Origin: Eledone cirrhosa
Taxonomy: Eukaryota
Direction of reading: 5' to 3'
DNA length: 64,000 bases
Assembly: GCA_964016885.1 (NCBI GenBank)
Contig: OZ024740.1
Location: forward strand, 25,792,001 to 25,856,000
The notes beneath the pieces are model-generated. The model saw only the letters and a program-made list of their open reading frames with translations. It did no database searches and was not told the origin of the DNA. Numbering within the stretch: position 1 is the stretch's first letter; every line of letters begins with the position of its first letter. A program made the translations under genes and the position numbers. Of the stretch, positions 1 through 64,000 are shown piece after piece.

Positions 1-3000
1 AGTTGTAGTTACTTCTATTGTAGTTGTAGTTATTTCTATTGTAGTTGTAGTTACTTCTATTGTAGTTGTAGTTACTTCTATTGTAGTTGTAGTTACTTCT
101 ATTGTAGTTGTAGTTACTTCTATTGTAGTTGTAGTTATTTCTATTGTAGATGTAGTTACTTCTATTGTAGTTGTAGTTATTTCTATTGTAGTTGTAGTTA
201 CTTCTCTTGTAGTTGTAGTTACTTCTATCGTAGTTGTAGTTACTTCTATTGTAGTTGTAGTTACTTCTATTGTAGTTGTAGTTAATTCTATTGTAGTTGT
301 AGTTACTTCTATTGTAGTTGTAGTTACTTCTATTGTAGTTGTAGTTACTTCTATTGTAGTTGTAGTTACTTCTAGTGTAGTTGTAATTAAGTCTATTGTA
401 GTTGTAGTTACTTCTATTGTAGTTGTAGATACTTCTATTGTAGTTGTATATACTTGTATTGTAGTTGTAGTTACTTCTATTGTAGTTGTAGTTACTTCTA
501 TTGTAGTTGTAGTTACTTCTATTGTAGTTGTAGATACTCCTATTGTAGTTGTAGTTACTTCTATTGTAGTTGTAGTTACTTCTATTGTAGTTGTAGTTAC
601 TTCTATTGTAGTTGTATTTACTTCTATTGTAGTTGTAGATACTTCTATTGTAGTTGTAGTTACTTCTATTGTAGTTGTAGTTATTTCTATTGTAGTTGTA
701 GTTACTTCTATTGTAGTTGTATTTACTTCTATTGTAGTTGTAGATACTTCTATTGCAGTTGTAGTTACTTCTATTGTAGTTGTAGTTACTTCTATTGTAG
801 TTGTAGTTATTTCTATTGTAGTTGTAGATACTCCTATTGTAGTTGTAGATACTTCTATTGTAGATGTAGATACTTCTATTGTAGTTGTAGAAGCTTCTAT
901 TGTAGATGTTGTTACTCCTATTGTAGTTGTAGTTACTTCTATTGTAGTGGTAGTTACTTCTATTGTAGTTGTAGTTACTTCTTTGTAGTTGTAGTTACTT
1001 CTATTGTAGTTGTAGATACTCCTATTGTAGTTGTAGTTACTTCTATTGTAGTCGTAGATACTTCTATTGTAGTTGTAGTTATTTCTATTGTAGTTGTAGT
1101 TACTTCTCTTGTAGTTGTCGTTACTTCTATTGTTGTTGTAGTTACTTCTATTGTAGTTGTAGTTACTTCTATTGTAGTTGTAGTTACTTCTATTGTAGTT
1201 GTAGTTATTTCTATTGTAGGTGCAGTTACTTCTATTGTAGTTGTAGTTACTTCTATTGTAGGTGTAGTTACTTCTATTGTAGTTGTAGTTACTTCTATTG
1301 TAGTTGTAGTTATTTCTATTGTAGTTGTAGTTACTTCTATTGTAGTTGTAGTTACTTCTATTGTAGTTGTAGTTACTTCTATTGTAGTTGTAGTTACTTC
1401 TATTGTAGTTGTAGTTACTTCTACTGTAGTTGTAGTTACTTCTATTGTAGTTGTAGTTATTTCTATTGTAGTTGTAGTTACTTCTATTGTAGTTGTAGTT
1501 ACTTCTATTGTATTTGTAGTTACTTCTATTGTAGTTGTAGTTACTTCTATTGTAGTTGTAGTTACTTCTATTGTAGTTGTAGTTACTTCTATTGTAGTTG
1601 TAGTTACTTCTATTGTAGTTGTAGTTACTTCTATTGTAGTTGTAGTTACTTCTATTGTAGTTGTAGTTATTTCTATTGTAGTTGTAATTACTTCTATTGT
1701 AGTTGTAGTTGTTTCTATTGTAGTTGTAGTTACTTCTATTGTAGTTGTAGTTACTTCTATTGTAGTTGTAGTTATTTCTATTGTAGTTGTAGTTACTTCT
1801 ATTGTAGTTGTAGTTACTTCTATTGTATTTGTAGTTACTTCTATTGTAGTTGTAGTTACTTCTATTGTAGTTGTAGTTATTTCTATTTTAGTTGTAGATA
1901 CTTCTATTGTAGTTGTAGTTACTTCTATTGTAGTTGTAGTTACTTCTATTGTAGTTGTAGTTACTTCTATTGTAGTTGTAGTTACTTCTATTGTAGTTGT
2001 AGTTATTTCTATTGTAGATGTAGTTACTTCTATTGTAGTTGTAGTTATTTCTATTGTAGTTGTAGTTACTTCTCTTGTAGTTGTAGTTACTTCTATTGTA
2101 GTTGTAGTTACTTCTATTGTAGTTGTAGTTACTTCTATTGTAGTTGTAGTTACTTCTATTGTAGTTGTATTTATTTCTATTGTAGTTGTAGTTACTTCTA
2201 TTGTAGTTGTAGTTACTTCTATTGTAGTTGTAGTTACTTCTATTGTAGTTGTAGTTATTTCTATTGTAGTTGTAGTTACTTCTATTGTAGTTGTAGTTAC
2301 TTCTATTGCAGTTGTAGTTACTTCTATTGTAGTTGTAGTTACTTATCTTGTAGTTGTAGTTATTTCTATTGTACTTGTAGTTACTTCTCTTGTAGTTGTA
2401 GTTACTTCTATTGTAGTTGTAGTTATTTCTATTGTAGTTGTAGTTACTTCTATTGTAGTTGTAGTTACTTCTATTGTAGATGTAGTTACTTCTATTGTAG
2501 TTGTAGTTACTTCTATTGTAGTTGTAGTTACTTCTATTATAGTTGTATTTACTTCTATTGTAGTTGTAGTTACTTCTATTGTAGTTGTAGTTATTTCTAT
2601 TGTAGTTGTAGTTACTTCTATTGTAGTTGTAGTGACTTCTATTGCAGTTGTAGTTACTTCTATTGTAGTTGTAGTTATTTCTATTGTAGTAGTAGTTACT
2701 TGTATTGTAGTTGTAATTAAGTCTATTGTAGTTGTAGTTACTTCTATTGTAGTTGTAGTTACTTCTATTGTAGTTGTAGTTATTTCTATTGTAGTAGTAG
2801 TTACTTGTATTGTAGTTGTAATTAAGTCTATTGTAGTTGTAGTTACTTCTATTGTAGTTGTAGTTACTTCTCTTGTAGTTGTAGTTACTTCTATTGTACT
2901 TGTAGTTATTTCTATTGTAGTTGTAGATACTCCTATTGTAGTTGTAGATACTTCTATTGTAGATGTAGATACTTCTATTGTAGTTGTAGAAGCTTCTATT

Positions 3001-6000
3001 GTAGATGTTGTTACTCCTATTGTAGTTGTAGTTACTTCTAGTGTAGTGGTAGTTACTTCTATTGTAGTTGTAGTTACTTCTATTGTAGTTGTAGTTACTT
3101 CTATTGTAGTTGTAGATACTCCTATTGTAGTTGTAGTTACTTCTATTGTAGTTGTAGATACTTCTATTGTAGTTGTAGTTATTTCTATTGTAGTTGTAGT
3201 TACTTCTCTTGTAGTTGTCGTTACTTCTATTGTTGTTGTAGTTACTTCTATTGTAGTTGTAGTTACTTCTATTGTAGTTGTAGTTACTTCTATTGTAGTT
3301 GTAGTTATTTCTATTGTAGGTGCAGTTACTTCTATTGTAGTTGTAGTTACTTCTATTGTAGTTGTAGTTACTTCTATTGTAGTTGTAGTTACTTCTATTG
3401 TAGTTGTAGTTATTTCTATTGTAGTTGTAGTTACTTCTATTGTAGTTGTAGTTACTTCTATTGCAGTTGTAGTTACTTCTATTGTAGTTGTAGTTACTTC
3501 TCTTGTAGTTGTAGTTATTTCTATTGTACTTGTAGTTATTTCTATTGTAGTTGTAGTTATTTCTATTGTAGTTGTAGTTACTTCTCTTGTAGTTGTAGTT
3601 ACTTCTATTGTAGTTGTAGTTATTTCTATTGTAGTTGTAGTTACTTCTATTGTAGTTGTAGTTACTTCTATTGTAGTTGTAGTTACTGCTATTGTAGTTG
3701 TAGTTACTTCTATTGTAGTTGTAGATACTTCTATTGCAGTTGTAGTTATTTCTATAGCAGTTGTAGATACTCCTATTGTAGTTTTAGATACTTCTATTGT
3801 AGATGTAGATACTTATATTGTAGTTGTAGAAGCTTCTATTGTAGTTGTAGTTATTTCTATTGTACGTGTAGTTACTTCTATTGTAGTTGTAGTTACTTCT
3901 ATTGTAGGTGTAGTTACTTCTATTGTAGTTGTAGTTACTTCTATTGTAGTTGTAGTTACTTCTATTGTAGTTGTAGTTACTTCTATTGTAGTTGTAGTTA
4001 CTTCTATTGTAGTTGTAGTTACTTCTATTGTAGTTGTAGATACTTCTATTGTAGTTGTAGTTACTTCTATTGTAGTTGTAGTTATTTCTATTGTAGTTGT
4101 AGTTACTTCTATTGTAGTTGTATTTACTTCTATTGTAGTTGTAGATACTTCTATTGTAGTTGTAGTTACTTCTATTGTAGTTGTAGTTACTTCTATTGTA
4201 GTTGTAGTTATTTCTATTGTAGTTGTAGATACTCCTATTGTAGTTGTAGATACTTCTATTGTAGATGTAGATACTTCTATTGTAGTTGTAGTTACTTCTA
4301 TTGTAGTTGTAGTTACTTCTATTGTAGTTGTAGTTACTTCTATTGTAGTTGTAGTTATTTCTATTGTAGCTGTAGTTATTTCTATTGTAGTTGTAATTAC
4401 TTCTATTGTAGTTGTAGTTACTTCTATTGTAGTTGTAGTTACTTCTATTGTAGTTGTAGTTACTTCTATTGTAGTTGTAGTTATTTCTATTGTAGTTGTA
4501 GTTACTTCTATTGTAGTTGTAGTTACTTCTATTGTATTTGTAGTTACTTCTATTGTAGTTGTAGTTACTTCTATTGTAGTTGTAGTTATTTCTATTGTAG
4601 TTGTAGTTACTTCTATTGTAGTTGTAGTTACTTCTATTGTAGTTGTAGTTACTTCTATTGTAGTTGTAGTTACTTCTATTGTAGTTGTAGTTATTTCTAT
4701 TGTAGATGTAGTTACTTCTATTGTAGTTGTAGTTATTTCTATTGTAGTTGTAGTTACTTCTCTTGTAGTTGTAGTTACTTCTATTGTAGTTGTAGTTACT
4801 TCTATTGTAGTTGTAGTTACTTCTATTGTAGTTGTAGTTACTTCTATTGTAGTTGTAGTTATTTCTATTGTAGTTGTAGTTACTTCTATTGTAGTTGTAG
4901 TTACTTCTATTGTAGTTGTATTTACTTCTATTGTAGTTGTAGTTACTTCTATTGTAGTTGTAGTTATTTCTATTGTAGTTGTAGTTATTTCTATTGTAGT
5001 TGTAGTTATTTCTATTGTAGTTGTAGTTACATCTCTTGTAGTTGTAGTTACTTCTATTGTAGTTGTAGTTATTTCTATTGTAGTTGTAGTTACTTCTCTT
5101 GTAGTTGTAGTTATTTCTATTGTACTTGTAATTATTTCTATTGTAGTTGTAGTTATTTCTATTGTAGTTGTAGTTACTACTCTTGTAGTTGTAGTTACTT
5201 CTATTGTAGTTGTAGTTATTTCTATTGTAGTTGTAGTTACTTCTATTGTAGTTGTAGTTACTTCTATTGTAGTTGTAGTTACTGCTATTGTAGTTGTAGT
5301 TACTTCTATTGTAGTTGTAGATACTTCTATTGCAGTTGTAGTTATTTCTATTGCAGTTGTAGATACTCCTATTGTAGTTTTAGATACTTCTATTGTAGAT
5401 GTAGATACTTATATTGTAGTTGTAGAAGCTTCTATTGTAGTTGTAGTTATTTCTATTGTAGGTGTAGTTACTTCTATTGTAGTTGTAGTTACTTCTATTG
5501 TAGGTGTAGTTACTTCTATTGTAGTTGTAGTTACTTCTATTGTAGTTGTAGTTACTTCTATTGTAGTTGTAGTTACTTCTATTGTAGTTGTAGTTACTTC
5601 TATTGTAGTTGTAGTTACTTCTCTTGTAGTTGTAGTTACTTCTATTGTACTTGTAGTTATTTCTATTGTAGTTGTAGTTATTTCTATTGTAGTTGTAGTT
5701 ACTTCTCTTGTAGTTGTAGTTACTTCTATTGTAGTTGTAGTTATTTCTATTGTAGTTGTAGTTACTTCTATTGTAGTTGTATTTACTTCTAGTGTAGTTG
5801 TAATTAAGTCTATTGTAGTTGTAGTTACTTCTATTGTAGTTGTAGATACTTCTATTGTAGTTGTAGATACTTGTATTGTAGTTGTTGTTACTTCTATTGT
5901 AGTTGTAGTTACTTCTATTGTAGTTGTAGTTACTTCTATTGTAGTTGTAGATACTCCTATTGTAGTTGTAGTTACTTCTATTGTAGTTGTAGTTACTTCT

Positions 6001-6209
6001 ATTGTAGTTGTAGTTACTTCTATTGTAGTTGTAGTTACTTCTATTGTAGTTGTAGATACTTCTATTGTAGTTGTAGTTACTTCTATTGTAGTTGTAGTTA
6101 TTTCTATTGTAGTTGTAGTTACTTCTATTGTAGTTGTATTTACTTCTATTGTAGTTGTAGATACTTCTATTGTAGTTGTAGTTACTTCTATTGTAGTTGT
6201 AGTTACTTC
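1..6209. repeat. 21-bp tandem satellite array, left segment (consensus TTGTAGTTGTAGTTACTTCTA); continues beyond the window start
   Basis: Uninterrupted head-to-tail 21-mers with recurrent single-base variants (GAT for GTT, ATT for ACT, CCT for TCT, CTT for ATT). The monomer contains two TTGTAG subrepeats and its consensus is 11T/4G/4A/2C. Confidence 0.99.
6206..6209 (+). other. Left target-site duplication CTTC (4 bp)
   Basis: AGTTA-CTTC|TGTAGCGG on the left and CGCTATA|CTTC-TATTGTAG on the right. Removing the element and one CTTC restores a perfect satellite monomer. Confidence 0.85.
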
Positions 6210-6232
6210 TGTAGCGGTTGTCTCCCTTGTTT

Positions 6233-6330
6233 TGATTGGGGTCTGGACGGGAGGTGGAGCCCTTTCTGCAACTTCCGGTCGGAGCCCTATAGAACTGGCG
6301 GCTTTGGACTTCCTCTCTCTCTTTGCCTTT
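6233..6330 (+). promoter_or_regulatory. Putative Pol II promoter in U3 of the LTR (also present at +1772 in the 3' LTR)
   Basis: Ordered motifs: inverted CCAAT box TGATTGG (6233..6239), G-rich GGGAGGTGGAG (6249..6259), ETS-type ACTTCCGG (6271..6278), TATA-like TATAGAA (6288..6294), and a pyrimidine tract ~20-40 bp downstream as a candidate start region. These are motif matches only. Confidence 0.5.
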
Positions 6331-6508
6331 TCGGCACCAGGTCCAGAGTCTTCTCATTTGGCTCTGCCATTAATTTGGCCAACAGGCGCCTGGCTAAGGC
6401 CAGGCGCCCTCTGCCAGCCACGTTTGCCTGGCAATCAAAACGGTAACTACTAACTTTGTTTCATTCTAACATCTATCTTTGACATGTCAAGTATTCTATC
6501 TACCGTTA

Positions 6509-6546
6509 ATTAAATATTATTTACACAAACATTGTCTCGTTTTGTT
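6509..6546 (+). terminator. Putative polyadenylation signal of the LTR (ATTAAA plus downstream GT-rich element); the functional copy would be 8281..8318 in the 3' LTR
   Basis: ATTAAA at 6509..6514, CA dinucleotides ~12-17 nt later, then TTGTCTCGTTTTGTT at 6532..6546. The position fits an R/U5 boundary. Confidence 0.55.
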
Positions 6547-6576
6547 ACATTCATACAACCAGTAATCCCGCTATAT

Positions 6577-6608
6577 TGGTAACCCTAACGTGATACGAAC
6601 ACGCAGCC
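6577..6608 (+). other. Primer-binding site complementary to the tRNA-Trp 3' end, extended to ~32 nt
   Basis: TGGTAACCCTAACGTGAT matches the canonical tRNA-Trp PBS TGGTGACCCCGACGTGAT at 15/18. It is followed by A-CGAACACGCAGCC, which continues the reverse complement of metazoan tRNA-Trp (T-CGAACACGCAGCC, recalled sequence). Confidence 0.88.
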
Positions 6609-6614
6609 GTTCAT

Positions 6615-6633
6615 CGCTATAAGTGGTCACCCC
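6615..6633 (+). other. Second degenerate LTR-end plus PBS-like copy
   Basis: CGCTATA-AG-TGGTCACCCC repeats the LTR terminus CGCTATA followed by a 9/10 match to TGGTGACCCC. Confidence 0.6.
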
Positions 6634-6793
6634 CCCAAAAAAAGAAAAAAATAGCACATCTGGTTTTGTGAGTAACATTACGAATACACAGCAAATTTAG
6701 CGACAAACTATGAAAATACTCAAGGACACGCACACACGCACATGTGGAATTCGCGCAGACATACTTTTTCTCTCACGCATCAATTAACTGTCG

Positions 6794-6943
6794 CATTTCA
6801 CCAATATATATATATATATGTTTCTCGTTTCTTACAACGAACACTTTCAAAACAAAAAAAAAAAAAAACATTTCACGATATATATATATATATGTTTCTC
6901 GTTTCTTACAACGAACTCTTTCAAAACACAAAAAAAAAAAAAA
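6794..6943 (+). repeat. ~75-bp tandem duplication (2 copies) inside the element, each with an (AT)n run and a poly-A run
   Basis: CATTTCAC..(AT)n-GTTTCTCGTTTCTTACAACGAAC[A/T]CTTTCAAAACA-(A)n occurs from 6794 and from 6869. Confidence 0.92.
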
Positions 6944-7506
6944 GAAATTTGATATTCTTTAAAAAACATTTCAACAGGAACATTTATTTTCGATGAACCA
7001 TTGCCTTTTGTTCTTCGTTTTCTTCATCGTTCTAGTTTTTTTTTTTTTTTTCCAAAAGTTCACACCTATAATTATGCTGATTGAAGCCTTTCTTTTTCAT
7101 CATTGTCACTTTCAAAATTGCACTATCATTTTCTCGCGCGTTAGAAATATTTTTTTTCAACCTTGTATTGGCACGTGTAGGCAGCATAAATTCTCGATTC
7201 ACTGAGATGTCTTTACTCACAGACAGCCGCACGCCATTTATCACCAGGGATTCTTCAGCCTTAAGCTATATTCTTCTATTTGCCGGTTTATAAATTTACA
7301 ATGTAAATTTACCGTTGATAACCGCGCATTTATTAAGAATGCTTATTTCTCTGGTCGCTGGCCTCTTGACCCTTCCAGGTCAACGCATTCTCAACATCGA
7401 CCATCAACTTCGGCTGCTATTTCTAGCACTTTGCGCAACTCATTTTTTTCTAAAAAAAAAATTTTTTACTGTGAATTTAAACACCGAATACGCTCACTCA
7501 GCGAGA

Positions 7507-7551
7507 CAACAGCAGCAGCAACAGCAGCAGCAACAGCAGCAGCAACAGCAA
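7507..7551 (+). repeat. Compound CAA/CAG trinucleotide microsatellite, (CAA CAG CAG CAG)3 CAA CAG CAA
   Basis: 15 consecutive CAR triplets read directly, with a degenerate continuation to ~7580. Confidence 0.92.
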
Positions 7552-7969
7552 TATAACAGCAACAGCAATACATCAACACAGCTTCACCAAAGCCAGAGAA
7601 TTTATTTTTGCAGCACTCTTCCTGTGAGAAAATCCATTCGGAGGTTGGAAATTTCACGATGTACCACAGAACAGAAACCACCTGCATTCATTCTCTGGAA
7701 CACACTTTCTTTCCTGCTGTCATGTGATTGCACACCTGTGAACTATATTTTGAACTTTGAGCTCTTTTATTACTTTTACTTTATTACATTGTATCTTCGG
7801 GTGATGGATAGATGGATGTCCAGTCGTTCTCTGGCCAAGAGCGGTTGGCTACCTTGATATCTATCATTGATTTTTCCAAACATTCTTTTGTCGTAATTTT
7901 CATGCCTGTTACAACATTCTCGCCAACTTGCTACATATTTTCATTTCGATTTTTATACACTAAAATTCT

Positions 7970-7978
7970 GGCGGGAGG
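7970..7978 (+). other. Polypurine tract (short, one C interruption)
   Basis: GGCGGGAGG lies 3 nt (TTA) upstream of the 3' LTR start. Confidence 0.7.
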
Positions 7979-7981
7979 TTA

Positions 7982-8347
7982 TGTAGCGGTTGTCTCCCTT
8001 GTTTTGATTGGGATCTGGACGGGAGGTGGAGCCCTTTCTGCAACTTCCGGTCGGAGCCCTATAGAACTGGCGGCTTTGGACTTCCTCTCTCTCTTTGCCT
8101 TTTCGGCACCAGGTCCAGAGTCTTCTCATTTGGCTCTGCCATTAATTTGGCCAACAGGCGCCTGGCTAAGGCCAGGCGCCCTCTGCCAGCCACGTTTGCC
8201 TGGCAATCAAAACGGTAACTACTAGCTTTGTTTCATTCTAACATCTATCTTTGACATGTCAAGTATTCTATCTACCGTTAATTAAATATTATTTACACAA
8301 ACATTGTCTCGTTTTGTTACATTCATACAACCAGTAATCTCGCTATA
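7982..8347 (+). repeat. 3' LTR (366 bp)
   Basis: Starts TGTAGCGG, ends TCGCTATA, and is 363/366 identical to the 5' LTR. Confidence 0.95.
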
Positions 8348-8351
8348 CTTC
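8348..8351 (+). other. Right target-site duplication CTTC (4 bp)
   Basis: Immediately follows the LTR end defined by equal LTR length. The LTR's terminal TA also matches the satellite, so a naive alignment would over-call 5-6 bp. Confidence 0.85.
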
Positions 8352-11300
8352 TATTGTAGTTGTAGTTATTTCTATTGTAGTTGTAGATACTCCTATTGTA
8401 GTTGTAGATACTTCTATTGTAGATGTAGATACTTCTATTGTAGTTGTAGTTACTTCTATTGTAGTTGTAGTTACTTCTATTGTAGTTGTAGTTACTTCTA
8501 TTGTAGTTGTAGTTATTTCTATTGTAGTTGTAGTTATTTCTATTGTAGTTGTAATTACTTCTATTGTAGTTGTAGTTACTTCTATTGTAGTTGTAGTTAC
8601 TTCTATTGTAGTTGTAGTTACTTCTATTGTAGTTGTAGTTATTTCTATTGTAGTTGTAGTTACTTCTATTGTAGTTGTAGTTACTTCTATTGTATTTGTA
8701 GTTACTTCTATTGTAGTTGTAGTTACTTCTATTGTAGTTGTAGTTATTTCTATTGTAGTTGTAGTTACTTCTATTGTAGTTGTAGTTACTTCTATTGTAG
8801 TTGTAGTTACTTCTATTGTAGTTGTAGTTACTTCTATTGTAGTTGTAGTTATTTCTATTGTAGATGTAGTTACTTCTATTGTAGTTGTAGTTATTTCTAT
8901 TGTAGTTGTAGTTACTTCTCTTGTAGTTGTAGTTACTTCTATCGTAGTTGTAGTTACTTCTATTGTAGTTGTAGTTACTTCTATTGTAGTTGTAGTTAAT
9001 TCTATTGTAGTTGTAGTTACTTCTATTGTAGTTGTAGTTACTTTTATTGTAGTTGTAGTTACTTCTATTGTAGTTGTAGTTACTTCTAGTGTAGTTGTAA
9101 TTAACTCTATTGTAGTTGTAGTTACTTCTATTGTAGTTGTAGATACTTCTATTGTAGTTGTAGATACTTGTATTGTAGTTGTAGTTACTTCTATTGTAGT
9201 TGTAGTTACTTCTATTGTAGTTGTAGTTACTTCTATTGTAGTTGTAGATACTCCTATTGTAGTTGTAGTTACTTCTATTGTAGTTGTAGTTACTTCTATT
9301 GTAGTTGTAGTTACTTCTATTGTAGTTGTATTTACTTCTATTGTAGTTGTAGATACTTCTATTGTAGTTATAGTTACTTCTATTGTAGTTGTAGTTATTT
9401 CTATTGTAGTTGTAGTTACTTCTATTGTAGTTGTATTTACTTCTATTGTAGTTGTAGATACTTCTATTGTAGTTGTAGTTACTTCTATTGTAGTTGTAGT
9501 TACTTCTATTGTAGTTGTAGTTATTTCTATTGTAGTTGTAGATACTCCTATTGTAGTTGTAGATACTTCTATTGTAGATGTAGATCCTTCTATTGTAGTT
9601 GTAGAAGCTTCTATTGTAGATGTTGTTACTCCTATTGTAGTTGTAGTTACTTCTATTGTAGTGGTAGTTACTTCTATTGTAGTTGTAGTTACTTCTTTGT
9701 AGTTGTAGTTACTTCTATTGTAGTTGTAGATACTCCTATTGTAGTTGTAGTTACTTCTATTGTAGTCGTAGATACTTCTATTGTAGTTGTAGTTATTTCT
9801 ATTGTAGTTGTAGTTACTTCTCTTGTAGTTGTCGTTACTTCTATTGTTGTTGTAGTTACTTCTATTGTAGTTGTAGTTACTTCTATTGTAGTTGTAGTTA
9901 CTTCTATTGTAGTTGTAGTTATTTCTATTGTAGGTGCAGTTACTTCTATTGTAGTTGTAGTTACTTCTATTGTAGGTGTAGTTACTTCTATTGTAGTTGT
10001 AGTTACTTCTATTGTAGTTGTAGTTATTTCTATTGTAGTTGTAGTTACTTCTATTGTAGTTGTAGTTACTTCTATTGTAGTTGTAGTTACTTCTATTGTA
10101 GTTGTAGTTACTTCTATTGTAGTTGTAGTTACTTCTACTGTAGTTGTAGTTACTTCTATTGTAGTTGTAGTTATTTCTATTGTAGTTGTAGTTACTTCTA
10201 TTGTAGTTGTAGTTACTTCTATTGTATTTGTAGTTACTTCTATTGTAGTTGTAGTTACTTCTATTGTAGTTGTAGTTATTTATATTGTAGTTGTAGTTAC
10301 TTCTATTGTAGTTGTAGTTACTTCTATTGTAGTTGTAGTTACTTCTATTGTAGTTGTAGTTACTTCTATTGTAGTTGTAGTTATTTCTATTGTAGTTGTA
10401 GTTATTTCTATTGTAGTTGTAATTACTTCTATTGTAGTTGTAGTTGTTTCTATTGTAGTTGTAGTTACTTCTATTGTAGTTGTAGTTACTTCTATTGTAG
10501 TTGTAGTTATTTCTATTGTAGTTGTAGTTACTTCTATTGTAGTTGTAGTTACTTCTATTGTATTTGTAGTTACTTCTATTGTAGTTGTAGTTACTTCTAT
10601 TGTAGTTGTAGTTATTTCTATTGTAGTTGTAGATACTTCTATTGTAGTTGTAGTTACGTCTATTGTAGTTGTAGTTACTTCTATTGTAGTTGTAGTTACT
10701 TCTATTGTAGTTGTAGTTACTTCTATTGTAGTTGTAGTTATTTCTATTGTAGATGTAGTTACTTCTATTGTAGTTGTAGTTATTTCTATTGTAGTTGTAG
10801 TTACTTCTCTTGTAGTTGTAGTTACTTCTATTGTAGTTGTAGTTACTTCTATTGTAGTTGTAGTTACTTCTATTGTAGTTGTAGTTACTTCTATTGTAGT
10901 TGTAGTTATTTCTATTGTAGTTGTAGTTACTTCTATTGTAGTTGTAGTTACTTCTATTGCAGTTGTAGTTACTTCTATTGTAGTTGTAGTTATTTCTATT
11001 GTAGTTGTAGTTACTTCTATTGTAGTTGTAGTTACTTCTATTGCAGTTGTAGTTACTTCTATTGTAGTTGTAGTTACTTCTCTTGTAGTTGTAGTTATTT
11101 CTATTGTACTTGTAGTTATTTCTATTGTAGTTGTAGTTATTTATATTGTAGTTGTAGTTACTTCTCTTGTAGTTGTAGTTACTTCTATTGTAGTTGTAGT
11201 TATTTCTATTGTAGTTGTAGTTACTTCTATTGTAGTTGTAGTTACTTCTATTGTAGATGTAGTTACTTCTATTGTAGTTGTAGTTACTTCTATTGTAGTT

Positions 11301-14300
11301 GTAGTTACTTCTATTGTAGTTGTAGTTACTTCTATTGTAGTTGTAGTTACTTCTATTGTAGTTGTAGTTATTTCTATTGTAGTTGTAGTTACTTCTATTG
11401 TAGTTGTAGTGACTTCTATTGCAGTTGTAGTTACTTCTATTGTAGTTGTAGATACTCCTATTGTAGTTGTAGTTACTTCTATTGTAGTTGTAGTTATTTC
11501 TATTGTAGTTGTAGTTACTTCTATTGTAGTTGTAGTTACTTCTATTGTAGTTGTAGTTACTTCTCTTGTAGTTGTAGTTATTTCTATTGTAGTTGTAGTT
11601 ATTTCTATTGTAGTTGTAATTACTTCTATTGTAGTTGTAGTTGTTTCTATTGTAGTTGTAGTTACTTCTATTGTAGTTGTAGTTACTTCTATTGTAGTTG
11701 TAGTTACTTCTCTTGTAGTTGTAGTTACTTCTATTGTACTTGTAGTTATTTCTATTGTAGTTGTAGATACTCCTATTGTAGTTGTAGATACTTCTATTGT
11801 AGATGTAGATACTTCTATTGTAGTTGTAGAAGCTTCTATTGTAGATGTTGTTACTCCTATTGTAGTTGTAGTTACTTCTATTGTAGTGGTAGTTACTTCT
11901 ATTGTAGTTGTAGATACTCCTATTGTAGTTGTAGTTACTTCTATTGTAGTTGTAGATACTTCTATTGTAGTTGTAGTTATTTCTATTGTAGTTGTAGTTA
12001 CTTCTCTTGTAGTTGTCGTTACTTCTATTGTTGTTGTAGTTACTTCTATTGTAGTTGTAGTTACTTCTATTGTAGTTGTAGTTACTTCTATTGTAGTTGT
12101 AGTTATTTCTATTGTAGGTGCAGTTACTTCTATTGTAGTTGTAGTTACTTCTATTGTAGGTGTAGTTACTTCTATTGTAGTTGTAGTTACTTCTATTGTA
12201 GTTGTAGTTATTTCTATTGTAGTTGTAGTTACTTCTATTGTAGTTGTAGTTACTTCTATTGTAGTTGTAGTTACTTCTATTGTAGTTGTAGTTACTTCTA
12301 TTGTAGTTGTAGTTACTTCTATTGTAGTTGTAGTTACTTCTATTGTAGTTGTAGTTATTTCTATTGTAGTTGTAGTTACTTCTATTGTAGTTGTAGTTAC
12401 TTCTATTGTATTTGTAGTTACTTCTATTGTAGTTGTAGTTACTTCTATTGTAGTTGTAGTTATTTCTATTGTAGTTGTAGTTACTTCTATTGTAGTTGTA
12501 GTTACTTCTATTGTAGTTGTAGTTACTTCTATTGTAGTTGTAGTTACTTCTATTGTAGTTGTAGTTATTTCTATTGTAGTTGTAGTTATTTCTATTGTAG
12601 TTGTAATTACTTCTATTGTAGTTGTAGTTGTTTCTATTGTAGTTGTAGTTACTTCTATTGTAGTTGTAGTTACTTCTATTGTAGTTGTAGTTATTTCTAT
12701 TGTAGTTGTAGTTACTTCTATTGTAGTTGTAGTTACTTCTATTGTATTTGTAGTTACTTCTATTGTAGTTGTAGTTACTTCTATTGTAGTTGTAGTTATT
12801 TCTATTGTAGTTGTAGTTACTTCTATTGTAGTTGTAATTACTTCTATTGTAGTTGTAGTTACTTCTATTGTAGTTGTAGTTACTTCTATTGTAGTTGTAG
12901 TTACTTCTATTGTAGTTGTAGTTATTTCTATTGTAGATGTAGTTACTTCTATTGTAGTTGTAGTTATTTCTATTGTAGTTGTAGTTACTTCTCTTGTAGT
13001 TGTAGTTACTTCTATTGTAGTTGTAGTTACTTCTATTGTAGTTGTAGTTACTTCTATTGTAGTTGTAGTTACCTCTATTGTAGTTGTAGTTATTTCTATT
13101 GTAGTTGTAGTTACTTCTATTGTAGTTGTAGTTACTTCTATTGTAGTTGTAGTTACTTCTATTGTAGTTGTAGTTACTTCTATTGTAGTTGTAGTTATTT
13201 CTATTGTAGTTGTAGTTACTTCTATTGTAGTTGTAGTTACTTTTATTGCAGTTGTAGTTACTTCTATTGTAGTTGTAGTTACTTCTCTTGTAGTTGTAGT
13301 TATTTCTATCGTACTTGTAGTTATTTCTATTGTAGTTGTAGTTATTTCTATTGTAGTTGTAGTTACTTCTATTGTAGTTGTAGATACTTCTATTGTAGTT
13401 GTAGTTACTTCTATTGTAGTTGTAGTTACTTCTATTGTAGTTGTAGTTACTTCTATTGTAGTTGTAGTTACTTCTATTGTAGTTGTAGTTACTTCTATTG
13501 TAGTTGTAGTTATTTCTATTGTAGTTGTAGTTACTTCTATTGTAGTTGTAGTTACTTCTATTGTATTTGTAGTTACTTCTATTGTAGTTGTAGTTACTTC
13601 TATTGTAGTTGTAGTTATTTCTATTGTAGTTGTAGTTACTTCTATTGTAGTTGTAGTTACTTCTATTGTAGTTGTAGTTACTTCTATTGTAGTTGTAGTT
13701 ACTTCTATTGTAGTTGTAGTTATTTCTATTGTAGTTGTAGTTATTTCTATTGTAGTTGTAATTACTTCTATTGTAGTTGTAGTTGTTTCTATTGTAGTTG
13801 TAGTTACTTCTATTGTAGTTGTAGTTACTTCTATTGTAGTTGTAGTTATTTCTATTGTAGTTGTAGTTACTTCTATTGTAGTTGTAGTTACTTCTATTGT
13901 ATTTGTAGTTACTTCTATTGTAGTTGTAGTTACTTCTATTGTAGTTGTAGTTATTTATATTGTAGTTGTAGTTACTTCTATTGTAGTTGTAGTTACTTCT
14001 ATTGTAGTTGTAGTTACTTCTATTGTATTTGTAGTTACTTCTATTGTAGTTGTAGTTACTTCTATTGTAGTTGTAGTTATTTCTATTGTAGTTGTAGTTA
14101 CTTCTATTGTAGTTGTAGTTACTTCTATTGTAGTTGTAGTTACTTCTATTGTAGTTGTAGTTACTTCTATTGTAGTTGTAGTTACTTCTATTGTAGTTGT
14201 AGTTATTTCTATTGTAGATGTAGTTACTTCTATTGTAGTTGTAGTTATTTCTATTGTAGTTGTAGTTACTTCTCTTTTAGTTGTAGTTACTTCTATTGTA

Positions 14301-17300
14301 GTTGTAGTTACTTCTATTGTAGTTGTAGTTACTTCTATTGTAGTTGTAGTTACTTCTATTGTAGTTGTAGTTATTTCTATTATAGTTGTAGTTACTTCTA
14401 TTGTAGTTGTAGTTACTTCTATTGTAGTTGTAGTTACTTCTATTGTAGTTGTAGTTACTTCTATTGTAGTTGTAGTTATTTCTATTGTAGTTGTAGTTAC
14501 TTCTATTGTAGTTGTAGTTACTTCTATTGCAGTTGTAGTTACTTCTATTGTAGTTGTAGTTACTTCTATTGTAGTTGTAGTTACTTCTATTGTAGTTGTA
14601 GTTATTTCTATTGTAGTTGTAGTTACTTCTATTGTAGTTGTAGTGACTTCTATTGCAGTTGTAGTTACTTCTATTGTAGTTGTAGATACTCCTATTGTAG
14701 TTGTAGTTACTTCTATTGTAGTTGTAGTTATTTCTATTGTAGTAGTAGTTACTTGTATTGTAGTTGTAATTAAGTCTATTGTAGTTGTAGTTACTTCTAT
14801 TGTAGTTGTAGTTACTTCTCTTGTAGTTGTAGTTACTTCTATTGTACTTGTAGTTATTTCTATTGTAGTTGTAGATACTCCTATTGTAGTTGTAGATACT
14901 TCTATTGTAGATGTAGATACTTCTATTGTAGTTGTAGAAGCTTCTATTGTAGATGTTGTTACTCCTATTGTAGTTGTAGTTACTTCTATTGTAGTGGTAG
15001 TTACTTCTATTGTAGTTGTAGATCCTCCTATTGTAGTTGTAGTTACTTCTATTGTAGTTGTAGATACTTATATTGTAGTTGTAGTTATTTCTATTGTAGT
15101 TGTAGTTACTTCTCTTGTAGTTGTCGTTACTTCTATTGTTGTTGTAGTTACTTCTATTGTAGTTGTAGTTACTTCTATTGTAGTTGTAGTTACTTCTATT
15201 GTAGTTGTAGTTATTTCTATTGTAGGTGCAGTTACTTCTATTGTAGTTGTAGTTACTTCTATTGTAGGTGTAGTTACTTCTATTGTAGTTGTAGTTACTT
15301 CTATTGTAGTTGTAGTTATTTCTATTGTAGTTGTAGTTACTTCTATTGTAGTTGTAGTTACTTCTATTGTAGTTGTAGTTACTTCTATTGTAGTTGTAGT
15401 TACTTCTATTGTAGTTGTAGTTACTTCTATTGTAGTTGTAGTTACTTCTATTGTAGTTGTAGTTACTTCTATTGTAGTTGTAGTGACTTCTATTGCAGTT
15501 GTAGTTACTTCTATTGTAGTTGTAGATACTCCTATTGTAGTTGTAGTTACTTCTATTGTAGTTGTAGTTATTTCTATTGTAGTAGTAGTTACTTGTATTG
15601 TAGTTGTAATTAAGTCTATTGTAGTTGTAGTTACTTCTATTGTAGGTGTAGTTACTTCTCTTGTAGTTGTAGTTACTTCTATTGTACTTGTAGTTATTTC
15701 TATTGTAGTAGTAGTTATTTCTATTGTAGTTGAAGTTATTTCTATTGTAGTTGTAGATACTTCTCTTGTAGTTGTAGATACTTCTATTGTAGTTGTAGTT
15801 ATTTCTATTGTAGTTGTAGTTACTTCTATTGTAGTTGTAGTTACTTCTATTGTAGTTGTAGTTATTTCTATAGTAGTTGTAGTTACTTCTATTGTAGTTG
15901 TAGTTACTTCTATTGTAGTTGTAGTTACTTCTATTGTAGTTGTAGTTACTTCTATTGTAGTTGTAGTTACTTCTATTGTAGTTGTAGATACTCCTATTGT
16001 AGTTGTAGTTACTTCTCTTGTAGTTGTAGTTACTTCTCTTGTAGTTGTAGTTACTTCTCTTGTAGATGTAGTTACTTCTATTGTAGTTGTAGTTACTTCT
16101 CTTGTAGTGGTAGTTACTTCTCTTGTAGTTGTAGTTACTTCTATTGTAGTTGTAGTTATTTCTATTGTAGTTGTAGTTACTTCTCTTGTAGTTGTAGTTA
16201 CTTCTCTTGTAGTTGTAGTTACTTCTATTGTAGTTGTAGTTATTTCTATTGTAGTTGTAGTTATTTCTATTGTAGTTGTAGTTACTTCTCTTGTAGTTGT
16301 AGTTACTTCTATTGTAGTTGTAGTTATTTCTATTGTAGTTGTAGTTACTTCTCTTGTAGTTGTAGTTACTTCTATTGTAGTTGTAGTTATTTCTATTGTA
16401 GTTGTAGTTAAGTTACTTCTATTGTAGTTGTAGTTACTTCTATTGTAGTTGTAGTTATTTCTATTGTAGTTGTAGTTACTTCTATTGTAGTTGTAGATAC
16501 TTCTATTGTAGTTGTAGTTATTTCTATTGTAGATGTAGATACTTCTATTGTAGTTGCAGTTATTTCTATTGTAGTTGTAGTTACTTCTATTGTAGTTGTA
16601 ATTACTTCTATTGTAGTTGTAGATACTTCTATTGTAGTTGTAGTTACTTCTATTGTAGTTGTAGTTACTTCTATTGTAGTTGTAGTTACTTATATTGTAG
16701 TTGTAGTTAATTCTATTGTAGCTGTATTTAGTTCTATTGTAGTTGTAGTTACTTCTATTGTAGTTGTAGTTACTTCTATTGTAGTTGTAGTTACTTCTAT
16801 TGTATTTGTAGTTACTTCTATTGTAGTTGTAGTTACTTCTATTGTAGTTGTAGTTATTTCTATTGTAGTTGTAGTTACTTCTATTGTAGTTGTAGTTACT
16901 TCTATTGTAGTTGTAGTTACTTCTATTGTAGTTGTAGTTACTTCTATTGTAGTTGTAGTTACTTCTATTGTAGTTGTAGTTATTTCTATTGTAGATGTAG
17001 TTACTTCTATTGTAGTTGTAGTTATTTCTATTGTAGTTGTAGTTACTTCTCTTGTAGTTGTAGTTACTTCTATTGTAGTTGTAGTTACTTCTATTGTAGT
17101 TGTAGTTACTTCTATTGTAGTTGTAGTTACTTCTATTGTAGTTGTAGTTATTTCTATTGTAGTTGTAGTTACTTCTATTGTAGTTGTAGTTACTTCTATT
17201 GTAGTTGTAGTTACTTCTATTGTAGTTGTAGTTACTTCTATTGTAGTTGTAGTTATTTCTATTGTAGTTGTAGTTACTTCTATTGTAGTTGTAGTTACTT

Positions 17301-20300
17301 CTATTGCAGTTGTAGTTACTTCTATTGTAGTTGTAGTTACTTCTCTTGTAGTTGTAGTTATTTCTATTGTACTTGTAGTTATTTCTATTGTAGTTGTAGT
17401 TATTTCTATTGTAGTTGTAGTTACTTCTCTTGTAGTTGTAGTTACTTCTATTGTAGTTGTAGTTATTTCTATTGTAGTTGTAGTTACTTCTATTGTAGTT
17501 GTAGTTACTTCTATTGTAGTTGTAGTTACTTCTATTGTAGTTGTAGTTACTTCTATTGTAGTTGTAGTTACTTCTATTGTAGTTGTAGTTACTTCTATTG
17601 TAGTTGTAGTTACTTCTATTGTAGTTGTAGTTATTTCTATTGTAGTTGTAGTTACTTCTATTGTAGTTGTAGTGACTTCTATTGCAGTTGTAGTTACTTC
17701 TATTGTAGTTGTAGATACTCCTATTGTAGTTGTAGTTACTTCTATTGTAGTTGTAGTTATTTCTATTGTAGTAGTAGTTACTTGTATTGTAGTTGTAATT
17801 AAGTCTATTGTAGTTGTAGTTACTTCTATTGTAGTTGTAGTTACTTCTCTTGTAGTTGTAGTTACTTCTATTGTACTTGTAGTTATTTCTATTGTAGTTG
17901 TAGTTATTTCTATTGTAGTTGAAGTTATTTCTATTGTAGTTGTAGATACTTCTCTTGTAGTTGTAGATACTTCTATTGTAGTTGTAGTTATTTCTATTGT
18001 AGTTGTAGTTACTTCTATTGTAGTTGTAGTTATTTCTATAGTAGTTGTAGTTACTTCTATTGTAGTTGTAGTTACTTCTATTGTAGTTGTAGTTACTTCT
18101 ATTGTAGTTGTAGTTACTTCTATTGTAGTTGTAGTTACTTCTATTGTAGTTGTAGATACTCCTATTGTAGTTGTAGTTACTTCTCTTGTAGTTGTAGTTA
18201 CTTCTCTTGTAGTTGTAGTTACTTCTCTTGTAGTTGTAGTTACTTCTATTGTAGTTGTAGTTACTTCTCTTGTAGTTGTAGTTACTTCTCTTGTAGTTGT
18301 AGTTACTTCTATTGTAGTTGTAGTTATTTCTATTGTAGTTGTAGTTACTTCTCTTGTAGTTGTAGTTACTTCTCTTGTAGTTGTAGTTACTTATATTGTA
18401 GTTGTAGTTATTTCTATTGTAGATGTAGTTATTTCTATTGTAGTTGTAGTTACTTCTCTTGTAGTTGTAGTTACTTCTATTGTAGTTGTAGTTATTTCTA
18501 TTGTAGTTGTAGTTACTTCTATTGTAGTTGTAGTTACTTCTATTGTAGTTGTAGTTACTTCTATTGTAGTTGTAGATACTCCTATTGTAGTTGTAGTTAT
18601 TCTATTGTAGTTGTAGATGCTTCTATTGTAGTTGTAGTTATTCTATTGTAGTTGTAGTTATTCTATTGTAGTTGTAGATTCTTCTATTGTAGTTGTAGTT
18701 ACTTCTATTGTAGTTGTAGTTACTTCTATTGTAGATGTAGTTACTTCTATTGTAGTTGTAGTTACTTCTATTATAACTGTAGTTACTTATATTGTAGTTG
18801 TAGATGTAGTTACTTCTATTATAATTGTAGTTACTTCTATCGTAGTTGTAGTTACTTCTATTGTAGATGTAGTTACTTCTATTGTATTTGTAGCTGTAGT
18901 TACTTCTATTGTATTTGTAGATGTAGTTACTTCTATTGTATTTGTAGTTCTAGTTACTTCTATTTTTAGTTGTAGTTACTTCTATTGTAGTTGTAGTTAC
19001 TTCTATTGTAGTTGTAGTTACTTCTATTGTAGTTGTACTTATTTCTATTGTAGTTGTAATTACTTCTGTTGTAGTTGTAGTTACTTCTATTGTAGTTGTA
19101 GATATTTCTATTGTAGGTGTAGTTACTTCTGTTGTAGTTGTAGTTACTTCTATTGTAGTTGTAGATATTTCTATTGTAGTTGTAGTTACTTCTATTGTAG
19201 TTGTAGTTACTTCTATTGTAGTTGTAGTAACTTCTATTGTATTTGTAGCTGTAGTTACTTCTATTATAATTGTAGATACTTCTATTGTTGTTGTAGGTAC
19301 TTCTATGGTAGCTGTAGATACCTCTATTGTAGTTGTAGATACTTCTATTGTAGTTGTAGTTACTGCTATTGTAGTTGTAGTTACTGCTATTGTAGTTGTA
19401 GATACTTCTATTGTAGTTGTAGATACTTCTATTGTAGTTGTAGTTACTTCTATTCTAGTTGTAGTTACTTCTATTGTAGTTGTAGTTACTTCTATTGTAG
19501 TTGTAGATACTCCTATTGTAGTTGTAGTTATTTCTATTGTAGTTGTAGTTACTTCTCTTGTAGTTATAGTTACTTCTATTGTAGTTGTACTTATTTCTAT
19601 TGTAGTTGTAGTTACTTCTCTTGTAGTTGTAGTTACTTCTATTGTAGTTGTAGTTACTTCTATTGTAGTTGTAGTTATTTCTATCGTAGTTGTAGTTACT
19701 TCTATTGTAGTTGTAGATACTTCTATTGTAGTTGTAGTTATTTCTATTGTAGTTGTAGTTAATTCTCTTGTAGTTGTCGTTACTTCTATTGTAGGTGTAG
19801 TTACTTCTATTGTAGTTGTAGTTACTTCTATTGTAGTTGTAGTTACTTCTATTGTAGTTGTAGTTACTTCTATTGTAGCTGTATTTAGTTCTATTGTAGT
19901 TGTAGTTACTTCTATTGTAGTTGTAGTTACTTCTATTGTAGTTGTAATTACTTCTATTGTAGTTGTAGATACTTCTATTGTAGATGTAGATACTTCTATT
20001 GTAGTTGTAGTTCTTCTATTGTAGTTGCAGTTACTCCTATTGTAGTTGTAGTTACTTCTATTGTAGTTGTAGATACTCCTATTGTAGTTGTAGTTACTTC
20101 TCTTGTAGTTGTAGTTACTTCTATTGTAGTTGTAGTTACTTCTATTGTAGTTGTAGTTACTTCTATTGTAGTTGTAGTTACTTCTATTGTAGTTGTAGTT
20201 ACTTCTATTGTAGATGTTGTTACTCCTATTGTAGTTGTAGTTACTTCCATTGTAGTTGTAGTTACTTCTCTTGTAGTTGTAGTTACTTCTATTGTAGTTG

Positions 20301-21479
20301 TAGTTACTTCTATTGTAGTTGTAGTTACTTCTATTGTAGTTGTAGTTATTTCTATTGTAGTTGTAGATACTCCTATTGCAGTTGTAGTTACTTCTATTGT
20401 AGTTGTAGTTACTTCTATTGTAGTTGTAGTTACTTCTATTGTAGTTGTAGTTACTTCTATTGTAGTTGTAGTTATTTCTATTGTAGTTGTAGTTACTTCT
20501 ATTGTAGTTGTAGTTACTTCTATTGTAGTTGTAGTTATTTCTATTGTAGTTGTAGTTACTTCTATTGTAGGTGTAGTTACTTCTATTGTAGTTGTAGTTA
20601 TTTCTATTGTAGTTGTAGTTACTTCTCTTGTAGTTGTAGTTACTTCTATTGTAGTTGTAGTTACTTCTATTGTAGTTGTAGTTACTTCTATTGTAGTTGT
20701 AGTTACTTCTATTGTAGTTGTAGTTACTTCTATTGTAGTTGTAGTTACTTCTATTGTAGTTGTAGTTATTTCTATTGTAGTTGTAGTTACTTCTATTGTA
20801 GTTGTAGTTACTTCTATTGTAGTTGTAGTTATTTCTATTGTAGTTGTAGTTACTTCTATTGTAGGTGTAGTTACTTCTACTGTAGTTGTAGTTATTTCTA
20901 TTGTAGTTGTAGTTACTTCTATTGTAGTTGTAGTTACTTCTATTGTAGTTGTAGTTACTTCTATTGTAGTTGTAGTTATTTCTATTGTAGTTGTAGTTAC
21001 TTCTATTGTAGTTGTAGTTACTTCTATTGTAGTTGTAGTTATTTCTATTGTAGTTGTAGTTACTTCTATTGTAGGTGTAGTTACTTCTATTGTAGTTGTA
21101 GTTATTTCTATTGTAGTTGTAGTTACTTCTCTTGTAGTTGTAGTTACTTCTATTGTAGTTGTAGTTACTTCTATTGTAGTTGTAGATACTTCTATTGTAG
21201 ATGTAGATACTTCTATTATAGTTGTAGTTACTTCTATTGTAGTTGTAGTTAGTTCTATTGTAGTTGTAGTTACTTCTATTGTAGTTGTAGTTACTTCTAT
21301 TGTAGTTGTAGTTACTTCTATTGTAGTTGTAGTTACTTATATTGTAGTTGTAGTTATTTCTATTGTCGTTGTAGTTACTTCTATTGTAGTTGTAGTTACT
21401 TCTATTGTAGTTGTAGTTACTTCTATTGTAGTTGTAGTTACTTCTATTGTAGTTGTAGTTACTTCTATTGTAGTTGTAG

Positions 21480-24400
21480 ATACTCCTATTGTAGTTGTAG
21501 TTACTTCTATTGTAGTTGTAGATACTTCTATTGTAGTTGTAGTTATTTCTATTGTAGTTGTAGTTAATTCTCTTGTAGTTGTCGTTACTTCTATTGTAGT
21601 TGTAGTTACTTCTATTGTAGTTGTAGTTACTTCTATTGTAGTTGTAGTTACTTCTATTGTAGTTGTAGTTATTTCTATTGTAGGTGTAGTTACTTCTATC
21701 GTAGTTGTAGTTACTTCTATTGTAGGTGTAGTTACTTCTATTGTAGTTGTAGTTACTTCTATTGTAGTTGTAGTTATTTCTATTGTAGTTGTAGTTACTT
21801 CTATTGTAGTTGTAGTTCTTCTATTGTAGTTGTAGTTACTTATATTGTAGTTGTAGTTACTTCTATTGTAGTTGTAGTTACTTCTATTGTAGTTGTAGTT
21901 ACTTCTATTGTAGTTGTAGTTACTTCTATTGTATTTGTAGTTACTTCTATTGTAGTTGTAGTTACTTCTATTGTAGTTGTAGTTATTTCTATTGTAGTTG
22001 TAGTTACTTCTATTGTAGTTGTAGTTACTTCTATTGTAGTTGTAGTTACTTCTATTATAGTTGTAGTTACTTCTATTGTAGTTGTAGTTACTTCTATTGT
22101 AGTTGTAGTTAGTTCTATTGTAGTTGTGGTTACTTCTATTGTAGTTGTAGTTATTTCTATTGTAGATGTAGTTACTCGTATTGTAGTTGTAGTTACTTCT
22201 ATTGTAGTTGTAGTTACTTCTATTGTAGTTGTAGTTACTTCTATTGTAGTTGTAGTTATTTCTATCGTAGTTGTAGATACTCCTATTGTAGTTGTAGATA
22301 CTTCTATTGTAGATGTAGATACTTCTATTGTAGTTGTAGAAGCTTCTATTGTAGATGTTGTTACTCCTATTGTAGTTGTAGTTACTTCTATTGTAGTTGT
22401 AGTTACTTCTATTGTAGTTGTAGTTACTTCTATTGTAGTTGTAGTTACTTCTATTGTAGTTGTAGATACTCCTATTGTAGTTGTAGTTATTTCTATTGTA
22501 GTTGTAGTTACTTCTCTTGTAGTTATAGTTACTTCTATTGTAGTTGTAGTTATTTCTATTGTAGTGGTAGTTACTTCTCTTGTAGTTGTAGTTACTTCTA
22601 TTGTAGTTGTAGTTACTTCTATTGTAGTTGTAGTTACTTCTATTGTAGTTGTAGTTACTTCTATTGTAGTTGTAGTTACTTCTATTGTAGTTGTAGATAC
22701 TCCTATTGTAGTTGTAGTTATTCTATTGTAGTTGTAGTTACTTCTATTGTAGTTGTAGTTACTTCTATTGTAGTTGTAGATGCTTCTATTGTAGTTGTAG
22801 TTATTCTATTGTAGTTGTAGTTATTCTATTGTAGTTGTAGATTCTTCTATTGTAGTTGTAGTTACTTCTATTGTAGTTGTAGTTACTTCTATTGTAGATG
22901 TAGTTACTTCTATTGTAGTTGTAGTTACTTCTATTATAACTGTAGTTACTTATATTGTAGTTGTAGATGTAGTTACTTCTATTATAATTGTAGTTACTTC
23001 TATTGTAGTTGTAGTTACTTCTATTGTATTTGTAGCTGTAGTTACTTCTATTGTAGATGTAGTTACTTCTATTGTATTTGTAGCTGTAGTTACTTCTATT
23101 GTATTTGTAGATGTAGTTACTTCTATTGTATTTGTAGTTCTAGTTACTTCTATTTTTAGTTGTAGTTACTTCTATTGTAGTTGTAGTTACTTCTATTGTA
23201 GTTGTAGTTACTTCTATTGTAGTTGTACTTATTTCTATTGTAGTTGTAATTACTTCTGTTGTAGTTGTAGTTACTTCTATTGTAGTTGTAGATATTTCTA
23301 TTGTAGGTGTAGTTACATCTGTTGTAGTTGTAGTTACTTCTATTGTAGTTGTAGATATTTCTATTGTAGTTGTAGTTACTTCTATTGTAGTTGTAGTTAC
23401 TTCTATTGTAGTTGTAGTAACTTCTATTGTATTTGTAGCTGTAGTTACTTCTATTATAATTGTAGATACTTCTATTGTTGTTGTAGGTACTTCTATGGTA
23501 GCTGTAGATACCTCTATTGTAGTTGTAGATACTTCTATTGTAGTTGTAGTTACTGCTATTGTAGTTGTAGTTACTGCTATTGTAGTTGTAGATACTTCTA
23601 TTGTAGTTGTAGATACTTCTATTGTAGTTGTAGTTACTTCTATTGTAGTTGTAGTTACTTCTATTGTAGTTGTAGTTACTTCTATTGTAGTTGTAGATAC
23701 TCCTATTGTAGTTGTAGTTATTTCTATTGTAGTTGTAGTTACTTCTCTTGTAGTTATAGTTACTTCTATTGTAGTTGTAGTTATTTCTATTGTAGTTGTA
23801 GTTACTTCTCTTGTAGTTGTAGTTACTTCTATTGTAGTTGTAGTTACTTCTATTGTAGTTGTAGTTATTTCTATCGTAGTTGTAGTTACTTCTATTGTAG
23901 TTGTAGATACTTCTATTGTAGTTGTAGTTATTTCTATTGTAGTTGTAGTTAATTCTCTTGTAGTTGTCGTTACTTCTATTGTAGTTGTAGTTACTTCTAT
24001 TGTAGTTGTAGTTACTTCTATTGTAGTTGTAGTTACTTCTATTGTAGTTGTAGTTATTTCTATTGTAGGTGTAGTTACTTCTATCGTAGTTGTAGTTACT
24101 TCTATTGTAGGTGTAGTTAATTCTATTGTAGTTGTAGTTACTTCTATTGTAGTTGTAGTTATTTCTATTGTAGTTGTAGTTACTTCTATTGTAGTTGTAG
24201 TTATTTCTATTGTAGTTGTAGATACTTCTATTGTAGTTGTAGTTTCTTCTATTGTAGTTGTAGATACTTGTATTGTAGTTGTAGTTACTTCTATTGTAGT
24301 TGTAGTTACTTCTATTGTAGTTGTAATTACTTCTATTGTAGTTGTAGATACTTCTATTGTAGATGTAGATACTTCTATTGTAGTTGTAGAAGCTTCTATT

Positions 24401-27400
24401 GTAGATTTTGTTACTCCTATTGTAGTTGCAGTTACTTCTATTGTAGTTGTAGTTACTTCTCTTGTAGTTGTAGTTACTTCTATTGTAGTTGTAGTTACTT
24501 CTATTGTAGTTGTAGATACTTCTATTGTAGATGTAGATACTTCTATTGTAGTTGTAGTTACTTCTATTGTAGTTGTAGTTAGTTCTATTGTAGTTGTAGT
24601 TACTTCTATTGTAGTTGTAGTTACTTCTATTGTAGTTGTAGTTACTTCTATTGTAGTTGTAGTTACTTCTATTGTAGTTGTAGTTATTTCTATTGTAGTT
24701 GTAGATATTTCTATTGTAGTTGTAGAAACTTCTATTGTAGTTGTAGTTACTTCTATTGTAGTTGTAGTTACTTCTATTGTAGTTGTAGTTACTTCTATTG
24801 TAGTTGTAGTTACTTCTATTGTAGTTGTAGTTACTTCTATTGTAGTTGTAGTTACTTCTATTGTAGTTGTAGTTACTCCTATTGTAGTTGTAGTTACTCC
24901 TATTGTAGTTGTAGTTACTTCTATTGTAGTTGTAGTTACTTCTATTGTAGTTGTAGTTATTTCTATCGTAGTTGTAGATACTCCTATTGTAGTTGTAGAT
25001 ACTTCTATTGTAGTTGTAGAAGCTTCTATTGTAGATGTTGTTACTCCTATTGTAGTTGTAGTTACTTCTATTGTAGTTGTAGTTACTTCTCTTGTAGTTG
25101 TAGTTACTTCTATTGTAGTTGTAGTTACTTCTATTGTAGTTGTAGATACTTCTATTGTAGATGTAGATACTTCTATTGTAGTTGTAGTTACTTCTATTGT
25201 AGTTGTAGTTACTTCTATTGTAGTTGTAGTTACTTCTATTGTAGTTGTAGTTACTTCTATTGTAGTTGTAGTTACTTCTATTGTAGTTGTAGATACTCCT
25301 ATTGTAGTTGTAGTTACTTCTATTGTAGTTGTAGATACTTCTATTGTAGTTGTAGTTATTTCTATTGTAGTTGTAGTTACTTCTATTGTAGTTGTAGATA
25401 CTTCTATTGTAGTTGTAGTTATTTCTATTGTAGTTGTAGATACTTCTATTGTAGTTGTAGTTATTTCTATTGTAGTTGTAGTTACTTCTATTGTAGTTGT
25501 AGATACTTCTATTGTAGTTGTAGTTATTTCTATTGTAGTTGTAGATACTTCTATTGTAGATGTAGTTTCTTCTATTGTAGTTGTAGATATTGTATTGTAG
25601 TTGTAGTTACTTCTATTGTAGTTGTAGTTACTTCTATTGTAGTTGTAATTACTTCTATTGTAGTTGTAGATACTTCTATTGTAGTTGTAGATACTTCTAT
25701 TGTAGTTGTAGTTATTTCTATTGTAGTTGTAGATACTTCTATTGTAGTTGTAGATACTTCTATTGTAGTTGTAGTTATTTCTATTGTAGTTGTAGTTACT
25801 TCTATTGTAGTTGTAGATACTTCTATTGTAGTTGTAGTTATTTCTATTGTAGTTGTAGATACTTCTATTGTAGTTGTAGTTTCTTCTATTGTAGTTGTAG
25901 ATACTTGTATTGTAGTTGTAGTTACTTCTATTGTAGTTGTAGATACTCCTATTGTAGTTGTAGTTACTTCTATTGTAGTTGTAGATACTTCTATTGTAGT
26001 TGTAGTTATTTCTATTGTAGTTGTAGTTAATTCTCTTGTAGTTGTCGTTACTTCTATTGTAGTTGTAGTTACTTCTATTGTAGTTGTAGTTACTTCTATT
26101 GTAGTTGTAGTTACTTCTATTGTAGTTGTAGTTATTTCTATTGTAGGTGTAGTTACTTCTATCGTAGTTGTAGTTACTTCTATTGTAGGTGTAGTTACTT
26201 CTATTGTAGTTGTAGTTACTTCTATTGTAGTTGTAGTTATTTCTATTGTAGTTGTAGTTACTTCTATTGTAGTTGTAGTTCTTCTATTGTAGTTGTAGTT
26301 ACTTATATTGTAGTTGTAGTTACTTCTATTGTAGTTGTAGTTACTTCTATTGTAGTTGTAGTTACTTCTATTGTAGTTGTAGTTACTTCTATTGTATTTG
26401 TAGTTACTTCTATTGTAGTTGTAGTTACTTCTATTGTAGTTGTAGTTATTTCTATTGTAGTTGTAGTTACTTCTATTGTAGTTGTAGTTACTTCTATTGT
26501 AGTTGTAGTTACTTCTATTATAGTTGTAGTTACTTCTATTGTAGTTGTAGTTACTTCTATTGTAGTTGTAGTTAGTTCTATTGTAGTTGTGGTTACTTCT
26601 ATTGTAGTTGTAGTTATTTCTATTGTAGATGTAGTTACTCGTATTGTAGTTGTAGTTACTTCTATTGTAGTTGTAGTTACTTCTATTGTAGTTGTAGTTA
26701 CTTCTATTGTAGTTGTAGTTATTTCTATCGTAGTTGTAGATACTCCTATTGTAGTTGTAGATACTTCTATTGTAGATGTAGATACTTCTATTGTAGTTGT
26801 AGAAGCTTCTATTGTAGATGTTGTTACTCCTATTGTAGTTGTAGTTACTTCTATTGTAGTTGTAGTTACTTCTATTGTAGTTGTAGTTACTTCTATTGTA
26901 GTTGTAGTTACTTCTATTGTAGTTGTAGATACTCCTATTGTAGTTGTAGTTATTTCTATTGTAGTTGTAGTTACTTCTCTTGTAGTTATAGTTACTTCTA
27001 TTGTAGTTGTAGTTATTTCTATTGTAGTTGTAGTTACTTCTCTTGTAGTTGTAGTTACTTCTATTGTAGTTGTAGTTACTTCTATTGTAGTTGTAGTTAC
27101 TTCTATTGTAGTTGTAGTTACTTCTATTGTAGTTGTAGTTACTTCTATTGTAGTTGTAGATACTCCTATTGTAGTTGTAGTTATTCTATTGTAGTTGTAG
27201 TTACTTCTATTGTAGTTGTAGTTACTTCTATTGTAGTTGTAGATGCTTCTATTGTAGTTGTAGTTATTCTATTGTAGTTGTAGTTATTCTATTGTAGTTG
27301 TAGATTCTTCTATTGTAGTTGTAGTTACTGCTATTGTAGTTGTAGTTACTTCTATTGTAGATGTAGTTACTTCTATTGTAGTTGTAGTTACTTCTATTAT

Positions 27401-30100
27401 AACTGTAGTTACTTATATTGTAGTTGTAGATGTAGTTACTTCTATTATAATTGTAGTTACTTCTATTGTAGTTGTAGTTACTTCTATTGTATTTGTAGCT
27501 GTAGTTACTTCTATTGTATTTGTAGCTGTAGTTACTTCTATTGTATTTGTAGATGTAGTTACTTCTATTGTATTTGTAGTTCTAGTTACTTCTATTTTTA
27601 GTTGTAGTTACTTCTATTGTAGTTGTAGTTACTTCTATTGTAGTTGTAGTTACTTCTATTGTAGTTGTACTTATTTCTATTGTAGTTGTAATTACTTCTG
27701 TTGTAGTTGTAGTTACTTCTATTGTAGTTGTAGATATTTCTATTGTAGGTGTAGTTACTTCTGTTGTAGTTGTAGTTACTTCTATTGTAGTTGTAGATAT
27801 TTCTATTGTAGTTGTAGTTACTTCTATTGTAGTTGTAGTTACTTCTATTGTAGTTGTAGTAACTTCTATTGTATTTGTAGCTGTAGTTACTTCTATTATA
27901 ATTGTAGATACTTCTATTGTTGTTGTAGGTACTTCTATGGTAGCTGTAGATACCTCTATTGTAGTTGTAGATACTTCTATTGTAGTTGTAGTTACTGCTA
28001 TTGTAGTTGTAGTTACTGCTATTGTAGTTGTAGATACTTCTATTGTAGTTGTAGATACTTCTATTGTAGTTGTAGTTACTTCTATTGTAGTTGTAATTAC
28101 TTCTATTGTAGTTGTAGTTACTTCTATTGTAGTTGTAGATACTCCTATTGTAGTTGTAGTTATTTCTATTGTAGTTGTAGTTACTTCTCTTGTAGTTATA
28201 GTTACTTCTATTGTAGTTGTAGTTATTTCTATTGTAGTTGTAGTTACTTCTCTTGTAGTTGTAGTTACTTCTATTGTAGTTGTAGTTACTTCTATTGTAG
28301 TTGTAGTTATTTCTATCGTAGTTGTAGTTACTTCTATTGTAGTTGTAGATACTTCTATTGTAGTTGTAGTTATTTCTATTGTAGTTGTAGTTAATTCTCT
28401 TGTAGTTGTCGTTACTTCTATTGTAGTTGTAGTTACTTCTATTGTAGTTGTAGTTACTTCTATTGTAGTTGTAGTTACTTCTATTGTAGTTGTAGTTATT
28501 TCTATTGTAGGTGTAGTTACTTCTATCGTAGTTGTAGTTACTTCTATTGTAGGTGTAGTTAATTCTATTGTAGTTGTAGTTACTTCTATTGTAGTTGTAG
28601 TTATTTCTATTGTAGTTGTAGTTACTTCTATTGTAGTTGTAGTTATTTCTATTGTAGTTGTAGATACTTCTATTGTAGTTGTAGTTTCTTCTATTGTAGT
28701 TGTAGATACTTGTATTGTAGTTGTAGTTACTTCTATTGTAGTTGTAGTTACTTCTATTGTAGTTGTAATTACTTCTATTGTAGTTGTAGATACTTCTATT
28801 GTAGATGTAGATACTTCTATTGTAGTTGTAGAAGCTTCTATTGTAGATTTTGTTACTCCTATTGTAGTTGCAGTTACTTCTATTGTAGTTGTAGTTACTT
28901 CTCTTGTAGTTGTAGTTACTTCTATTGTAGTTGTAGTTACTTCTATTGTAGTTGTAGATACTTCTATTGTAGATGTAGATACTTCTATTGTAGTTGTAGT
29001 TACTTCTATTGTAGTTGTAGTTAGTTCTATTGTAGTTGTAGTTACTTCTATTGTAGTTGTAGTTACTTCTATTGTAGTTGTAGTTACTTCTATTGTAGTT
29101 GTAGTTACTTCTATTGTAGTTGTAGTTATTTCTATTGTAGTTGTAGATATTTCTATTGTAGTTGTAGAAACTTCTATTGTAGTTGTAGTTACTTCTATTG
29201 TAGTTGTAGTTACTTCTATTGTAGTTGTAGTTACTTCTATTGTAGTTGTAGTTACTTCTATTGTAGTTGTAGTTACTTCTATTGTAGTTGTAGTTACTTC
29301 TATTGTAGTTGTAGTTACTCCTATTGTAGTTGTAGTTACTCCTATTGTAGTTGTAGTTACTTCTATTGTAGTTGTAGTTACTTCTATTGTAGTTGTAGTT
29401 ATTTCTATCGTAGTTGTAGATACTCCTATTGTAGTTGTAGATACTTCTATTGTAGTTGTAGAAGCTTCTATTGTAGATGTTGTTACTCCTATTGTAGTTG
29501 TAGTTACTTCTATTGTAGTTGTAGTTACTTCTCTTGTAGTTGTAGTTACTTCTATTGTAGTTGTAGTTACTTCTATTGTAGTTGTAGATACTTCTATTGT
29601 AGATGTAGATACTTCTATTGTAGTTGTAGTTACTTCTATTGTAGTTGTAGTTACTTCTATTGTAGTTGTAGTTACTTCTATTGTAGTTGTAGTTACTTCT
29701 ATTGTAGTTGTAGTTACTTCTATTGTAGTTGTAGATACTCCTATTGTAGTTGTAGTTACTTCTATTGTAGTTGTAGATACTTCTATTGTAGTTGTAGTTA
29801 TTTCTATTGTAGTTGTAGTTACTTCTATTGTAGTTGTAGATACTTCTATTGTAGTTGTAGTTATTTCTATTGTAGTTGTAGATACTTCTATTGTAGTTGT
29901 AGTTATTTCTATTGTAGTTGTAGTTACTTCTATTGTAGTTGTAGATACTTCTATTGTAGTTGTAGTTATTTCTATTGTAGTTGTAGATACTTCTATTGTA
30001 GTTGTAGTTTCTTCTATTGTAGTTGTAGATACTTGTATTGTAGTTGTAGTTACTTCTATTGTAGTTGTAGTTACTTCTATTGTAGTTGTAATTACTTCTA
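21480..30100. repeat. ~4.45-kb higher-order tandem duplication within the satellite (boundaries approximate)
   Basis: The ORF-track entries at 22126 and 26589 are identical (offset 4,463). Those at 23495 and 27937 are near-identical over ~700 codons (offset 4,442, one monomer less). Confidence 0.85.
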
Positions 30101-33100
30101 TTGTAGTTGTAGATACTTCTATTGTAGATGTAGATACTTCTATTGTAGTTGTAGAAGCTTCTATTGTAGATGTTGTTACTCCTATTGTAGTTGTAGTTAC
30201 TTCTATTGTAGTTGTAGTTACTTCTCTTGTAGTTGTAGTTACTTCTATTGTAGTTGTAGATACTTCTATTGTAGTTGTAGATACTTCTATTGTAGTTGTA
30301 GTTATTTCTATTGTAGTTGTAGTTACTTCTATTTTAGTTGTAGATACTTCTATTGTAGTTGTAGTTATTTCTATTGTAGTTGTAGATACTTCTATTGTAG
30401 TTGTAGTTACTTCTATTGTAGTTGTAGTTACTTCTATTGTAGTTGTAGTTATTTCTATTGTAGTTGTAGATACTCCTATCGTAGTTGTAGTTACTTCTAT
30501 TGTAGTTGTAGTTACTTCTATTGTAGTTGTAGTTATTTCTATTGTAGTTGTAGTTACTTCTATTGTAGTTGTAGTTACTTCTATTGTATTTGTAGTTACT
30601 TCTATTGTAGTTGTAGTTACTTCTATTGTAGTTGTAGTTATTTCTATTGTAGTTGTAGTTACTTCTATTGTAGTTGTAGTTACTTCTATTGTAGTTGTAG
30701 TTACTTCTATTGTAGTTGTAGTTACTTCTATTGTAGTTGTAGTTACCTCTATTGTAGCTGTATTTAGTTCTATTGTAGTTGTAGTTACTTCTATTGTAGT
30801 TGTAGTTACTTCTATTGTAGTTGTAATTACTTCTATTGTAGTTGTAGATACTTCTATTGTAGATGTAGATACTTCTATTGTAGTTGTAGTTCTTCTATTG
30901 TAGTTGTAGTTACTCCTATTGTAGTTGTAGTTACTTCTATTGTAGTTGTAGATACTCCTATTGTAGTTGTAGTTACTTCTCTTGTAGTTGTAGTTACTTC
31001 TATTGTAGTTGTAGTTACTTCTATTGTAGTTGTAGTTACTTCTATTGTAGTTGTAGTTACTTCTATTGTAGTTGTAGTTACTTCTATTGTAGATGTTGTT
31101 ACTCCTATTGTAGTTGTAGTTACTTCCATTGTAGTTGTAGTTACTTCTCTTGTAGTTGTAGTTACTTCTATTGTAGTTGTAGTTACTTCTATTGTAGTTG
31201 TAGTTACTTCTATTGTAGTTGTAGTTATTTCTATTGTAGTTGTAGATACTCCTATTGTAGTTGTAGTTACTTCTATTGTAGTTGTAGTTACTTCTATTGT
31301 AGTTGTAGATACTCCTATTGTAGTTGTAGTTACTTCTATTGTAGTTGTAGTTACTTCTCTTGTAGTTGTAGTTACTTCTATTGTAGTTGTAGTTATTTCT
31401 ATTGTAGTTGTAGTTACTTCTATTGTAGTTGTAGTTACTTCTATTGTAGTTGTAGTTACTTCTATTGTAGTTGTAGTTACTTCTATTGTAGTTGTAGTTA
31501 TTTCTATTGTAGTTGTAGTTACTTCTATTGTAGTTGTAGTTACTTCTATTGTAGTTGTAGTTACTTCTATTGTAGTTGTAGTTACTTCTATTGTAGTTGT
31601 AGTTACTTCTATTGTAGTTGTAGTTATTTCTATTGTAGTTGTAGTTACTTCTATTGTAGTTGTAGTTACTTCTATTGTAGTTGTAGTTACTTCTATTGTA
31701 GTTGTAGTTATTTCTATTGTAGTTGTAGTTACTTCTATTGTAGTTGTAGTTACTTCTATTGTAGTTGTAGTTACTTCTATTGTAGTTGTAGTTATTTCTA
31801 TTGTAGTTGTAGTTACTTCTATTGTAGTTGTAGTTACTTCTATTGTAGTTGTAGTTATTTCTATTGTAGTTGTAGTTACTTCTATTGTAGTTGTAGTTAC
31901 TTCTATTGTAGTTGTAGTTATTTCTATTGTAGTTGTAGTTACTTCTATTGTAGTTGTAGTTACCTCTCTTGTAGTTGTAGTTACTTCTATTGTAGTTGTA
32001 GTTACTTCTATTGTAGTTGTAGTTATTTCTACTGTAGTTGTAGTTACTTCTATTGTAGTTGTAATTACTTCTATTGTAGTTGTAGTTACTTCTATTGTAG
32101 TTGTAGATACTTCTATTGTAGTTGTATATACTTGTATTGTAGTTGTAGTTACTTCTATTGTAGTTGTAGTTACTTCTATTGTAGTTGTATATACTTGTAT
32201 TGTAGTTGTAGTTACTTCTATTGTAGTTGTAGTTACTTCTATTGTAGTTGTAGTTACTTCTATTGTAGTTGTAGATACTCCTATTGTAGTTGTAGTTACT
32301 TCTATTGTAGTTGTAGATACTTCTATTGTAGTTGTAGATACTTCTATTGTAGTTGTAGTTATTTCTATTGTAGTTGTAGTTACTTCTATTGTAGTTGTAG
32401 ATACTTCTATTGTAGTTGTAGTTACTTCTATTGTAGTTGTAGTTACTTCTATTGTAGTTGTAGTTATTTCTATTGTAGTTGTAGATACTCCTATTGTAGT
32501 TGTAGTTACTTCTATTGTAGTTGTAGTTACTTCTATTGTAGTTGTAGTTATTTCTATTGTAGTTGTAGTTAGTTCTATTGTAGTTGTAGTTACTTCTATT
32601 GTAGTTGTAGTTACTTCTATTGTAGTTGTAATTACTTCTATTGTAGTTGTAGATACTTCTATTGTAGATGTAGATACTTCTATTGTAGTTGTAGAAGCTT
32701 CTATTGTAGATGTTGTTACTCCTATTGTAGTTGTAGTTACTTCTATTGTAGTTGTAGTTACTTCTCTTGTAGTTGTAGTTACTTCTATTGTAGTTGTAGT
32801 TACTTCTATTGTAGTTGTAGATACTTCTATTGTAGATGTAGATACTTCTATTATAGTTGTAGTTACTTCTATTGTAGTTGTAGTTAGTTCTATTGTAGTT
32901 GTAGTTACTTCTATTGTAGTTGTAGTTACTTCTATTGTAGTTGTAGTTACTTCTATTGTAGTTGTAGTTACTTATATTGTAGTTGTAGTTATTTCTATTG
33001 TCGTTGTAGTTACTTCTATTGTAGTTGTAGTTACTTCTATTGTAGTTGTAGTTACTTCTATTGTAGTTGTAGATACTCCTATTGTAGTTGTAGTTACTTC

Positions 33101-36100
33101 TATTGTAGTTGTAGTTACTTCTATTGTAGTTGTAGTTACTTCTATTGTAGTTGTAGTTATTACTATTGTAGTTGTAGATACTCCTATTGTAGTTGTAGAT
33201 ACTTCTATTGTAGATGTAGATACTTCTATTGTAGTTGTAGAAGCTTCTATTGTAGATGTTGTTACTCCTATTGTAGTTGTAGTCACTTCTATTGTAGTTG
33301 TAGTTACTTCTATTGTAGTTGTAGTTACTTCTATTGTAGTTGTAGTTACTTCTATTGTAGTTGTAGATACTCCTATTGTAGTTGTAGTTACTTCTATTGT
33401 AGTTGTAGATACTTCTATTGTAGTTGTAGTTATTTCTATTGTAGTTGTAGTTAATTCTCTTGTAGTTGTCGTTACTTCTATTGTAGTTGTAGTTACTTCT
33501 ATTGTAGTTGTAGTTACTTCTATTGTAGTGGTAGTTACTTCTATTGTAGTTGTAGTTATTTCTATTGTAGGTGTAGTTACTTCTATCGTAGTTGTAGTTA
33601 CTTCTATTGTAGGTGTAGTTACTTCTATTGTAGTTGTAGTTACTTCTATTGTAGTTGTAGTTATTTCTATTGTAGTTGTAGTTACTTCTATTGTAGTTGT
33701 AGTTCTTCTATTGTAGTTGTAGTTACTTATATTGTAGTTGTAGTTACTTCTATTGTAGTTGTAGTTACTTCTATTGTAGTTGTAGTTACTTCTATTGTAG
33801 TTGTAGTTATTTCTATTGTAGTTGTAGTTACTTCTATTGTAGTTGTAGTTACTTCTATTGTATTTGTAGTTACTTCTATTGTAGTTGTAGTTACTTCTAT
33901 TGTAGTTGTAGTTATTTCTATTGTAGTTGTAGTTACTTCTATTGTAGTTGTAGTTACTTCTATTGTAGTTGTAGTTACTTCTATTATAGTTGTAGTTACT
34001 TCTATTGTAGTTGTAGTTACTTCTATTGTAGTTGTAGTTAGTTCTATTGTAGTTGTAGTTACTTCTATTGTAGTTGTAGTTATTTCTATTGTAGATGTAG
34101 TTACTCGTATTGTAGTTGTAGTTACTTCTATTGTAGTTGTAGTTACTTCTATTATAGTTGTAGTTACTTCTATTGTAGTTGTAGTTATTTCTATCGTAGT
34201 TGTAGATACTCCTATTGTAGTTGTAGATACTTCTATTGTAGATGTAGATACTTCTATTGTAGTTGTAGAAGCTTCTATTGTAGATGTTGTTACTCCTATT
34301 GTAGTTGTAGTTACTTCTATTGTAGTTGTAGTTACTTCTATTGTAGTTGTAGTTACTTCTATTGTAGTTGTAGTTACTTCTATTGTAGTTGTAGATAATC
34401 CTATTGTAGTTGTAGTTATTTCTATTGTAGTTGTAGTTACTTCTCTTGTAGTTATAGTTACTTCTATTGTAGTTGTAGTTATTTCTATTGTAGTTGTAGT
34501 TACTTCTCTTGTAGTTGTAGTTACTTCTATTGTAGTTGTAGTTACTTCTATTGTAGTTGTAGTTACTTCTATTGTAGTTGTAGTTACTTCTATTGTAGTT
34601 GTAGTTACTTCTATTGTAGTTGTAGATACTCCTATTGTAGTTGTAGTTATTCTATTGTAGTTGTAGTTACTTCTATTGTAGTTGTAGTTACTTCTATTGT
34701 AGTTGTAGATGCTTCTATTGTAGTTGTAGTTATTCTATTGTAGTTGTAGTTATTCTATTGTAGTTGTAGATTCTTCTATTGTAGTTGTAGTTACTTCTAT
34801 TGTAGTTGTAGTTACTTCTATTGTAGATGTAGTTACTTCTATTGTAGTTGTAGTTACTTCTATTATAACTGTAGTTACTTATATTGTAGTTGTAGATGTA
34901 GTTACTTCTATTATAATTGTAGTTACTTCTATTGTAGTTGTAGTTACTTCTATTGTATTTGTAGCTGTAGTTACTTCTATTGTAGATGTAGTTACTTCTA
35001 TTGTATTTGTAGCTGTAGTTACTTCTATTGTATTTGTAGATGTAGTTACTTCTATTGTATTTGTAGTTCTAGTTACTTCTATTTTTAGTTGTAGTTACTT
35101 CTATTGTAGTTGTAGTTACTTCTATTGTAGTTGTAGTTACTTCTATTGTAGTTGTACTTATTTCTATTGTAGTTGTAATTACTTCTGTTGTAGTTGTAGT
35201 TACTTCTATTGTAGTTGTAGATATTTCTATTGTAGGTGTAGTTACTTCTGTTGTAGTTGTAGTTACTTCTATTGTAGTTGTAGATATTTCTATTGTAGTT
35301 GTAGTTACTTCTATTGTAGTTGTAGTTACTTCTATTGTAGTTGTAGTAACTTCTATTGTATTTGTAGCTGTAGTTACTTCTATTATAATTGTAGATACTT
35401 CTATTGTTGTTGTAGGTACTTCTATGGTAGCTGTAGATACCTCTATTGTAGTTGTAGATACTTCTATTGTAGTTGTAGTTACTGCTATTTTAGTTGTAGT
35501 TACTGCTATTGTAGTTGTAGATACTTCTATTGTAGTTGTAGATACTTCTATTGTAGTTGTAGTTACTTCTATTGTAGTTGTAGTTACTTCTATTGTAGTT
35601 GTAGTTACTTCTATTGTAGTTGTAGATACTCCTATTGTAGTTGTAGTTATTTCTATTGTAGTTGTAGTTACTTCTCTTGTAGTTATAGTTACTTCTATTG
35701 TAGTTGTAGTTATTTCTATTGTAGTTGTAGTTACTTCTCTTGTAGTTGTAGTTACTTCTATTGTAGTTGTAGTCACTTCTATTGTAGTTGTAGTTATTTC
35801 TATCGTAGTTGTAGTTACTTCTATTGTAGTTGTAGATACTTCTATTGTAGTTGTAGTTATTTCTATTGTAGTTGTAGTTAATTCTCTTGTAGTTGTCGTT
35901 ACTTCTATTGTAGTTGTAGTTACTTCTATTGTAGTTGTAGTTACTTCTATTGTAGTTGTAGTTACTTCTATTGTAGTTGTAGTTATTTCTATTGTAGGTG
36001 TAGTTACTTCTATCGTAGTTGTAGTTACTTCTATTGTAGGTGTAGTTAATTCTATTGTAGTTGTAGTTACTTCTATTGTAGTTGTAGTTATTTCTATTGT

Positions 36101-39100
36101 AGTTGTAGTTACTTCTATTGTAGTTGTAGTTATTTCTATTGTAGTTGTAGATACTTCTATTGTAGTTGTAGTTTCTTCTATTGTAGTTGTAGATACTTGT
36201 ATTGTAGTTGTAGTTACTTCTATTGTAGTTGTAGTTACTTCTATTGTAGTTGTAATTACTTCTATTGTAGTTGTAGATACTTCTATTGTAGATGTAGATA
36301 CTTCTATTGTAGTTGTAGAAGCTTCTATTGTAGATTTTGTTACTCCTATTGTAGTTGCAGTTACTTCTATTGTAGTTGTAGTTACTTCTCTTGTAGTTGT
36401 AGTTACTTCTATTGTAGTTGTAGTTACTTCTATTGTAGTTGTAGATACTTCTATTGTAGTTGTAGTTACTTCTATTGTAGTTGTAGTTAGTTCTATTGTA
36501 GTTGTAGTTACTTCTATTGTAGTTGTAGTTACTTCTATTGTAGTTGTAGTTACTTCTATTGTAGTTGTAGTTACTTCTATTGTAGTTGTAGTTATTTCTA
36601 TTGTAGTTGTAGATATTTCTATTGTAGTTGTAGAAACTTCTATTGTAGTTGTAGTTACTTCTATTGTAGTTGTAGTTACTTCTATTGTAGTTGTAGTTAC
36701 TTCTATTGTAGTTGTAGTTACTTCTATTGTAGTTGTAGTTACTTCTATTGTAGTTGTAGTTACTTCTATTGTAGTTGTAGTTACTCCTATTGTAGTTGTA
36801 GTTACTCCTATTGTAGTTGTAGTTACTTCTATTGTAGTTGCAGTTACTTCTATTGTAGTTGTAGTTATTTCTATCGTAGTTGTAGATACTCCTATTGTAG
36901 TTGTAGATACATCTATTGTAGATGTAGATACTTCTATTGTAGTTGTAGAAGCTTCTATTGTAGATGTTGTTACTCCTATTGTAGTTGTAGTTACTTCTAT
37001 TGTAGTTGTAGTTACTTCTATTGTAGTTGTAGTTACTTCTATTGTATTTGTAGTTACTTCTATTGTAGTTGTAGATACTCCTATTGTAGTTGTAGTTATT
37101 TCTATTGTAGTTGTAGTTACTTCTCTTGCAGTTGTAGTTACTTCTATTGTAGTTGTAGTTATTTCTATTGTAGTTGTAGTTACTTCTCTTGTAGTTGTAG
37201 TTACTTCTATTGTAGTTGTAGTTACTTCTATTGTAGTTGTAGTTATTTCTATTGTAGTTGTAGATACTTCTATTGTAGTTGTAGTTACTTCTATTGTAGT
37301 TGTAGTTACTTCTATTGTAGTTGTAGTTATTTCTATTGTAGTTGTAGATACTCCTATTGTAGTTGTAGTTACTTCTATTGTAGTTGTAGTTACTTCTATT
37401 GTAGTTGTAGTTATTTCCATTGTAGTTGTAGTTACTTCTATTGTAGTTGTAGTTACTTCTATTGTATTTGTAGTTACTTCTATTGTAGTTGTAGTTACTT
37501 CTATTGTAGTTGTAGTTATTTCTATTGTAGTTGTAGTTACTTCTATTGTAGTTGTAGTTACTTCTATTGTAGTTGTAGTTACTTCTATTGTAGTTGTAGT
37601 TAGTTCTATTGTAGTTGTAGTTACTTCTATTGTAGTTGTAGTTACTTCTATTGTAGTTGTAGTTGTAGTTATTTCTATTGTAGTTGTAGTTACTTCTATT
37701 GTAGTTGTAGTTCTTCTATTGTAGTTGTAGTTACTTCTATTGTAGTTGTAGTTACTTCTATTGTAGTTGTAGTTACTTCTATTGTAGTTGTAGTTACTTC
37801 TATTGTAGTTGTAGTTACTTCTATTGTAGATGTAGTTACTTCTATTGTATTTGTAGCTGTAGTTACTTCTATTGTATTTGTAGATGTAGTTACTTCTATT
37901 GTATTTGTAGTTCTAGTTACTTCTATTTTTAGTTGTAGTTACTTCTATTGTAGTTGTAGTTACTTCTATTGTAGTTGTAGTTACTTCTATTGTAGTTGTA
38001 CTTATTTCTATTGTAGTTGTAATTACTTCTGTTGTAGTTGTAGTTACTTCTATTGTAGTTGTAGATATTTCTATTGTAGTTGTAGTTACTTCTATTGTAG
38101 TTGTAGTTACTTCTATTGTAGTTGTAGTAACTTCTATTGTATTTGTAGCTGTAGTTACTTCTATTATAATTGTAGATACTTCTATTGTTGTTGTAGGTAC
38201 TTCTATGGTAGCTGTAGATACCTCTATTGTAGTTGTAGATACTTCTATTGTAGTTGTAGTTACTGCTATTGTAGTTGTAGTTACTGCTATTGTAGTTGTA
38301 GATACTTCTATTGTAGTTGTAGATACTTCTATTGTAGTTGTAGTTACTTCTATTGTAGTTGTAGTTACTTCTATTGTAGTTGTAGTTACTTCTATTGTAG
38401 TTGTAGATACTCCTATTGTAGTTGTAGTTATTTCTATTGTAGTTGTAGTTACTTCTCTTGTAGTTATAGTTACTTCTATTGTAGTTGTAGTTATTTCTAT
38501 TGTAGTTGTAGTTACTTCTCTTGTAGTTGTAGTTACTTCTATTGTAGTTGTAGTTACTTCTATTGTAGTTGTAGTTATTTCTATCGTAGTTGTAGTTACT
38601 TCTATTGTAGTTGTAGATACTTCTATTGTAGTTGTAGTTATTTCTATTGTAGTTGTAGTTAATTCTCTTGTAGTTGTCGTTACTTCTATTGTAGTTGTAG
38701 TTACTTCTATTGTAGTTGTAGTTACTTCTATTGTAGTTGTAGTTACTTCTATTGTAGTTGTAGTTATTTCTATTGTAGGTGTAGTTACTTCTATCGTAGT
38801 TGTAGTTACTTCTATTGTAGGTGTAGTTAATTCTATTGTAGTTGTAGTTACTTCTATTGTAGTTGTAGTTATTTCTATTGTAGTTGTAGTTACTTCTATT
38901 GTAGTTGTAGTTATTTCTATTGTAGTTGTAGATACTTCTATTGTAGTTGTAGTTTCTTCTATTGTAGTTGTAGATACTTGTATTGTAGTTGTAGTTACTT
39001 CTATTGTAGTTGTAGTTACTTCTATTGTAGTTGTAATTACTTCTATTGTAGTTGTAGATACTTCTATTGTAGATGTAGATACTTCTATTGTAGTTGTAGA

Positions 39101-40759
39101 AGCTTCTATTGTAGATTTTGTTACTCCTATTGTAGTTGCAGTTACTTCTATTGTAGTTGTAGTTACTTCTCTTGTAGTTGTAGTTACTTCTATTGTAGTT
39201 GTAGTTACTTCTACTGTAGTTGTAGATACTTCTATTGTAGATGTAGATACTTCTATTGTAGTTGTAGTTACTTCTATTGTAGTTGTAGTTAGTTCTATTG
39301 TAGTTGTAGTTATTTCTATTGTAGTTGTAGATATTTCTATTGTAGTTGTAGAAACTTCTATTGTAGTTGTAGTTACTTCTATTGTAGTTGTAGTTACTTC
39401 TATTGTAGTTGTAGTTACTTCTATTGTAGTTGTAGTTACTTCTATTGTAGTTGTAGTTACTTCTATTGTAGTTGTAGTTACTTCTATTGTAGTTGTAGTT
39501 ACTCCTATTGTAGTTGTAGTTACTCCTATTGTAGTTGTAGTTACTTCTATTGTAGTTGTAGTTACTTCTATTGTAGTTGTAGTTATTTCTATCGTAGTTG
39601 TAGATACTCCTATTGTAGTTGTAGATACATCTATTGTAGATGTAGATACTTCTATTGTAGTTGTAGAAGCTTCTATTGTAGATGTTGTTACTCCTATTGT
39701 AGTTGTAGTTACTTCTATTGAGGTTGTAGTTACTTCTATTGTAGTTGTAGTTACTTCTATTGTAGTTGTAGTTACTTCTATTGTAGTTGTAGATACTCCT
39801 ATTGTAGTTGTAGTTATTTCTATTGTAGTTGTAGTTACTTCTCTTGCAGTTGTAGTTACTTCTATTGTAGTTGTAGCTATTTCTATTGTAGTTGTAGTTA
39901 CTTCTCTTGTAGTTGTAGTTACTTCTATTGTAGTTGTAGTTACTTCTATTGTAGTTGTAGTTATTTCTATTGTAGTTGTAGATACTTCTATTGTAGTTGT
40001 AGTTACTTCTATTGTAGTTGTAGTTACTTCTATTGTAGTTGTAGTTATTTCTATTGTAGTTGTAGATACTCCTATTGTAGTTGTAGTTACTTCTATTGTA
40101 GTTGTAGTTACTTCTATTGTAGTTGTAGTTATTTCCATTGTAGTTGTAGTTACTTCTATTGTAGTTGTAGTTACTTCTATTGTATTTGTAGTTACTTCTA
40201 TTGTAGTTGTAGTTACTTCTATTGTAGTTGTAGTTATTTCTATTGTAGTTGTAGTTACTTCTATTGTAGTTGTAGTTACTTCTATTGTAGTTGTAGTTAC
40301 TTCTATTGTAGTTGTAGTTAGTTCTATTGTAGTTGTAGTTACTTCTATTGTAGTTGTAGTTACTTCTATTGTAGTTGTAGTTGTAGTTATTTCTATTGTA
40401 GTTGTAGTTACTTCTATTGTAGTTGTAGTTCTTCTATTGTAGTTGTAGTTACTTCTATTGTAGTTGTAGTTACTTCTATTGTAGTTGTAGTTACTTCTAT
40501 TGTAGTTGTAGTTACTTCTATTGTAGTTGTAGTTATTTCTATTGTAGTTGTAGTTACTTCTATTGTAGTTGTAGTTATTTCTATTGTAGTTGTAGTTACT
40601 TCTATTGTAGTTGTAGTTACTTCTATTATAGTTGTAGTTACTTCTATTGTAGTTGTAGTTACTTCTATTGTAGTTGTAGTTAGTTCTATTGTAGTTGTAG
40701 TTACTTCTATTGTAGTTGTAGTTATTTCTATTGTAGATGTAGTTACTCCTATTGTAGTT

Positions 40760-43700
40760 GTAGTTACTTCTATTGTAGTTGTAGTTACTTCTATTGTAGT
40801 TGTAGTTACTTCTATTGTAGTTGTAGTTATTTCTATCGTAGTTGTAGATACTCCTATTGTAGTTGTAGATACTTCTATTGTAGATGTAGATACTTCTATT
40901 GTAGTTGTAGAAGCTTCTATTGTAGATGTTGTTACTCCTATTGTAGTTGTAGTTACTTCTATTGTAGTTGTAGTTAATTCTATTGTAGTTGTAGTTACTT
41001 CTATTGTAGTTGTAGTTACTTCTATTGTAGTTGTAGATACTCCTATTGTAGTTGTAGTTATTTCTATTGTAGTTGTAGTTACTTCTCTTGTAGTTATAGT
41101 TACTTCTATTGTAGTTGTAGTTATTTCTATTGTAGTTGTAGTTACTTCTCTTGTAGTTGTAGTTACTTCTATTGTAGTTGTAGTTACTTCTATTGTAGTT
41201 GTAGTTACTTCTATTGTAGTTGTAGTTACTTCTATTGTAGTTGTAGATACTCCTATTGTAGTTGTAGTTACTTCTATTGTAGTTGTAGATACTTCTATTG
41301 TAGTTGTAGATACTTCTATTGTAGTTGTATTTATTTCTATTGTAGTTGTAGTTACTTCTATTGTAGTTGTAGATACTTCTATTGTAGTTGTAGTTATATC
41401 TATTGTAGTTGTAGATAGTTCTATTGTAGTTGTAGTTACTTCTATTGTAGTTGTAGTTACTTCTATTGTAGTTGTAGTTACTTCTATTGTAGTTGTAGTT
41501 ACTTCTATTGTAGTTGTAGTTACTTCTATTGTAGTTGTAGTTACTTCTATTGTAGTTGTAGTTACTCCTATTGTAGTTGTAGTTACTCCTATTGTAGTTG
41601 TAGTTACTTCTATTGTAGTTGTAGTTACTTCTATTGTAGTTGTAGATACTTCTATTGTAGTTGTAGATACATCTATTGTAGATGTAGATACTTCTATTGT
41701 AGTTGTAGAAGCTTCTATTGTAGATGTTGTTACTCCTATTGTAGTTGTAGTTACTTCTATTGTAGTTGTAGTTACTTCTATTGTAGTTGTAGTTACTTCT
41801 ATTGTAGTTGTAGTTACTTCTATTGTAGTTGTAGATACTCCTATTGTAGTTGTAGTTATTTCTATTGTAGTTGTAGTTACTTCTCTTGCAGTTGTAGTTA
41901 CTTCTATTGTAGTTGTAGTTACTTCTCTTGTAGTTGTATTTACTTCTATTGTAGTTGTAGTTACTTCTATTGTAGTTGTAGTTATTTCCATTGTAGTTGT
42001 AGTTACTTCTATTGTAGTTGTAGTTACTTCTATTGTAGTTGTAGTTACTTCTATTGTAGTTGTAGTTACTTCTATTGTAGTTGTAGTTATTTCTATTGTA
42101 GTTGTAGATATTTCTATTGTAGTTGTAGAAACTTCTATTGTAGTTGTAGTTACTTCTATTGTAGTTGTAGTTACTTCTATTGTAGTTGTAGTTACTTCTA
42201 TTGTAGTTGTAGTTACTTCTATTGTAGTTGTAGTTACTTCTATTGTAGTTGTAGTTACTTCTATTGTAGTTGTAGTTACTCCTATTGTAGTTGTAGTTAC
42301 TCCTATTGTAGTTGTAGTTACTTCTATTGTAGTTGTAGTTACTTCTATTGTAGTTGTAGTTATTTCTATCGTAGTTGTAGATACTCCTATTGTAGTTGTA
42401 GATACATCTATTGTAGATGTAGATACTTCTATTGTAGTTGTAGAAGCTTCTATTGTAGATGTTGTTACTCCTATTGTAGTTGTAGTTACTTCTATTGAGG
42501 TTGTAGTTACTTCTATTGTAGTTGTAGTTACTTCTATTGTAGTTGTAGTTACTTCTATTGTAGTTGTAGATACTCCTATTGTAGTTGTAGTTATTTCTAT
42601 TGTAGTTGTAGTTACTTCTCTTGCAGTTGTAGTTACTTCTATTGTAGTTGTAGCTATTTCTATTGTAGTTGTAGTTACTTCTCTTGTAGTTGTAGTTACT
42701 TCTATTGTAGTTGTAGTTACTTCTATTGTAGTTGTAGTTACTTCTATTGTAGTTGTAGTTACTTCTATTGTAGTTGTAGTTATTTCTATCGTAGTTGTAG
42801 ATACTCCTATTGTAGTTGTAGATACTTCTATTGTAGATGTAGATACTTCTATTGTAGTTGTAGAAGCTTCTATTGTAGATGTTGTTACTCCTATTGTAGT
42901 TGTAGTTACTTCTATTGTAGTTGTAGTTAATTCTATTGTAGTTGTAGTTACTTCTATTGTAGTTGTAGTTACTTCTATTGTAGTTGTAGATACTCCTATT
43001 GTAGTTGTAGTTATTTCTATTGTAGTTGTAGTTACTTCTCTTGTAGTTATAGTTACTTCTATTGTAGTTGTAGTTATTTCTATTGTAGTTGTAGTTACTT
43101 CTCTTGTAGTTGTAGTTACTTCTATTGTAGTTGTAGTTACTTCTATTGTAGTTGTAGTTACTTCTATTGTAGTTGTAGTTACTTCTATTGTAGTTGTAGA
43201 TACTCCTATTGTAGTTGTAGTTACTTCTATTGTAGTTGTAGATACTTCTATTGTAGTTGTAGATACTTCTATTGTAGTTGTATTTATTTCTATTGTAGTT
43301 GTAGTTACTTCTATTGTAGTTGTAGATACTTCTATTGTAGTTGTAGTTATATCTATTGTAGTTGTAGATAGTTCTATTGTAGTTGTAGTTACTTCTATTG
43401 TAGTTGTAGTTACTTCTATTGTAGTTGTAGTTACTTCTATTGTAGTTGTAGTTACTTCTATTGTAGTTGTAGTTACTTCTATTGTAGTTGTAGTTACTTC
43501 TATTGTAGTTGTAGTTACTCCTATTGTAGTTGTAGTTACTCCTATTGTAGTTGTAGTTACTTCTATTGTAGTTGTAGTTACTTCTATTGTAGTTGTAGTT
43601 ATTTCTATTGTAGTTGTAGATACTTCTATTGTAGTTGTAGATACATCTATTGTAGATGTAGATACTTCTATTGTAGTTGTAGAAGCTTCTATTGTAGATG

Positions 43701-43990
43701 TTGTTACTCCTATTGTAGTTGTAGTTACTTCTATTGTAGTTGTAGTTACTTCTATTGTAGTTGTAGTTACTTCTATTGTAGTTGTAGTTACTTCTATTGT
43801 AGTTGTAGATACTCCTATTGTAGTTGTAGTTATTTCTATTGTAGTTGTAGTTACTTCTCTTGCAGTTGTAGTTACTTCTATTGTAGTTGTAGTTACTTCT
43901 CTTGTAGTTGTATTTACTTCTATTGTAGTTGTAGTTACTTCTATTGTAGTTGTAGTTATTTCCATTGTAGTTGTAGTTACTTCTATTGTA
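40760..43990. repeat. Higher-order duplication with 1,953-bp (93-monomer) offset (boundaries approximate)
   Basis: The rare variant string GTTATATCTATTGTAGTTGTAGATAGTTCT occurs at ~41396 and ~43349, and flanking variants are in the same order. Confidence 0.75.
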
Positions 43991-44539
43991 GTTGTAGTTA
44001 CTTCTATTGTATTTGTAGTTACTTCTATTGTAGTTGTAGTTACTTCTATTGTAGTTGTAGTTACTTCTATTGTAGTTGTAGTTACTTCTATTGTAGTTGT
44101 AGTTACTTCTATTGTAGTTGTAGTTAGTTCTATTGTAGTTGTAGTTACTTCTATTGTAGTTGTAGTTACTTCTATTGTAGTTGTAATTACTTGTATTGTA
44201 GTGTAGATACTTCTATTGTAGATGTAGATACTTCTATTGTAGTTGGAGAAGCTTCTATTGTAGATGTTGTTACTCCTATTGTAGTTGTAGTTACTTCTAT
44301 TGTAGTTGTAGTTACTTCTCTTGTAGTTGTAGTTACTTCTATTGTAGTTGTAGTTACTTCTATTGTAGTTGTAGATACTTCTATTGTAGATGTAGATACT
44401 TCTATTGTAGTTGTAGTTACTTCTATTGTAGTTGTAGTTACTTCTATTGTAGTTGTAGTTACGTCTATTGTAGTTGTAGTTACTTCTATTGTAGTTGTAG
44501 TTATTTCTATTGTAGTTGTAGATATTTCTATTGTAGTTG

Positions 44540-46770
44540 TAGATACTTCTATTGTAGTTGTAGTTACTTCTATTGTAGTTGTAGTTACTTCTATTGTAGT
44601 TGTAGTTACTTCTATTGTAGTTGTAGATACTTGTATTGTAGTTGTAGTTACTTCTATTGTAGTTGTAGTTACTTCTATTGTAGTTGTAGTTACTTCTATT
44701 GTATTTGTAGTTATTTCTATTGTAGTTGTAGTTACTTCTATTGTAGTTGTAGTTACCTCTCTTGTAGTTGTAGTTATTTCTATTGTAGTTGTAGTTACTT
44801 CTATTGTAGTTGTAGTTACTTCTCTTGTAGTTGTAGTTATTTCTATTGTAGTTGTAGTTACTTCTCTTGTAGTTGTAGTTACTTCTATTGTAGTTGTAGT
44901 TACTTCTATTGTAGTTGTAGTTACTTCTATTGTAGTTGTAGTTACTTCTCTTGTAGTTGTAGTTACTTCTATTGTAGTTGTAGTTACTTCTATTGTAGTT
45001 GTAGTTACTTCTATTGTAGTTGTAGATACTTCTATTGTAGTTGTAGTTACTTCTATTGTAGTTGTAGATACTCCTATTGTAGTTGTAGTTACTTCTATTG
45101 TAGCTGTAGATACTTCTATTGTAGTTGTAGTTACTTCTATTGTAGTTGTAGTTACTTCTATTGTAGTTGTAGTTACTTCTATTGTAGTTGTAGTTACTTC
45201 TATTGTAGTTGTAGATACTCCTATTGTAGTTGTAGTTACTTCTATTGTAGTTGTAGATACTTCTATTGTAGTTGTAGTTATTTCTATTGTAGTTGTAGTT
45301 ACTTCTATTGTAGTTGTAGATACTTCTATTGTAGTTGTAGTTATTTCTATTGTAGTTGTAGATACTTCTATTGTAGTTGTAGTTATTTCTATTGTAGTTG
45401 TAGTTACTTCTATTGTAGTTGTAGATACTTCTATTGTAGTTGTAGTTATTTCTATTGTAGTTGTAGATACTTCTATTGTAGTTGTAGTTTCTTCTATTGT
45501 AGTTGTAGATACTTGTATTGTAGTTGTAGTTACTTCTATTGTAGTTGTAGTTACTTCTATTGTAGTTGTAATTACTTCTATTGTAGTTGTAGATACTTCT
45601 ATTGTAGTTGTAGATACTTCTATTGTAGTTGTAGTTATTTCTATTGTAGTTGTAGATACTTCTATTGTAGTTGTAGATACTTCTATTGTAGTTGTAGTTA
45701 CTTCTATTGTAGTTGTAGTTACTTCTATTGTAGTTGTAGATACTTGTATTGTAGTTGTAGTTACTTCTATTGTAGTTGTAGTTACTTCTATTGTAGTTGT
45801 AGTTACTTCTATTGTATTTGTAGTTATTTCTATTGTAGTTGTAGTTACTTCTATTGTAGTTGTAGTTACCTCTCTTGTAGTTGTAGTTATTTCTATTGTA
45901 GTTGTAGTTACTTCTATTGTAGTTGTAGTTACTTCTCTTGTAGTTGTAGTTATTTCTATTGTAGTTGTAGTTACTTCTCTTGTAGTTGTAGTTACTTCTA
46001 TTGTAGTTGTAGTTACTTCTATTGTAGTTGTAGTTACTTCTATTGTAGTTGTAGTTACTTCTCTTGTAGTTGTAGTTACTTCTATTGTAGTTGTAGTTAC
46101 TTCTATTGTAGTTGTAGTTACTTCTATTGTAGTTGTAGATACTTCTATTGTAGTTGTAGTTACTTCTATTGTAGTTGTAGATACTCCTATTGTAGTTGTA
46201 GTTACTTCTATTGTAGTTGTAGATACTTCTATTGTAGTTGTAGTTACTTCTATTGTAGTTGTAGTTACTTCTATTGTAGTTGTAGTTACTTCTATTGTAG
46301 TTGTAGTTACTTCTATTGTAGTTGTAGTTACTTCTATTGTAGTTGTAGATACTCCTATTGTAGTTGTAGTTACTTCTATTGTAGTTGTAGATACTTCTAT
46401 TGTAGTTGTAGTTATTTCTATTGTAGTTGTAGTTACTTCTATTGTAGTTGTAGATACTTCTATTGTAGTTGTAGTTATTTCTATTGTAGTTGTAGATACT
46501 TCTATTGTAGTTGTAGTTATTTCTATTGTAGTTGTAGTTACTTCTATTGTAGTTGTAGATACTTCTATTGTAGTTGTAGTTATTTCTATTGTAGTTGTAG
46601 ATACTTCTATTGTAGTTGTAGTTTCTTCTATTGTAGTTGTAGATACTTGTATTGTAGTTGTAGTTACTTCTATTGTAGTTGTAGTTACTTCTATTGTAGT
46701 TGTAATTACTTCTATTGTAGTTGTAGATACTTCTATTGTAGTTGTAGATACTTCTATTGTAGTTGTAGTT
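44540..46770. repeat. Tandem higher-order duplication of 1,113 bp (53 monomers), 2 copies (boundaries approximate)
   Basis: The variant series GATACTTGT, GTATTT-ATT, ACCTCTCTT... starts at 44631 and again at 45744. Confidence 0.8.
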
Positions 46771-46849
46771 ATTTCTATTGTAGTTGTAGATACTCCTATC
46801 GTAGTTGTAGATACGTCTATTGTAGTTGTAGTTATTTCTATTGTAGTTG

Positions 46850-49800
46850 TAGTTACTTCTATTGTAGTTGTAGATACTTCTATTGTAGTTGTAGTTATTT
46901 CTATTGTAGTTGTAGATACTTCTATTGTAGTTGTAGTTTCTTCTATTGTAGTTGTAGATACTTGTATTGTAGTTGTAGTTACTTCTATTGTAGTTGTAGT
47001 TACTTCTATTGTATTTGTAATTACTTCTATTGTAGTTGTAGATACTTCTATTGTAGATGTAGATACTTCTATTGTAGTTGTAGAAGCTTCTATTGTAGAT
47101 TTTGTTACTCCTATTGTAGTTGCAGTTACTTCTATTGTAGTTGTAGTTACTTCTCTTGTAGTTGTAGTTACTTCTATTGTAGTTGTAGTTACTTCTATTG
47201 TAGTTGTAGATACTTCTATTGTAGATGTAGATACTTCTATTGTAGTTGTAGTTACTTCTATTGTAGTTGTAGTTAGTTCTATTGTAGTTGTAGTTACTTC
47301 TATTGTAGTTGTAGTTACTTCTATTGTAGTTGTAGTTACTTCTATTGTAGTTGTAGTTACTTCTATTGTAGTTGTAGTTATTTCTATTGTAGTTGTAGAT
47401 ATTTCTATTGTAGTTGTACATACTTCTATTGTAGTTGTAGTTACTTCTATTGTAGTTGTAGTTACTTCTATTGTAGTTGTAGTTACTTCTATTGTAGTTG
47501 TAGATACTTGTATTGTAGTTGTAGTTACTTCTATTGTAGTTGTAGTTACTTCTATTGTAGTTGTAGTTACTTCTATTGTAGTTGTAGATACTCCTATTGT
47601 AGTTGTAGTTACTTCTATTGTAGTTGTAGTTACTTCTATTGTAGTTGTAGTTACTTCTATTGTAGTTGTAGTTATTACTATTGTAGTTGTAGATACTCCT
47701 ATTGTAGTTGTAGATACTTCTATTGTAGATGTAGATACTTCTATTGTAGTTGTAGAAGCTTCTATTGTAGATGTTGTTACTCCTATTGTAGTTGTAGTTA
47801 CTTCTATTGTAGTTGTAGTTACTTCTATTGTAGTTGTAGTTACTTCTATTGTAGTTGTAGTTACTTATATTGTAGTTGTAGTTACTTCTATTGTAGTTGT
47901 AGTTACTTCTATTGTAGTTGTAGTTACTTCTATTGTAGATGTTGTTACTTCTATTGTAGTTGTAGATACTCCTATTGTAGTTGTAGTTACTTCTATTGTA
48001 GTTGTAGATACTTCTATTGTAGTTGTAGTTATTTCTATTGTAGTTGTAGTTAATTCTCTTGTAGTTGTCGTTACTTCTATTGTAGTTGTAGTTACTTCTA
48101 TTGTAGTTGTAGTTACTTCTATTGTAGTTGTAGTTACTTCTATTGTAGTTGTAGTTATTTCTATTGTAGGTGTAGTTACTTCTATCGTAGTTGTAGTTAC
48201 TTCTATTGTAGGTGTAGTTAATTCTATTGTAGTTGTAGTTACTTCTATTGTAGTTGTAGTTATTTCTATTGTAGTTGTAGTTACTTCTATTGTAGTTGTA
48301 GTTATTTCTATTGTAGTTGTAGATACTTCTATTGTAGTTGTAGTTTCTTCTATTGTAGTTGTAGATACTTGTATTGTAGTTGTAGTTACTTCTATTGTAG
48401 TTGTAGTTACTTCTATTGTAGTTGTAATTACTTCTATTGTAGTTGTAGATACTTCTATTGTAGATGTAGATACTTCTATTGTAGTTGTAGAAGCTTCTAT
48501 TGTAGATTTTGTTACTCCTATTGTAGTTGCAGTTACTTCTATTGTAGTTGTAGTTACTTCTCTTGTAGTTGTAGTTACTTCTATTGTAGTTGTAGTTACT
48601 TCTATTGTAGTTGTAGATACTTCTATTGTAGATGTAGATACTTCTATTGTAGTTGTAGTTACTTCTATTGTAGTTGTAGTTAGTTCTATTGTAGTTGTAG
48701 TTACTTCTATTGTAGTTGTAGTTACTTCTATTGTAGTTGTAGTTACTTCTATTGTAGTTGTAGTTACTTCTATTGTAGTTGTAGTTATTTCTATTGTAGT
48801 TGTAGATATTTCTATTGTAGTTGTAGAAACTTCTATTGTAGTTGTAGTTACTTCTATTGTAGTTGTAGTTACTTCTATTGTAGTTGTAGTTACTTCTATT
48901 GTAGTTGTAGATACTTGTATTGTAGTTGTAGTTACTTCTATTGTAGTTGTAGTTACTTCTATTGTAGTTGTAGTTACTTCTATTGTAGTTGTAGATACTC
49001 CTATTGTAGTTGTAGTAACTTCTATTGTAGTTGTAGTTACTTCTATTGTAGTTGTAGTTACTTCTATTGTAGTTGTAGTTATTTATATTGTAGTTGTAGA
49101 TATTTCTATTGTAGTTGTAGAAACTTCTATTGTAGTTGTAGTTACTTCTATTGTAGTTGTAGTTACTTCTATTGTAGTTGTAGTTACTTCTATTGTAGTT
49201 GTAGTTACTTCTATTGTAGTTGTAGTTACTTCTATTGTAGTTGTAGTTACTTCTATTGTAGTTGTAGTTACTTCTATTGTAGTTGTAGTTATTTCTATTG
49301 TAGTTGTAGTTACTTCTATTGTAGTTGTAGTTATTTCTATTGTAGTTATAGTTACTTCTCTTGTAGTTGTAGTTACTTCTATTGTAGTTGTAGTTACTTC
49401 TATTGTAGTTGTAGTTACTTCTATTGTAGTTGTAGTTACTTCTATTGTAGTTGTAGTTATTTCTATTGTAGTTGTAGTTACTTCTATTGTAGTTGTAGTT
49501 ACTTCTATTGTAGTTGTAGTTACTTCTATTGTAGTTGTAGTTACTTATATTGTAGTTGTAGTTATTTCTATTGTAGTTGTAGTTACTTCTATTGTAGTTG
49601 TAGTTACTTCTATTGTAGTTGTAGTTACTTCTATTGTAGTTGTAGTTACTTCTATTGTAGTTGTAGTTATTTCTATTGTAGTTGTAGTTACTTCTATTGT
49701 AGTTGTAGTTACTTCTATTGTAGTTGTAGATACTCCTATTGTAGTTGTAGTTACTTCTATTGTAGTTGTAGTTATTTCTATTGTAGTTGTAGTTACTTCT

Positions 49801-52800
49801 ATTGTAGTTGTAGTTACTTCTATTGTAGTTGTAGTTACTTCTATTGTAGTTGTAGTTACTTCTATTGTAGTTGTAGTTACGTCTATTGTAGTTGTAGTTA
49901 CTTCTCTTGTAGTAGTAGTTACTTGTATTGTAGTTGTAATTAAGTCTATTGTAGTTGTAGTTACTTCTATTGTAGTTGTAGTTACTTCTATTGTAGTTGT
50001 AGTTACTTCTATTGTAGTTGTAGATACTTCTATTGTAGTTGTAGATACTTGTATTGTAGTTGTAGTTACTTCTATTGTAGTTGTAGATACTCCTATTGTA
50101 GTTGTAGTTACTTCTATTGTAGTTGTAGATACTTCTATTGTAGTTGTAGATACTTCTATTGTAGTTGTTCATACTTCTATTGATTGTAGTTGTAGTTACT
50201 TCTATTGTAGTTGTAGTTACTTCTATTGTAGTTGTAGTTACTTCTATTGTAGTTGTAGTTACTTCTATTGTAGTTGTAGTTACTTCTATTGTAGTTGTAG
50301 ATACTTCTATTGTAGTAGTAGTTACTTCTGTTGTAGTTGTTCATACTTCTATTGTAGTTGTAGATACTTCTATTGTAGTTGTTCATACTTCTATTGATTG
50401 TAGTTGTAGTTACTTCTATTGTAGTTGTAGTTACTTCTATTGTAGTTGTAGTTACTTCTATTGTAGTTGTAGTTACTTCTATTGTAGTTGTAGTTACTTC
50501 TATTGTAGTTGTAGTTACTTCTATTGTAGTTGTAGATACTTCTATTGCAGTTGTAGATACTTCTATTGTAGTTGTAATTACTTCTATTGTAGTTGTAGTT
50601 ATTTCTATTGTAGTTGTAGTTACTTCTATTGTAGTTGTAGTTATTTCTATTGTAGTTGTAGATACTTCTATTGTAGTTGTAGTTTCTTCTATTGTAGTTG
50701 TAGATACTTGTATTGTAGTTGTAGTTACTTCTATTGTAGTTGTAGTTACTTCTATTGTAGTTGTAATTACTTCTATTGTAGTTGTAGATACTTCTATTGT
50801 AGATGTAGATACTTCTATTGTAGTTGTAGAAGCTTCTATTGTAGATTTTGTTACTCCTATTGTAGTTGCAGTTACTTCTATTGTAGTTGTAGTTACTTCT
50901 CTTGTAGTTGTAGTTACTTCTATTGTAGTTGTAGTTACTTCTATTGTAGTTGTAGATACTTCTATTGTAGATGTAGATACTTCTATTGTAGTTGTAGTTA
51001 CTTCTATTGTAGTTGTAGTTAGTTCTATTGTAGTTGTAGTTACTTCTATTGTAGTTGTAGTTACTTCTATTGTAGTTGTAGTTACTTCTATTGTAGTTGT
51101 AGTTACTTCTATTGTAGTTGTAGTTATTTCTATTGTAGTTGTAGATATTTCTATTGTAGTTGTAGAAACTTCTATTGTAGTTGTAGTTACTTCTATTGTA
51201 GTTGTAGTTACTTCTATTGTAGTTGTAGTTACTTCTATTGTAGTTGTAGATACTTGTATTGTAGTTGTAGTTACTTCTATTGTAGTTGTAGTTACTTCTA
51301 TTGTAGTTGTAGTTACTTCTATTGTAGTTGTAGATACTCCTATTGTAGTTGTAGTTACTTCTATTGTAGTTGTAGTTACTTCTATTGTAGTTGTAGTTAC
51401 TTCTATTGTAGTTGTAGAAGCTTCTATTGTAGATGTTGTTACTCCTATTGTAGTTGTAGATACTTCTATTGTAGATGTAGATACTTCTATTGTAGTTGTA
51501 GAAGCTTCTATTGTAGATGTTGTTACTCCTATTGTAGTTGTAGTTACTTCTATTGTAGTTGTAGTTACTTCTATTGTAGTTGTAGTTACTTCTATTGTAG
51601 TTGTAGTTACTTCTATTGTAGTTGTAGTTACTTCTATTGTAGTTGTAGTTACTTCTATTGTAGTTGTAGTTACTTCTATTGTAGTTGTAGTTATTTCTAT
51701 TGTAGTTGTAGATATTTCTATTGTAGTTGTAGATACATCTATTGTAGTTGTAGTTACTTCTATTGTAGTTGTAGTTATTTCTATTGTAGTTGTAGTTACT
51801 TTTATTGTAGTTTTAGTTACTTCTATTGTAGTTGTAGTTACTTCTGTTGTAGTTGTAGTTACTTCTATTGTAGTTGTAGTTACTTCTATTGTAGTTGTAG
51901 ATACTTGTATTGTAGTTGTAGATACTTCTATTGTAGTTGTAGTTACTTCTATTGTAGTTGTAGTTACTTCTATTGTATTTGTAGTTATTTCTATTGTAGT
52001 TGTAGTTACTTCTATTGTAGTTGTAGTTACCTCTCTTGTAGTTGTAGTTACTTCTATTGTAGTTATAGTTACTTCTATTGTAGTTGTAGATACTCCTATT
52101 GTAGTTGTAGTTATTTCTATTGTAGTTGTAGTTACTTCTCTTGTAGTTGTAGTTATTTCTATTGTAGTTGTAGTTACTTCTCTTGTAGTTGTAGTTACTT
52201 CTATTGTAGTTGTAGTTACTTCTATTGTAGTTGTAGTTACTTCTATTGTAGTTGTAGTTACTTCTATTGTAGTTGTAGTTACTTCTATTGTAGTTGTAGT
52301 TACTTCTATTGTAGTTGTAGATACTCCTATTTTAGTTGTAGTTACTTCTATTGTAGTTGTAGATACTTCTATTGTAGTTGTAGATACTTCTATTGTAGTT
52401 GTAGTTATTTCTATTGTAGTTGTAGTTACTTCTATTGTAGTTGTAGATACTTCTATTGTAGTTGTAGTTATTTCTATTGTAGTTGTAGATAATTCTATTG
52501 TAGTTGTAGTTTCTTCTATTGTAGTTGTAGATACTTGTATTGTAGTTGTAGTTACTTCTATTGTAGTTGTAGTTACTTCTATTGTAGTTGTAATTACTTC
52601 TATTGTAGTTGTAGATACTTCTATTGTAGATGTAGATACTTCTATTGTAGTTGTAGAAGCTTCTATTGTAGATTTTGTTACTCCTATTGTAGTTGCAGTT
52701 ACTTCTATTGTAGTTGTAGTTACTTCTCTTGTAGCTGTAGTTACTTCTATTGTAGTTGTAGTTACTTCTATTGTAGTTGTAGATACTTCTATTGTAGATG

Positions 52801-55800
52801 TAGATACTTCTATTGTAGTTGTAGTTACTTCTATTGTAGTTGTAGTTAGTTCTATTGTAGTTGTAGTTACTTCTATTGTAGTTGTAGTTACTTCTATTGT
52901 AGTTGTAGTTACTTCTATTGTAGTTGTAGTTACTTCTATTGTAGTTGTAGTTATTTCTATTGTAGTTGTAGATATTTCTATTGTAGTTGTAGATACTTCT
53001 ATTGTAGTTGTAGTTACTTCTATTGTAGTTGTAGTTACTTCTATTGTAGTTGTAGTTACTTCTATTGTAGTTGTAGATACTTGTATTGTAGTTGTAGTTA
53101 CTTCTATTGTAGTTGTAGTTACTTCTATTGTAGTTGTAGTTACTTCTATTGTAGTTGTAGATACTCCTATTGTAGTTGTAGTTACTTCTATTGTAGTTGT
53201 AGTTACTTCTATTGTAGTTGTAGTTACTTCTATTGTAGTTGTAGTTATTACTATTGTAGTTGTAGATACTCCTATTGTAGTTGTAGATACTTCTATTGTA
53301 GATGTAGATACTTCTATTGTAGTTGTAGAAGCTTCTATTGTAGATGTTGTTACTCCTATTGTAGTTGTAGTTACTTCTATTGTAGTTGTAGTTACTTCTA
53401 TTGTAGTTGTAGTTACTTCTATTGTAGTTGTAGTTACTTCTATTGTAGTTGTAGATACTCCTATTGTAGTTGTAGATACTTCTATTGTAGTTGTAGTTAT
53501 TTCTATTGTAGTTGTAGTTAATTCTCTTGTAGTTGTCGTTACTTCTATTGTAGTTGTAGTTACTTCTATTGTAGTTGTAGTTACTTCTATTGTAGTTGTA
53601 GTTACTTCTATTGTAGTTGTAGTTATTTCTATTGTAGGTGTAGTTACTTCTATCGTAGTTGTAGTTACTTCTATTGTAGGTGTAGTTAATTCTATTGTAG
53701 TTGTAGTTACTTCTATTGTAGTTGTAGTTATTTCTATTGTAGTTGTAGTTACTTCTATTGTAGTTGTAGTTATTTCTATTGTAGTTGTAAATACTTCTAT
53801 TGTAGTTGTAGTTTCTTCTATTGTAGTTGTAGATACTTGTATTGTAGTTGTAGTTACTTCTATTGTAGTTGTAGTTACTTCTATTGTAGTTGTAATTACT
53901 TCTATTGTAGTTGTAGATACTTCTATTGTAGATGTAGATACTTCTATTGTAGTTGTAGAACCTTCTATTGTAGATTTTGTTACTCCTATTGTAGTTGCAG
54001 TTACTTCTATTGTAGTTGTAGTTAATTCTCTTGTAGTTGTAGTTACTTCTATTGTAGTTGTAGTTACTTCTATTGTAGTTGTAGATACTTCTATTGTAGA
54101 TGTAGATACTTCTATTGTAGTTGTAGTTACTTCTATTGTAGTTGTAGTTAGTTCTATTGTAGTTGTAGTTACTTCTATTGTAGTTGTAGTTACTTCTATT
54201 GTAGTTGTAGTTACTTCTATTGTAGTTGTAGTTACTTCTATTGTAGTTGTAGTTATTTCTATTGTAGTTGTAGATATTTCTATTGTAGTTGTAGAAACTT
54301 CTATTGTAGTTGTAGTTACTTCTATTGTAGTTGTAGTTACTTCTATTGTAGTTGTAGTTACTTCTATTGTAGTTGTAGATACTTGTATTGTAGTTGTAGT
54401 TACTTCTATTGTAGTTGTAGTTACTTCTATTGTAGTTGTAGTTACTTCTATTGTAGTTGTAGATACTCCTATTGTAGTTGTAGTTACTTCTATTGTAGTT
54501 GTAGTTACTTCTATTGTAGTTGTAGTTACTTCTATTGTAGTTGTAGTTATTTCTATTGTAGTTGTAGATATTTCTATTGTAGTTGTAGAAACTTCTATTG
54601 TAGTTGTAGTTACTTCTATTGTAGTTGTAGTTACTTCTATTGTAGTTGTAGTTACTTCTATTGTAGTTGTAGTTACTTCTATTGTAGTTGTAGTTACTTC
54701 TATTGTAGTTGTAGTTACTTCTATTGTAGTTGTAGTTACTTCTATTGTAGTTGTAGTTATTTCTATTGTAGTTGTAGTTACTTCTATTGTAGTTGTAGTT
54801 ATTTCTATTGTAGTTATAGTTACTTCTCTTGTAGTTGTAGTTACTTCTATTGTAGTTGTAGTTACTTCTATTGTAGTTGTAGTTACTTCTATTGTAGTTG
54901 TAGTTACTTCTATTGTAGTTGTAGTTATTTCTATTGTAGTTGTAGTTACTTCTATTGTAGTTGTAGTTACTTCTATTGTAGTTGTAGTTACTTCTACTGT
55001 AGTTGTAGTTACTTATATTGTAGTTGTAGTTATTTCTATTGTAGTTGTAGTTACTTCTATTGTAGTTGTAGTTACTTCTATTGTAGTTGTAGTTACTTCT
55101 ATTGTAGTTGTAGTTACTTCTATTGTAGTTGTAGTTATTTCTATTGTAGTTGTAGTTACTTCTATTGTAGTTGTAGTTACTTCTATTGTAGTTGTAGATA
55201 CTCCTATTGTAGTTGTAGTTACTTCTATTGTAGTTGTAGTTATTTCTATTGTAGTTGTAGTTACTTCTATTGTAGTTGTAGTTACTTCTATTGTAGTTGT
55301 AGTTACTTATATTGTAGTTGTAGTTACTTCTATTGTAGTTGTAGTTACGTCTATTGTAGTTGTAGTTACTTCTCTTGTAGTAGTAGTTACTTGTATTGTA
55401 GTTGTAATTAAGTCTATTGTAGTTGTAGTTACTTCTATTGTAGTTGTAGTTACTTCTATTGTAGTTGTAGTTACTTCTATTGTAGTTGTAGATACTTCTA
55501 TTGTAGTTGTAGATACTTGTATTGTAGTTGTAGTTACTTCTATTGTAGTTGTAGATACTCCTATTGTAGTTGTAGTTACTTCTATTGTAGTTGTAGATAC
55601 TTCTATTGTAGTTGTAGATACTTCTATTGTAGTTGTTCATACTTCTATTGATTGTAGTTGTAGTTACTTCTATTGTAGTTGTAGTTACTTCTATTGTAGT
55701 TGTAGTTACTTCTATTGTAGTTGTAGTTACTTCTATTGTAGTTGTAGTTACTTCTATTGTAGTTGTAGTTACTTCTATTGTAGTTGTAGATACTTCTATT

Positions 55801-55850
55801 GTAGTTGTAGTTACTTCTGTTGTAGTTGTTCATACTTCTATTGTAGTTGT
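46850..55850. repeat. Higher-order duplication with 5,468-bp offset (260 monomers plus two 4-bp insertions; boundaries approximate)
   Basis: ORF-track pairs 48369/53837, 48915/54383 and 50165/55633 all differ by 5,468. Confidence 0.85.
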
Positions 55851-56049
55851 AGTTACTTCTATTGTAGTTGTAGTTACTTCTATTGTAGTTGTAGTTACTT
55901 CTATTGTAGTTGTAGTTACTTCTATTGTAGTTGTAGTTACTTCTATTGTAGTTGTAGTTACTTCTATTGTAGTTGTAGATACTTCTATTGCAGTTGTAGA
56001 TACTTCTATTGTAGTTGTAATTACTTCTATTGTAGTTGTAGTTACTTCT

Positions 56050-59000
56050 ATTGTAGATGTAGTTACTTCTGTTGTAGTTGTAGTTACTTCTATTGTAGTT
56101 GTAGTTACTTCTATTGTAGTTGTAGTTACTTCTATTGTAGTTGTAGATACTTCTATTGTAGTTGTAGATACTTCTATTGTAGTTGTTCATACTTCTATTG
56201 ATTGTAGTTGTAGTTACTTCTATTGTAGTTGTAGTTACTTCTATTGTAGTTGTAGTTACTTCAATTGTAGTTGTAGTTACTTCTATTGTAGATGTAGTTA
56301 CTTCTATTGTAGTTGTAGTTACTTCTATTGTAGTTGTAGTTATTTATATTGTAGTTGTAGTTACTTCTATTGTAGTTGTAGTTACTTCTATTGTAGTTGT
56401 AGTTACTTCTATTGTAGTTGTAGTTACTTTATTGTAGTTGTAGTTACTTCTATTGTAGTTGTAGATACTTCTATTGTAGTTGTAGATACTTCTATTGTAG
56501 TTGTAATTACTTCTATTGTAGTTGTAGTTACTTCTATTGTAGATGTAGTTACTTCTATTGTAGTTGTAGATACTTCTATTGTAGTTGTAGTTACTTCTAT
56601 TGTAGTTGTAGTTACTTCAATTGAAGTTGTTGTTAATTCTATTGTAGTTGTAGATACTCCTATTGTAGTTATAGATACTTCTATTGTAGTTGTAGTTACT
56701 TCTAGTGTAGTTGTAGCTGTAGTTACTTCTATCCTAGTTGTAGTTACTTCTATTGTAGTAGCAGTTACTTCTATTGTAGTTGTAGATACTTCTATTGTAG
56801 TTGTAGCTGTAGTTACTTCTATTGTAGTTGTAGATGTAGTTACTTCTATTGTAGATGTAGATACTTCTATTGTAGTTGTAGTTACATCTTTTGTAGTTGT
56901 AGTTACTTCTATTGTAGTCGTAGATACTTCTATTGTAGTTGTAGTTACTTCTATCATAGTTGTAGTTACTTCTATTGTAGTTGTAGATATTTCTATTGTA
57001 GTTGTAATTACTTCTATTGTAGTTGTAATTACTTCTATTGTAGTTGTAGTTACTTCTATTGTAGTTTTAGTTAATTCTACTGTAGTTGTAGATATTTCTA
57101 TTGTAGTTGTAGTTACTTCTATTATAGTTTTAGTTAATTCTATTGTAGTTGTAGATATTTCTATTGTAGTTGTAATTACTTCTATTGTAGTTGTAGTTAC
57201 TTCTATTGTAGTTGTAGTTACTTCTATTGTAGTTGTAGATAATTCTATTGTAGTTGTAGTTACTTATATTGTAGTTGTAGATACTTCTATTGTAGTTGTA
57301 GTTACTTCTATTGTAGTATTAGTTACTTCTATTGTAGTTGAAGTTACTTCTATTGTAGTTGTAGTTACATCTATTGTAGTTGTAGATACTTCTAATGTAG
57401 TTGTAGTTGTAGTTACTTCTATTGTAGATGTAGTTACTTATATTGTAGTTGTAGTTACTTCTATTGTAGTTGTAGTTACTTCTATTGTAGTTGTAATTAC
57501 TTCTATTGTAGTTGTAGTTACTTCTATTGTAGTTGTATATACTCCTATTGTAGTTATAGTTGTTGATACTACTATTGCAGATGTAGATATTCTATTGTAG
57601 TTGTAGTTGTAGTTACTTCTATTGTAGTTGTAGATATTTCTATTGTAGTTGTAGATACTTTTATTGTAGTTGTAGTTACTTCTATTTTAGTTGTAGTTAC
57701 TTCTATTGTAGATGTAGTTACTTCTATTGTAGTTGTAGTTACTTCAATTGTAGTTGTAGTTACTTCAATTGTAGTTGTTGTTACTTATATTGTCGTTGTA
57801 TTTACTTCTATTGCAGTTGTAGTTACTTCTATTGTAGTTATAGTTACTTCTATTGAAGCTGTAGTTACTTCTATTGTAGTTGTAGTTACTTCTATTGCAG
57901 TTGTAGTTACTTCTATTGTAGTTATTGTTACTTCTATTGTAGTTGTAGTTACTTCTATTGTAGTTGTTGTTACTTCTATTGTAATTGTAGATACTTCTAT
58001 TGTAGTTGTAGTTACTTCTATTGTAGTTGTAGATACTTCTATTGTAGTTGTAGTTACTTCTAATGTAGTTGTAGTTAGTTCTATTGTAGTTGTAGATACT
58101 TCTATTGTAGTTGTAGTTACTTCTATTGTAGATGTAGTTACTTCTATTGTACTTGTAGATACTTCTATGATAGATGTAGTTACTTCTATTGTAGTTGTAG
58201 TTACTTCTATTGTAGATGTAGTTAATTCTATTGTAGTTGTAGATACTTCTATTGTAGTTGTAGTTACTTCTATTGTAACTGTAGTTACTTCTATTGTAGT
58301 TGCAGTTACTTCTATTGTAGTTGTAGATACTTCTATTGTAGTTGTAGCTGTAGATACTTCTATCCTAGTTGTAGTTACTTCTATTGTAGTTGTAACTACA
58401 TCTATTGTAGTTGTAGTTACTTCTATTGTAGTTGTAGATACTTCTATTGTAGTTGTAGATACTTCTATTGTAGTTGTAATTACTTCTATTGTAGTTGTAG
58501 TTACTTCTATTGTAGATGTAGTTACTTCTATTGTAGTTGTAGATACTTCTATTGTAGTTGTAGTTACTTCTATTGTAGTTGTAGTTACTTCAATTGAAGT
58601 TGTTGTTAATTCTATTGTAGTTGTAGATACTCCTATTGTAGTTATAGATACTTCTATTGTAGTTGTAGTTACTTCTAGTGTAGTTGTAGCTGTAGTTACT
58701 TCTATCCTAGTTGTAGTTACTTCTATTGTAGTAGCAGTTACTTCTATTGTAGTTGTAGATACTTCTATTGTAGTTGTAGCTGTAGTTACTTCTATTGTAG
58801 TTGTAGATGTAGTTACTTCTATTGTAGATGTAGATACTTCTATTGTAGTTGTAGTTACATCTTTTGTAGTTGTAGTTACTTCTATTGTAGTCGTAGATAC
58901 TTCTATTGTAGTTGTAGTTACTTCTATCATAGTTGTAGTTACTTCTATTGTAGTTGTAGATATTTCTATTGTAGTTGTAATTACTTCTATTGTAGTTGTA

Positions 59001-62000
59001 ATTACTTCTATTGTAGTTGTAGTTACTTCTATTGTAGTTTTAGTTAATTCTACTGTAGTTGTAGATATTTCTATTGTAGTTGTAGTTACTTCTATTATAG
59101 TTTTAGTTAATTCTATTGTAGTTGTAGATATTTCTATTGTAGTTGTAATTACTTCTATTGTAGTTGTAGTTACTTCTATTGTAGTTGTAGTTACTTCTAT
59201 TGTAGTTGTAGATAATTCTATTGTAGTTGTAGTTACTTATATTGTAGTTGTAGATACTTCTATTGTAGTTGTAGTTACTTCTATTGTAGTATTAGTTACT
59301 TCTATTGTAGTTGAAGTTACTTCTATTGTAGTTGTAGTTACATCTATTGTAGTTGTAGATACTTCTAATGTAGTTGTAGTTGTAGTTACTTCTATTGTAG
59401 ATGTAGTTACTTATATTGTAGTTGTAGTTACTTCTATTGTAGTTGTAGTTACTTCTATTGTAGTTGTAATTACTTCTATTGTAGTTGTAGTTACTTCTAT
59501 TGTAGTTGTATATACTCCTATTGTAGTTATAGTTGTTGATACTACTATTGCAGATGTAGATATTCTATTGTAGTTGTAGTTGTAGTTACTTCTATTGTAG
59601 TTGTAGATATTTCTATTGTAGTTGTAGATACTTTTATTGTAGTTGTAGTTACTTCTATTTTAGTTGTAGTTACTTCTATTGTAGATGTAGTTACTTCTAT
59701 TGTAGTTGTAGTTACTTCAATTGTAGTTGTAGTTACTTCAATTGTAGTTGTTGTTACTTATATTGTCGTTGTATTTACTTCTATTGCAGTTGTAGTTACT
59801 TCTATTGTAGTTATAGTTACTTCTATTGAAGCTGTAGTTACTTCTATTGTAGTTGTAGTTACTTCTATTGCAGTTGTAGTTACTTCTATTGTAGTTATTG
59901 TTACTTCTATTGTAGTTGTAGTTACTTCTATTGTAGTTGTTGTTACTTCTATTGTAATTGTAGATACTTCTATTGTAGTTGTAGTTACTTCTATTGTAGT
60001 TGTAGATACTTCTATTGTAGTTGTAGTTACTTCTAATGTAGTTGTAGTTAGTTCTATTGTAGTTGTAGATACTTCTATTGTAGTTGTAGTTACTTCTATT
60101 GTAGATGTAGTTACTTCTATTGTACTTGTAGATACTTCTATGATAGATGTAGTTACTTCTATTGTAGTTGTAGTTACTTCTATTGTAGATGTAGTTAATT
60201 CTATTGTAGTTGTAGATACTTCTATTGTAGTTGTAGTTACTTCTATTGTAACTGTAGTTACTTCTATTGTAGTTGCAGTTACTTCTATTGTAGTTGTAGA
60301 TACTTCTATTGTAGTTGTAGCTGTAGATACTTCTATCCTAGTTGTAGTTACTTCTATTGTAGTTGTAACTACATCTATTGTAGTTGTAGTTACTTCTATT
60401 GTAGTTGTAGTTACTTCTATTGTAGTTGTAGATACTTCTATTGTAGTTGTAGTTACTTCTATTGTAGTTGTAGATACTTCTATTGTAGTTGTAGATACTT
60501 CTATTGTAGTTGTTCATACTTCTATTGATTGTAGTTGTAGTTACTTCTATTGTAGATGTAGTTACTTCTATTGTAGTTGTAGTTACTTCAATTGTAGTTG
60601 TAGTTACTTCTATTGTAGTTGTAGTTACTTCTATTGTAGTTGTAGTTACTTCTATTGTAGTTGTAGTTATTTCTATTGTAGTTGTAGTTACTTCTATTGT
60701 AGTTGTAGTTACTTCTATTGTAGTTGTAGTTACTTCTATTGTAGTTGTAGTTACTTTATTGTAGTTGTAGTTACTTCTATTGTAGTTGTAGATACTTCTA
60801 TTGTAGTTGTAGATACTTCTATTGTAGTTGTAATTACTTCTATTGTAGTTGTAGTTACTTCTATTGTAGATGTAGTTACTTCTATTGTAGTTGTAGATAC
60901 TTCTATTGTAGTTGTAGTTACTTCTATTGTATTTGTAGTTACTTCAATTGAAGTTGTTGTTAATTCTATTGTAGTTGTAGATACTCCTATTGTAGTTATA
61001 GATACTTCTATTGTAGTTGTAGTTACTTCTAGTGTAGTTGTAGCTGTAGTTACTTCTATCCTAGTTGTAGTTACTTCGATTGTAGTAGCAGTTAGTTCTA
61101 TTGTAGTTGTAGATACTTCTATTGTAGTTGTAGCTGTAGTTACTTCTATTGTAGTTGTAGATGTAGTTACTTCTATTGTAGATGTAGATACTTCTATTGT
61201 AGTTGTAGTTACATCTTTTGTAGTTGTAGTTACTTCTATTGTAGTCGTAGATACTTCTATTGTAGTTGTAGTTACTTCTATCATAGTTGTAGTTACTTCT
61301 ATTGTAGTTGTAGATATTTCTATTGTAGTTGTAATTACTTCTATTGTAGTTGTAATTACTTCTATTGTAGTTGTAGTTACTTCTATTGTAGTTTTAGTTA
61401 ATTCTATTGTAGTTGTAGATATTTCTATTGTAGTTGTAGTTACTTCTATTATAGTTTTAGTTAATTCTATTGTAGTTGTAGATATTTCTATTGTAGTTGT
61501 AATTACTTCTATTGTAGTTGTAGTTACTTCTATTGTAGTTGTAGTTACTTCTATTGTAGTTGTAGATAATTCTATTGTAGTTGTAGTTACTTATATTGTA
61601 GTTGTAGATACTTCTATTGTAGTTGTAGTTACTTCTATTGTAGTATTAGTTACTTCTATTGTAGTTGAAGTTACTTCTATTGTAGTTGTAGTTACATCTA
61701 TTGTAGTTGTAGATACTTCTAATGTAGTTGTAGTTGTAGTTACTTCTATTGTAGATGTAGTTACTTATATTGTAGTTGTAGTTACTTCTATTGTAGTTGT
61801 AGTTACTTCTATTGTAGTTGTAATTACTTCTATTGTAGTTGTAGTTACTTCTATTGTAGTTGTATATACTCCTATTGTAGTTATAGTTTTTGATACTACT
61901 ATTGCAGATGTAGATATTCTATTGTAGTTGTAGTTGTAGTTACTTCTATTGTAGTTGTAGATATTTCTATTGTAGTTGTAGATACTTTTATTGTAGTTGT

Positions 62001-62750
62001 AGTTACTTCTATTTTAGTTGTAGTTACTTCTATTGTAGATGTAGTTACTTCTATTGTAGTTGTAGTTACTTCAATTGTAGTTGTAGTTACTTCAATTGTA
62101 GTTGTTGTTACTTATATTGTCGTTGTATTTACTTCTATTGCAGTTGTAGTTACTTCTATTGTAGTCATAGTTACTTCTATTGAAGCTGTAGTTACTTCTA
62201 TTGTAGTTGTAGTTACTTCTATTGCAGTTGTAGTTACTTCTATTGTAGTTATTGTTACTTCTATTGTAGTTGTAGTTACTTCTATTGTAGTTGTTGTTAC
62301 TTCTATTGTAGTTGTAGATACTTCTATTGTAGTTGTAGTTACTTCTATTGTAGTTGTAGATATTTCTATTGTAGTTGTAGTTACTTCTAATGTAGTTGTA
62401 GTTAGTTCTATTGTAGTTGTAGATACTTCTATTGTAGTTGTAGTTACTTCTATTGTAGATGTAGTTACTTCTATTGTACTTGTAGATACTTCTATGATAG
62501 ATGTAGTTACTTCTATTGTAGTTGTAGTTACTTCTATTGTAGATGTAGTTAATACTATTGTAGTTGTAGATACTTCTATTGTAGTTGTAGTTACTTCTAT
62601 TGTAACTGTAGTTACTTCTATTGTAGTTGCAGTTACTTCTATTGTAGTTGTAGATACTTCTATTGTAGTTGTAGCTGTAGATACTTCTATCCTAGTTGTA
62701 GTTACTTCTATTGTAGTTGTAACTACATCTATTGTAGTTGTAGTTACTTC
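56050..62750. repeat. Three near-identical copies of a ~2.0-2.35-kb higher-order unit built from diverged monomers (boundaries approximate)
   Basis: Landmarks recur at 56957/58930/61284 and 58167/60140/62494 (offsets 1,973 and 2,354). The extra 381 bp before copy 3 resembles ~56050..56430. Confidence 0.9.
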
Positions 62751-64000
62751 TATTGTAGTTGTAGTTACTTCTATTGTAGTTGTAGATACTTCTATTGTAG
62801 TTGTAGTTACTTCTATTGTAGTTGTAGATACTTCTATTGTAGTAATAGATACTTCTATTGTAGTTGCAGTTACTTCTATTGTAGTTGTAGATATTTCTAT
62901 TGTAGTTGTAGATACTTTTATTGTAGTTGTAGTTACTTCTATTTTAGTTGTAGTTACTTCTATTGTAGATGTAGTTACTTCTATTGTAGTTGTAGTTACT
63001 TCAATTGTAGTTGCAGTTACTTCTATTGTAGTTGTAGATACTTCTATTGTAGTTGTAGCTGTAGTTACTTCTATCCTAGTTTTAGTTACTTCTATTGTAG
63101 TTGTAACTACATCTATTGTAGTTGTAGTTACTTCTATTGTAGTTGTAGTTACTTCTATGATAGTTGTAGATACTTCTATTGTAGTTGTAGATACTTCTAT
63201 TGTAGTTGCAGTTACTTCAATTGTAGTTGTAGATACTCCTATTGTAGTTATAGTTGTTGATACTACTATTGTAGGTGTAGATATTCTATTGTAGTTGTAG
63301 TTATAGTTACTTCTATTGTAGTTGTAGATACTTCTATTGTAGTTGTAGATACTTTTATTGTAGTTGTAGTTACTTCTATTGTAGTTGTAGTTACTTCTAT
63401 TGTCGTTATAGTTATTTCTATTGTAGTTGTAGATACTCCTATTGTAGTTGTTGTTAATTCTATTTTAGTTGTAGATACTTCTATTGTAGTTATAGATACT
63501 TCTATTGTAGTTGTAGTTACTTCTAGTGTAGATGTTGTTACTTCTATTGTAGTTGTAGATACTTCTATTGTAGTTGTAGCTGTAGTTACTTCTATCCTAT
63601 TTGTAGTTACTTCTATTGTAGTAGCAGTTACTTCTATTGTATTTGTAGATACTTCTATTGTAGTTGTAGCTGTAGTTACTTCTATCCTTGTTGTAGTTAC
63701 TTCTATCGTAGATGTAGATACTTCTATTTTAGATGTAGTTACATCTTTTGTAGTTGTAGATACTTCTATTTTAGTTGTAGATACTTCTATTGTAGTTGTA
63801 ATTACTTCTATTGTAGTTTTAGTTAATTCTATTGTAGTTCTAGTTACTTCTATTATAGTTGTAGTTACTTCTATTGTAGTTGTAGATATTTCTATTGTAG
63901 TTGTAATTACTTCTATTGTAGTTGTAGTTACTTCTATTGTAGTTGTAGTTACTTCTATTGTAGTTATAGATACTTCTATTGTAGTTGTAGTTGTAGTTAC

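Follow-up and report, generated by a model that had tools for sequence, protein, structure and literature searches.

The locus raises the question of how the primer binding site (PBS) of an LTR element came to continue past its eighteenth nucleotide into further complementarity to tRNA-Trp, and whether the one mismatched base at position 19 is a trace of reverse transcriptase (RT) having copied a modified primer. The stretch analysed, here called the window, is 64 kb of a 21-bp satellite array with a single interruption at 6210-8347, an LTR element of 2138 bp in total (Table 1). It has two LTRs, a PBS, a polypurine tract (PPT) and a target-site duplication (TSD) and no gag or pol, and was classified as a non-autonomous LTR retrotransposon. 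A single spacer base separates the end of the 5' LTR (6575) from the start of the PBS (6577). Coding remnants were looked for in the element and rejected: blastn and tblastn found no gag/pol similarity in the interior, and nothing exceeded the Pfam cut-off in the three of three frames tested. A search of the 3.0-Gb host genome with 6500-6760 returned 1298 candidate matches, of which 40 were scored at 97-100%. The interior also contains a 74-bp tandem duplication (6794-6943) and a CAG/CAA microsatellite (7507-7568). The surrounding satellite (1-6209 and 8348-64000) has a strong strand skew; the long reading frames without stops are artefacts of the repeat, and from about 16,000 on they are broken periodically, a hint of higher-order units.

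Table 1. Features of the LTR element and its borders, in window coordinates
Coordinates	Strand	Feature	Remark
6206..6209	+	Left TSD, CTTC, part of the satellite unit	
6210..6575	+	5' LTR, 366 bp; TG start, TA end, 8-bp imperfect terminal inverted repeat	
6577..6594	+	18-nt tRNA-Trp PBS; host tRNA mismatched at positions 5, 10 (G:U wobble) and 11	
6595..6595	+	Position 19: A for T, facing tRNA A58	A in 531 genomic sites
6596..6608	+	13-nt extension complementary to tRNA-Trp 45-57 (variable loop, 5' T-stem, T-loop)	
6609..6623	+	Near-copy of LTR 3' end plus 2-nt spacer; putative re-priming site of over-extended plus strand	
6624..6633	+	Decayed second (older) PBS	
6634..7969	+	Non-coding internal region	gag/pol similarity absent
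7970..7978	+	Polypurine tract	Comparable tracts in gag-pol families
7982..8347	+	3' LTR, 363/366 identical to 5' LTR	
8348..8351	+	Right TSD, CTTC	

To place the site on the host tRNA, positions were counted from the tRNA 3' end. Pattern searching gave 65 matches to host tRNA-Trp(CCA) genes genome-wide; ARAGORN confirmed Trp in five of the nine loci given to it, and the remaining four were CCA-ended partial copies. Window positions 6577-6608 are complementary to the last 32 nt of one host tRNA-Trp gene (L045) with CCA added, differing at 5, 10, 11 and 19. The 13 positions from 20 to 32 all match, for which the chance in a fixed register is about 2e-9, and the match stops after 32; isodecoders differ at positions 20 and 30, and these differences were scored as matches throughout. 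The sequence-only reading had reported this sequence and register, a complementarity to CCA-bearing tRNA-Trp beyond position 19 and a mismatch at 6595 opposite A58, and the host gene agreed with it in all three respects, position 19 being A58 in the alignment. That reading would have failed on a host gene with T at position 58, and the matches read as genes have A58. A non-A base at 58 was present in five of the 65 matches, and the four inspected were LTR-linked partial copies. CCA was encoded in none of the tRNA-Trp genes inspected and is present in the element, which counts for copying of the mature tRNA. ARAGORN and Rfam identified no tRNA gene or known RNA family at 6577-6608, and neither a cloverleaf nor a tRNA 5' half is present there, so that a tRNA gene or full-length tRNA retrocopy was rejected. 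A host tRNA-Trp variant behind the PBS mismatches was rejected as well, the position-10 variant occurring in one gene and the position-5 variant in none by exact pattern. More than 40 tRNA-Trp genes form a tandem cluster (G000:C4:353.39-353.49 Mb), mostly of a T-loop variant that mismatches the window family at position 20; one match in this array (C4:353469747) has T at 58.

The window site is one member of a recurrent phenomenon. Counting and defining events by hand, we observed directly at least 34 junction-distinct events in this genome in which 27-50 nt of tRNA-Trp lie behind an LTR end or LTR-like end, one decayed case (L258) being additional to the 34. Every copy begins at CCA exactly in PBS register, and none has a poly(A). 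The search patterns detect only extensions reaching about position 27, and the apparent ends, which include 1-4 nt of microhomology, fall at 27-34 in nine events, at 36-42 in 20, at 43-46 in none, at 47-50 in five and beyond in none. G37 lies at position 40 and G26 at position 51; the ends thus cluster visibly at G37 and just before G26, and no event passes G26. Errors at position 40 are frequent in copies that reach it (L199, L202, L205, L222), and L216 skips it. A58, G37 and G26 are methylated residues of eukaryotic tRNA-Trp, and we take them to be methylated in this host as well.

At position 19, the 34 events have T in 24, A in four, G in three and C in one, and two are polymorphic. Since T was kept in 24 of 34, most read-through left no error, and the A at 6595 alone proves little. 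To remove bias, the search was repeated with positions 19-27 free, which gave 26 sites; 18 were junction-unique and were used, with L258 (indel) and seven copies of one multi-copy junction left out. A mismatch at position 19 was found in 4 of these 18 sites, compared to 1 of 108 cells at positions 21-26 (p=0.0014), a hotspot seen in the counts themselves. Position 19 also varies within families sharing one junction (T/A and C/A in two other families, A/G in the window's), and L161 and L180 have an inserted G there. Because of this variation, the A at 6595 could equally well be an error made later, at the usual strong-stop position. The suggestion that this base marks read-through was therefore upheld as far as position 19 is a hotspot, and weakened in that the change may postdate the founding event.

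The extensions are distributed unevenly. One LTR group has five different junctions (L206, L209, L210, L220, L223), and three other LTR groups include both plain members of 18-20 nt and extended members. At least four gag-pol families have fixed extensions of 32-40 nt. There are also 184 perfect-PBS sites without an intact extension; 30 were read, a few of them variants of extended families. The trait is therefore not universal among Trp-primed elements, and the possibility that a universal clade feature would remove its novelty did not materialise. Next to a still-perfect 18-mer, the extension was found decayed in older lineages (L242, L243, L255 and L258). An abundant non-coding 'plain' family (L153, L157, L160 and relatives) has post-PBS sequence that may be what strong decay has left of an extension, L258 and L157 having an intermediate appearance. 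Three loci (L203, L213, L233) share one gag-pol interior with a 32-nt extension behind different LTR ends, pointing to LTR swapping between families.

A generic control pattern for other primer tRNAs gave 1683 matches, compared to 1024 with a reversed control. The control matches listed were dominated by one repeat, and the three candidates fetched had neither an LTR pair nor gag-pol. An Rfam tRNA search for the control returned 16 loci. A dispersed tRNA-like repeat with common flanks and varied anticodons (L277, L279-L287), called Ala, Val, Thr or Asp by ARAGORN, is probably a SINE or a Helenus-like element.

The junctions suggest how such copies were integrated. Whole elements were found among the events (L202, L214, L225, L229, L233, L297), and most events consist of one LTR, PBS and extension. 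Other junctions comprise a straight jump into pol (L208, L230), a return to the LTR end through a 3-4-nt microhomology (L204, L207), a fold-back onto the opposite LTR strand (L198, L199, L146, L228) and partial re-copying of the tRNA (L220, L240). The inverted LTRs of L198 and L199 have 4-bp TSDs, with a clean GATA duplication around the inverted LTR pair of L199. The four bases preceding the LTR recurred within 34 nt past the extension end in nine of 18 one-LTR insertions, against a shuffled mean of 3.2; these were 18 of 25 one-LTR sites, those without a recognisable LTR start being left out, and because LTR starts and TSD windows were picked by eye after seeing the data, the p-values are optimistic. 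Such junctions would be expected if integrase had inserted aberrant plus-strand products. Given the one-LTR insertions, fold-backs and deletions into pol, plus-strand over-extension followed by re-priming is the likely cause.

The same kind of copy appears in other organisms too. A single scan of metagenome contigs yielded 11 loci, which were reduced to nine distinct events after L270 (a whole tRNA gene followed by CCA) and L271 (a duplicate of L265) were left out. Base 19 was T in six, C in two and G in one, and the ends were at 32, 33, 36, 37, 39, 45, 49, 50 and 50; L266 has an error at position 40. Among these events, LTR context is shown only for L265/L271, a gag-pol element with the layout PBS, 32 nt, short spacer and second PBS, as in the window. 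In viral contigs the extended tRNA-Trp pattern gave no match.

To follow the extension after its origin, we turned to the window's own family, which has about 530 sites with such an extended PBS. The pattern with A at position 19 occurs at 531 genomic sites (100 were listed and 47 family sites inspected), and the pattern with another base there at 70 sites, all of which were read: 57 T, 11 G and 2 C. Of these, the window family accounts for eight G sites and for no T or C site. The tabulation of base 19 over family copies that had been proposed thus gives A in 531 sites, G in eight and T or C in none. With no T19 revertant among the eight non-A and 531 A family sites, the extension is inherited and not re-copied each cycle. 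Position 19 nevertheless remains active, with G in eight family sites versus no changes at the similar A25. G19 is weakly linked with a tRNA-like PBS (4/8 versus 21/100, p=0.08).

The 18-mer behaves differently from the extension. Among the 100 A19 sites listed, 79 have the position-5 mismatch and 21 the tRNA-like base; mismatches at 5 and 10 occur together in 73, and the window's state (5, 10 and 11) in five. The three mismatches of the sequence-only reading are therefore present in the window, whereas the third (6587) is uncommon, the triple state being found at 5 of the 100 sites listed. On a tree of 50 family copies, built with the primer region left out and without 11 tandem replicates (L019-L029), 13 changes are required to explain the tRNA-like state, and well-supported branches force at least 10 of them. 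Time and again the 18-mer has returned to the sequence of the tRNA, and these directly observed reversions are scattered over the tree; tRNA-templated plus strands are therefore inherited. Recombination between copies could alternatively account for the scatter of PBS states. The extension is older than the PBS mismatches in the window family. A 46-nt unit is repeated once more in three copies (L131, L132, L183), and in L132 and L183 a tRNA-like first unit precedes a family-like second one.

The sequence downstream of the extension bears on how the extension was joined to the element. The near-copy at 6609-6623 has an 11-nt identity with the LTR end of L015 and L188, and its spacer is identical to that at the LTR-PBS junction of L117 and L139. 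The second PBS appears as a 12-nt perfect PBS start in one subfamily (L117, L134, L139, L149). A duplicated LTR end followed by a second PBS is thus seen directly in the element.

We consider it likely that the extra 14 nt are a fossil of a founding round in which the RT of a CsRn1-clade gypsy element passed A58 during plus-strand synthesis, with the A at 6595 likely a methylated-base error. That this A was made by RT, even if after the founding event, we regard as probable. The sequence-only reading had proposed an RT-made copy of some 32 nt of the mature tRNA-Trp with its CCA, which then became fixed. The 34 independent junctions of variable length argue for this, as do the concentration of errors at position 19, the tendency of copies to end near G37 and G26, the RT-type junctions and the similar copies in other organisms.

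The order of RT steps that we infer would be as follows. During plus-strand strong-stop synthesis RT would pass A58, writing T if the base is unmethylated and an error if it is methylated, and would stop further into the tRNA. The over-extended plus strand would realign, or slip back, onto the LTR end of its template, and re-copying of the LTR end and the old PBS would regain a normal end for strand transfer. On both strands the order would now be PBS, extension, LTR-end copy, old PBS; of the two sites, the upstream one would take over as the working PBS, and the old PBS (6624-6633) would decay. From then on, position 18 would be the usual stopping point of RT, and the element RNA would hand down the extension, mostly as a passenger decaying with age. 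Later changes at position 19 would arise where RT adds a base on reaching its usual stop and synthesis then continues from it. A CsRn1-clade gypsy element likely served as the inferred helper of the window family; the interior of the window element and the gag-pol families have nothing in common but the PBS.

Published work speaks partly for and partly against this origin. Retroviral RTs make minor over-extended products ending at tRNA positions 55, 54 and 37, as given in excerpts of PMC13191261. Against it, retroviral products beyond position 54 are said to be unable to complete transfer or integrate (PMC8599865, in part). Also against it, m1A followed 3' by A gave little C signal (G in cDNA) with a laboratory RT, according to the relevant part of PMC4787781, and G makes up three of the eight fixed non-T events, a poor fit to that low published signal.

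The alternative that survives best shares this origin and differs in what kept the extension. It holds that the extension was retained by selection, since it pairs with tRNA-Trp 45-57, which is present only on the full-length primer. The 18-nt PBS would then be free to mutate at positions 5 and 10 and to escape 18-22-nt 3' tRNA fragments while priming was kept, and over-extended plus strands may be rescued by the extension, which would then act as a lentiviral primer over-extension sequence of greater length. When the PBS opens the T-stem it releases a tRNA strand with which the extension could pair. Of the Trp-PBS families found, the one with the most sites (531) combines the extension with a mismatched 18-mer, A5 is present in 79 of the 100 sites listed with no host gene having an A5 variant by exact pattern, and at least four gag-pol families have likewise fixed 32-40 nt. 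By calculation, ignoring unfolding and any base modification, the duplex gains about 28 kcal/mol from the extension, which exceeds the 9-14 that the mismatches cost. Mismatched PBSs also dominate mouse ERV families, where excerpts of PMC7472051 read them as likely escape from tRNA fragments. The 184 perfect-PBS sites without an intact extension argue against selection, however, as do the presence of the extension beside perfect PBSs and its decay in four loci where the 18-mer stays perfect (listed above). The lack of any T19 revertant in the window family indicates that over-extended strands are rarely used there, and the link of G19 with a tRNA-like PBS is weak (p=0.08). We therefore give retention by selection a minor though appreciable chance, and the model of a pairing arm with fragment escape is attractive as a model. 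An earlier suggestion that the extension compensates for the PBS mismatches was rejected as an account of its origin, because the extension occurs as well in copies and families whose 18-mer is perfect; a later benefit for a mismatched PBS is possible. A broader proposal appears doubtful: Trp-primed gypsies would routinely write copies of their modified primer into the germline, leaving a fossil map of m1A58, G37 and G26, such errors would give birth to non-autonomous families, and the window's extension would be a second pairing arm against silencing by 3' tRNA fragments.

A second alternative is that a T-correct read-through made the extension and that the A at position 19 is an ordinary founder substitution unrelated to m1A58. 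It is consistent with T19 in 24 of the 34 events and with the founder having also fixed two unrelated PBS changes, but position 19 is a hotspot both across events and inside families, and we regard it as improbable. The remaining alternative, that the extension is ancient in the whole CsRn1 clade or was captured at the DNA level from a tRNA gene or a LINE-made tRNA retrocopy and not by the element's RT, would suit a trait common to several gag-pol families and a Culex element whose tRNA copies at the PBS were read as a SINE insertion (PMC3286476, in part), but it is largely refuted by the independent junctions and thus very improbable, since lengths and junctions differ even inside one LTR group, many relatives have no extension, and all copies start at CCA in PBS register with no poly(A) and none beyond G26.

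Several known systems resemble parts of what was found. In lentiviruses and spumaviruses a short stretch complementary to the primer tRNA, the primer over-extension sequence, is linked to the passage of RT beyond m1A58 (PMC13191261 and PMC8599865, both in part), and in these excerpts it lies, as here, immediately 3' of the 18-nt PBS and runs through the T-loop. The rule that a PBS has at most 18 nt, on which the sequence-only reading relied, therefore has a known exception (PMC13191261, in part). In the excerpts the lentiviral sequence adds about 4-5 nt, stops short of tRNA position 54 and is conserved for its function as an acceptor, whereas the window extension reaches tRNA position 45 and the longest event position 27. 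Unlike the lentiviral type, the events here have 9-32 extra nt, many independent origins, gypsy retrotransposons as carriers and little sign of reuse; as to acceptor use, T19 revertants are absent from the family and G19 recurs.

Late termination in a tRNA primer, followed by mis-transfer, reportedly gave deleted proviruses with tRNA sequence in the work of Pulsinelli and Temin in 1991. L208 and L230 resemble these deleted vector proviruses, reportedly products of plus-strand strong-stop errors. The vector deletions are said to have been one-round laboratory dead ends, whereas the copies here are germline-fixed and several founded multi-copy families.

The CsRn1 clade of Ty3/gypsy (PwRn1, AgCR) has a tRNA-Trp PBS, a 4-bp TSD and the gag motif CX2HX9CX3C (PMC2582038, in part), and the window element shares the tRNA-Trp PBS and the 4-bp TSD, the length of which was fixed as 4 rather than 5 bp by L236. 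The gag motif was found in 11 of the 15 Trp-PBS gag-pol loci tested and is necessarily absent from the non-coding window element; by Pfam, the Trp-PBS gag-pol families have a DUF7041 gag and then RT, RNase H and integrase, in this order. The window element differs from CsRn1 elements in having no coding sequence, and the excerpted text of PMC2582038 does not mention an extended PBS. In the mouse ERVs ETn, MusD and IAP, the commonest PBS has two mismatches, and perfect PBSs are scattered as tRNA-templated reversions (PMC7472051, in part). A mismatched main PBS with perfect PBSs scattered on the tree is shared with the window family, but the excerpts of PMC7472051 describe no extension past 18 and place the mismatches off modification sites. 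The cqgypsy_1 element of Culex has CCA-ended tRNA copies at the PBS and a duplicated LTR end, read as a SINE insertion (PMC3286476, in part); tRNA-derived sequence is fixed in an LTR element there too, but that excerpt concerns a single case with whole tRNAs. Helenus TRIMs (TRIMp3) have sense tRNA promoter A and B boxes inside the LTR (PMC10886601, in part). In contrast, the tRNA part of the window element is antisense and outside the LTR, and is no tRNA by ARAGORN or Rfam; at 2138 bp the element also exceeds the TRIM length of <1000 bp given in that excerpt.

Retroviral over-extension, about 5 nt in lentiviruses, is known. Searches of the open literature listed no description of recurrent germline-fixed primer copies of 27-50 nt in LTR retrotransposons; subscription papers, Repbase or picture supplements may show them. 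Retroviral work treats far-over-extended plus strands as dead ends, whereas here such products integrate with TSDs, make deletion and mini-elements and found families of hundreds of copies, apparently in other animals as well as in this genome. They offer a germline, in vivo record of RT errors and stops on native tRNA that can be read from assemblies without tRNA-seq, and a concrete route from autonomous to non-autonomous LTR elements. Natural allele pairs, with and without the extension and with matched and mismatched PBSs, are available for the question of tRNA priming versus silencing by tRNA fragments. For annotation, the longer copies resemble tRNA pseudogene halves.

Some members of the window family have unusual arrangements. 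At least 12 element copies with a perfect 18-nt PBS form a tandem array with a spacing of about 5.7 kb (L018-L029, G000:C14:21.37-21.46 Mb). L236 (G000:C1:71733245-71733649) is a TRIM-sized derivative in tandem with a full copy, with one LTR common to both and a 54-bp interior consisting of PBS, extension and PPT. L228 (G000:C10:53056953) is a palindromic insertion in which LTR, PBS and extension stand head to head with their own reverse complement, both arms having A19. Two chimeras in opposite orientation, 41 kb apart within a different satellite (L298, G000:C1:204387593; L299, C1:204429083), have the window-family LTR, PBS and extension joined through a 3-nt overlap to a PBS and LTR that stand in inverted orientation and come from another Trp-primed family, which suggests co-packaging or inversion.
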